Positions 1 through 64,000 of a stretch of 64,000 nt of DNA are shown piece after piece (position 1 is the first letter of the stretch; the number at the start of each line of letters is the position of its first letter). The notes below the pieces were generated by a model. That model made no database searches. It was not told the origin of the DNA and saw only the letters and a list, made by a program, of their open reading frames with translations. The position numbers and the translations under genes are program-made. Where the stretch lies: contig NC_073404.1 in NCBI RefSeq assembly GCF_028641065.1, positions 5,084,001-5,148,000 on the forward strand. The letters are read 5' to 3'. The stretch comes from Leucoraja erinacea. Taxonomy: Eukaryota.

Positions 1-103
1 TTAACACCTGTTCTGTATTATGTTTACATATTCTGTTATGCTGCAGCAAGCAAGAATTTCATTGTCCTATCTGGGACACATGACAATAAAACTCTCTTGA
101 CTT
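1..103 (+). mobile_element. 3' tail of a Rex1/L2-type LINE
   Basis: Ends ...gacacatgacaataaaactctcttgacttg. A reverse copy of the same tail lies at ~408-465. Confidence 0.5.
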
Positions 104-129
104 GGACAAACAAAAAAAGGGGTCTTGGG

Positions 130-224
130 GAAAAAAGAGCAACATTAAATTTAGTTGCGTCTGATTGGGTAACTATGGTAGGGTGAAGACTATTCCATGT
201 TTTAATTGTGCGGGGGAACTCCAT
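130..224 (-). mobile_element. C-terminal LINE RT fragment (CR1/L2 group)
   Basis: The translation FPRTIKTWNSL...F is typical of the end of CR1/L2-group ORF2. Confidence 0.55.
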
Positions 225-469
225 GGAGCAGCCAGCAACTCTGGATAGAAGAAATTGGGTGATGTTTCGGGTAGAGACCCTTTCTTTAGACCCTCTGGTT
301 TTAGTGTTTTTAGCTTAATTTAAAGATACAGTGTGGAAACAGGCCCTTCAGCCTACCGAGTCCACGCTGACCACCCGTACACTAGTTCTATCCCACACAT
401 AAGCGACGTCAGTCAAGAGTCAAGAGTGTTTTATTCTCACGTCCCAGTTAGAACAACGAAATCCAACAG

Positions 470-491
470 AAAGAGAGAGAGCGAGAGAGCG

Positions 492-527
<36 letters not shown>
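470..527. repeat. (GA)n/(TA)n microsatellite
   Basis: agagagagagcgagagagcgatatatatatatat... Confidence 0.9.
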
Positions 528-528
<1 letters not shown>

Positions 529-669
529 ATTTCCCTCATGCATTTAAACTGCAGATGCTGGTTTAAACTGAAGATAGACACAAAAAGCTGGAGTAACTCA
601 ACAGGTCAGATAGAATCTCTGCACAAAAGGAAAATATTACGTTTTGGGTTGGGTCTGAAATAGGTTCCT

Positions 670-812
670 GCACACCTTTGGAATGTGGAAGGAAACAAGA
701 GCACCCAGAGAAAACCCATGCGATCAAAAGGAAAAGGAACAAACTCCATACAGACAGCACCCATATTCAGGATCAATTCCGGGTCTCTGGCACTTTTAGG
801 CAGCAACTTTAT
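670..812 (-). mobile_element. tRNA-derived V-SINE (HE1-like), partial
   Basis: Reverse complement of the SINE body seen at 970, 4655 and 16558. Confidence 0.65.
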
Positions 813-969
813 GGCCAATGTATTGCCTTATAGTCTTGAACTGAATTAAAACATACTGTAAAGGGGGACATAGCATCGCTTGGAGATTTAAGACAGAAAA
901 TTAATATTTTCATTTTTTTAGTAACCAAAGTTATCAACATATAATTTTGTGTGTGTTGGAAAACAAAAT

Positions 970-1199
970 ATAGTGGCACAGCTGGTAAACTTGCTGCCTC
1001 GCACACCAGAGATCTGTGTTCAATCCTGTCCTCGGGCACTGTCTGTGTTGAATTTGCACATTCTCCCTGCAAGTGTGTGGGTTTCCTCCCATATCCCAAA
1101 GACGCATTGGCTTTGTAGGTTAACTTGTCTCTGTAAAATTGCCCCTAATGTGTAGAGAGTGGGTGAGGAAAGTGGGATAATAGTACTTGTGGGAATGGG
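970..1199 (+). mobile_element. tRNA-derived V-SINE (HE1-like)
   Basis: Has an A-box-like tggcacagctgg, a B-box-like gttcaatcc and the V-domain-like gtgtgggtttcctcccat. Confidence 0.7.
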
Positions 1200-2365
1200 T
1201 AGACAAAAATGCTGGAGAAACTCAGAGGGTGAGGCAGCATCTATGGAGCAAAGGAGGTAGACGACGTTTCGGGTCAAGACCGTTCTTCAGACTGATGTGA
1301 GGGTGGGGGGGACGGGAAGAAGAAAGGAAGAGGCGAAGACAATGGCCTGAGGGAGAGCTGGGAAGGGGAGGAGAAAGCAGGGATTACCTGAAATTGAAGA
1401 AGTCAGTGTTCATACCGCTGGGGTGTAAACTGCCCAAGCGAAATATGAGGTGCTGCTCCTCCAATTTACTGTGGGCCTCATTCAGGCCATGGAACAGGCC
1501 CAGGACAGAAAGGTCGGATTCGGAATGGGAGGGGGAGTTGAAGTGCTGAGCCACCGGGAGATCAGGTTGGTTATTGCGAACCGAGCGGAGATGTTGGGCG
1601 AAGCGATTGCCAAGCCTACGCTTGGTCTCACCGATGTAGAGCAGCTGACACCTGGAGCAGCGGATGCAATAGATGAGGTTGGAGGAGGTACAGGTGAACC
1701 TCTGCCGCACCTGGAAAGACTATTTGGGTCCTTGAATGGAGTCAAGGGGGGAGGTAAAGCGACAAGTGTAGCATTTCCTGCAGTTGCAAAGGAAAGTGCC
1801 AGGGGAGGGGGAGGTTTGGGTGGGAAGGGACAAATTAACCAGGGAGTTACGGAGGGAGCGGTCTCTACGGAAAGCCAACAGGGGAGGAGATGGGGAGATG
1901 TGGCCAGTGGTGGGAGCCCATTGGTAGACAAAAAAGCTGGAGAAAATCTGCGGGTAAGGGAGCATCTATGGAGCGTAGAAATAGGCAACGTTTCGGGTCG
2001 AGACCCTTCTTCAGATTGATGTCAGGGGGGGACACACGAAAAAGAAAGGAAGAGGTGGAGACAGTAGGCCGTGGGAGAGCTGGGAATGGGAGGGGAAGGA
2101 GGGAGAAAGGAAGGACTACCTGAAATTAGAGAAGCCAATGTTCATACCGCTGGGTTGTAAACTACCCAAGCAAATATGAGGTGCTGCTCCTCCAATATGC
2201 GGTGGTCCTCACCCTGGCCATGGAGGAGGCCCAGGACAGAAAGGTCGGATTTGGAATGGGAGGGGGAGTTGAAGTGTTGAGCCACCGGGAGATCAGGTTG
2301 GTTATTGCGAACTGAGTGGAGGTGTTGTGTGAAGCGATCGCCAAGCCCGCGCTTGGTCTCACCGA
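1200..2365 (-). mobile_element. Penelope-like element, partial tandem (two GIY-YIG C-terminal units, each with a hammerhead motif)
   Basis: ORF 1384-1710 reads FTCTSSNLIYCIRCSRCQLLYIGETKRRLGNRFAQH (GIY-YIG), with a second truncated unit at 2142-2365. CTGAAGA-stem-GAAA motifs lie at 1263-1290 and 1987-2014. Confidence 0.88.
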
Positions 2366-2734
2366 GGTTGATCATACGCTGAATAATCCAACCATATTTT
2401 TGTTTGGAAGTGGAAAGAAATAATAGAAATTGCATTCATTGCAATGCGTAAAAATAGTTGATACTGCATTATAATTTTGCAGCATGTCATTGTGGTATCT
2501 ATCATGTCTTGATTGGTGAATATGTTTAGTGTGTGACTTTATTTGAAGCAGAAATAATATGTGAATGCTTCATTGAGCATAATTCCGACTGGTAACTACG
2601 CACTTCGTTCGAGCACATTATCGCACGCGTCATGCAAGCCGTCCTAAATGACCAGCTAAACTGTCATTTGGCAACTTGAAAAGCTGCCAAGGTTGCCCCG
2701 CTGACAACAGAGGGGAAAAAAAGGGAGAGCCCTG
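2366..2734 (-). mobile_element. Terminal fragment of hAT-like non-autonomous DNA element
   Basis: Reverse-complement copy of 22588-22927, ending gagagccctg. Confidence 0.7.
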
Positions 2735-4654
2735 CAAGGTGTATAATATTTTTGACACTGTCATAAGCCATTCTTACATATGCTATCACAACACACTGTA
2801 CTCTCGAAACAACCCTTTAGTAATTTTCCTTGCCCTCCATTTCAGAATAATAGTGTTTTCAGCCAATAACTCGACACCAGTACTGGCAATAAATACATAA
2901 ATAAAAAGCACCGCTTTCCAGACCGTTATCTCATTGGCCACGCTCGGCTGCAAATCGGTATCAATCTGGTGGACCAACTTCCTCTAGTTGTGGGGGTGGG
3001 GGATTGGGAGGGGCCTCACAAGTGGAACAGCCTAAATCCGGCCCTGCCCACCAGCTCATCGTTCCCCACCACACCTGGTTCCACATATCACCTACCAGTC
3101 TCTGTTGCATCCCTTCTTCTCACCTCTTTATACCTGCTACCTTCCTTTCATCCTTAGTCCTGATGTGGGTCAAGACTTGAAACTTCAATTTTAGTTTCAG
3201 ATTTCAACGGTCATTTTTCTTCCACAGTTGCTGCTTAACCTGCTGAGTTCCTGTGCTTTTACGTGTCGAAAATTCAGACAAACCCTTCAATAAAATAGCA
3301 TTTTACATGATTCTAATTCTCAGCCTGATATATTAATTCATGGATTAGACTTTAACAAACAAAGAAGTATCTTGTGCTAGTTCCCAATCCAAGTATTTTT
3401 CTCAGGACTTTTTGATTATTCCTTCCTTCACTGCCAGAGCTTGAAGGATATGCTGTGAACAAGTTGGTAAAAGTTTACACCACTCCCCCACCTCCTCCGC
3501 ATTCTCCACCCCCAACCGAGGATAAACCTTTTGTTCTTTTGAACTTTCTTGCACAAAGCAACTGTAGACTGCCATTCCATCGAGTCCCATTTACAGGTTC
3601 TGCACTAGTAAATAGCCAGCTCGTGATTGTACAACCAAAAGCTTAAAATTACAGCAATTCTGAACAAATTCAGGGTAATTCATTATGTAAAATAAGAGTA
3701 TTTCTCATGTATAAATAAGAAAACGAGGCATCTTGCTGAAGTGATGTTATACGTTTATGAGTGAAGGCAATTCCTAAAATACAAGCACATGCATTCCTTT
3801 GTTTTGAGTCATTAGTATGCCAGAATAAGTGTATAATCACTTTTAGAAAAAGCAGCCAACTACTCTCAGTAGACCGAAACAAACCCACGAAACAAGAGCA
3901 TCTATTGTCAAACAGCATGACTAAGAGGAAGTACATTGGTCCTTGTGGCATTACATCACCTTTAAAACAGCACAAATGCAAAACTTGGTTGCTAACATGA
4001 TTTGCCCTTCAACGGTCAGAAGCACAGCAACATCAAGTGATATGTAATTACTGCATTTTCACGTTCACTACCAAAGCCTTTAGCAACTGTTACTGAATGG
4101 CACATAACCAAATTGCCACTGTGCATTTTGTGCTTATTTTGACAATGAGATTTAGGTGCAACACTTTATTTTCTTCAGAACTGAAAGGCAGGATGGAAAT
4201 AATGAAATGCTGTGTCACTCAGCGAGTCAGACAGCATCACTTGCAAACAAGGATAGGTGGTTGAAGAAGGGTTTTGACCAGAAATTTCATCTATCCATGT
4301 TCTGCAGAGAGGCTGCCTAACCCAATGTTACTCCTACACTTTGCCTTTTTGTAAATTAACCAGCATCTGTAGTTCTACATGGAAATAACAAATTTCCCCC
4401 CAATGTATCAATAGACGACAGAAGGAAAATATGCACTATTTCTTGACCCAGAAAAATGTACAAGATATTTATTCACCAAGATGGGAGACACATGAAACAG
4501 AGACGTTTGACAGATTTGTTTACTTGGAGTAATTTTTTCTGCTTATGCTTTGCAGTCCATTAGTTACAACGACCACTCAAGGAAATTAATCATATATTGC
4601 ATGACAACAGGATAATTTTCAGACTCCCCCACTCTACACACACACACACACACA

Positions 4655-5445
4655 CCATGGTGCACAGCAGTAGATTTGCTATCTTACAGCGCCAGAGACA
4701 CGGGTTCAATCCTGAGTGCGGGTGCTGTCTATACGGAGTTTGAACATTCACCCTGTTTCCGGTTTCCTCCCACATTCCAAAAAGACGTACACGTTTGTAG
4801 GCCAATTGGCTTGGTAAAATCGTAAATTGTCCCTAGTGTGTGTAGGATAGTGCTAGTGTACGGGTTGATTGCTGGTCGGCGCGGTCTAATAAGGTCATAA
4901 GTGATAGGAGTAGAATTAGGCCATTCGGCCCATCATCTACTCCACCATTCAATCATGGCTGATCTATCTCTAAACCCCTAACCCCATTCTCCTGCCTTCT
5001 TCCCATTACCTCTGACACCTGTCCTAATCAAGAATCTATCTATCTCTGCCTTAAAAGTATCCACTGACTTGGCCTCCACAACCTTCTGTGGCAAAGAATT
5101 CCACAGATACACCGCCCTCTGACAAAATAAATGTTTCCTCATCTCCTTCCTAAAACGTCCTTTAATGAGACTCTCACTAGTGGCAACATACTCTCCACAT
5201 CCACTCTATCCAAGCCTTTCACTATTCTATATGTTTCAATGAGGTCCCCCCTCATTCTCACTGTACCTTAATTGATATACATGACAATAAACTGACCTTG
5301 AAAACTTGATTCTTCTAAACTCCAGTGAGTACAGGCCCAGTGCCGACAAATGCTCAACACAGGTTAACCAACTCTTGCCTGGGATCATTCTTGTAATTGA
5401 CTCAGTGAACCGAAGGAACTTTCATACCACTATCTCTAGAACTAA
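4655..5445 (+). mobile_element. HE1-like SINE interrupted by a minus-strand CR1 3' fragment (~4891-5396)
   Basis: The SINE head and body run 4655-4885, a reverse CR1 tail (ggccattcggccc...atcatggctgatc) follows, and the SINE tail resumes at ~5398. Confidence 0.7.
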
Positions 5446-6064
5446 AGCACTATTAAAAAAAACTAAAAACATAAACTTTTGACAGTGTACTCCAGGCAAT
5501 TTATCTCCTTTTCCAAAATGGATATACACTTTAAATGAAAGTTCAATACAATTTCCCCCAAAATTGAATAGCCCAATAATTTAAATTAGGCCAATTAGCA
5601 GAAAATTGGGAATTTGAATACATTAAAAAAAAAGAGGATACCGGGCCGTTCAAGCCCGCTCCACTGTTCATCGTGATCTTGGGTGATCCAATTCTCAATA
5701 CCATTTTTATGTTCTCTCACCATACAGCACCCTCCATAATGTTTGGGACAAAGACCCATCATTTATTTATTTGCCTCCGTATGCCACAATTTGAGATTTG
5801 TAATCGGAAAAAACAAAAACATGTAGTTAAAGTGCACATTGTCAGATTTTATTAAAGGGTATTATTTTAACATTTTGTTTTCACCATGTAGAAATTACAG
5901 CTGCATTTATACACAGTCCCCCATTTCAGGGCACCATAATGTTTGGGACACATGGCGTCACAAGTGTTTGTAATTACTCAGGTGTCTTTAAATGCAGGTA
6001 TAAGAGAGCTCTCAGCACCTAGTCTTTCCATCACGTTTGGAAACTTTTATTGCTGTTTATCAAC

Positions 6065-7203
6065 ATGAGGACAAAAGTTGTGTCAATGAAAGTCAAATAA
6101 GCCATTATGAGACTGAGAAACAAGAATAAAACTGTTAGAGACATCAGCCAAACCTTAGGCTTACCAACATCAACTGTTTGGAACATCATTAAGAAGAAAG
6201 AGAGCACTGGTGAGCTTACTAATTTCAAAGGGACTGGCAGGCCACGGAAGACCTCCACAGCTGATGACAGACAAATTCTCTATAATAAAGGAACAGCCCC
6301 AAACACCTGCCCGACAGATCAGAAACATTCTTCAGGAGTCGGGTGTGGATTTGTCAATGACCACTTTCGTCAGAAGACTTCATGAACAGAAATACAGATA
6401 CTACACTGCAAGATGCAAACCACAAGTCAGCCGCAAAAATAGGATGACCAGGTTACAGTTTGTCAAGAAGTACTTAAAAGAGCAACCACAATTCTGTAAA
6501 AAGGTCTTGTGGTCTGATGAGATGAAGATTAACTTATACCAGAGTGAAGGCAAGAGCAAAGTCTGGAGGAGAGAAATAAATGGCCAAGATCCAAAGCATA
6601 CCACCTCATCTGTGAAACACAGTGGTGGGGTGTTATGGCCTGAGCAGCCATGGCTGCTGAAGGTACAAGCTCACATATTTTCATTGACAATACAACTGCT
6701 GATGGTATTAGCATAATGAATTCTGATGTGTATAGACACATCCTATCTGCTCAAGTTCAAACAAATACCTCAAAACTCATTGGCCGGTGGTTCATTCTAC
6801 AGCAAGACATTGATTCAGTCTGAAGAAGGGTTTCGACCCGAAACGGTGCCTATTTCCTTCGCTCCATAGATGCTGCCTCACCCGCAGAGTTTCTCCAGCA
6901 TTTTTGTCTACCAATGATTCCAAACATACTGTTAAAGCAATAAAGGAGTTTTTCAAAGCTAAAAAATGGTCAGATCTTGAGTGGCCAAGTCAATCACCCG
7001 ATCTGAACCCAATTGAGCATGCCTTTTATATGCTGAAGAGAAAACTGAAGGGGACTAGCCCCCAAAACAAGCATAAGCTAAAGATGGCTGCAATACAGGC
7101 CTGGCAGAGCATCGCCAGAGAAGACACCCAGCAACTGGTGATGTCCATGAATCGCAGATGTCAAGCAGTTATTGCATGCAAAGGATATGCAACAAAATAC
7201 TAA
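6065..7203 (+). pseudogene. Tc1 transposase pseudogene
   Basis: Contains stops and frameshifts, and a Penelope-derived insertion splits the QQDNDPKH motif. Confidence 0.88.
6816..6912 (+). mobile_element. Penelope-derived hammerhead-bearing fragment inside Tc1
   Basis: agtCTGAAGAagggtttcgacccGAAAcgg is flanked by the imperfect duplication attgatt/aatgatt. Confidence 0.8.
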
Positions 7204-8896
7204 ACATGACTACCTTAATTCACATAACATTGCTGTATCCCAAACATTATGGTGCCCTGAAATGGGGGGACCATGTTTAAACACAGTTGTAATTTCAACA
7301 TGGTGAAACCAAAATGTATAAAAATGTCCTTTATTAAAATCTGACAATGTGCAGTTTAACCACATGTGTTTTTTCTATTATAAATATCAAAGTGTGGAGT
7401 ACAGAGGCAAGTAAATAAATGATGGTAGGAATAGGTAAAGTCACTGCACCCGTTAGGCTGTGTGACAGAAGGAAATCCTTTCTTTACCCAGAGTATGAAA
7501 GATGCCTGGAAGACTAGTCTAAAATGGTAATCGAGGATATCTTTATGTCCTGGGTATCTACACTGGGTGTCCTGGGCTGATCTTACTGACCTTCCACTGA
7601 GGAGGCCCGAGACAGAAGACCCTACACTGCCTTTAACAGGGGGCCAAGCTAGGCAGGGAAATTTACAACAGATATTCTGAAATATTGAATAATTATCGTA
7701 ATAGATCTAATTAAGAAAATAGCAAATTAAGTAAAAATGATTAAAAATACATTGGCAAAATACCTCTTCTTTTTCATGATTTACGGGCCAGGAATCCCCA
7801 TTCAAATGAGTGGGACTCTGCTCTGACTCCAGGTCTGAACTGGCATAGAAGAGATGGGGAAGATTCCAGAAACAGATCCGAGTGACAGATGCACCACCAT
7901 CTGTTAGTTACTAAACAAGTCTCACAAGTTCTGCATTTGGCTACACAAGCACAAGGCTCAGAGACGAACTGAGAATTAAATGGCTGACATTTGATAGATC
8001 CAATTTGAACAGCTGACTACAGTCAGCAAGATTCACCTTAACATCTACAAACAAACTCTGCTATTCTACCAACTTTTGTGTAATATTTAAAAAATCTGAA
8101 CAGGCAATGCAACCCATTGCAAATCAACAGCAACTCTGCTTAGTTTAATAATTTTGTGGCGTTCAGTAATTATTTTAATTACATTCAGGTGATTTTCTAA
8201 CAACTGGCATGAAGCTAATTGTGCGGGAGTAACTCAGGTGATCAGGCAAAATCTATGTAAAGAATGTGCAGACAACGTTTTGGGCCAGGACCCTTTTTCA
8301 GACATGAAGTAGAGGGAGAAAGCTGGCAAATGGCATGAGCAGGGCAACCCTTAGTTAGTGATAGCTTGATACAAGTCAGAGAGTGAAAAAGGGACTAACG
8401 GTGACAATTAAGGGAAGAACAGAAAACTGGAGGGAGGTTGGTAAAATGGGAGAGGGAAGAAGGAAATATGGAAGTCTGGGATAGGGGATGAGCGTACAGA
8501 GGAGAGGAAAGGAGCAGGGTGACCTGGCATACTGGGAGATGGGTGGGGTTGAAGGCAGTGGATGGAGTCAGTTTTAAATCATTTACAATGCCAGACTTTA
8601 ATATCCTTAAGGGGTGAAGACCCACTGCCAACTGATCAAAGAATTTCAATGATTTACATACTGTTCAAGAAAAGATAACATATGCCATGTTAGTATTTCA
8701 ATGGAAATGTCACAAGTTCAACAACTGGCACATCTTCCTTACTTCTGCATTTAAAATGCGAAGATCCAATTCTGAAATTAATTGTATTGAAAGGTTTTCC
8801 CCACCTAGCACCATCTGTCCATTGCATTTCCATTTTAACGGTCTTATTAACTAACAGTTACTCATCTCTTTTCTTGCAGAATTTAGGTTAGGCTAC

Positions 8897-9321
8897 CTGC
8901 CCAAGTGTAGGAGAGGTGTACTGACTGTGTGGGCCCCCCCCCCGCTGTGTCTCCCTGTCCCCGCTCCCCGATGGGCCGCTACCAGTTTGCTGCCCGAGCT
9001 GTGCCCCCTCACCACTCACAGTTGGAGCGGGGGCTGGGAGAGTTCTGGCTGTGAGTCTATCACCGACCAACTGCCACTTGTCGCTGTCCATCTCAACCCT
9101 CCTTCTCGCCTCTTTGCTTTGGCCACCGCTTACATTCACAGCCCAGTCATGCAACCCGGGTTCCTCACGAGCCTGAAACTGGCTCAACTTGGGATCTCCG
9201 TTTGCAGTCGGTGTCCCGTTGGTCCTGACGTCTCCGGTCACACAGTTGTTGCAGAGTTCCTGTCCCAGTCTCAGCTTCTGTACAGGGGGGTGGCCGGAGA
9301 CGTCAGACCAGCCCTTTGTCC
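8897..9321 (-). other. GC-rich exon-like fragment of unknown origin
   Basis: Stop-free in both the minus frame (ORF 8888-9523) and the antisense frame. The acceptor is ctttgtccgctgtccccgtag and the donor CAG|gtagcc is weak. Confidence 0.35.
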
Positions 9322-10484
9322 CTACGGGGACAGCGGACAAAGTAGCACTTTTCACAATTTGAATTCCCAGCCTGATATTAATCATGGACAAGACTGTTTT
9401 CATGTGAACATAGTTATAGAAGTACTTTATTCTAATTCCAAGTCTAAATATTGTTCTCTGATTATTCCTTCCCTGTCCACTACTATCCTTCACCCTAGAG
9501 CCTGGCAGGTAAGTTGTGATCAATTTGGGTAAAAAACATTACACCATCACCTGTTCCACCAAGCCAAATTTATGTATTTGCATTTGTAAATACCCAGCTC
9601 GAAAGAGAGAAAAGTAGAGGGAGGGGAGGGGTGTTATTTTACATTGGGTTGTAAGCTACCCACGCTGAATCGAAGGTGCTATTCTTCCAGTTTGGGTGTG
9701 GCCTCCCTCTGGCAAAGGATGCAGCCAAGGACAGAAAAGTTGCTATGGGAATTAGAATGGGAGTTAAAATTGTGAGCAACAGGCTTCGGCGGTCTGAGTG
9801 CAAGTGTTCAACAAAAAGGTCACCTAGTCTACGCTTTGTCTCGCCAATTTAGCGGGCCAGGTACAAGCTCTGGATAGAAGGAAAGGGTGACGTTTCGGAT
9901 CAAAACCCTTCTTCAGACTGAAGCCTGTAAACTAGCATCTGCAGCTCCTCCCTTCATAACTCTCCTCTAATGTGTGTTTACACCATCTTCTTATCGAGTC
10001 CACATCACAAGATTAGAAATTGTTCAGCCAGAGCTGAACACATTTCTCGGCATCTGCGTACAATTGCATCTTGCGCTTTTTGTGGATAGATTGGTGGAAA
10101 CAGGGCCATGACGTGAATGCGCTTTCCTTGAGCCCTCTTTATACTATATTCGTGGTGGGTCTAATTGCTTAGCTCTGGCTGTTCTGGTCGCCCCTTTACA
10201 AGAAGCACATGGAGGCTTTGGAGAGGGTGTGGAAGAGGTTTGCCAGAATGAAGAAGAGTCACGATCTGAAACGTTACCCATCACTGTCTTCCACAGATGC
10301 TGCCCGACCCGCTTAGTTACTCCAGCACTTTGTGTCTTTTTTAAAAATCAGGATGATCTCTGGATAAAGAAGGCATTGGCTATAAGGAGTTGATGGTCAG
10401 ACCTGGGTTGTATTATCTGGGAAATTTGTGGTTGAAGGGGGCCCTGATGGAAATGTATAAAATCATGGGCATAAATTATTACAA

Positions 10485-10700
10485 CGTGCGCTGTCTGTAC
10501 AGAGTTTGTACGTTCGCCCTGTGACCTGCGTGGGTTTTCCCCTGGATCTCCGGTTTCCTCCCACACTACAACGACGTTAAGGTTTGTAAGTTCATTGGTT
10601 TGGTAAATAATGCAAATTATCCCTAGTGTGTGTGTAGGATAGTGTTAGTGTGCTGGTCAGGGCCTGTTTTCAAGCTGTATCTCTAAACTAATAAACTAAA
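10485..10700 (+). mobile_element. HE1-like SINE (5' truncated) nested in CR1 fragment ~10180-10975
   Basis: gtgacctgcgtgggttttcc...tgtatctctaaactaa, with CR1 ORF2/3'UTR remnants on both sides. Confidence 0.7.
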
Positions 10701-11469
10701 CGTTGATAGGGTAGACATAATCTTTTATCCAGGGTGCAAATTTCAAAGATGAAGGCATAGCTTTAAGGTGAGAGGGCCAACATGTAAAGATGATGTGCGA
10801 GGCAGAGTTTTTAAACATGCTGCTGGTGGTGGTGGAGGTAAGTGTAATACCGGTTAAGAGGCCCATGGATAGACACAAGGATATGTGGGGAATGGAGGGG
10901 TGTAGATCATGTGCAGGCAGAAGAGATTAGTTTAACTTGGCATCATGTTCAGCATGGACATAGTGGGCTGAAGGGCCTGTAGTTCTGAACTACTCTATAC
11001 TTCATTGGTGACCCTCGGACTATATTTGATTGGACTTTGCCTTGTACTAAAAATTTCCTTATCACGTATCCATACACAGTAAATGGCTCGACTGTAATCA
11101 TGTATTGTCTTTCCGCTGACTGGATAGCATGCAACAAAGGCTTTTCGCTGTACCTCGGTACACGTGATAATAAACTAAATTGATAAAACTGTTCTATGTT
11201 CTATTTCCCATGCATATCAGAGTGTCACCATAGCAAGCACTGGTCTGTTCAGATTTATTGGCCCCGACTTATTTCCCAATTTGCACAGTTCCAAGTGCTC
11301 TGGGTGCCAGCAATCATCCCCCCAATTACCACAGGAAATCATTAAAATAATTACATTGAGACATAAGATTGTGTCTGGGTGGATGATCCCTGTATTCCCC
11401 TACAGTGCTACAAGTTTCCTGACATTTCGAAGGGAACAGCATTCAATGCTTGTAACCATGGCAAGAAAA

Positions 11470-11735
11470 GTGAAGGGAAACAGATTTAATAGGAATCTTA
11501 GGGGTAACCTTTTCACACAAAGGGTGGTAGGTGTATGGAACAAGCTGCCAGAGGAGGTAGTTGAGTCTGGGACTATCCCAATTTTTAAGAGACAGTTAGA
11601 CAGGTAAATGGATAGGACAGGTTTGGAGGGATATGGACCAAGCGCAGACAGGAGGGACTAGTGTAGCTGGGACATGTTGGCCGGTGTGGGCAAGTTGGGT
11701 CGAAGGGCCCGTTTCCACACTGTATCACTCTATGA
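11470..11735 (+). mobile_element. CR1 (HER1-like) 3' end
   Basis: Translates as RGNLFTQRVVGVWNKLPEEVVE, with the 3'UTR gaagggcccgtttccacactgtatcactctatgac. Confidence 0.85.
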
Positions 11736-12715
11736 CCCAGACTTGAAAGAGCTGCTGGAGCCCCTGGATGGAAGTGAGAGGAGTTATAGGCCAGACGTTA
11801 CATCCCCTGTGGCTGCAAGAGAAAGTACCTGGGGAGCAGGCAGTTTGGAAGTCCGATATGGTCTCCTCACAAGGAACAGGGTGAGAGGAGGTGGAATCAA
11901 GATAGTCGTGAGTGTCAGTGGGTTTGTTGATGTCAGTTGATAATCTGGCTGATGGAGGGAGAGCGCTCAAGGTAAGTGTCAGAGATAGTCCAAAGGAATT
12001 TGAGGGTAGGGTGGAAGTTATTGATCAAGTTGATTAGATCAGTAGAGTTCTGCACGAGTGCAGGAGGCAGCCAAGATGCAGCAGAGAACGAGTGGGGAAT
12101 GCGTGGGTATGTTTGGATTGAGAACTGTTCAATGCAACCAACTATAGGACAGACAGAGATGGGGCCTATGTGATTGTTCATGACTTAAAGTGAGAAGCAG
12201 TATGTAGAGGAGTGTCAGTAGAGAGGAACATATAGGGTTTCTTTTCAAGGGTGAATTAGGTCCACAGGCCTTCCTTTTGGCAATGAAGTTATCAAGGGAC
12301 TGAATATCCATTGTAAAGGTGTGCCGTTGGTGCCTCAGAATAGAATGTGTTGAGGACATAGATGTTCTTAGATTTAAGTTAGAAGAGACTGGACAAGGGG
12401 GAAAACTAAACATGGAATCCAGGTATTTGGAGATAAGTTTGGTCGGGCAGGAGCAGACTAAAACCATGGGTCTGCCAGGGCAATCCTGCTTGTGGATTTT
12501 TGGAAAGAGAAACAGGCCATGCGGGGTTAGGGAACTACAAGGTCGGAGGCTATGGAGACAAGATCGACAGATGCGATAAGAACGGCGATGGTTCATCAGC
12601 GCAGTTATGGTCAAGAGACAGACACAAAGACGGGGTCCAAGAGCTGATGTCTGGCCTCAGCACGGTAAATGTCAGTCTGTCAGATGACAACAGAACCACT
12701 CTTGTGGGCGGTAAT
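11736..12715 (-). mobile_element. Penelope-like RT fragment, degenerate
   Basis: Translated pieces PKIHKQDCPGRP...CPTKLISKYLDS...TMDIQSL and KPTDTHDYLDSTSSHP. Confidence 0.8.
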
Positions 12716-12774
12716 CATCTTGTGTTCTCCAATTTTCTTCCCAATTAACTCTAAATTCTGGTGAGGCATATTTA

Positions 12775-13735
12775 GGTTAAGGTTTATTATTGTCACATGT
12801 ACTTGAGGTACAGTGAAAAAGTTTACTTTGCATGCTATCCAAACAGATCAGATATATCATATATAGAAACAATCAAATCAAATTAGAGTACAATTGGTAG
12901 AGCAAAGGGGAAGATGCAAAGTGCAGAATATAATTCTCAGCATTGTAGCGTATCAGACCCATAAAGCAAGTCCAACGTGCACAATGGGGTAGAGGTGAAT
13001 CAACACCCTCAATTATGGAAGGGAAAAGCCTGATAATGGAGGGGAAGATGTTCTCGAGTCTGGTGGTGCATGCTTTTAAGTTTCTGTCAGGCAGGAGCAG
13101 AGAGGAGAAATGACCAGGGTGGGACTAGACTTTGATTATAGACACAAAAAGCTGGAGTAATGCAGCAGGACAGACAGCAACTCTGGAGATAAGGAATGGG
13201 TGTTTAGGGTCGAGACCCTTCTTCAGACTGGTTAGGGATAAGGATAGTTATATGGATGGGAATGATAGTTATATGGATGGGAAGGGAATGGAGGGTTATG
13301 GTCTGAGCGCAGGTATATGGGACTAGGGGAGATTATGTGTTCGGCACGGACTAGAAGGGTCGAGATGGCCTGTTTCCGTGCTGTAATTGTTATATGGTTA
13401 TATGGAAACGAGACGGTGATGTGGAGAGATAAAGAACAATGTATGAAAGATATGCAAAGACTTTGATCACGTTGGCTGTTTTACAAAACAGCGTGGTGCA
13501 GATGGAGTAAGTGGTAGAAAGTCTGGTCTGTGTGATTGTATATATACAGATAGAGTCTATATCTGTGACTCTCTGCAATTTCTTGTGGTCTTGGGCAGAG
13601 CTGTTGTAACCAAGCTGTGATGCAACTCAACAGTATGCTTTCTATGTTGCATATGTAGAAGTTTCAAGAGTCTTTGGAGACATGCCAAATACCTTCAGTC
13701 TCTTTAGGAAGTAGTTGGTGCGTCTTCCTGGCTAT
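12775..13735 (-). mobile_element. Old Rex1/Babar-type LINE remnant with nested Penelope (13138-13230) and CR1 tail (~13235-13405)
   Basis: A reverse Rex-type tail (tttattattgtcacatgtac) and the body piece aaccaagctgtgatgcaac. Confidence 0.55.
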
Positions 13736-14287
13736 GTCAATCAAATAGAAAATGATCTTTCCAATAATTATTTGGAAGCAACTTTGATTACTGAAGGGAA
13801 AGCACTTTGATTGTTTGAAGCGGAAGATTCTTTTTTTTTATTTTTTATTTTTTTTTAAATCATCAGTTTCCTTCAGGCTCAAAATCCAGGAACTAATTAA
13901 CAACAGAAGGATAACAATGAGTCAATGATGCTCAATGCTCCCCTATATAAAGACAAGTGGGGATATGCAACAAGTATCAGTTCCTGTCACGTTACATACA
14001 TGAACACAAAATCAAAGAACTTGGGCAGATCACAAGGTACCATCAAAAGTCTCACCTAATCCTTCAAAACACAGACATGAAAAGCATTTGATCCTGGAAA
14101 TTTGACACCAGTGCAATATTGGCTTTGTCATTAATATATATATATATATTTTAAATTAACTTAACTAAGCATCCTCCAATGATTAAATTAGCTCAGGAAA
14201 CAAAAATCAAAAAATTGCAAATGTTGGAAATCTGAAATTAAATGATAAACATAATCACAATAATACTTTTTTAAACCAAGTATGTTT

Positions 14288-15412
14288 CAATCAATCAATC
14301 AATTTTATTTGTATAGAACATTTAAAAACAACTCACGTTGACCAAAGTGCTTTACATCAGTTCAGGTACTAATGAGCTCCATACAATGGTACACAGACCT
14401 AACAATACATACATACATAAACTGTTTGCAGCGGCTCCTCAGAGGGACTCAAAAACGCTAGGGAGTAGAAATAGGTTTTGAGCCTCGACTTAAAGGAGTC
14501 GATGGAGGGGACAGTTCTGATGAGGAGAGGGATGCTGTTCCACAGTCTAGGTGCTGCAACCGCAAAAGCGCGGTCACCCGAGCTTAAACCTAGTCCGCGG
14601 GATAGTCAGTAGCCACCAAGTCAGCCGACCTGAGGGACCTGGAGGTAGAATGGTGGGTTAGAAGATTTTTTTATGGGGGGGGGGGGGGGCAAGCCCGTAA
14701 ACAGCATTGTATACAAATAAGAGGAGCTTGAAGTTGATTCTGTTCCGTACAGGGAGCCAGTGGAGAGGGGCCAGAATCGGGGTGATGTGGTCTCTTTTAC
14801 GGGTACCCGTCAGAAGTCTCGCTGCGGCATTTTGAACCAATTGCAGGCGGGACAGGGATGATTGGCTGATGCCAGTGTATAGGGAGTTGCAGTAGTCAAG
14901 GCGAGAGGAGATGAATGCATGGATCATTTTTTTCAAGGTCGTCGAATTGGAGGAATTTTTTTTTTTAGCTACGGTACGAAGCTGGAAGAAACTAGCTTTT
15001 ACCACAGAGTCGACTTGCTTGTCAAACTTTAATGCGTAGTCAAATATCACACCAAGGTTTTTGACGTGCGGTTTGACTAAGGAGGTTAGGCTTCCAAGGC
15101 TATCATTTTGTTATCGCTTTGATGGAGTCGGAGGGGCAGAGTATGATGACCTCAGACTTGCTCTCGTTTAGTTGGAGGTAGTTCTGTACCATCCAACATT
15201 CTATGTCCTCGAGGCAGTGCATGAGGCTGATTAAATTTGACCGGTTGTTGGGTTTCAGGGGGAGATAGAGGTGTGTGTCATCTGCATAACAGTGGAAAGA
15301 AATGCCGTGCCTTTGAATGACTTGGCTGAGGGGGAGCATGTACAGAGAGAAGAGAATGGGGCCTAGGACCTTGTGGCACCCCACAGAAAAGGCTAGCTGG
15401 GGAAGAGAAAGA
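14288..15412 (-). mobile_element. L2 LINE 3' portion
   Basis: Translated pieces GPILFSLYMLPL...YADDT and SRLDYCNSL...QLVQNAAARLLT...LHWLPV, with a (ttga)n tail at 14288-14302. Confidence 0.9.
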
Positions 15413-16085
15413 ATTGCAACATACGAGGAATTTCATTTGCCAAGTCAGTCAAACAAATAAAAAACAACGGAACACACAAAATACATTTTAACATAAACAG
15501 CCACCAGTGACTCTTTCACATTCCTCACTGTGACAGAAGGCGAAAAACGTTCAAATCTCTTCCCTTAGCTCTCCCGTGGTCGGGGGCCTCTAGCCTTCCG
15601 AGGGACCCGGTGGTCGGGCACTCCGCATCGGGGCAATCCGTTCCCCCATCGGGGGGGGAAGTCAGCTCCCCCGATCGGACCCTACATCGGGGTTGGTCGA
15701 GCCTCTGCGTCGTTGGAGCTCCCGACTAGCCTCTACGAGCCGTTGATGGTAAGTCCGCAGGCCCGTGGTTGGAGGGTTCCCAGGCAAGGGGTCAGCTCCG
15801 ATGTTAAGTCCACACCCTGCGGTGGGGCCCAAAGTCAGTCCAAGGAGGCATCCAGCTCCATAAACTGTAGGTCGCAGATCGGCTGGAGATGCAATCCGGA
15901 AAATAATCGCATCTCCGGCAAGGTAAGGAACTGAGAAAAAAAAAAGTTTCCCCTTACCCCCTCCCACCAAATAAAACAAACCGGAGGACATTTACACAGA
16001 CTTTTAACACACACTAAAAATAGAAAAAAGACTTAAAACAATTAGACTGTTGGTGGGGCTGCCAATCGTGCTGTGCCCCGGTGGT
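15413..16085 (-). mobile_element. GC-rich non-autonomous repeat (related copy at ~35985-36545), split by the L2 insertion
   Basis: Shares ccac(c)agtga...cctcactgtga...gaaggc with 35996-36040. Its tail appears to continue at 14250-14287. Confidence 0.55.
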
Positions 16086-16557
16086 GTTTGCATGTTATTC
16101 AACATCAGTGGAATGAGAAGTGGAGTTTGCAGTGAAATACCCTTCTGCAGTTCTGGGACATGAACTGTGTCCCTATCAACAAGATACTATCTGACTGCTG
16201 AGCTTTTCCAATATTTTCTGTTATTGTATGAAATTAGCTCCTTTGGGATGTTCACTGTGCTGACCTAAGTATTTATAGCACAGGAAAAAGCATTTGTCTA
16301 ACATGTGTGCCACATTTCTTTGAACCATTTTTATTCATCAGTGTTACTTACAAGATACAAACACTCCCAAATGCAGCCTATTATTCATCATAACTTTTCC
16401 ACAAGTACATTTCTACATAATTAAATCCTCTCCAGTACTTGTAACACTCCTGTCCCTATTAAGATAATTATTCTTCTGTGCACAACCTATCATACATACC
16501 TATCATACATACATCCTGTACCTTTCAATATGTTCCCACATGTGCTAGAATAACAGA

Positions 16558-16849
16558 AGGGTGGCACAGTGGCGCAGTGTGGTGAGTAGCTGCCTCACAA
16601 CACCAGAGACCCGGTTCAATCTTGATGGCACGTGCAGAGTTTCTGCGTTCTCCCTGTGATCTGCGTGGCTTTCTCCAGTTACCTCCCTCACTAGAAAGAC
16701 ATTCAGGTTTGTCGGTTAATTAACTTGGTATAAATTGTAAATTTTGTCCCTAGTGCGTGTGGCATTGTGTTAATGTGCAGGAATCGCTGTTCGGCACAAA
16801 CTCGGTGGGCTGAAGCGCCTGTTTCAACGTTGTATGTCTAAACTAAACA
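16558..16849 (+). mobile_element. HE1-like V-SINE, near full length
   Basis: Has the head gggtggcacagtggcgcag, a V-domain and the CR1-like tail tgtatgtctaaactaaac. Confidence 0.8.
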
Positions 16850-17639
16850 GGTTTGACATTCTTTGGTGTAGAACTTGAACCATCCATTGATATCTGGCTG
16901 AACCACATTAAGCAAAAACAGGTCCTGTTCATCACAAAGAGAGATCATTGTCCAAAGATTGTCAAAGAATGCAAAATAACCCGAGTTTATAGCCAGGGAA
17001 TTACTAACAACAGCTTCATTTTATTGCCAGAAATTCCTCCCAATTAAATGAAAAAGATCAGACATTGCCTTTGATTCCAGCCACAAATTCCAATTTGCTG
17101 CCATCAACTCAACCCCTCTCCCACTCACCAGGCCCTGTGCCATCTTTAAGATCTCTGCAAGCTCTTTTAATGCGATTTGGTTCTACCTCAAAATGTCCAA
17201 AAATTAAAAGGGAATACATTTCAACAAATTATTTGATAGGATATGTACAGAAATCTCATATCAATTCAAGTAAATGGCTGCAGAGCTCTCAAATCTTAAA
17301 TATTAATTCTCAAATAATGTTCCTGCGTGATTATGGTAATGTTGAAGGAGTGATTGTACAGCCTGAAGTGTGTGAGAGGAATAAACAGTGCAAAAGCCAA
17401 GCTTGGGAAATCTTGGGGGCCAAGCTGCATCTTGGTGGTGGTGCACGATTTGGGGGGGGGGGAGAAGTAATTCTCAACATTTTAAATCAGTTCCCCATAT
17501 CAAGGTTGATTGTGGAAGGGAAAGTTAACCAATGTATAAAGGAAAGGGGCTGGTGAAAGTAAAGGCTGGTGAAATAAAGTAGGTAATAGGTGTGATAGAT
17601 GGGGGAAAAACTAGTTTGATATGGTAAGAAGGAGGAGAG

Positions 17640-18290
17640 AGACAAAGTGCTGGAGAAACTCAGCGGGTGCAGCAGCATCTATGGAGCAAAGGAAAAAGGC
17701 AACGTTTTGGGCCAAAACCCTTCTTCAAACTGATGTAGGGTGGGGGGGAGAAGAAAGGAGAAAAGAAGAGGAGGAGCCCGAGACCCAAGGGAGAGCTAAG
17801 GGGAGGAGACAGCAAGGGCTATCGGAAATTGGAGAAGTCAATGTTTACGCTAGGGTGCAAACTGCCCAAGCAGAATACGAGGTGCTGCTCCTCCAATTTC
17901 CGGTGGTGCTCACTATGGCCATGGAGGAGGCCCAGGATAGAAAGGTCGGATTCAGAATGGGAGGGGGAGTTGAAGTGCTGAGCCACCGGGAGATCAGGTT
18001 GGTTAATGCGGACCGAGCAGAGGTGTTGGGCGATGCGATCGCCAAGCCTACGCTTGGTCTCACCGATGTAGATCAGCTGACATCTAGAGCAGCGGATGCA
18101 ATAGATGAGGCTGGAGGAGATGCAGGTGAACCTCTGTCGCACCTGGAACGATGGGTCCTCGAATGGAGTTGAGGGGAGAGGTAAAGCGACAAGTGTAGCA
18201 TCTCTTGCGGTTGCAAGGGAAAGTGCCCGGGGAGGGGGTGGTGCGGGAGGGAAGAATTGTTACGGGGGAGCAGCCTTTGCAGAAAGCAGA
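17640..18290 (-). mobile_element. Penelope-like element GIY-YIG/3' end
   Basis: ORF 17819-18142 reads LIYCIRCSRCQLIYIGETKRRLGDRIAQH, with a degenerate hammerhead at ~17701-17727. Confidence 0.88.
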
Positions 18291-18331
<41 letters not shown>

Positions 18332-20395
18332 GGGGGGGGGAGATACAAGAGATACGGGGCAACTGACATTGGGAAAAAAAAACACAATGTGCATACCATA
18401 CAATATTCATAGAATGGCTATTCGAGGCCACAACATCAAAGCTACTCAGGACTACATGCACAAGTACAGAAGCATCTAGGTGTTTTTTGCATGAATCAAA
18501 GCATTCAGGCAGTTTCAGCAAATAGAAATAGGGATGTTTTGTTAACTTTGTACCGGAAGTGTGAGAGCACACTTTTGAGTCCTGGGTAGTTTTGGTCTAT
18601 TTACCTGAAGGGAAGATATAATAGGATTGGAGGCAGTCCAAAAGAGACTCACCAGACGAATTCCTGGGTTGGGAGGTCTACTCTATCAAGAGAGGCTAAA
18701 CAAGTTTGGTTTGTTTTGGTGTTCAGAAGTTTGAGTGAAGAGTCCAGAGTGTTTAATTGTCAAATATACCAGGGCATTGAGAGTCTTACTTGTTGACGTT
18801 TATAGGCACATTAAACACAACACATATATAATAAACTATTAGCTATAGACAACCAGGCTATTATAGTGCAACCCAAAGTATGTAGTGCAGCCTTATATAA
18901 AGTGCATAATAGTTCAGTGCTGAGGTAGGGTTGTGCAGGGTGGCTCAAGAGCCTAATGGTTGATGAGAAGCTATTCGTGAAACTGCAGATAGCAGTTCTC
19001 AGGTTTGTTCAGTCTTCTCCTGATGGTAGTCGCATGGTGAGAACATGGAGAGAGTAATGTGGGTCTTTGATAATATTAGCCGCCTTCTTGAGGCAGCGCT
19101 TTCTGTACATCCCTTTAATGGTGGGGAGAGCAATGGAACAGACAATGTCCACCAGCTTTTCAGCCTCCTTCGTTCTTCGGTGTTTTAATTATTGAATCAG
19201 TATGTTCTCCATTGCATGAGGTGAGATCTTATCGAAACACAAAATCTTAAGGGGACGTGACAGGGAATGTGTCAAAGATATTTTTAACGAGTAGTAGAAT
19301 CTTGAATGGGGGGGGGGGGTCATTTAACACCCAACAACAGCAGATTAGCCATGGTTAAATTGAATGGCAGGGAAGACCAGATGGTGCTCTCTGATTTTAT
19401 TTTCATGTGTTCTTATTAGACTCTACTTGCTTGGGCAAGTATAATAACTACACATTTCAAGAAGCTTAACATCCAAGATAAAGCAGCCTGCCTAACTGGT
19501 ATTGCACCTTCCATTCTAAATATTCATTCCCATCACCATAGAAATACAAAGGTTACAGCATATGTTACCAACACATCCTAACCCCAATAACATCTAAGAG
19601 GACATGGGCTGAGATTTTCAAATATTTGCAAAAACTATTATACTGTGATGTTAAAATACTGAACAAAACTAAAATATTTGGAAAGGTTAAAATAAACGGT
19701 CAAAATAAGAATGCAACTTAATCACCAGGCTGGGAATCCCCATTCAAATGAAAGCGTGCTCCCTGCATAATACTGAGATATCCCAGCAAGATGGATACCA
19801 GCAACAGATCATAGAGACAAATGTGCCAGTTCAATTTGGTGAATCTTTGAATAAATATAGCAAGATAAACCACAGATAGACACAAAAAGCTGGAGTAACT
19901 CAGCAGGTCAGACAGCATCTCTGGAGAAAAGGAAAGTTTTGGGTCAAGACCCCTCTTGAGACTGAAAAAAACATGCTTGGTTACTAGAATAGGTACCGAT
20001 TTCTTCCATTGGCATTAGAAATATAAAAGACTTCCTGCCCATTTCTCATCGTGACTATTCCAGCCTATTATCCATCAATTCTATCCACCCAAGCTGCAAA
20101 AATGCATTAATGAAAATCTGTGAGGTGGCAAATAGTGGTTTACACTGTGATGGCCCCTCAGTTGACAACTCTTGACAAAGGTGAGATTCAGATAAAAATG
20201 GCTTTTAAGCACGAGTTCTGCATGCTGCAATCAATGTTTAAGAGGTGAAATGACTGAAAGAAAGTGCCACAGCTTTATCAAGAAAAATTCAGATTCCAAC
20301 AGAAAAAAAGAATGTCTCCTTATCTTTACTTTATGACAACAGTTAAAGTAGTTTATCTTCTCAAATAAACCATTAAAACAGCATTGTAACATCTA

Positions 20396-21639
20396 CAGTG
20401 GCTTGCAAAAGTATTCGTACCCCTTGAACCTTTCCACACTTTTGTCACGTTACAACCACAAACGTAAATGTATTTTACGTGATAGACCAACACAAAGTGG
20501 TACATAATTGTGAAGTGGAAGGAAAATGATACATGGTTTTCAAATTTTTTTACAAATAAAAAACTGAAAAGTGTGGCGTGCAAAAGTATTCAGCTGCCCC
20601 GAGTCAATACTTTGTGGAACCACCTTTCGCTGCAATTACAGCTGCAAGTCTTTTGGGGTATGTCTCTACCAGCATGATGCCCCACAGCATGATGTTGCCA
20701 CCACCATGTTTCACAGTGGGGATGGTTTGTTCAGGGTGATGTGCAGTGTTAGTTTTCCGCCACACATAGCATTTTGCATTTAGGCCAAAAACTTCAATTT
20801 TGGTCTCATCTGACCAGAGCACCTTCCTCCACATGTTTGCTGTGTCCCCCACATGGCTTGTGGCAAACTACAAACGGGACTTCTTATGGTTTTTTTTCCC
20901 CCAACAATGGCTTTCTTCTTGCCACTCTTCCATAAAGGTCCGATTTGTGGAGTGCATGACTAATAGTTGTCCTGTGGACAGATTCTCCCACCTGAGCTGT
21001 GGATCTCAGCAGCTCCTCCAGAGTTACCATGGGCCTCTTAGCTGCTTCTCTGATCAATGCTCTCCTTGCCCGGCCTGTCAGTTTAGGTGGACGGCCATGT
21101 CTTGGTAGGTTTGCAGTTGTGCTATACTCTTTCCATTTCCGGATGATGGATTGAACAGTGCTCCGTGAGATGTTCAAAGTTTGGGATATTTTTTTATAAC
21201 CTAACCCTGCTTTATACTTCTCCACAACTTTATCCCTGACCTGTTTGGTGTGTTCCTTGGGCTTCATGATGCTGTTTGTTCACTAATATTCTCTAACAAA
21301 CCTCTGAGGCCTTCACAGAACAGCTGTAGAGATTAGATTACACACAAGTGGACTCTATTTATTAATTAGGTGACTTCTGAAGGCAATTGGTTGCACTGGA
21401 TTTTATTTAGGGGTATCAGAATAAAGGGGGCTGAATACTTTTGCACACCACACTTTTCAGTTTTTTTATTTGTAAAAAAATTTGAAAACCATGTATCATT
21501 TTCTTTCCATTTCACAATTATGCGCCACTTTGTGTTGGTCTATCACATAAAATCCCAATAAAATACATTTACGTTTGTGGTTGTAACTTGACAAAATGTG
21601 GAAAAGTTCAAGGGGTCTGAATACTTTTGCAAGCCACTG
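20396..21639 (-). mobile_element. Passport (PPTN)-like Tc1 transposon with internal deletion
   Basis: TA target duplications at 20394-95 and 21640-41, and ~200-bp TIRs starting cagtggcttgcaaaagtattc. The transposase runs MKPKEHTKQVRDKVVEKY...[22 protein letters not shown]. Confidence 0.9.
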
Positions 21640-21644
21640 TATGT

Positions 21645-22587
21645 CAGGATGCTATTCATTGACTACAGGTCAGCTTTCAACCCCATAACCCCATTCTGGA
21701 CTTTGGTCTTTTGGCCTCTAAATGCAACTAGCTTCAAGTTTACTCATGTTGACTCAATCCACAACAAGATGCAATGCAACAAAGAGATTGAGAACGTGGT
21801 GTAAATGTGTCAGGATATTAACCTAGCCCTTAACGTCAGCTAGGCCAAATAATTTTGTTGACCATTGGATGTGCGAAAATGAACACAGCCCTGTCCTCAC
21901 CAACATAGGTGCTGCAGAGGTGGCCAACAGCTTCAAGTTCTGAGGCATCCATAATCACCAGCTAACAAACCTGGTCCCTTTACTTGTACAATAACCATGT
22001 GTTTACCTACTTAGGCATCCGAGAAAATTCGGCATTTCGCGGATTCTCTCAAACTTGTACCAATGTGCTATAAAAAGTATTCTGACAAGATGCATCTCGG
22101 CCTAGTTTGAAACTGCTCTGCACTCGACTGTGTGAACCAGCAGAGCATGGTGAACACAGCCTAATACACCATGGACGTCACTTCCTTCCATTCAGTCCAT
22201 CTTCACAGTGTGCTGCATCAGGAAAGTTTAACGTATCGTCAAGGAAGCCTACTGTTCTGGCAATCCCTTTGTTCTCTTCAACTTACCAGGAGACACAGAA
22301 GCACAAAACGGAATATCCAGAGTAAGAACAGCTTCATCTAGGCTATCGACTCATGAGCCAATCACCTCTTTCACAGTCCATTCCCGGAGGTGCGGCCATG
22401 TCATCTTACCTTTACCTCATTGGGTTATTCTGTTATTGTACTTCTATATTTTATTGGTCTTACAATCTTGCATCATTCTTTTGTTTTGAACGTGTTCTAT
22501 TTATTGTTGTATTTATCATTATTGTTTGTATACTGTTTAGCCTCATGTGAATCAATGAATTTCATTACACCCTGGTGTATATGACAG
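21645..22587 (+). mobile_element. Old Rex1/Babar LINE remnant
   Basis: Translates as YVRMLFIDYRSAFN, and contains agcttcaagttc and a Rex-type tail (gtatatgaca). Confidence 0.7.
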
Positions 22588-23721
22588 CAGGGCTCTCGCT
22601 TAACTTTTTTTTCCTGTTGCCAGCCGGGCAACATTGGCAGCTTTTTAGGTTGCCAAATGACATTTTAGGTGGTAATTTAAGATGGCTTGCATGACACGTG
22701 CTCGGACAAAGTGCTCAATGAAGCTGTCACATATTATTTCTGCTTCAAATAAAGTCACAAACTAACATATTCACCAATCAAGACATGATATATACCACAA
22801 TCACATGCAGCAAAATTATAATATGGTATCTCAACTCTTTTTACACGTTGCAATTAATACAATTTTTATTATTTCTTTCCACTTCCAAACAAAAATGTGG
22901 TTGGATTATTCAGCGTATGATCAACCCGTGTCAATAAATCCTGGACCTTGATAACATATATGCTTAACCATGCACACTACAGCTGTTAAAACTGACTATA
23001 CCCATCTGACAGGTTAAGCATTACACTAACTAACAAGAGATGGCCAAAGGACATAAATGCAGCAAATGTTTGGTAATATTTAAAGGTGTCAAGGCGCCAC
23101 ATTACCGAACATTCAGATTAGATGTATGTGGCAATGAAGATATCCAGTTTCTAAGCACAATTTTTTTTTTTTTAAATAAATTGTTGATAAACGCTTTTTC
23201 CATCATTCCCACTTCAGAATGTTAAAAGTTCAACTGAAATACCTCCTGACTAAATTTGTAATGTATGACTGACTGTAGAAGTAAAACCTAGATAAATCCA
23301 ACATTTGGTTGTGAATGTTGCTCATTAAATAACTGCAGTTGCTGAGGGACAAGGGCGGTACATTTTCCCAGTCTCAGCTCCATTTGCCATTCAAAATGAA
23401 TTCTGTAGTAACTTGACTCAGCCAGCAGCAACTCTAGCCCAGCCCCGCGGCAATCGAACACTGCGGTTTTAATGTTTCACGTGTTCACGGTTTAATTAAT
23501 CCATCTTTATGGATTAAAACAAATAATAACATTGGGAATTAAAACAGCGGATTCTGGATTGAGGGACTATGTTTGGTAACGGAATCATTCCAATGTTCTG
23601 CTCTCCTACATTTCCCCGCACAATCATCTCGCAGAGAATGATCCCAGCCTAACCCTCCCCATTCTCTCCTATTCTGCAAGAAAAAACTACATTGAAGACT
23701 CAAACTCGCGATCGAGTAACT

Positions 23722-23788
23722 GCCGGGATCGAGGCGCAAACTCGCGACCTTGCGGATACGAGCCGAGCACTCTACCACTGAGCCAGCC
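23722..23788 (-). other. Degenerate tRNA-like sequence (Thr-CGT-like loop) within a MITE end
   Basis: ggctggctcagtggtagagtgctcggCTCGTATccgcaaggtcgcgagtttgcgcctcga shows a D-arm, an anticodon loop and a T-arm-like hairpin. Confidence 0.45.
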
Positions 23789-23794
23789 GTTAAA

Positions 23795-23890
23795 ATCTAC
23801 GCTAAAAATCTTCCATTCCGAAAGCCGAAAAATTCTGATTTCCGAAAAGTGTCTGGTCCCAAGGCTTTCGGATAAAAGGTTGTGCACCTG
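23795..23890 (-). mobile_element. End of TA-flanked MITE (same family as 30937-31792)
   Basis: ...ccaaggctttcggataaaaggttgtgcacctg|ta. Confidence 0.8.
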
Positions 23891-24554
23891 TATTGGTACA
23901 GAAACACTCTTGCTTCCCACATAATTTATCCACAACAAAATATACAGGTTGCAAGGAATTTTCTAAAGGCATTTTATGATAATAGCTGTTAAAACTGACT
24001 ATACCCATCTGACAGGTTAAACATTACACTAACTAACAAGAGATGGCCAAAGGACATAAATGCAGCAAATGTTTGGTAATATATTTAAAGGTGTCAAGGC
24101 GCCACATTACCGGACATTCAGATTAGATGTATGTGGCAATGAAGATACCCAGTTTCTAAGCACAATTTTTTTTTTTTTTTTTTAAATTGTTGATAAACGC
24201 TTTTTCCATCATTTCCACTTCAGAATGTTAAAAGTTCAACTGAAATGCCTCCTGACTAAATTTGTAATGTATATGACTGACTGTAGAAGTAAAACCTGGA
24301 TAAATCCAACATTTGGTTGTGAATGTTGCTCATTAAATAACTGCAGTACTGATACTCCATATTAAAATGAATTCTGTAGTAACTTGTCAGTGGCAATCGA
24401 ACACTGCGGTTTTAATGTTTCACGTGTTCAGGTTTAATTAATCCATCTTTATGGATTAAAACAAATAATAACATTGGGAATTAAAACATATTTTATTGAC
24501 TATGTTTGGTAACGGAATGCAATGTTAGCTCTGAAGACATTTCCAGCACAATAG

Positions 24555-25010
24555 GGTTGGGAGGGGGGTGTATGAATCAGTGCAGGATGGAGGATGGGGG
24601 GGGATGGGGGGGGGGCTTGAGAAGGCAATCGGTGAGGAGCTTAGTGTTGGGTTGTAGTAGGTAAAATTGTGAGGGGGGAGCGCGGGGGATGTCAGTGGGG
24701 TTGAATGGGGGGGGGGGGGGGGGGGGATCTGTGCAGGATGGATGGAAGGGGGTCGGTGTACAGGATGAATTGGGGGACCAGTGTAGGATTGATGGGGAGT
24801 GGCAGGAGAATCAATGCGAGGACTAGGGAGCTTAGTGCAGGATGAAGAGTGGGGGGGGGGGGATGGGGAGCTCAGGGGATGTAATTGAGGACTGAATAGA
24901 GTACAGGAATGGGGATCAGTGCGGGATGGAGAGGAGGGGTCTCAGGATAAGGGGTGGGGGGGGAGAGAGAGCGGGAGAGAGAGGAAGGGGCAGAGGAGGT
25001 GGGAAGGAAG
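24555..25010 (+). repeat. G-rich degenerate minisatellite (gtgcaggatg..gggg units)
   Basis: Recurrent (a/t)gtgcaggatg and tacaggatg units followed by G-runs. Confidence 0.65.
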
Positions 25011-25714
25011 GCTAGCGCGGACCAGGTCCGTGGAGGGGACCGCGGACAGAATATCTTGGCGGCTGCACACGCATGTGCGCACTCACACACATGCGCAACC
25101 CAGTGCTAAATGCAGCTGAACTGCCTGTCTCGCCTACAGCCCTGTCTCAATCCACACAGGGCTGTTGGTTAACCTGGCGGGACAGGAAGTGCGAGAGCTG
25201 GGTTTAACACTGCTTCTCTGTGCAGGCTGGGGGCGCCGCGCTCGTCTGACTCCCGACGCCTCTGGCCACCCCCGGGGGTGGGGGCTCTCGGGTGGGGACG
25301 GGGATGGTCCAGCGGCGGTTCGGCAACGATTGCAGCACCGGAGAGCGGGATCGATCCTGGCTGCGGTGCAGGTCTGCCGATGGTGTTTTGGCTCATCTCC
25401 CTCCTCCAATCACCGCGCTCTATCCTCAGCCTCCCCCCTCCCATCTACTCTACTTCCACCTCTGACCGAGACCTCCCCTCCTCTAATGGTCTGTTTTGGA
25501 AGCGCCGTTGGCGGAGTGGCAGCAGTTTATTGTGTCAATCTTCTGTATAAACCAAGTTGCCAAGCCGGGCAAAATGACTCGCCGTTTAGGTTGCCCGGCG
25601 GCACTTTGGAGAGTGGTCTGTGGCACCCGGGCAACCGTTAATTTCGAGCCCTGTGACAATTAACTCATCCAATATACAGAGGTTGCAATTAAACTATTTC
25701 CTTGTATATAGACC

Positions 25715-26112
25715 ATAGAACAGAACAGCACAAGAATAGGCCTTTTGGCTTGTAATGTCTGTGCCAAACATGATGTCAAGATCAACTCTTACCTGCACAT
25801 AATCCAGACCTCTCCATTCCTTCCACATCTACGTGCCTATCCAAAGTATTTTAAATGCCACTATCGCATCTGCCTCAACCATCACCCAGGGCAGCAAGTT
25901 CCAGGGACTCACCACCCTTGTGTAAAAATCTTGCTCCACACACCTTCTAGTATTTGATATTTCCATCCTGGGAAATAGATTCTGACCGCTTGCCCTCTCT
26001 CTTCGTCTCATCATTTTATACTTCCATCAGGTCGCCCCTCAACTGCAGCGTTCCAGATAAAACAATCCAATTCTGTCTAACCTCTCGCTGTAGCTAATAC
26101 CCTCTAATCCAA
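25715..26112 (-). mobile_element. CR1 3' end
   Basis: Translates as FYTRVVSPWNLLPWVMVEAD, with the reverse tail catagaacagaacagcac. Confidence 0.75.
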
Positions 26113-26579
26113 GTATGTAAAAAAGCACACAAAAAACATTACAACTGAACTGAATTACAGCAGACTAACACGTTCAATAAACTACACGGATGTAATGCAT
26201 CTCAACAAAGATTTTAATTTTATGACTGGCATTTGCTTCCAGCAACTTTAGCATAAAATGCCAAGTAAAATAAAAAAATTGAGTGACTACAAAAACTCCC
26301 ATCCCCAAAGCACAGCAATCTACCAGAAGGTCAACTAGTTCATTAAAACTTCAAATACTGTTTTAAATGAAATGGATCTCTTATTAAAAAAGATTTATTG
26401 CCACAGTTCCTCGATACTGTTGCTTGAGAAAATGCAAGCACAAATTGGTATGGTCCAAAATTGACAAAGAACCAGAATTTGGAAAAGGTTGATTGCTGCG
26501 ACTTGAACTGACAATTTTTCACATTCTTACGAAAAATGCAATGTTGAAGATGCATCTCCGCATTAGAGGTTGTGGTTTG

Positions 26580-27318
26580 TAAGGCACTGTCTAATGAGTC
26601 TGCAGCCAAAAAATGCTGTCGTGCATCCTGTAGATGGTATAATCTCTGCTACTGTGTTTCAGTGATGGAATGGTTATGGATGGGAAGCCTGTCAAATGGA
26701 CTATGCCCTGTATGTTGTTAAGCTTCTTAAGCATGATTGACGTATTACTCATCCAGGCAAGTAGAGGGGATTCCATCACACTCCGGACATGAACTTTGCA
26801 GATGGTGGGTCTAATGGGGTGAGTTACTCAGTGCAGGATTCCCAGCCACTTTGCATACATGACTATTTCAATTCAGTTTTTACTCAATGGTAATCCCCAA
26901 GATATTGATGGTGGGGAATTCAGTGCTCATGATACAGTTCCATCACCGACTTTTCGGCATCCTTGGTACCCAAGCCTTTCTGGTCTATGAAGGGTTTCGG
27001 CCCGAAACGGTGCCTTTTTCCTTCGCTCCATAAATGCTGCTGCACCCGCTGAGTTTCTCCAGCTTTGTGTACCTTTCTGGTATATATTCATTTTGCTGGA
27101 CCAGAGGTCAATAACTCCAAAACTGTAATGGAACAATCTGCAGAGGCCAGAGAACAGCCGAGATAACAGCCCACAAAGTTGGCCTCGGACGTCGGCTATG
27201 GAAACAGCCCGGCTGCAGGGTGCAAATTCAATATGCCGATTGTCGCTGAAGTCCCGATAAAGTTGATATCTGCCACCTCACCTGGCCTGAAGGTGCAACA
27301 TTTTCAGTGGGATTTCCA

Positions 27319-27363
<45 letters not shown>

Positions 27364-27655
27364 CTTGAAATGCACTCTTGCGATTTTGTCCAGATTAAAA
27401 GATGTGCGGGACCACCAGTTGCCAGAAAATTGGTGGTGGACATAACATTGAATGTCAGGGAATGATAACTGGATTTTCTTGTTGGTGATCTTCAGTTAAT
27501 ATCACTTGTGCAGCACAAATGTGGCTTGTCACCATTCACACCAGACCTGGATATTGTCCAGATCTTGCTGCTTTTGGAGGTGGACTGCTTCATTATCCAA
27601 CGAGTCAAATGGTGCTGAATATTGTTCAAACATAAGCAAACATCCCGATTTCTGA
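26580..27655 (-). mobile_element. Ancient CR1/L2-group RT remnant with nested insertions (26940-27440)
   Basis: MESPLLAWMS...LKKLNNIQG resembles the MEY.PLAW...LD.IQ segment of RT. A related piece lies at ~19420-19500. Confidence 0.5.
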
Positions 27656-29159
27656 CATGCTCTCATCTTCTCCACTAAACATGTTATTTTCACGGCTCTA
27701 CACCGAGTTGAATAATTTCAGATAACCAATGTTGCAGTGTTCAGGCTTCACATTTTCCAATTACAATGAAAGGTTTGCAACCTGCAATGTTAATTTTGCT
27801 TTCTCTCTCCACAGATGCCAGACTTGCTGAGTATTTCAGGCACGGTCTTTTAAATCAAATTTCCAATAACTGTATATGATCTATATCCTATTGTACCCTT
27901 CGCCAACCCTTTTGTTTTCTGCAACTCCACCGAAGTTTAACTCTGTTTATGTCTGACTAACCAACTCATATCTACATCACAAACAATCCCAGCCCAAATC
28001 CCTGCAAAACACCGGTGATCAGGTCTCCAGGCAGAATAACACCTTTCCACCAAACTACTATGTGACAATGGATCCCATGCATCATAATCCTCTGGATCAA
28101 CCTACAGTGAGGGAGTTTGTCAAATGCCTTGCATAAAGACAATGTACTGCATTCACTGCCCTACCTTCATCTTGATTGAATTCTTCATGCAATCAAAACA
28201 GAAAAATGGGCAGTGGTTAAAGTATGAACCAACATTTGGCAGTCGCCACATACAAGAATAGTCACATTCTGTGGGACTGTTATGAAATCACAAGAACAAT
28301 GATAATCACTTGATTGAAGCTAGGAACCTCTAGTATTGATTTATCACAGGGTGAACTAAACCAAAACGATCCAAGGGATAACATCCCAATAAAATTCTCT
28401 GAAATTCAGTAAGTAGGCAGCAAAATACAAAAATTACCTCACTTTACTAAGATGCAAGGTTTGAGAGGCATGCATCATGAAAATAACAACACTGTGGCCA
28501 TTTGCTTATAGTGAGATAACAAGCAATAGGTTCACTCCAAGACATCTCCAATGGCATCTAGGGCCAAAACAATAGGCAAAGAGCTGGCTGGTACCATGGT
28601 AAAAAGAGATAACTGAGAGCCTGGGTCAAGGCAAAAATACCCAAATTATTACATGTGGTCATCAGACCAACACGGAGAACAGGGTCTTTGCATGAATTGT
28701 CAAGTGCAACCAATTCCAGGTTCCCCTGTAACGAACTGGCTCGGCAATTTGAACATCCAGGAATGAAGGAGACGACTGACTGTGGCAGATAATGCCCGGT
28801 CCAGAGGTATTGGCCTCCCTACAATTGATGGGATCTATAGGAAATAATGCCTCAAAAGGGCAGCCAATGTCACCAATATCACCACCCCAGCCACGCTCTC
28901 CTTTTACTTCTACCATCAGAAAGAAGATGGCATGAAAACCCGTGACGAGATTCTTGAACACGACAATAAACTCTAAAACTATAAGCTTCTATGGACTAGG
29001 TTTTGGGGTGCACAATGACTTTGGTTTTTGCACTATTATGATTACCTTGTATGACGGCAATCAGTTGTATTTATGTTTATTTCTTTTCTGTATGTTATTG
29101 CATTTACAGGCATGTTAAGCTACACAAGACCCAAACCTGAAGAGCTAAATCTAACTCTG

Positions 29160-30080
29160 CGGCAGAGAGTTCCACAGATTCACAACTCTCTGGGTGAAAA
29201 GGGTTTCCTTATCTCAGTCCTAAATGGCCTACCCCTTAATCTTAAACCGTGACCCTTGGTTCTGGACTCCCCCAACATTGGGAATTTTTTCCTGCATCTA
29301 GCCTGTCCAATTCTTTAAGAATTGTATATGTTTCTATAAGATGCCCTCTCATCCTAAATTCCAGTGAATACAAGCCAGTCGACCCATTCTGAAATGGTTA
29401 AATGCTTTTAAATATATAAAAGATACATGGTGGAATACTTGACTAGGTTGTAGCATGTATTCCAAGAGAGAGAGAGACAAGCCCAGGCTTGTCTCAGGTG
29501 GTGTATATTGAGACAATGACCTATGCCTTTGAAATGTCTTGTCCTGGAAGTACCTCTTTGCTCCCAAACAGAAATCCTTTTGCAATCAAGGCCAACATGC
29601 CATTAGCTTTCTTCACTGCCTGCTGTACCTGCATGCTTATTTTCAGTGTTTAAGAAGGAACTGCAGATGCTGGAGAATCGAAGGTACACAAAAGCTGGAG
29701 AAACTCAGCGGGTGCAGCAGCATCTATGGAGCGAAGGAAGGGTCTGAAGAAGGGTTTCGGCCCAAAACGTTGCCTATTTCCTTCGCTCCATAGATGCTGC
29801 TGCACCCGCTGAGTTTCTCCAGCTTTTTTGTGTACCTGCTTATTTTCAGTGACTGATGTACAAGCACACCCAGATCTTGTTGCACCTCCCTTTTTCCTAA
29901 TCTGACACCATTCAGATAATAGCCTGCCTTCCTGTTCTTGCCACCAGAGTGGGTAAACTCACATTTATCCACATTATACTGCATCTACCATGTATATGCA
30001 TCTGCCCACTCACCCAACCTATCCAAGTCACCCTGCAGCCTCATAGCACCCTCTTTGCAGCTTACACCGCCACCCACAAA
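29160..30080 (-). mobile_element. CR1 ORF2 fragments
   Basis: Translates as RLQGDLDRLGEWAD.WQMQYNVDKCE...DLGVLVHQSLK. Confidence 0.85.
29649..29836. mobile_element. Penelope-derived foldback insertion with 15-bp TSD
   Basis: The TSD tgcttattttcagtg lies at 29634-29648 and 29837-29851. Inverted arms of ~55 bp surround CTGAAGAagggtttcggccc(a)aaac. Confidence 0.88.
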
Positions 30081-30360
30081 CTTGGAGATGTAAATGCTAC
30101 ACAATAAAGATGAAATAAAGATAGCGGGACAATAGCTCAGCTGCAATGGGTGAAGATGGCCAAAACAAGTTTTTCTTACACTGGGCAGTTGATGTGGTGC
30201 TGTCTCATTGGAAATTAGGAAGGTCATCGACCTTAAAAAGAGGACTGAACCTCTTAACAAACTCTTAAACAGTATGAGAACAATAATTACGAGGAGAATT
30301 ACGAAGAGTGTGGGATTCAAAAAGGAAACCATATATCTGATGGAGACGAATCACCTTGTG

Positions 30361-30490
30361 TTTAAGAAGGAACTGCAGATGCTGGAAAATCAAAGGTAGA
30401 CAAAATTGCTGGAGAAACTCAGTGGGTGCAGCAGCATCTATGGAGCGAAGCAAATAGGCAACGTTTCGGGCCAAAAACCCTTCTTCAGAC
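30361..30490 (-). mobile_element. Penelope-derived hammerhead-bearing fragment
   Basis: tttaagaaggaactgcagatgctgg...gtttcgggccaaaaacccttcttcag, flanked by duplicated accttgtgttt. Confidence 0.8.
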
Positions 30491-30936
30491 CTTGTGTTTT
30501 GGCAGGTACTATATTGTGCAAGATGTGAGTGCTGAACTTTAGCCAAACAAATCATCCACAAAGGAACACATGCTCTCAAATTTCCTAGCCACTTTTATTC
30601 ATCCAGAAAATGTAAGCATTGTAAAGATGAGCATTGGAGCTCTGCAGCCAATGTGGTGAAGAAATGCTCTGTCCTGCTTGGGTAGCACTCTAAGGCTATG
30701 GTTGCCTCCCTGTAGATAGATTGTCATCCTGTTAGATTAAATTAATGTACGAAAATAGCTGAGTGTTGAGCCTTGACCCACAAACCCTCAAGATGAATAC
30801 TGCTCCACTATCTCCAACCTGATATTCCATTATACAAATCATTTTGATAGCATAGGAACAGGTCCTTCAGCCCATGATGTCTATGCCGACCATGTCAAAT
30901 TAAACTGCTCCCAGCGGCGAGCACGGTATCCACATA

Positions 30937-31792
30937 CAGGTACACAACCTTTTATCCGAAAGCCTTGGGACCAGACACTTCTCGGATTTCCGAATTGTTC
31001 GGATTTCAGAATGGAAGATTTTTAGCGTAGATTAGGTAGGTAGCGCGGGCGGCTTGAAAAGTCTGGAGTGGCTGCCTCCTCCCCGGAGACCGGGGAATCA
31101 TTGCTTAAATGTTATTCAGTTAGTTTGGAGGGATTTTATGTGGTTGGGGAGGGGGTGAAGGGGGAAACTTTAATTCTTAGTCCCCAACCTGGTCGGAGAG
31201 GCGTGGAGCGGGCAATGCCTTACCAGGTCGCCATGCAGTAAGCTCTGGAGCGCTGTGGCCGCTGACTCCCAACATCGCAGAGCGGGGGCTGCGGGCGTCC
31301 GGCCGCGGGCGGCGCCGGTTGGAGCTCCGACCCCGGCGAACTCTACACCTAGCTGCGTGGCACTCCAAATCCAGTGCGGCCCGCGGCTGGACGCCCGCAG
31401 CCCCAGCTCCGCGATGTTGGGAGTCGGCGGCCACAGCGCTCCGGAGCTTACTGCATGGCGACCCGGTAAGGCATTGCCCGCTCCCCGCCTCTCCGACCAG
31501 GCAGGGGACTAAGAATTAAAGTTTCCCCCTTCACCCCTCCCCCCCCCCCCCCCCTTCACATAAAAGCCCTCCAAACTAACTGACTAACATTTAAGCAATG
31601 ATTTACAGATGTTTAGGTGTCTCCCCGGAGGGGGAGGAGGCAGCCGCTACAATAGTACAGACCTGGGTTGACCGTGGGTCGTTTTGGGTCAAGTTTGGCG
31701 CCAAACGCGAGCTTTGGTGTGCAGGCGACATCCTGGAAAAAATGTCCGGTTTTCGGAGCTTTTCGGTTTCCGGATAAAAGGTTGTGCACCTG
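30937..31792. mobile_element. Tc1/mariner-pogo-type MITE with long internal palindrome
   Basis: TA TSDs and the TIR caggt(a/g)cacaaccttttatccg. The internal inverted arms are ~31070-31310 and ~31378-31645. Confidence 0.85.
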
Positions 31793-32890
31793 TACCCCTA
31801 TTCCTAACAAATCTAACTAAAAGCCTCTTTGAACACCACTATTTATCTGATTCCACCACCTGAAGAAACTGCAGATTTTGTTCTAACAAACTAATGCAAG
31901 TTACTTTTTGCGAGCACCAAAATAAACAATTAATAAGAATTTTTAAATCTGTAGTGAAGTTTATCTAAAGTATCCTCACATGCCTGAACATTACCAAGCA
32001 AAGACAAAATTCTACAACTTTGTCATTTCCACAAGCCTAGCTTAATATGTCAATGTTATTCTTTAAAGTCACAGGTTTATAAATAAGAGTAAAGAATCGG
32101 CCCTTATGAACTGATGATCATGTTGTCCTCTACCAATTGTTAAATAAGCAGATATAAAATATTTTAAAATATTCTACATATGCTGGATATAATAAATATT
32201 TAGTCAGAGATTATGACTTTATTTTGTTTCCTGTCCAAACTTTTCTTTCATTTTTGTGCAGGATCAACATGCAGCTCTCCTCAATACAACGTCAAGAAGA
32301 TAAATAATCTATTAAAAGACAAAATGCTGGTGCAACTCAGCCGTTCAGGTTGCATCTGTGGAGAACATAGATAGGCGACATTTCAGATCGAGACCCTTCA
32401 TCAGACTTCTTTAGAAATTGCCTGACCAGCATCTGTAGTTCTTTGTGTCTAAAAAAATCTATTACATTGATTTTTTTTAAATGATTTGCTTTTCAAATTC
32501 TCTCAGTTCAAATATTAAAACATTAAGATTTGGGTATAAGAACATTAAGCTTCTCAAATGGATGTGGACAGCTGTGGAATTAAACAATATATTGGAAAAC
32601 CAGTTTATTGCAGACAAACTAGTATATTATAGGTTTCAAATGTAATTTTAATTGCTTCAATGTACAAACATGGAGCAACGGCTCAAGTTTTTGATGGCAG
32701 TTACCTGCCTGAATTCCTACAGCTTTGTCTTTTAATAGATTGTACAATATTATATTAATAGATTGGCATTGTTCACTGAGTAAAATACAATAAAAAATAA
32801 AAAATAAACAAATATACATTAAATACATGGCAGACTGAAGGGCATAAGTTCAATCTCACATGGTAATAAGATTCATCCTGGAGTACTTAC

Positions 32891-32922
32891 AATTCATCTC
32901 TTTGTCTCTGTGACAACACCAT
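32891..32922 (-). CDS. PAFAH1B1: PAFAH1B1/LIS1 first coding segment (exon 2, 32 nt, MVLSQRQRDE-L)
   Basis: The minus strand reads caaa ATG GTG TTG TCA CAG AGA CAA AGA GAT GAA TT|gtaagt. This gives MVLSQRQRDEL, the LIS1 N-terminus. The 32 coding nt and phase-2 donor match the vertebrate exon 2 structure as I recall it. Confidence 0.93.
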
Positions 32923-33009
32923 TTTGATTGTGTGAAATCAAGTCTGATTTGTACAGCAGCTGCTGCCTCCTCCACAGGAGATCCAAATTCCTTGCAAACT
33001 CCTAATTTG

Positions 33010-33099
33010 TTATGAGTACTGCCACACAGTGGCCCTATGCCAATCCAAAACACCTTTGTAGTAGCCAAATCCAAAAATCAATGGGAGGCTTGGTGACAT
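33010..33099 (-). promoter_or_regulatory. uORF of 29 codons (MSPSLPLIFGFGYYKGVLDWHRATVWQYS*) in PAFAH1B1 5'UTR
   Basis: Its ATG immediately follows the TGA of the previous uORF, and it ends with TAA at 33012-33010. Confidence 0.6.
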
Positions 33100-33117
33100 T
33101 CAACAACCGATATTCAT
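33100..33117 (-). promoter_or_regulatory. uORF MNIGC* in PAFAH1B1 5'UTR
   Basis: ATG AAT ATC GGT TGT TGA begins 5 nt into exon 2. Confidence 0.7.
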
Positions 33118-36100
33118 TTCACCTGTAAATTAAAACAGAAAGAAAGTCAAGATACTGACAACATTCATAAATATCAAATATTTAGCAACTAAACTGTATA
33201 AACTTGAAAAGTTTTCCAATTGAGAATGATTGTTGACCAGACATGTTTTGACCTTTTTTGTTTTCAACTTCACCCTTTTGCTGGAATATTTTTAATGTAG
33301 AAATAATTGTACATGTTAATGCACTCCAACTGTTGTTTTTGGGAGCTAGGATAAAAGTGATTAGTTTGCTGAGGAAATATTACCAACTATAATCGTTGAG
33401 ATATGTATAACTTCAGGATCCAATCTAATGACATCTTCAAAACAATACCTATGTATTTAATCAATTTAGAGATACTGCTATAGTAATAATTATTCAATTT
33501 CTGGATGCTTATAATGTGGCTGTAATAGTTAAACCATATCACATTTTTAAGTGCTAAATTTGGCTTTTACTTTTTTCTTTTAATATGTAGGGAGCTTATC
33601 GGGGGTGGGAGAAAGCAGGAAGAGAGGACGGTAAAGACAAAGCATGGCAGGTGATAGGTTGATACAATAAATTGTAAGGCTCTATGGAAGGAATGTAGGC
33701 GAAAGGGAAAGGGGGGGGGGGGGGGAAAAATACATACAGTCCATGAGGGGCAAATAGGAAAGGGAAAAAAATAGAATGTGGAGGGAGGGAAGATCTTTGG
33801 ATGTACCTGAAACTGGAGGTCAATTTTCAGACCGTTGGGTTGAAAGCTATCCTAGCAGAATGTGTTGTGCTTCCAAAATGTAAAAAAAAAATCAAATTGA
33901 AATTGCTCAATAACAGAAAATGGAGAACTTGATAATGCAACTGATTTTCACATGGGAGTTGATAAAATTGGAGTTGGGGGGGGAAAAGAATTGAAGACAT
34001 GCTTTGTTTAGATATCAAGTTTACAGCACCCAAGAATTTTTAACAGGATTTGCACTTAATACTTCATTGGCAGAAATGGGCACACTATGGGAATGTATGC
34101 TGCAAGAAACCAAATATATAATAATTATCATTAAAACCAATTGCTCAATAAATAATTGTATATGCCAAGTGGCAAGGTTGTGAATTCTATCATGTGAAAT
34201 GGCTCAGGTAAACAGTGTACATGCATTTAAGGCTAATATGGGTAAAATGAAAAAGGAAAAAGGATCTACTGACAAAAAATTGATTCGTATGAAATGATTC
34301 TACTGACTTTACGGTCAATTTCTGCACTGTAAATTGCCAAGCGAGTTTTTAGCTACTAATTAGCTTTAAATATTACTTAGCCTTTAAATATTATGAAGTG
34401 TGTGGGGGAGGGGAATGTTAACTGCAAACTGCACAAATTATTCAATGAAGTTGCAACAACTACATCAAATATCTGGTATTCTTCACTGCACACACCAACG
34501 CAAATTTTCAAAATGTTCAGAGCAGCAGCCCACAGCTTAAGAGATCCAGATCAACAATTCAACTACTTTGAAGGGTTACTCAGTGAAAAATTAGAGATTC
34601 ATACTTCCTGAGGTATCGCAGCCATTTTCCTTCCAATTGTGCTCCACCCTATAGTCCTTAGAATCCGACAACAGAGCATTAAGTTGCTTACTGCATGATT
34701 TAGCTGAACCAATCTAACCTACCACTCCATTTAATCAACTACTCCATTCAATGTAAAAGAATGGTTCTGAGGAAGGTGGGAAAGTTTAGACAATTTACGA
34801 TTAAATGTCAACTTTAAAATTTAGAATCACTATTTTTGACATTTTTTAAATATTTCCATTTGTGAACAAAAATATTTGCGATCATTTTACAGTTGGGAGG
34901 CATGGGGAGGGATGATTTTGCCTAATCAGCTGTCAAAGCATTTCAGGGCTAGTACATGTTACGAATATCCGGGAAGTCTCACACTGGATGGTGCCTCAAC
35001 AACCACGAAGGCAAACACAAAGAACTGTAGACGCTGCTTTACAAAAAAAGACAAAGTGCTTGTGTTAACCAGGAAGGAAGCTTCTGGTACAACAATACCA
35101 TCTCAGATATGTTTGGGTAGAGGAATATCAGGTGCAGGTGTCTCAGTGTTTCTTGAAGTGGGTCAAATAACCTGGCTGAATGGGGTCGAAAACCAATTGA
35201 GGTGTTGTTTTACAATTGTGGTGCTGTTTTACAAATTTAACATAAACATCCACCACAGTGGAATCAACCTTTCTCACTGTGATGGAAAGTAATTAAGTTC
35301 AGTCATCTTCCTCCTTTCCAAACACTGTTTAGAGATTAGAAGCAGCATATTTATTGTGCACATTTTTAAACCAGTAACAAAGGTTTATGACGTGGATTGG
35401 GGATAAAAAGCTACATTAAATCTGAAATATTTAAGTTGAAGAAAATGTGTGAACATATGTTTAAATAAAGTGAAATTATTTGCATCCAAAAGCAAATAAA
35501 ACAAAAATATTTATACTATTGAGCATCCCCAATTCCAGAGGAAAATATGACAACATGGAGGAAAGTTAAATATAATGCATTCAAGTTGCATTTATTGACA
35601 TATGCAGAAGCACGGTAAAATACTATGAAAATCTTGGTGCAGCAGAATCATAACATAAATAAAGAAAATATACATAAATGGCACAAATTCTGCCAGACGG
35701 TGAAAAGGTCAGTATAATTAAAACAATGCAAAACACGATTAGAAAATTAGTCTATGGCAACGCAGTGGTTTTCCATGGATGAGGACACTGCATTCTGTGC
35801 TTTTGTGAAGTACTGACAAATCAGTAATATATAATTGCGATTCACTTCGATCTTCTTGCTAAAATGAGGCCTTGCTCCAGAATAAAAAGCACGGTTCTAG
35901 ATACAAAAGTTGACTATGACTTAGTTGAAAGGCTATATGTTGCCTTGCAGTCCAACATATAGTAAAAAATGACAAAAACACACAATAAACATCTACCACA
36001 GTGAGTTCACCAGGCACCTCCTCACTGTGATGGAAGGCAAAAGTCTTATGTCTTTGTCTCTTCCCTTCTTATTCTCCCTCTGCGCCGAGGCGATCCAGGC

Positions 36101-38227
36101 TTCAGATGACCCCGCCGGGTGATGGTAAGTAATGTCAGTCCCGCAGCTGAATCCAAGCTCCGCGAACAGGCCGGTTCAACTCCGCGGCCCGGGGTGGTCG
36201 AAGCCGCCGAAACTGCCACCCTCCAATCCAGCAGACGCAGCTGTTGTCACAGGAGCTCCGGAGAACAGGTCACCAACCTGTGACCTGCAAGCTCACGACA
36301 ATGTCGTCCACTGGGCCCGCGGCCGATCCTCCGAGGTCGGGTCGCCGCTGCCGGCTCCTCCGAGGTCGGGTCGACGCTGGAACGCTGCCCCAGCTCCGAG
36401 GCCGCCAGCTCCGCTATTAGGCGGAGACGGGGGATACGAAAAGAGAAGTAGCATCCCCCGAAGGAAGAGACCAAAAAACCTGTTTCTGTCCCCCTCCCAC
36501 ACACAGCCTAAAACCAAAAATGAACTAAAACAGGACAAACCAACTAATTTAATACATAAAATACAAGCGATAACTTCCTTATCAAAACTATTTATCTCAG
36601 CCGTAGATATTTCAAAGCAGGTTCCACTCTGCGGAACAGAGTGACAAAAGCTCAAGATACTGAATAGAAATTGGACCTCATCTTGCCCTAAACAGGTGGC
36701 TCCTTATGTTTAACCAGGGACTTCCTGGTTCCAGATTCCCACAATAGGAAAGTTACTGACATAAATACATGTTTATTTACAAGATACATAATACAATCCC
36801 TCTCAATTTTGTGCTTCCATGAAGTTTCCCCATAGTCTTCAAAACTGCAGCAGCCTGTCCAATCTTTCCTTAACAGACCACTCATCAGACATCAGTCTAG
36901 CAAGTCTATAAACTGCTTCCACCACATGTATGCACTTTGAAACCAATACTGGAGACATTATTCCAGATGGTCTTATCAATAGCCTTTAACTGAAATACGA
37001 CATGTTTTATGTTGAACGCCCCTTGCAATTAACAGTAGTGCCGGCTACCCTAATTATTTCTAATTAACTCTTGCCTTCACTCATTAGCCTTTTGGTGAAC
37101 CATGCATTTACGACAACCAGGTTACCACAAAAGACATTACCTGGAAAATATACTTCCTTATTTTTCCTGCCAAAATGGACAATTTTGTATTTCCACACAC
37201 ATTTTCATCCAATTACTGAATCTTTGCCCTCTGCCTTAAACCACCCAAATGCCTCTATGTCTTCCACCCGTCCAGTGCTCTTAACAACAACTTTAGCAAT
37301 GATAACTTCAACTGATTTATAAAAGTAGTGAACATTTTTTGAGAAACCAGCACATTAATTTACTCAGTTTCCTTTTGACCAACATATTTTTTGGGGGAAA
37401 TTATAGTCACATGTACCAAAGCATAGTAGCTATTTAGCTTAACTCCGTATATTACTGTTATATCCAGTTACCTTTAATTTTATCTGCCTGCAATTATGTA
37501 GGTGGGATTTATACGTAGTTTGGGGCGTGTCCGTGGCTAGGTTTCTGGCGCAGACTCCTCGAGATAGATTTTAGTTTAGTTCGGTGAAGACTATAGGGAA
37601 GATGTAGTTTTCGACCATGATTACAAGCAAGATTGAAACATATATATGCTGGAAGACGAAACGGAAATATGCTGGAAGACAAAGAAGTTTTCGGAGTGAT
37701 TTTGCTATTTTGTACAACTACATAAAGAAACCATCAAGAGACTGTTTCTGGAATATTCATCTTTCGGTGGCTTTGAATGTCTCGTGGAGCGCTCGTGGAA
37801 TGTGTAAGATTGCCTTCTGACCCATAGTCAGCACATTGATGACTATCGAGGGCTAATACCTTGAGACGTCATAAAGACAGTCACTACGGTCTCAATTAGT
37901 TCTTAAATCCTTCCCGTCAACGGTTCCAGAGCAATTTCTGGTACATTATTCTAACAGTCAAGTTAAACACGTCAAGTTCCTCATTCTTCCAACACAAACA
38001 GGCTCAGAAAAATGCAGAAGGGACCACTGACTGATTTGTCGTTTTAATCCAAAAAATACTGATGAATCGATGATTCCACAACTGAGATATGGGAAAAGTA
38101 AGAATTTGGAATTAAGAACAATAATCGCTTCAACTAAAATTTTCAAAAGAGCAAGAATTTCAAATCAGAGCATCATTTGGTACAAGATGCTGGATCTCGG
38201 AAATGTTTCCTTCAAAAGTGTTTTATT

Positions 38228-39092
38228 CGCCTACCGGGATGAGGTGGAGCAGCTGACAGTGTGGTGTGAAGAAAATAACCTGCTTCTCAACACCTTAAAG
38301 ACAAAGGAAGTAATAATAGACTTCAGGAAGAACAAAACGGACATGGTACCATTGACTATCAGAGGGGACTGTGTAGAGAGGGTGTTGGATTTCCGCTTCC
38401 TGGGAATCCATATTGAGGAGGACCTGACGTGGAGCGTGAACACAACTGCGCTGCTGAAAAAGGTCCAGCAGAGACTGCACTTCCTGGGGGTGCTCAGGAA
38501 GAATAACATCACTCAGAGACTGCTGCTGTCCTTTATCGGTGCTCCATTGAGAGCATACTAACATACGGTGTCGTGTGGTACACCAGCTGCACAGCGGCTC
38601 AGAGGAAAGCGCTCCAGAGGGCCATTGACAACGCCCAGAGGATTGTCGGCTGCCCTCTCCTTACCTTGGAGGACTTACACAGTTCCCGCTGCAAAAAATA
38701 CCAGAATATCATAAAGGACATTCCCACCCCGGACACTCCTGTTTGAACTGTTGCCGTCAGGAGACGGTAAGATCTACAAGGACAAGGGCAAATAGACTAA
38801 AAAACAGTTTTTACCCCACTGCTATAAAAGCACTAAATGTAGCCGCCAAGGAAGGCAGGGGCGATACAGACTAAGGGACTGTGGTAACTGTGGAATCGAC
38901 AGAAGGATGGAGGGTTGGGTGTGTATGCGTGCTTTGTCCGTGATATTTATTTAGTTGTTTATCTTTAATATTTTACCTTGTATGTATCGTTAGCTTTTAG
39001 AAATGTTTGAATGCTGCACTGACTGGCTGACATTTTAAATTTCGTTGTACATGGTTCATGTTACAATGACAATAAAGAAACTATTCTATTCT
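38228..39092 (+). mobile_element. Rex1/Babar LINE 3' portion
   Basis: Translates as AYRDEVEQLTVWCEENNLLLNTLKTKEVIIDFRK...FRFLGIHI, with the tail caataaagaaactattctattc. Confidence 0.9.
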
Positions 39093-40136
39093 TATTCATA
39101 AAATTTGCAAAATATAGTATTTATTACTGAATTGTTGCCACATTTGTTTGCACAACATACACCTTATTAGCATGACTCCATTTTTCCTATATATGTATGC
39201 AATGTGGGAGGGCTTTAAATCAGTGAGCTATCCCCAAGCAACCTTTGCATTGGTTGCACCAATCTTCAGTGTGCCCATCACTGTCATTTTGGATTCAAGA
39301 AACGGCCAGTGGTCCTAAATGGCTCCTAATAATGGAAGACCAACACATTTCAGACAGGCCAAAGGTCATTGCTAGTAATCTTCCAGCAGTAGACATCTTT
39401 GGGAACATCCTGCATGGCATGGAGAACTATGTTGCGCAGATTTCTACAAGGACATCAATAGACACCGTGGCATTTCTTTCTAAATCTCATTGGCAAATGC
39501 ACACGTGTAAATAAAATGGAATGTAGTCCCACCACCACCACCCCACTCCCCAAAGCCATCTCAGGGGGGCACTCTGTGTTGCCTCTGTGTTGAAGGAATC
39601 TGACAAAGACAGTACTTTGCACAGTAGGTCTTGGTGCTTCCAAAGTGAAGCTGAAGTGGCAGTAGCCAAGTCTTAGGGAAGTCATGGACCACAGCAACAA
39701 GATTCAAAAGGCTGTAAATTCAAAGGAAAGATTGCATGGACTCAGTCTCAATTCCACCAATTGCAGATTAAGGAATTATAAAATTAAGGACAGATGATTA
39801 AATGCTAAGGCTGATGAACAATTTCCTCTAATGAAGTCTACATCATGCCACAACCTTAATTTAAAAAATAGTCCATGTAGGAGCCAAGTTAACAAACACT
39901 TGCACTCAAAATGTGGATGAATAACTTCTTGAAGATCCCATTATAAAATCAATTCATCAGTACAGATATAGATATTAATAACTGGATTAAATCTGAATAC
40001 ATTTCTGATAGTTACTTTATAAAAGGTTGCATATGACTGGGAATACAATCATTTAATCCGATCAAGGAAAGTAATTTAGGCCAAGCATTAGATGATGATA
40101 CAATGACTAGTTTCTACAGATTATATACTGCATTGG

Positions 40137-40366
40137 AGACACAAAATGCTGGAGTAACTCAGTGGGACAGGCAGCATCTCTGGAGAGAAGGAATAGGTGA
40201 CGTTTCGGGTCGAGACCCTTCTTCAGACATGGACTTCGCTGAAGAAGGGTCTCCACCCGAAACGTCACCCATTCCTCTCCAGAGATGCTGCCTGTCCCGC
40301 TGAGTTATTCCAGAATTTTGTGTCTATCTTCGATTTAAACCAACATCTGCAGTTCCTTCCTGCACA
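40137..40366. mobile_element. Penelope-derived foldback with two inverted hammerhead cores
   Basis: Inverted arms of ~90 bp, with cores at 40196-40228 (-) and 40239-40269 (+). The imperfect TSD is ttatatactgcatt/ttatagattgcatt. Confidence 0.85.
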
Positions 40367-40486
40367 TTATAGATTGCATTATTTGGTATAGCATCTTTAC
40401 CACAGCAAAATGCATATGGCAAGCAAACTCTGAATAGACGTATTAATCTGAAAAGTACAGGAACAATCCCATGGCCTCAACTACCC

Positions 40487-40717
40487 TCTGGAACTCTCTC
40501 TGCCACAGAGGGTAGTTGAGGCCAGTTCATTGGCTATATTTAAGAGGGAGTTAGATGTGGCCCTTGTGGCTAAGGGGATCAGGGGGTATGGAGAGAAGGC
40601 AGGTACGGGATACTGAGTTGGATGATCAGCCATGATCATATTGAATGGCGGTGCAGGCTCGAAGGGCCGAATGGCCTACTCCTGCACCTAATTTCTATGT
40701 TTCTATGTTTCTATGTT
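40487..40717 (+). mobile_element. CR1 3' end with (ttctatgt)n tail
   Basis: ctctggaactctctgccacagagggtagttgaggcc...ttctatgtttctatgtttctatg. Confidence 0.88.
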
Positions 40718-41494
40718 TGTTCAAGAGAAAATAGGAATAGCATTAGGTTACTTGAACAATGACCAGCCAGTTACTTCACAATGCTAGTTTTCCAGTTACT
40801 TGTTTTTAAATACAAGTTTACAGCTTGCTTCATACTTCGCAAAAAAAATGTGATCATATTAATAAGGAACTTTTAACAAACGTCAAACTCAAACATATTG
40901 AAGTTTATAATAGTGACCATGATTGAAAGTCTTTGTTACACAGGAAAACACAGGAACTAACCTGCACAGCAAGCAATGGCATAAAATCTGCTTTAAATAT
41001 TTTGGTTGAGGATAAATATTTAACACAGAATTCGGACATTGTTATAAGCAGCCTGCAAAGTATGAAGGAAGCAATATAATTGGATATTGTACAATCATAC
41101 AAAGCGAAAGACAACACGGATTACGATTATCTATTTTTTAAAAAGCACTTCACACATGGTGGCACTCTCTCGGTATTGCACTGAACCGAACTATCACACA
41201 ACATATGCTCATATGAGTGAGCTGCAAACATACAACTGTATGATTTACAATGTGCAGCTTTACTGCCAAAATGAATATCAAAAATAGACTAAAAGCTCGG
41301 GTAAAAAGAGATAAAAGAGAAAATACCTCTCAAATAAATTCCAAGAGATGGAGTGATTAAAGTCTCACAAATGCCCTGTACTGACAACTTCCACTCATCA
41401 TTAACCCTGCATCGTATTGCAAGCATCTGCACCCCTTCACAAAGAAAATAAACTCACAACTAGCACAGGAACATCTTTCATTTTCTTATCGCAG

Positions 41495-41732
41495 TATAGT
41501 TTAAAGATATAGCCCACAAATTCCCACTAACCATCGATTATTCCTTCACACTAGTTGAAAATTGTCCAACTTTCTCATCCATTTCCTATGTACGAGGGGC
41601 AAATAAACCTAAAAACCTGTACATCCATGCGACACAGGTGAAACCCACGCAGTCACAGGGTGAATGCTAAACTCCTACACAAACAGCAGCCGTGGGCAGG
41701 ATCAAACCCGGACCTCTGGTCTCTGCTGCTCG
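41495..41732 (-). mobile_element. HE1-like SINE, degenerate
   Basis: Reverse SINE body aaacccacgcagtcacaggg...ggatcaaacccgg. Confidence 0.6.
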
Positions 41733-41749
41733 TATCTAACTTGATTCAT

Positions 41750-42647
41750 CCAAGAAGACCAAGGAACTCATTGTAGACTTCAGGAAGTCCAGAGGCGGCA
41801 CGCACACCCCCATCCACATTAACGGGACGAAGGTGGAACGTGTTTCTAGCTTCAGGTTCCTGGGAGTCAACATCTCCGATGACCTCTCTTGGACCCACAA
41901 TACCTCAACTCTGATCAAGAAGGCTCACCAGCGACTCTTCTTCCTGAGGAGACTGAAGAAGGTCCATCTGTCTCCTCAGATCCTGGTGAACTTCTACCGC
42001 TACACCATCGAGAGCATCCTTACCAACTGCATCACAGTATGGTATGGCAACTGCTCTGTCTCTGACCGGAAGGCATTGCAGAGGGAGGTGAAAATTGCCC
42101 AAACGCATCACTGGTTCCTCGCTCCCCTCCATTGAGTCTGTCCAAAGCAAGCGCTGTCTGCGGAGGGCGCTCAGCATCGCCAAGGACTGCTCTCACCCCA
42201 ACCATGGACTGTTTAACCTCCTACCATCCGGGAGGCGCTACAGGTCTCTCCGTTGCCAAACCAGCAGGTCGAGGAACAGCTTCTTCCCGGCGGCTGTCAC
42301 TCTACTCAACAACGTACCTCGNNNNNNNNNNNNNNNNNNNNNNNNNNNNNNNNNNNNNNNNNNNNNNNNNNNNNNNNNNNNNNNNNNNNNNNNNNNNNNN
42401 NNNNNNNNNNNNNNNNNNNNNNNNNNNNNNNNNNNNNNNNNNNNNNNNNNNNNNNNNNNNNNNNNNNNNNNNNNNNNNNNNNNNNNNNNNNNNNNNNNNN
42501 NNNNNNNNNNNNNNNNNNNNNNNNNNNNNNNNNNNNNNNNNNNNNTCAAATCATTTGCTATGTCGCTCTTCCAGGGAGATGCTAAATGCATTTCGTTGTC
42601 TCTGTACTGTACACCGACAATGACAAATAAAATTGAATCTGAATCAA
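41750..42647 (+). mobile_element. Rex1/Babar LINE 3' portion spanning the assembly gap
   Basis: Translates as KTKELIVDFRK...SFRFLGVNISDDLSW...ESILTNCITVWYGNC, with the tail aaataaaattgaatctgaatc. Confidence 0.9.
42322..42545. other. Assembly gap (224 N)
   Basis: Run of n. Confidence 1.
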
Positions 42648-42949
42648 ATACAACCACCTCCTCGCTCCCCTCCGCACCACCAATCTAGCTAAGTCAAATA
42701 CTTCATTAACACGTTTAAACTTTAACTTGGGAGTTAACAGCACCACTCCTCAAAACCTATGTCATAACCTATCGCAATTAAACAACAGATTATTTATGTA
42801 ATCCTTTAAAATGATTTATGAGCCTACATATTACCCACATATGACAATTAAAATTTAAATTAAAAAATTCTGATCCTGCATGTCACTGGCAAGATGACAA
42901 ACAAGAGACTGCAAAAGCTGGAGTGTTGAGGAAAAAAATGTCCCGAAAT

Positions 42950-44110
42950 GGAACAATTAAATTCTTACTTCAGCAGCACAACAGGTATGTGTATCATAAG
43001 CATAATACTCAGCAGATGCCACAATAAAGTTAAATTAAAAACTAGATAGTACAAATCCATGCCTGAAGTCCATGTGCAATTAATGCAGTTCATACATCTA
43101 ATTTTAGTTGGAGTTCAGTGTTCAATAGCCTGATGGTTGTTGGGTAGAAGCTGTTCCTGAACTTGGAGGTTACAGTTCACAGGCTCCTCTTCCTTGCTCC
43201 CAATGGCAGGAGTAAAATGAGAGCATAGTGGCTCCTTGACGAATTAGGCTGCCTTTTTTGGGGAAGCACCTCTTCCATGGTGGAGAGGTCAGTACCCATG
43301 ATGGATTGGGTAGTGTTCACCACTTTTTGTAATCTTTATTCCTGGACATTCAAGTTGCCGAACCAAACCGTGATGCAACCAGTCAATATTTGCTCTACTG
43401 CACACCTGTAGAAGTTTAAGAGAGTATTCATCGACATACCAAATGTCCACAATTTAAGTAGATGCATTGATGGGCTTTCTTTATGATTGCAATGTATTTG
43501 CTCCAGGACAGATCTTCAGATATATGCATGTCCAGGAATGAAGTTGTTGACTCTATTCACCCCCAACATGAAGATGGTTTATGGATCCTCAGCCTTCCCC
43601 TTCTAAAGCCAACAATCAGTTCCTTGGTCTTACTGAAGTGGAGAGCAAGATTGTTGTTCTGGCACCGTTCAGTCAGAAGATGGTTCTCCTCCATTTACTC
43701 TGACCCATCACTATTCGTAAGACAACAGTGGCGTTTTCGGCAAATTTTAAAATGGGGTTGAAACTATCGGGCTTACAGTCATGGGTACAGTAAGATTAAG
43801 CAGGACCCTGAGCACACAGACTTGAGGTGCCCGTGCTGATGGTTAGAGGGGTTGTTGCCAATTTGGGGTTCCAGTCGCAAATGGGATGTGGAGAGACCCA
43901 GTTCCCTAAGCCTGGTGCCAAGTTTGGAGGGGATAATGGCATTGCATGCTGAGCTGGAGTTTATGAACAATAGCCGGCCATATGCATTTATGTGACCAGT
44001 GCAGAGTGGAGCCAGTGAGATCATATCCTTCATTGATCTATGTAATGGATCCAGGGTCCTGAGTTGACATGCACCATAACCAGCCTCTCAAAACATTTCA
44101 TCACCACAGA
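42950..44110 (-). mobile_element. Old Rex1/Babar LINE remnant
   Basis: Translates as YGRLLFINSSSACNAIIPSKL, with a reverse of KTKELIV (caatcagttccttggtctt). Confidence 0.65.
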
Positions 44111-44314
44111 CATTGGTGTTTGGTAGTTATCTTAAATTGGAAAATGCAATGGTCATCCCATTGGTTTCTTTATTGGATACGCAAGCGGAATGCGGGATCC
44201 TGTTCCTCCAGCCTGTATGTGGTCTTACTTTGGCAATGGAAGAAGCCCAGGACAGAAAGATCTGTATGGGAGTGGGAGGAAGAATTAAAATGGTAGCAAC
44301 CAGGTGATACAGTA

Positions 44315-47300
44315 GGTGCAGGAGTAGGCCTTTCGACCGTTCGAGCCAGCACCACCTTCCAATATGATCATGACTGATCATCCAAAATCAGTACCCTGTT
44401 CCTGCATTCGCTCCATATCCCTTGATTCTGTTTGCCACAAGAGTTATATCCAACTCTCTCTTGAATACATCCAGTGAATTGACCTCCACTGCCTTCTGTG
44501 GCAGAATTCCACAGATTCACAACTCTCCGGGTGAAAAAGTTTCCTAATTTCAGTTCTAAATGGCCTACCCCTTATTCTTAAACCGTGACCCTTGGTTCTG
44601 GACTCACCCAACGTCAGGAATTTTTTTCCTGAATCTAGCCTTTCCAATCCATTAAGAATTTTATACATTTCTATAAGATCCTCTCTCATCCTTCTAAATT
44701 CCGGTGAATATAAGTCCAGTCAATCCATTCTTTCATTGTATGTCAGTCCATCCATCCCAGGAATTAACCTGGTGAACCTACGCTGCGCTCCCTCAATAGC
44801 AAGAATGTTCTGCCTCAAATTAGGAAACCAAATCTGCACACAATATTCCAGATGCGGTGTCACCAGGGCCCTGTACAATTGCAATAGGACCTCCTTGCTC
44901 CTACACTTAAATCCTCTCGCTATGAAGGCCAACATGTCATTTGCTTTCTTCTGCTTTACCTGCATGCACACTTTCAGTGACTGATGTACAAGGACACAAA
45001 GCAGGGTGGCAGTGTGAACTGTGAGGAGGATACAGGGTGACTTGGACAGGTTGGGTGACTGGGCAGATTAAGTTTAATGTGGATAAATGTGAGGTTATCC
45101 ACTTTGGTGGCAAGAACAGGAAGGCAGATTATTATTTAAATTGAGTCAAGTTAGGAAACGGGGAAGTACAACAGGTTCTGGGGGGTCCTTGTTCATCAGT
45201 CAATGAAAGTAAGCAGGTTACACAGAAAAGCTGGAGAAACTCAGCGGGTGCAGCAGCATCTATGGAGCGAAGGAAATAGGCAACGTTTCGGGCCAAAACC
45301 CTTCTTCAGACACCCGCTGAGTTTCTCCAGCTTTTCTGTGTAACCTTCGATTCTCCAGCATCTGCAGTTCCCTCTTAAACAATGAAAGTAAGCATGCAGG
45401 TACAGCAGGCAGTGAAGAAAGCGAATGGCATGATGGCCTTCATAACAAGAGTAGGAGCAAAGACGACCTTCTGCAGTTGTACAGGGCCCTAGTGAGACCA
45501 CACCTGGTGTATTGTGTGCAGTTTTGGTCTCCAAATTTGAGGAAGGACATTCTTGCTATTGAGGGAGTGAAGCGTGGGTTCACAAGGTTAATTCCCGGAA
45601 TGGCCAGACTGTCATATGTTGAAAGAATGGTGCGACTGGGCATGTATACACTGGAATTTTGACGGATGAGAGGGGATCTTATTGAAAAATATGATTATTA
45701 AGGGATTGGACATGCTGGAGGCAGGAAACAGGGTCCCGATGTTGGGGAGTCCAGGGGCCACAGTTTAAGAATAAGGGGTAGCCCATTTATAACAGAGATG
45801 AGGAAAAAAGTTTTCACCCATAGAGTTGTGAATCTGTGAAATTCTCTGCCTCAAAAGGCAGCGGAGGCCATTTCTCTGGATGTTTTCCAGAGGCATAGAT
45901 AGAGCTCTTAAAAACAGCAGTCAAGGGATATAGGGAGAAGGCAGGAAAGGAGTACTGATTGTGGATGATCAGCAATGGCCTAATGGCCTATTCCTGCACC
46001 TATTGTCTATTGACACTCATGTTTTGTTGCACTTCCCCTTTTCCTAATCTGGCACCATTCAGATAACAATCTGCTTTCCTGTTCTTGCCATCAAAGTGGA
46101 TAACCTCACATTTATCCACATATACTGCATCTGCCATGCATCCGCCCATTCACCCAACCTATCCAAGTCGCCCTGTCACCCAGCTTTGTGTCATCCGCAA
46201 ACTTGGAGATGTTACATTTAATCCCTTCATCTAATTCGTTTATATATTATATTTATATAATATATATATTGCGGCACCCCACTAGTCACTGCCTGCCATT
46301 CTCTATAGAGCCCGTTAATTCCGACTCTTTGCTTCCTGTCTGCCAACCAGTTCTCAATCAATGTCAACACCCTAATCCCAATACCATGTGCTCTAATTTT
46401 GCACATTTATGTCTTGTGCGGGACCTTGTCAAAGGCTTTTTGAAAGTCCAGATACATCACTGGCTCTCCCTATGGTGACTTGTTACATCCTCAAAACATT
46501 CCAGATTAGACAGGCATGATTTTCTGCTTCATAAATCCATGCTAACTTTGACCGATCCCGGTCACTGCTTTTCCAAATGTGCTGCTATAACATTTTTAAT
46601 AATCGACTCAAGCATCTTTTCCACTGTCGATGTCAGGCTAACTGATCATTCCCTGTTTTCTCTCTCCATCCTTTCTAGAAAAAGCAGAGTTAGATTAGCA
46701 ATCCTCTGATCACCTATGAAAATGATCACCTATGCATCCACGATTTCTTGGGCAACCACTTTGTGTTCTCTGGGATGCAGACCATCAGGTGCTGGGGATT
46801 TATCTGCCTTCAGTCCCAATAGTTTACCTAACACCATTTTGTGACTAATGTGGAAGTCCTTCAGTTCATCCCTCACGCTCGATCCATTGTCCCCCTCGTC
46901 TTTCTGGGAGATTGTTTGTGTCTTCCTTAGTGAAGACAGAACCAAAGTACTTGTTTAACTGGTCTGCCATTTCCTTGTTTCTCATTATAAATTCACCTGT
47001 TGCTGACTGTAAGGGACCTACATTTGTCTTCACTAATCTATTCCTCTTCACATATCTACAGAAGCTTTTAGTCATTTTTTATATTCCCGCAAGCTTTCTT
47101 TCATGCTCTATTTTCCCCCTCTTAATTAACCCCTTTGCCCTCCTGTCGAATTCTAAATTTCTCCCAATCCCGGTCTGCCGCTTCAGCTGGCTAATTTATA
47201 TGCCTCTTCCTTGGATTTAACTATCCCTAATTTCCCTCGTTAGACACGGTTGAGCCGCCTTCCTATTTTTATTTTTAATGCCAGACATATGAACAATTGT

Positions 47301-47450
47301 TGTAATTCATCCATGCAATTTTTAAAGTCAATTAGATCTTTTAAGTCAATTCCCATCTTTTACATCATCAAAGTTACCTTTCTTTAAATTCAGGACCAAT
47401 GTCTCTGAATTAACCGTGTCACTCTCCATCTTAATACAGAATTCTACCAA
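44315..47450 (-). mobile_element. CR1 LINE (minus) with a plus-strand CR1 nested at ~45005-46013
   Basis: Translated pieces KANDMLAFIARGF...YRALVTPHLEYCVQ, DKSPAPDGLHPR and KSFCRYVKR. The inner copy is in the opposite orientation. Confidence 0.88.
45216..45379. mobile_element. Penelope-derived foldback insertion with 15-bp TSD
   Basis: The TSD caatgaaagtaagca lies at 45201-45215 and 45380-45394, with a hammerhead core at ~45281-45310 (-). Confidence 0.88.
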
Positions 47451-48609
47451 CGACCGAGCACAAGTGCTCAGCTAAATGTTGCCGAGTCTACACTTGGTCT
47501 CAATGTACAGGAGGCCACATTATAAACACTGGTTGCAGTAGATGAGGTTAGAGATGGTGCACATGAACCTCTCTCTCACCTGGAAGGACCGTTGAGTCCC
47601 TGGATAGAGGTGGTATGGGGACAGATGGTGGGCGCAAAACATCTCCATGATAATTCTCACTATTGTCCCACAAAGTTGCATTTTTAGCCCCTTGCTGTGC
47701 TTTCTATACACTCATGGCAGCCAAACTCTGTGCTAATTCCATTTACAGATTTGCAGATGACATCACTGGAGTGGGCCAGAACTCAATGACGAGACAGAGT
47801 GCTGGAAGGAGATAGAGATCTTGGTAACATGGTGTCAAGACAACACTATCGCTCTCATCATCAACTAGACAAAGGAGCTAGTCATTGAGCTAAACACTGT
47901 GTTGGAGGAACTCAGTGGGTCAAGCAGCATCTGTGGATCGAATGGACGGATTATGTTTCAGGTGTTGACCCTTCAGACTAAAGATGGTTTTCAGCTAGTC
48001 ATTGATTTCAGCAAATGAGATGGCGAATTCACCCAGTCAGAATCAAAGTCAGCGGAGATGTCGAGAGCTAATTGGTTTGGCAATTGCTCTGCCCATGACA
48101 ATTAAGAAATTGCAGAGTTGTGGATGCAGCTTAGTCCATCTGAACATGTACTTGAACATGTGAACACTGGCAAGTTAACAACAAAACGCCAAAAAGCTTT
48201 TGACCAGTTCAGAGCCAAAGTAAGCTTTACTTAGTAAGTTACTTAGTGTTAACCAATATACTGAACTAAAAATAAATTAAAACTAGAAAACTAAATAACA
48301 GAATTGGCTGTGATCAACGTTTCATTACACACATGATAGTGCTATTATATCAATAGCAACTCAATGCTGCATCTAGACTACTTCTACATCTTACTATCAT
48401 TCATGTCAAAATAACGATTTGTGGAAAATGGCGAAAAATTCAGAAATCACAAAAAAAGCACAAAAGAAGAACCTACTGAACACTACCAAGACAGCAGCAC
48501 CAACAACTCGAGTCATGTACAGCATGGAAACAGGTCCTTTCCCATGCCCTCCAAGCTGCCCCATCTACAGTGTCCCACCTGCTTGCATTTGGCCCATATC
48601 CTTCTAAAA

Positions 48610-49487
48610 ATGAGGAGGATGCTAGGAGACTGCAAGGTGACTTGGATAGGCTGGGTGAGTGGGCAAATGTTTGGCAGATGCAGTATAATGTGGATAAATG
48701 TGAGGTTATCCATTTTGGTGGCAAAAACGGGAAAGCAGACTATTATCTAAATGGTGGCCGATTGGGAAAGGGGGAGATGCAGCGAGACCTGGGTGTCATG
48801 GTACACCAGTCATTGAAGGTAGGCATGCAGGTGCAGCAGGCAGTAAAGAAAGCGAATGGTATGTTAGCTTTCATTGCAAAAGGATTTGAGTATAGGAGCA
48901 GGGAGGTTCTACTGCAGTTGTACAGGGTCTTGGTGAGACCACATTTGGAGTATTGCGTACAGTTTTGGTCTCCAAATCTGAGGAAGGACATTATTGCCAT
49001 AGAGGGAGTGCAGAGAAGGTTCACCAGACTGATTCCTGGGATGTCAGGACTGTCTTATGAAGACTGGATAGACTTGGTTTATACCTCTAGAATTTAGGAG
49101 ATTGAGAGGGGATCTTATAGAAACTTATAAAATTCTTAAGGGGTTGGACAGGCTAGATGCAGGAAGATTGTTCCCGATGTTAGGGAAGTCCAGGACAAGG
49201 GGTCACAGCTTAAGGATAAGGGGGAAATCCTTTAAAACCTAGATGAGAAGAACTTTTTTCACACAGAAAGTGGTGAATCTCTGGAACTCTCTGCCGCAGA
49301 GGGTAGTTGAGGCCACAGTTCATTGGCTATATTTAAGAGGGAGTTAGATGTGGCCCTTGTGGCTAAGGGGATCAGAGGGTATGGAGAGAAGGCAGGTACG
49401 GGATCCTGAGTTGGATGATCAGCCATGACCATTTGAATAGGCTCGAAGGGCCGAATGGCCTAATCTGCACCTAATTTCTATGTTCTA
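48610..49487 (+). mobile_element. CR1 3' portion, relatively young
   Basis: ORF 48570-49097 reads RRLQGDLDRLGEWANVWQMQYNVDKCEV...LYRVLVRPHLEYCVQFWSP. Confidence 0.92.
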
Positions 49488-50464
49488 AACCTTTCCTTTG
49501 TGTACATGTCCAAGGTATTAGATTAGCTTTAGGACATAAAGTACTGGATTAACTCAGGTCTCCAGAGATCCAAAATGTAATCTATCCATGTTTTCCAGAG
49601 ATATTGTAGACCTGCCGAGTTATTCCAGAACTCTGCGTCCTTTTGTATACTAACGAGCATCTGCAGTTCTTTGTTTTTACATATTATTTAACTTTGCTGC
49701 ACATGCACTGGGAAAGAGGAATTTGCAAGAATACAAGGCCAAAATTCTCCATTAGTTTTTTAGCTATTCCATGTACTATTAAGAACAATAATAATACGAT
49801 AGTCTAAACACAGATGTTTACTGGATAAATTAGTCTCATTGGACTGTAAATTAATGTATGATTTTAACCTATACATATTAGGTACATATACTTTCATACT
49901 GCAAACTTGAGAACCACACATGCTCACCTATTATATATCATGACTCAAATTAATGATTTTCTTATATGACAATCTTGGACACAAAATAAAATGCTGTGCA
50001 TTTTAGGAATTGTCACAATTTACTCCATCTGTCACTGAAAAAGATTGCTTCTGTAAACTTTTTACATTTATTCTTATTCATTGTTCTCATCAAACAAGAT
50101 GAAACAGCTGATTGCGGTGACTATTATCCAATTGCTTTAGATTGAAATTTGATCTTTTTGCTTTACAGCTACCCTTTTCAAGTGAAAACAGACTAGTATT
50201 TAAAACCATCATAAAACGAAAGCTCGCGTCAATTATGAAAAAAATGTAGTTGCTCTCTTTTGTCTCAACTCAATGACAAATATTCTTACTGGATTATAGA
50301 ATAGCACGTGGTTCAGGATGCAGAGTCATCCCTTTCAGTGAATTATGAAATGGCAGAATTACCTCACCACTTACTCCCTTCTGACCTTTAATCTAATTTG
50401 CTCACCTCTATCACCAGTGACAATACTTCTATTTACTGTTAATCAGCACTATTACATAGCACAT

Positions 50465-50961
50465 TGTACAGCACAAGACGGGCTCATTAGCCTACATTCT
50501 CTGTGTCGAACATGATGACAAGACCATCACTTAACTACCAGCACATAACCCACATCCCTCAATTCCCTGAATATCGATATGCCTATTCAAGTTTTGAATG
50601 CCACTAACTTCTCTGCCTCAACCACCACCCCAGCAGCACATTCCAGGCACTCAGCACCCTCTAAAAACTCTGCCCCCACAGCTTATAAGCATGTCGCTAG
50701 TATTTAAGTTTTTCAACCCTGGGTAAAGGATTCTGTCTATCCGATCTATGCCCCTCATAATTTTATATACCACAAACTCCAGCATTCCAGAAAAAACAAT
50801 CCAGGTCTGAGCAACTTCTCCCTGAAGCTAATATGTTCAAATCCAGCATTGTGTCCACCTTCGATTTAAACCAGCATCTGCAGTTCTTTCCTACACCTTC
50901 AAATCCAGGCGTCATTATTATTAACAACCTCTGCACCCAGAACTGCACACAATACTCCAAA
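50465..50961 (-). mobile_element. Old CR1 remnant with small Penelope insert (~50847-50897, ttcaaatccag duplicated)
   Basis: LEYCVQFW on the minus strand, plus a reverse CR1 tail. Confidence 0.6.
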
Positions 50962-51885
50962 GGTGGGGGAGCATACCACAACGCAGGATTACCTGGTCAA
51001 ACATCATGCAGGCAGACTTCCAGCATGTCCAGTTCCTTGTCTACGATGCCCTACCAAGCCCAGCAAACCTCCATGTCTGGGGCAAGAGAGAGACACCTTC
51101 CTGCCCACTTTGCTCTGGAAGAGGATCATTAGAACATCTCCTCAGCAGCTGCCCAAAGTCTCTTGGGGAAGGTTGCTATCGGTGGCACCATGACCAGGTG
51201 CTCAAGGTGGTTGCTGAGTGCATAGCCACTGCCATCGGTAACAGCAAACACCACCATGCCCCAAAGAAATCAATCACTTTTGTCAAAGCTGGAGAGAAGC
51301 CCCCGCCCACAACCAAAAACAAGGATGGGCCTCCTCTACACATCCACTGGCTGGCAGCTGCACGTCGATCTGGGCAAACAGCTGAAATTTCCACAGCAAA
51401 TCACAGCAACATCACTCCGGCCAGACATGATCATCACCTCCGAAGTGACAAAATAGTTGATCATTCTGGAGCTGACAGAGCCCTGGGAAGAGCGTATTGA
51501 AGAAGCTAATGAGAGTAAACTCGCAAAGTACCAGGAACTGCTGGAGATGTGCCAGGACAGAGGCTGGAAGACATACTATGAGCCCATAGAGGTGGGCTGT
51601 AGAGGCTTTGCAGGATGCCGATTGTGCAAAGTCCTCAATCAGTTGGGCATTACGGGGCTGGCAAAGAAGAGGGCCATTCAATCCGCAAGCGAAGCTGCAG
51701 AGAAAGAGGGCTGATCGTGGGCGATTGCTGCTGGGACACAAGTCATTGGGCCCTGGGCTGCTTGATCAACCCCGGCTGGATCGCCTGGGCGAGGGTGTCT
51801 GATGCTGTGAGACCCAAAACACCAGACGACCCCAGGTCACATCACTGAGGATGCGTCCCAGCGCATCGAGAAGATCTTTTACACA
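50962..51885 (+). mobile_element. HERO-like (R2 group, RLE) non-LTR retrotransposon 3' portion
   Basis: Has the CCHC knuckle CPLC-x7-H-x4-C, RWHHDQVL and the PD-(D/E)xK nuclease LRPDM...ILELTEPWEE...KLAKY...PIEVGCRGF. The reading frame is frameshifted. Confidence 0.85.
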
Positions 51886-52995
51886 AATGCAGTCTATGTC
51901 CTATAATGCATCATGACTTTGACTGTAACAGTCATTGTCCCAACCTACAACATACAGTCTCTAACCTTACTACATTATTTTCATTTTCCAAACACTTTCC
52001 TTTCTTGTACTTTCTCAGTTATGTGTTCATGAAATATTTATCAATAATAAATTTTACATCCCATCTGACTATCCAAAATTTTCAAATACTCTAACTTATT
52101 TCTATTCAATTGTTCACTCTAACCCCACATTAACTGTATATTTCCTGAAACTGTTGTAACTAAGCTTTGACCCTCCTCATTTTGAAGCCATTCTGTGACC
52201 AGTTTGAAACAGTAGTACAAAGGAGCCACAGATGAAACTACCAATGAGCAAATCCCCAGCACAATGATGGATATATCTATAAAAATGAATCATAATTAGA
52301 TACCAGACTTGGTTCTCCCTCACTTCAATCAAAGTTGCATCCATCCGAAAAGACTGGAGAAAAAAAATTAGGCTGAACATTTCAGGAAAAACTCTTAATT
52401 TGAGGAAACAATCACCAGACAAGATTCCATCATTGTGATGGAGGCCACCCAATACACAGGACAATATTTACCAATGAAATGTAATTTTAGGTCACAGTGC
52501 TTGTGGAACCTTTTGGAATGCATGTTTGATATTATGTTTCTTTGCATTAGATGCAATGTATTCCACTTGCATTATGTAAACCATCATAAATGCAACATTC
52601 GTACCTTGGAAAGGTTAGATTTTTTTTAAATCACAAATTACAAGAGGACAGACTTCTTCAGAACGACATGAATCATCCAGTGACTGAATTTTGAATTTAG
52701 CAAAAAGAGGATTTATGGAGTTCTTGCAAATAAACAACTGATTTAAAAGGTCATAATAAGCAGCTGAACAGAAAATTTGTCTGACTCGGATATGGCACCA
52801 AAACACACAGGTGTGTGCTGGTACATTACAAAAAAATGCTGTTGAAAATAGCAAATGTAAAACACAAAATTACTTGTAATTGCACTGTGAAACAAAATGT
52901 GGGATGGACTAGTATTTGGTCACATCCTCTTTATTCCAGAGGTTTGCACATCTATTTACAGATTACAGATCAAACTCACATCTCCCCCAAGAGAA

Positions 52996-53087
52996 GGTAG
53001 ACAAAAATGCTGGAGAAACTCAGCGGGTGAGGTAGCATCTATGGAGCGAAGGAATAGGTGACATTTCGGGTCGAGACCCTTCTTCAG
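52996..53087 (-). mobile_element. Penelope-derived hammerhead-bearing fragment
   Basis: ...ggtgacatttcgggtcgagacccttcttcag. Confidence 0.8.
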
Positions 53088-55419
53088 TGACCAAGAAAAT
53101 TACAAAACGGTTTAATGTCCATCAATAAATGAAGTTCGGGAATCTTACTGAAAATGCCTTAACTGATGGGAGTTGTTTACCTTTCTTTTACTTTTTAAAG
53201 AGGTCTGGTGCTTGTTTTACATTAACTTTATGTCACCCAACTATGTTTCAGAACAGATCAAAACAAAACATATCAAATGAAAACAAAGGATCATTATGTC
53301 CTGTTTTCAGTTCAAAGATTTGATGAGGTTGTCATTCATATTACAATACATCAATTATAGGTGAAACCTTAGGAATGCAAGTTTACAATAATATTAACAA
53401 TTCCGGATTAAGCTGCAATGAACCCATATTAACTATTAGCATAATTCCAAATTGGCTTAATTGCAGCTTACAGACGAACAAACAGTCACAATGTCAAAGA
53501 TGTTTTGAATTTCAATTGCAAATGGAATGTTAGGAAACATTTTGACTTCAAATAACAAAACCCACCTACGTAAATCTGAATTGAGAAACCAGCAATAAAG
53601 GGATGCTAATGAGCCGAAGGCAAAGTATTTCATATACACAATTAAAAACTGCGAGCATTAGGAGCATGGAGGATCTACATCCATTCCTACACAATTCACC
53701 AAAAACCACTGCACCAGGGACTGCTTGATTACAATCATGAACTGGAGCTTTTGCCAAGCTTTTAATCCTAGAATCAAGGAACCAAAAATCTTCTCCCATA
53801 ATGTGCCATTTCAGGGAAATTAAGCCACAGGCTGTGAACCACCTTGGATCCAAAGTTAATGATTATATGTCTGTCACAACATCCAATATTGAAAGAGTTT
53901 TTATGCATTTTATAAGAAAGGGAAAACACTCTTTAAAGACAATTTTGCCCCCATGTTCTAACTAGCAAAAGCACGGAAGGATTGAAAACAAAATATTTCT
54001 AACATGAAATTGAAGACATGCTAAAAATGGGGGATGAAAACAAAGATGGAAATAAAGTTTGTTTTGACGATTGAAGGGCTGGATGAAATTACAAGAATAT
54101 GCACAAATGCGTGAAAAAACAATACGCTTTATAAACGGTCTTGTGAATAGACCCTACAATACTTCAATGCTTTCAGTTTGTTAAATCAGTCAAGTTCCCT
54201 GCTGCCACCGTTTAAATATACTGCTGCTGCATAAACTAATTATCAGACAGATGTGAATTTCCAGCCCTCATCTATCCCTGTGCGAAGTAAGCTTCATGTT
54301 TAGTAAATATCCCCATTTCTCCAAAGGCAATTTTACTGTTCACTGCCATTAATATTCAGTATATTAACAAATTGTCCATTCTGAATAAATTATTCTGTAC
54401 TAAATCATGAAATCAATGACCCATTCACAGTCATATGTATAGTTAGAAAAGCAGAGGCACACGAACAGGGTCTTCGGCCCTGCAAGCATACTGTGCCATT
54501 CAATTTATGCATGCCTGGTCAGCATCTTAAATCCATCTACCATCTATCTTCCAATCCATTGAAACCATGATGAATAAAAAAACAATGTTTCAGCTGAACA
54601 AAGACTAATTCTGCTTGAAAAAATAAAGGCATGGCTGATCTCAATACTCCTCTGTGGAAATATCTATTTTTAAAAATAAATATTTCTAATGGTGTACGTG
54701 GGTTACAGATGCATTACAGACATACTAGGGCTAACGTATGCCCTCCAGAAAAACGTATATCCCTCGCTTTTTGTAGTACACTAAAATTGAGTATTAAAGT
54801 TCTCTGTGCAAATAGTTTGAGCAAATAAGATACAAATTTGGCTGGTTTCAATTAATAAAAAGAGTACAAACATAAATTTCAAACCCAACAAGTAGAAATA
54901 CAGCAAGTCTATTGTTATGTTGTGGTAAATGTTCCTAATCTGCTGAGTGGTTCCAGTCTTTTGTTCTGATTTCAGATTTGAGCATCTGCAGATTTCTGAC
55001 TTTCTTCCACAACAGCTGACTGTAACTTCAAAGTATGAATGTTAAGCAATTAACTAAATTTTGATCAGAAATATCACCAAATTAAATTTACTTTATTTCA
55101 GCTGAAAAACCAATGGTCATTGACCTAACGGCATTTTCCGAGATGCTAACAGTACTATAATCAGAATTTTATTAGCTAACTTAAGTAGAACTGCATCCTA
55201 ACCACCTGAAGATTACTTAGTGTAATAAAAACTCCATATGTGACCTAACTGTATGTGCTCCAGTACACCCAGCAGGTGGACTGGACTTTTTTTGTAAATG
55301 GCACCAAAATATGGCAACGGGTGCAAGAAATTCACTGGGCTGTGTATACTTGACATCAAGGACCATCGAACAAATTAATATTTTACTTTTTCGTAGCTCA
55401 GTGTATTATTCATATCATA

Positions 55420-55625
55420 TTTTAGTTTAGAGATACAGCATGAAAACAGGCCCTTCCGCCCATCGGGTCCGCGTCGACCAACAATCAACTATATAGTAGT
55501 TCAATGTTATTCCAGTTTCATTTCCTACACACCAGGGGCAATTTAAAGAAGCCAATTAACCTACAAACCTGCATGTTTTTGGAATTGGGAGGAAACCGGA
55601 GTACGCAGGAAAAAAAACCGTGGAG
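55420..55625 (-). mobile_element. HE1-like SINE 3' part
   Basis: tttagtttagagatacagc...aaacaggcccttc...gggaggaaaccggag. Confidence 0.75.
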
Positions 55626-58199
55626 ACAGCCTGCAAAAAAAAAAAGACATTCTAAAATGAACTAAAGTACTAAAAAGTTTCTTCTGCAGAATGGTTGGAT
55701 TCCGTTCTGATCAAAATTTGGTCAAATAAAGCAGCCAAAAATTGACAGTCATTTCCAGTTAGAACTGTGGAAACCAACCTTTATAGCCACACTTAAAGAA
55801 AAATATGAAGGATAATTTCTTAAAATAAGGAAACAAATGGAAAACCCCTCAAATCAAGCTTTTGGACTCGTCAATAAGCAGAGTTGGTACAATTAATAAA
55901 CCACGTGAATTTTTTTTTGAGATTTGTTTTTACCCATTTATGTTTTGCAGCACAAAATGATTGAGAAGTTTCACCATGAACAAAATACCATGAGCTGCAT
56001 CAGCATTCATACAAACTAGGATCAGATTACAATTTGACCTCGCATATACCAGAATGTTTGATGGATGCAACTGAAATAATCACAAAATTCTCCATCATAT
56101 GGATAATTTCTTGCAACTTAAATATTATAGAAACATTATGCTTTCTTTAAGCCATTCATGAGGCATCCCCAATGGGGACCATCAATATGGAGTTGTGATT
56201 ACCTTGCAATTATAATTGAGATGTAGTATTTAAAAAAATCATGCTCCATTCATAAAAATGATCTGCAATTGTTTATACAGAACAAATAATTGTTACGTAG
56301 GAATAAATGACAAATGCAATAAGTTCAAAGGTATGAAATTGAATTAAATGGAAAAAGCATAACAATGTTGATATTACTTATATGCACATAACATGCAAAA
56401 GGAGATCCTACTGAAAAACATTAGTGACAAAGTTATACTCCGTGCAACACTGAAAATATTGCTAATGAAGAATTTCAAAAATACACAAGTGAAATTCTTC
56501 AAACCATGTATAAACTGGGCAATTTGTAATTTTAAATACCAAAATAATCACTATCCATGGACCAAATACAGATAACAAGGCAAGGACTTTAAGAGCACAA
56601 ATCCCTTCTGATCACCTGTTTTCCCCTGTACTGTGTTGGACTATAGTTCCCACGTGGAGAAGTTTGTACAGTAGTGCTAAATTCAGCTGCCGATGATTTA
56701 GCTAGATTAAACCATGATTTAATACATATTTATCACTATGGGATACATGGTTTACACTACATATTTTGTTTAGATTTTGATGAGATGGAAAAAGTAATGA
56801 ATTTGAAATCTTACATGTCTGGGTACCATGATCATGTCAGAGAAACTTTTCAAAGGCAAACAAACATCTTTTGTGAACTACAAGATTGAAATGCGGTATC
56901 TGAATATAGAACTGGTTACAAAATTATATATTTTGCATTCTTATTTTATCTCACTTTTTTGAGGCTCCTTTCAAAGCAATGCATTTGGATACACTCAATT
57001 CCTAATACAATTAACATTAAGAAACAACTGTCATTACAAATGTAGAATTTGGAGTAGAAAAATATAAATTAAAATAAATTCTGATCAATAATAAATCTGC
57101 CAAATCAATGTCCAAATTAGAGCCTGGATATCCTACTTATCCACTGCTGAAATTGCTCAATAATTTATATCTTAAATTACATTCTCCATTTAACTATATT
57201 TTAAGGCCAGTCACGTGTTGGCTTCTCGACAGTCAAGTTAGCAAAATGCTAATAAAAAGTTAAATTGGTTATGGGACTAAGAATAGGAACAGTGAAATAT
57301 ATCTGTTTGAAAACTGATGCTAGTCTCTCACCACTATGATGCAAAACAAATGATCGCATTTACAAGCACCAAAATAACATGCACTTGCTCTGACCAGGTG
57401 TTATTTTGCTACAAAATAGCATATAATATCAAACATTAAATCTAAAAATTGATTTCCAATTTTGAACAAAATCAGAATTCAAAATCAAATCACTATCAGA
57501 TTTTAAATAATATTAAATCGTGTATTTGAACACAAGAATGGGCATATTCGCCAAGAGCTCTGCAAAACTAGCAGGGCTGATAAATGAAAAAAATGGTTTA
57601 ACAATGTCGTGATGTTAATCCTGCATCATCAGAAAGCAAGATGCATGTGGCTTATGGCACTGCATCGACCATGAAAATATGACAACCAAAGCATTGAAAA
57701 AACGGGTCATGAGATATTACATCAGGTTTCTCAGAACATAAAGTCCCAAAACAAAAAAAACTTAAATGTTCAGCATTTATACACCTGAATATATCGGTAA
57801 TAATTGGATAACAGACGGGTTGGGCGTCTCACAAGTCAAGATCCACCCTGCGGTAAAAAAAAATCTTGTTCCTCCTCACTCCACCCAAACTCATCAGTAC
57901 TGCTCATGACCTGCAACCTTGCCCATCCATTCTATTACGCACAGTTTTATTTCAATGAAGTAGAAATTCATGGATTTGATACGCCTCGTACAAGGGCGTC
58001 TGCCACACTAATAGAGTGAGGTGGGTGGGGAGAGAAAAAATACCAACCTGCATTTTTCGTACATAGAAAGGAATTGGGTCAAACTCTGAGCGGAAAAAAT
58101 AATGAACATATTTTAAAAAATGGATGTCCGTTTCTTGAAAGGCCACGTCGGCGACTTTGTGATGGTTTCCAAGAGGCTGCGTGTGAAAAGTAGCCAAAG

Positions 58200-59185
58200 G
58201 TCGAAGAATAAAAAGGCATCAGTAACGACAGAGCCGGATCATTTGAAGGTTTTACCAACGGCCGGACGCCATTTTATTACCAAACAGCAAGGCGGCAGCA
58301 GCCACATAATCTGAGAGGAAGCCCTCCCCGCCTCCCACCCACCCATCGCCGGTTTTTTCTCTCCCCACCCGGCGCTGCGTTTGTTTAAACCGGCCTCCCG
58401 GCCATTACAAACCCGCATCAACTCACCCTGAAGAGAATCGGCTTCGAGGCGGAGGGCTTACAGCGACCATTCAGACGAGAATCCAGAGGTTTTTCACGGC
58501 TGTCAAACACAGTTGCAGCCTCCCCCCCCCACCTTCGCTCAAACTGTTTTTCTCTCTCCCTCCCTCTACGCTGGCGTGCGGAGTTTACGCAGAGCGGGCT
58601 GCGCACATTAATCGGACCGTTTTTTTCATCTCTCCGGGTTGCGTCCTCCTCCCTCCCGCCCCCTCTGCCAAGTGACAGCAGCGCCGCTCCACGCATGCGC
58701 ACCGCTACCCCTCCTCGAACCGGCGCCCAGAATCAGCCGACACTTCTCCGCGCATGCGCACTACCACCCTTCCCAGAATCAGCCGACACCCTCCCCACCC
58801 CGCGTTCTCCTCTCTGCGCATGCGCACGCACACAACAACCCCTCCTCGAAAGGGCGCCTAGTGTCAGCCGACACCTCGCCACCCCCTTCCACTCTGCGCC
58901 TGCGCACTACCACCCCTCCTCGAACGGACGCCCAGAATCGGTCGACAACCCGCCCTCTCCGCGCCTGCGCACTACCGTCTCTCCTCAAACGAGCGCCCAG
59001 ACGCCGACGACTCCCCCCTCCGTCGTCTCTCGCTGCCCGGCACCTGCGCAGAGACGAGAAGCCGAGGACATGCCAATGCGCGCTGGCCCCGCGGCAGTTG
59101 GAGCGCATGCGCCTTCGGCTGACGACCGCGTGAACCCGCCTTAGGCGGCGGGGTCGCGCACGCCTGCGCAGTAGCGCCATGAGGA
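58200..59185. promoter_or_regulatory. CpG-island promoter with multiple NRF1 motifs and a YY1 motif
   Basis: GC/CpG-rich block in AT-rich surroundings. GCGCATGCGC/GCGCCTGCGC-type motifs occur at 58692, 58750, 58815, 58895, 58961, 59103 and 59161. CGCCATTTT (YY1-like) lies at 58267-58275. Confidence 0.8.
58427..58680 (-). other. PAFAH1B1: Probable non-coding exon 1 of PAFAH1B1 (TSS position uncertain)
   Basis: A consensus donor CAGG|gtgagt lies at 58427/58426, inside the most prominent non-repeat CpG island, 25 kb upstream of exon 2 on the same strand. Confidence 0.7.
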
Positions 59186-59544
59186 CGTTGAACTTTAGAA
59201 ATCACATTTTAGAGCCAATTTGAGAGGTGTGAGCACGGTTACTATTAGAATCGTATTTATTACCTTTATATCTGAATATGTCTTCGTGAAATACTAATTG
59301 TCTAATTAAGATTATTATTGAGGGTTTAAATGTTATTTAACACCTTCTCTGGAGTGATGTGAATCAGGACGGGTCCTCATTCTCTACCATGTTGAGACCA
59401 GTTCTCAGAATCCTCATCAGACTTATCCCTTGACCATGACCGCACAGATGGACACCAGACCATCATCACCCAGACTGATCGATCTCATCAACTCTGGCTA
59501 TCTCTCCTCCACAGCCCAGTAGTGCCCACATCTATCTCTCGGAA

Positions 59545-59780
59545 TCTGAGGGGTAACTTTTTCACACAAAGGGTAGTGGGTGTGTGGAACAAGCTGCCAG
59601 ATGAGGTAGTTGAGGCTGGGACCATCCCAAAGTTTAAGTAACAGGCAGGCACATGGATAGGATTTGGAGGGATATGGACCAAACGCAGGCAGGTGGGACG
59701 AGTATAGCTGGGACATGTTGGCCGGTGTGCGCAAGTTGGGCCGAAGGGCCTGTTTCCATACTATTACTATCACTCTATTT
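59545..59780 (+). mobile_element. CR1 3' end
   Basis: ctgaggggtaactttttcacacaaagggt...gaagggcctgtttcc. Confidence 0.85.
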
Positions 59781-61424
59781 CTGTGTTATTGAATGATTAC
59801 TTCTCATCGGCATACATCAGGTAGAAAGATGTGGAATGTGTAGGAAGGAACTGCAGATTCTGGTTTACACAGATAGACACTTAATGCTGGGACAGGCAGC
59901 ATCTCTGGAGAGAAGGAATGGGTGATGTTTTGGGCCGAGACCCTTCTTCAGACTCTGGATAGTTAAAGGAGGGATACTCTGATTTTGTCAGGATCAGGGA
60001 GGGGGGAATATTTGGAAATATTGATGCTTATTAGGGTAGATAAATCTCCAGGGTTTGATGGGATCTATCCCAGGATGCTATTGAAATCAAGGTAAGAGAT
60101 TGATGGGGGTCTGACAAAAACGCTTCTGCATCTTTGTTAGCCATATTTGATACTTGATATTGGATACGACATGCACAAATAGAAGATGAGGTCTTGTTCG
60201 GTGAGCTTGCTGAGTCCTCGTTGTAACATCTTAGCTGCATCATTGTCATTTTTGTCTTGCCCTATTGGAGATATTTCTGATTTTGCTCTGATGAAAGGCC
60301 TTCGAGCAGAAATGTTCATTCATGTTTCATCTTGCACAGATACTCCTTCAACTCTCTACCACTTTATTCATCCCCATTCCGATAAATAATACTGTACTTT
60401 TTCTTAATTTATTTCTGTGCCTCCATACCACCTTCACTGCAACTACTGAGCAGTCTTGAACTACTATCTACCTCATTGGTGATCCTCGGACTATCTTTGA
60501 TCGCACATTACTGGATTTATCTTGCACTAAACGTTATTCCCTTATCATGTATCTGTGCACTGTGTATGGCTTGATTTTAATCATGTATTGTCTTTCCACT
60601 GACTAGTTAGCACGCAAGAAAAGCTTTTCACTGTACCTCGGACAGTGACAATACACATGATAATAAACTAAAATTAAAATTGAATTATGCAATAAGACAC
60701 TGGGATCTCTTTCTCAAAACTCTGCAACTTCTCAAAATAATACTTTTTTTCTTTCCTGTCAAGTTGATTATTTTCCTAATTTCCCAAATTATACTTCATA
60801 TACCAGATCTCTCCCTACTTACATAACTTACATATGACAGTCCCGTTTGCGTCTTAATTTACAATTAGCCAGTCAATCTTGTATCCATGCCAATTTGTGG
60901 TATGGTGAGATTCTGCATTTCTATGTGATGAGATTTGATTTCCCACAACAATCTTTTAAGTGTTACCTCCTAGAATTCCTTCGGTATAGTTTATTGGCAT
61001 TATGGCAATCTTTTCTCCAATGTAGCTTAGGTTGCTCAAATTATATTGAGAATCAAAAACTGGAGATGCTGGAGAAACTGAAATAAAAGCAGAAATTGTT
61101 AGAAGCACTTAGCATGTCAGGCAGCATGCAATCAAGTAGAAATAGGAGCTCACTTGAAGGTGGATGACACCTCATCACTGAAAATTAAAAAAAAAAAAAA
61201 AAGTAACACAGGCAAGGGTTTTCCAATAATAGCACAACTGTATAAAGTTAATTTGATCAACACCAGTCGTGTTTTGCTGAGTAAATTATGAATCCATAAT
61301 CATCAATTGTTCTTAGAAATATGGTTTAGAGTATTATTTCAGATTGAAACAATGCAATATAAGGGTAAAAGAAGCATGTGAACCAGTTCAGAGGAAATGA
61401 TGAGTGGTTTCAGCAAAATATATG

Positions 61425-62295
61425 AGAGCAAGCTTGCAGATGATACAAAAGTGGGTGGTTGTGCAGATAGTGAAGATGGTTGTGAAAAAACACAGCAAGA
61501 TCTTGATCAATTGGCCAAGTGGGCTGAGGAATTGTTAATGGAATTTAATGCAGAAAAATGTGAGGTGTTGCATTTTGGGAAGTCTAACATGGGCAAGACC
61601 CACACAGTGAATGGCAGGGCACTGGGGAGTGTTGTAGAGCAAAGGGGTCTAGGAGTGCAGGTGCATAGCTCACTGAAGGTACAGTCGCAGGTAGATCTGG
61701 TGGTCAAAAAGGCTTTTGGCACATTGGCCTTCATCAGCCAGAGTATTGAGTTTAGAAGTTGGGAGGTCATGTTGCAGTTGTATAAGATGTTGGTGAAGCT
61801 ACATTTAGAGTATTGTGTTCACTTCTGGGCACTGTGCTATAGGAAATATGTTGTCAAGCTGGAAAGGGTACAGAGAAGATTTACGAAGATGAGAGGGTCT
61901 GAGCTATAGGCAGACGTTGTGTAGGCTGCGACTGTTCCTTGGAGCACAGGAGGGTAAGGGGTGATCTTATAGAGGTGTATAAGATCATGAGAGGAATATA
62001 TCAGGTAGATGCACAGAGTCTCTTGCCCAGAGTAGGTGAATGGAGAACTAGAGGACATAGGTTTAAGGTGAAGGGGTAACTTTGGAGGGGTGGTGGGATG
62101 TATGGAACAAGCTGCCAGAGGAGGTAGTTGAGGCAGGGACTATCCCAACATTTAAGAAACAGTTAGATAGGTACATGGATAGGATAGGTTTGGAGGGATA
62201 TGGACCAAATGCTGGCAGGTGGGACTAGTGCAGCTGGGACATGTTGGCCAGTGTGGTCTGTTTCCACACTGTATCACCCCATGACTGTATGACTA
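61425..62295 (+). mobile_element. CR1 3' portion
   Basis: Translates as KLADDTKVGG...MEFNAEKCEVLHFG...HLEYCVHFW. Confidence 0.9.
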
Positions 62296-63334
62296 ACTTT
62301 GGTCATGGAACTTGGGGAATGCTGACTAACCCAGTGATTTTTTTGAAAAGTTTCCATTGACAAAAAATCTATATTTTACCTTTTATGTATATTTCTTTCT
62401 TTTCCTGAGCACTAGAATATATTAATGGGACAATACTGTCAGTCTGATAGGATTTCTTTTGTTTTAACTGGTCAACTAATTTGCAAAATAATAGGTATGA
62501 TTCTGTCCTTAATTGATGTAAACTGATTTTGTAAACCACATTTTTGAATATTTGGCAAATGTTATAGGTCTAGAAATAGGGAATGGTTGGCTCAGGTGTG
62601 GTTTCTGAAGTCTGTTTTAATACATTTGTACTGCCTCTTATCCAACGGTTCAGAATAAAGGAGAATGCTTAGTCATTATCAAAGGCAATAAGGTTTCTTG
62701 AGCCAACTCGCATGTATGGGTGTGTATTTGTTCACTGACAGATGTCTGTGTGCATGTCCGCATATGGTTCAGAGTTTCAAATTGTCTTGGCCTCTACAGC
62801 CACTGGACTAATCCCATTGGATTTGTCAAGCACAAGAGGTTCATCCTGTTAAAAGGCATCTTACGCTCCCAAATATGAAATGCGGGACCTAGAAAGTCAG
62901 GCCTCTCATGGATAACAGCAGCAGCAGCAGAAGACCTCTGTTCTCAATGGTCTGGGAACTCAAATATTTTGACTTTGGCATTACTGTCTTGAGTTAAGTT
63001 TGTTAGGCATGAGAAAGCCAGTTGGAAGAAAACACATTCTGGGAGAATTACTGGAAAGGAAGTGCTATCTTCATGTAGACTCATGGAACGGCAGATACTG
63101 GCTTACAGAAAAAGACACAAAGCGCTGGAGTAACACAACGGGTCAGACAGCATCTCTGGAAAATATGGATGTAAAGTTTCAGGTCGGGACCTTTCTTCAA
63201 TTAGATTGATCGTAGTGGGGGGTGGGAGACGTGAAACGTAGCATATCCATGTTCTCCAGAAATGTTGCCAGACCCGCTGAGTTACTCCAGCACTTTGTGT
63301 CTTGCTATCTTTACGTGTTGGGGTTCATGATTAA

Positions 63335-63480
63335 GAGTGAGACAAGGGAGGATATCTATTCAAACTTTAAAAGAACCCTGGTCTTTTTAACAAAATTTTT
63401 TAAAAAACTGATCCTTTTGAGCAACTTCAATGCCAGGGTCTGGAAGAAAACAAACCTCTGGAATGACATGGTTTATTGGC
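63335..63480 (+). mobile_element. RTE-type LINE endonuclease remnant
   Basis: KLILLSNFNARV resembles the (D)KLILLGDFNARVG motif of RTE APE domains. Confidence 0.5.
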
Positions 63481-63779
63481 AAGGATTAGAGAAAGCTAAA
63501 ATAGACACAAAAGCTCAGTAACACAGCAGGTTAGACAGCATGTCTTAAGAAAAGGAATAGGTGATGTTTTTGGTTGAGACCCTTCTGAAGAACCCTCCAG
63601 AGATGCTGTCTGACCCGCTGAGTTACTCCAGATTTTTGTGTCTATCTTTGATGTAAACCAGCATCTGCAGTTCCTTCCTACACATTAGGGAATGTTAATT
63701 CCAGTTGAATCTCCCTCTGGATGAAATGCTTGGAATGCAACCTTGTCATAACCAACACTATATTGGGCAAATAGTAGAA

Positions 63780-64000
63780 CTTTGGCGCAGCGGTACAGTT
63801 GCTACATTGCAGCGCCAGAGACCCGGGTTCGATCCTGTCTATGGTGCTGTCTGTATGGAATTTGAACATTCTCCCTGTGACCGTGTAGGTTTTCTCTGGG
63901 TGTTTCCTGATCCTACCAATCTCCAAAGACGTACAGGTTTGTAGGTTAATTGGATTCTGTGAATTTTAAATTTCCCGTGTGTTTAAAATCGTGCTTGTAT
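63780..64000 (+). mobile_element. HE1-like V-SINE
   Basis: Has the A box tggcgcagcgg, the B box gggttcgatcc and a V-domain. Confidence 0.8.

Follow-up and report, generated by a model that had tools for sequence, protein, structure and literature searches.

Two insertions of a Penelope element occupy the identical nucleotide of two different CR1 copies within one window, the 64,000-nt stretch of Leucoraja erinacea DNA analyzed here. The question is whether they arose separately at a preferred site or descend from one event. A preliminary description had read them as separate events rather than one co-mobilized chimera, and as the work of a sequence-targeted Penelope that parasitizes CR1. Searching the flanks of both inserts for direct repeats of at least 10 nt, we found only 15-mers, one perfect pair per locus. 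At locus 1, the repeat search places the minus-strand target-site duplication at 29634..29648 (copy past the element 3' end) and 29837..29851 (copy ahead of the inverted arm), and between them lies a 188-nt minus-strand Penelope fold-back (29649..29836; repeat search and insert comparison). Its tail-less inverted arm was placed by BLAST at 29742..29836, where element sense is the plus strand, and the tail of ~34 nt (29649..29682, minus strand), read from the sequence and defined as in excerpts of PMC3846280, is on the direct arm only; over the 59 nt compared, the arms are identical apart from a 2-nt gap. The insert splits a minus-strand CR1-type LINE fragment of the CACTG subfamily (29577..30042, BLAST). 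At locus 2, the plus-strand duplication lies at 45201..45215 (ahead of the inverted arm) and 45380..45394 (past the 3' end; both by repeat search) and the plus-strand fold-back of 164 nt at 45216..45379 (repeat search and insert comparison), with the inverted arm at 45216-45311 and the direct arm plus tail running to 45379. Its host is a plus-strand CR1-type fragment of the CAATG subfamily (45020..45700, provisional outer ends).

Much of what had been described in the window was reproduced. The two inserts occupy one and the same nucleotide of CR1, and a perfect 15-nt duplication flanks each of them; the duplications have the sequences first given for them, and each agrees with its host but not with the duplication at the other locus; and the inserts share their orientation relative to the host, differ in inversion point and carry end variants mirrored in both arms. 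The homologous site is empty in two other CR1 copies, at 44965..44979 (minus strand) and, as an AAGG variant, at 48811..48825 (plus strand), both with the motif variants attributed to them. The window hosts are 87% identical (208/239) and represent different CR1 variants, and the inserts are different subtypes. Under uniform spread, only ~0.25 windows of 64 kb with two filled sites would be expected genome-wide, and the pair is either a lucky draw or a sign of local clustering. More fold-backs, of the same and an older related family, lie outside CR1 sites at 30361-30491, 40135-40365 and 63489-63683, and a run of 224 N (42322-42545) is distant from both loci.

In translation, the insertion site reads ..MKVSMQVQQAVKK and lies ~70 aa downstream of the FADD motif of the host reverse transcriptase (RT). 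The host LINE ORF carries a confirmed RT (Pfam RVT_1, E 1.9e-19, scored on an empty relative); by its motifs, it is probably of the CR1 clade. The inserts themselves, judged by sequence, are a Penelope element, putatively of Neptune type and from an abundant family. Its protein features were read from L061, a rearranged 3,574-nt copy at the same CR1 cut elsewhere in the genome. This copy (L061:3899-7472) is a fold-back whose 1,006-nt arms share 99.4% identity; it also has a second inversion within, which contains RT pieces. One RT piece of 234 aa has YIDD and matches Pfam RVT_1 under the curated cut-off (E 0.0086), and L061:6293-7225 matches Pfam GIY-YIG, also under the cut-off (E 0.0021). The predicted nuclease has the CCHH arrangement, in which a pair of cysteines lies between LIY and YIG and is followed further on by two histidines, and the upstream linker CNRKRCNTC fits CX2-5CxxC. 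In excerpts of PMC8557442, this linker together with CCHH characterizes both Neptune and Nematis, so the linker is not exclusive. The element resembles the Neptune-type EN+ Penelope-like elements of that text in its RT with C-terminal GIY-YIG, CCHH, linker and tandem or inverted ends; it differs in that the Neptune elements described there have a microsatellite bias and duplications of variable length, whereas the present family has a sharp duplication length of 15 nt and a nucleotide-exact site in non-repetitive sequence.

Each insert consists of an inverted and a direct arm, with the final ~34 bases on the direct arm only. Fold-backs make up 45 of 58 sense inserts, and their tail of ~34 nt matches inverted or tandem pLTRs with 30-40 nt tails. 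The inverted pLTRs of Arkhipova et al. 2013 (PMC3846280, in excerpts) are alike in the inverted 5' arm, the 30-40 nt one-arm tail, the short duplication and the landing in other retroelements, but unlike the present hot spot they are single cases with 8-10 bp duplications, and the excerpts describe no recurrent site. One locus (L245, G000:C1:48174359-48174516) carries the 33-nt tail four times head to tail, as though priming had restarted repeatedly. By eye, six unbiased insertions (L053, L137, L140, L152, L230 and L234) sit within the ends of related Penelope copies.

The inserts had also been called hammerhead-bearing. A candidate minimal hammerhead motif is present, though in the inverted arms only and with no Rfam match: at locus 1 (29742..29771, plus strand) core G12 is replaced by A at 29764 and the motif is predicted to be inactive, and at locus 2 (45282..45311, minus strand) a putative motif keeps its core letters intact. 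An Rfam scan of the inserts called no hammerhead and gave only hairpin look-alikes below threshold, and folding the motif as a single strand gave no advantage over shuffled sequences. The motif fits the core features of the minimal metazoan PLE hammerheads of Cervera and De la Pena (2014; PMC4209133, in part), namely an extra nucleotide between 9 and 10.1, a G10.1-C11.1 pair, palindromic 15.2-16.2 and a short helix I. It differs from those hammerheads in that both window motifs are on the antisense arm only and one is without G12.

Across the genome (2.19 Gb), we counted 42,318 exact element ends (25,335 by a longer pattern) and, with a 23-nt pattern, 32,983 empty CR1 sites; a strict junction pattern gave 33 matches genome-wide. 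Two junction scans that allowed a free gap of 0-30 nt (31 positions), with on-site matches counted by hand, put 81 of 85 sense junctions and 56 of 62 on the one CR1 position, while backwards control patterns gave 0 matches. This is an enrichment of ~385-fold over the ~0.21 junctions expected per position, with a denominator estimated from the first 100 of the 32,983 empty-site matches, and the 4 off-site junctions over the other 30 positions are at the level expected by chance. Hence, the positional enrichment along CR1 that the preliminary description had made its test is present, and the CR1 position is a true, nucleotide-precise insertion hot spot. Insertions at the cut total ~140 (~100 of the CA-N-TGAAA type, 13 of the CT type and 26-28 antisense); they account for ~0.3% of element ends and fill ~0.4% of such CR1 sites. 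The hot spot is visible because ~33,000 CR1 copies offer the site. The short motif CA-N-TGAAA was rejected as the sole signal, with 48 of the first 100 of 195 junctions off the CR1 site, an off-site share that, by rough estimate, is about that of a common 5-mer.

The junctions record how the target is opened. Among the 72 sense loci examined, which are the fetched subset of all existing ones, 58 have a flanking repeat of at least 9 nt, and the duplication is exactly 15 nt in 44 of the 58. Antisense insertions use the same two boundaries (26 of 31 clearly, 2 ambiguously and 3 off site; ~85-fold), and 18 of the 30 fetched have repeats of at least 9 nt, including 8 perfect 15-nt and 5 14-nt duplications. 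The relative orientation shared by the two window inserts is thus not general. One pair of cuts used both ways indicates a nuclease step and not RNA homing. In unbiased loci, the mode of the duplications is also 15 nt (24 of the 62 retained repeats of 14-19 nt) by a shifting-register search; an exact search for CA-starting duplications found few, because CA is often element-derived. The proposed microhomology between the leading CA and the end of the element is supported by the register shift and by the antisense and unbiased junctions.

Where copying begins follows the first bases of the target. CT-starting hosts join after TTAAACA (12 instances, with a perfect 15-mer in 8 of 12 fetched), CA-starting hosts mostly after TTAAA, and for 14 of the 26 antisense junctions the end point coincides with TG in the native continuation. 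Four loci (L075, L218, L292 and L297) keep native sequence past the tail, which fixes the RNA continuation for the microhomology test. The excess of 3'-junction microhomology is directly visible: unbiased junctions overlap by at least 3 nt in 17 of 42 cases versus ~3 expected, a count inflated by A/C-rich flanks. Pairing of primer and RNA helps yet is not required, since six of 26 antisense junctions are without it. Hairpins or palindromes around the nicks and pairing of tail with flank, looked for by eye, were dropped, being not preserved across host variants.

Outside the CR1 site, we used 172 non-redundant unbiased flanks taken from the first-listed element ends on contig C1. One of the 172 is at the site, and CR1 overall is not enriched among them, with 9/172 flanks in a 1.2-kb CR1 segment versus 12/187 and 25/419 in background tiles. 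For the young subfamily, 0 of the first 100 copies are at the CR1 site and 4 of the first 100 are at one position of a SINE-like repeat. A scan of this repeat, of which there are at least 51,266 copies, gave 278 junctions, of which, in the first 100, ~90 are no more than a few bases from a single site, for an enrichment of up to ~500-fold at a site picked after being seen; duplications there are 13-16 nt in 19 of 30 loci. In loci L299-L328 (e.g. G000:C1:721445), the SINE-site duplication ends in six bases common to the start of the inverted arm.

A proposed contrast between filled-type and empty-type CR1 motifs does not hold, in that 5,647 empty copies have the filled-type motif and two filled loci, L175 and L182, have the supposedly empty-type AAGG motif. 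This variant is under-filled (2/56 filled versus 34/100 empties), and AAGG hosts form the youngest clade (end branches mostly <0.02); age and sequence effects are inseparable for it because the under-filled variant is also the youngest.

The target motif derived from 60 unbiased sites is a real signal (EM score 253 versus 90-128 in controls); it is a weak one with rough symmetry, C/A-rich ahead of the duplication, A/T in the middle and T/G-rich behind it. As an additive motif, it ranks the SINE-like site in the top 1%, while the CR1 site in its true frame reaches only the 59th-95th percentile (~0-2 bits versus ~8 needed). Additive, symmetric and orientation-latent motifs were all tried, and none ranked the CR1 site high. 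A GCAT half-site at the nick, picked after seeing the site, occurs in 6 of 120 versus 1.5 expected (P 0.004). The shortfall means that the nuclease preference is inferred and not yet accounted for at the CR1 site; either the sample is too small, or specificity is non-additive, or chromatin or a host factor contributes.

Four other explanations compete with independent insertion guided by a nuclease. The filled sites might stem from one or a few ancestral insertions spread via CR1 retrotransposition, gene conversion or segmental duplication, and some duplicates do exist: five near-identical filled CR1 sites in G000:C8:423244-507567, a local duplication cluster whose target variant is 2 nt longer, and one pair on C28. 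We built a host tree from 99 flanks (58 filled and 41 empty), after discarding 19 of 118 for shortness or rearrangement, locus 1 among them. Filled and empty labels are slightly more clustered in it than in shuffles (9/500), a pattern that such spread would favor and that is partly due to the sample holding no empty CT-type host. Yet the single filled clade that would have marked a shared origin was not found: each side of a 100/100 split holds filled hosts mixed among empty ones, and the label switches 26 times over the tree, no fewer than 5 of these switches being forced by well-supported branches. The 58 inserts have 47 different lengths, each main host variant carries at least three insert subtypes, and element arms differ by 3% on average, yet many hosts have end branches of 0.04-0.09; in the window itself, the divergence of the hosts and the different insert subtypes tell the same way. 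Hence, host tree, insert lengths and subtypes rule out clonal spread as the main cause, leaving it scarcely any probability, and agree with the separate events of the preliminary description; the two window inserts are independent insertions. Alternatively, transcription of a source copy at the CR1 site could continue into the flank and yield read-through RNA that pairs with empty CR1 copies; such RNA homing would produce a self-reinforcing hot spot unpredictable by motif. The antisense insertions at the same cut, which would need a second source, largely rule it out. In addition, both repeat copies agree with the variant of the host they lie in, the register in CT hosts is that of the element's native continuation and not of CR1 read-through, and duplications exceed 15 nt in just 2 of 58. 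We therefore regard RNA homing as very improbable.

The several-hundred-fold excess at one CR1 nucleotide, together with a general target motif that does not predict the site, is what would be expected of the CR1 parasite proposed at the outset, an element evolved to recognize this CR1 sequence as its niche. However, only ~140 of 42,318 ends are there, unbiased flanks show CR1 at background level, and a hot spot of equal strength exists in the SINE-like repeat, which largely refute that reading and make it highly unlikely. Most copies do not share one target, as they do in elements of the R2 or PLE-X type, and the cut is used in both orientations, whereas a single orientation is a trait of the target-specific R2 retroelements. 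What the element does have is a fixed position within its target. Hence, the CR1 site is one of several preferred sites and not a niche, with >99% of copies elsewhere. In excerpts, PLE-X (28S rDNA of spike mosses; PMC8557442) and Chlamys/Naiad (microsatellites; PMC9977147) also recur at a defined multicopy position, but they are true target specialists, unlike the present element. Finally, the placement of a nucleosome, the shape of the DNA or a host factor on this part of CR1 may expose the cut site. The failure of the additive motif at the CR1 site speaks for this, as does the tolerance of changes at four duplication positions; boundaries that are nucleotide-exact in both orientations, in hosts ~1% to 9% diverged, are hardly the work of chromatin alone. 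We consider this unlikely, though less so than the other three.

The reading we prefer, with a probability of about two in three, is that of independent insertions at a CR1 hot spot set by the endonuclease's preferred 15-nt staggered double nick. The element endonuclease would make this nick at the CR1 site; both nicked ends would then prime on a single element RNA, with starts at the end of the tail and ~34 nt inside; dual priming on one RNA would yield the fold-back; and pairing of 1-6 nt between primer and RNA would set the start of copying. Anolis Poseidon in vitro (Frangieh et al. 2024, PMC11167929, in excerpts) is alike in that both strands are cut and extended, a dimer is predicted and two internal start sites bracket the tail. 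It differs in its AT-rich (ATT) preference and homology-free initiation, in contrast to the excess microhomology and fixed 15-nt stagger here. Tentatively, and with less confidence than in the preferred reading as a whole, the Neptune nuclease may act as a dimer with non-additive recognition of an extended site, cutting the strands 15 nt apart before copying, with the CR1 position as a high-affinity substrate. If so, the tens of thousands of CR1 and SINE variants would be a natural mutagenesis library for a Penelope nuclease, and would yield a cleavage code and a priming rule, the first for any Penelope element that carries an endonuclease.

Target choice and cutting by Penelope-like elements are poorly known. 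Published accounts, in the excerpts considered, speak of moderate or microsatellite preferences with variable duplications (PMC8557442) and of homology-free initiation (PMC11167929); the phrase 'moderate target preferences' for the Drosophila enzyme is cited in PMC8557442 (Craig et al. 2021). Among the papers listed in literature searches, none concerned a Penelope hot spot in CR1 or a 15-nt consensus target. The CR1 position is an insertion hot spot for an element of known kind; no new parasite-of-parasite system is shown. The value of the finding lies in a recorded mechanism and ready substrates: the natural copies preserve a fixed 15-nt stagger, two orientations per cut and a start register that follows the first bases of the target, and the CR1 and SINE-like sites are two defined substrates for a direct assay. 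They also advise caution: when paralogous repeats share a Penelope insertion at one position, this is no evidence of common descent. Three of the 172 unbiased insertions (L249, L269 and L274) lie within 6 nt of one another in the same CR1 ORF, 322-327 nt downstream of the site; this is probably a further hot region and may surpass the one examined here in strength.
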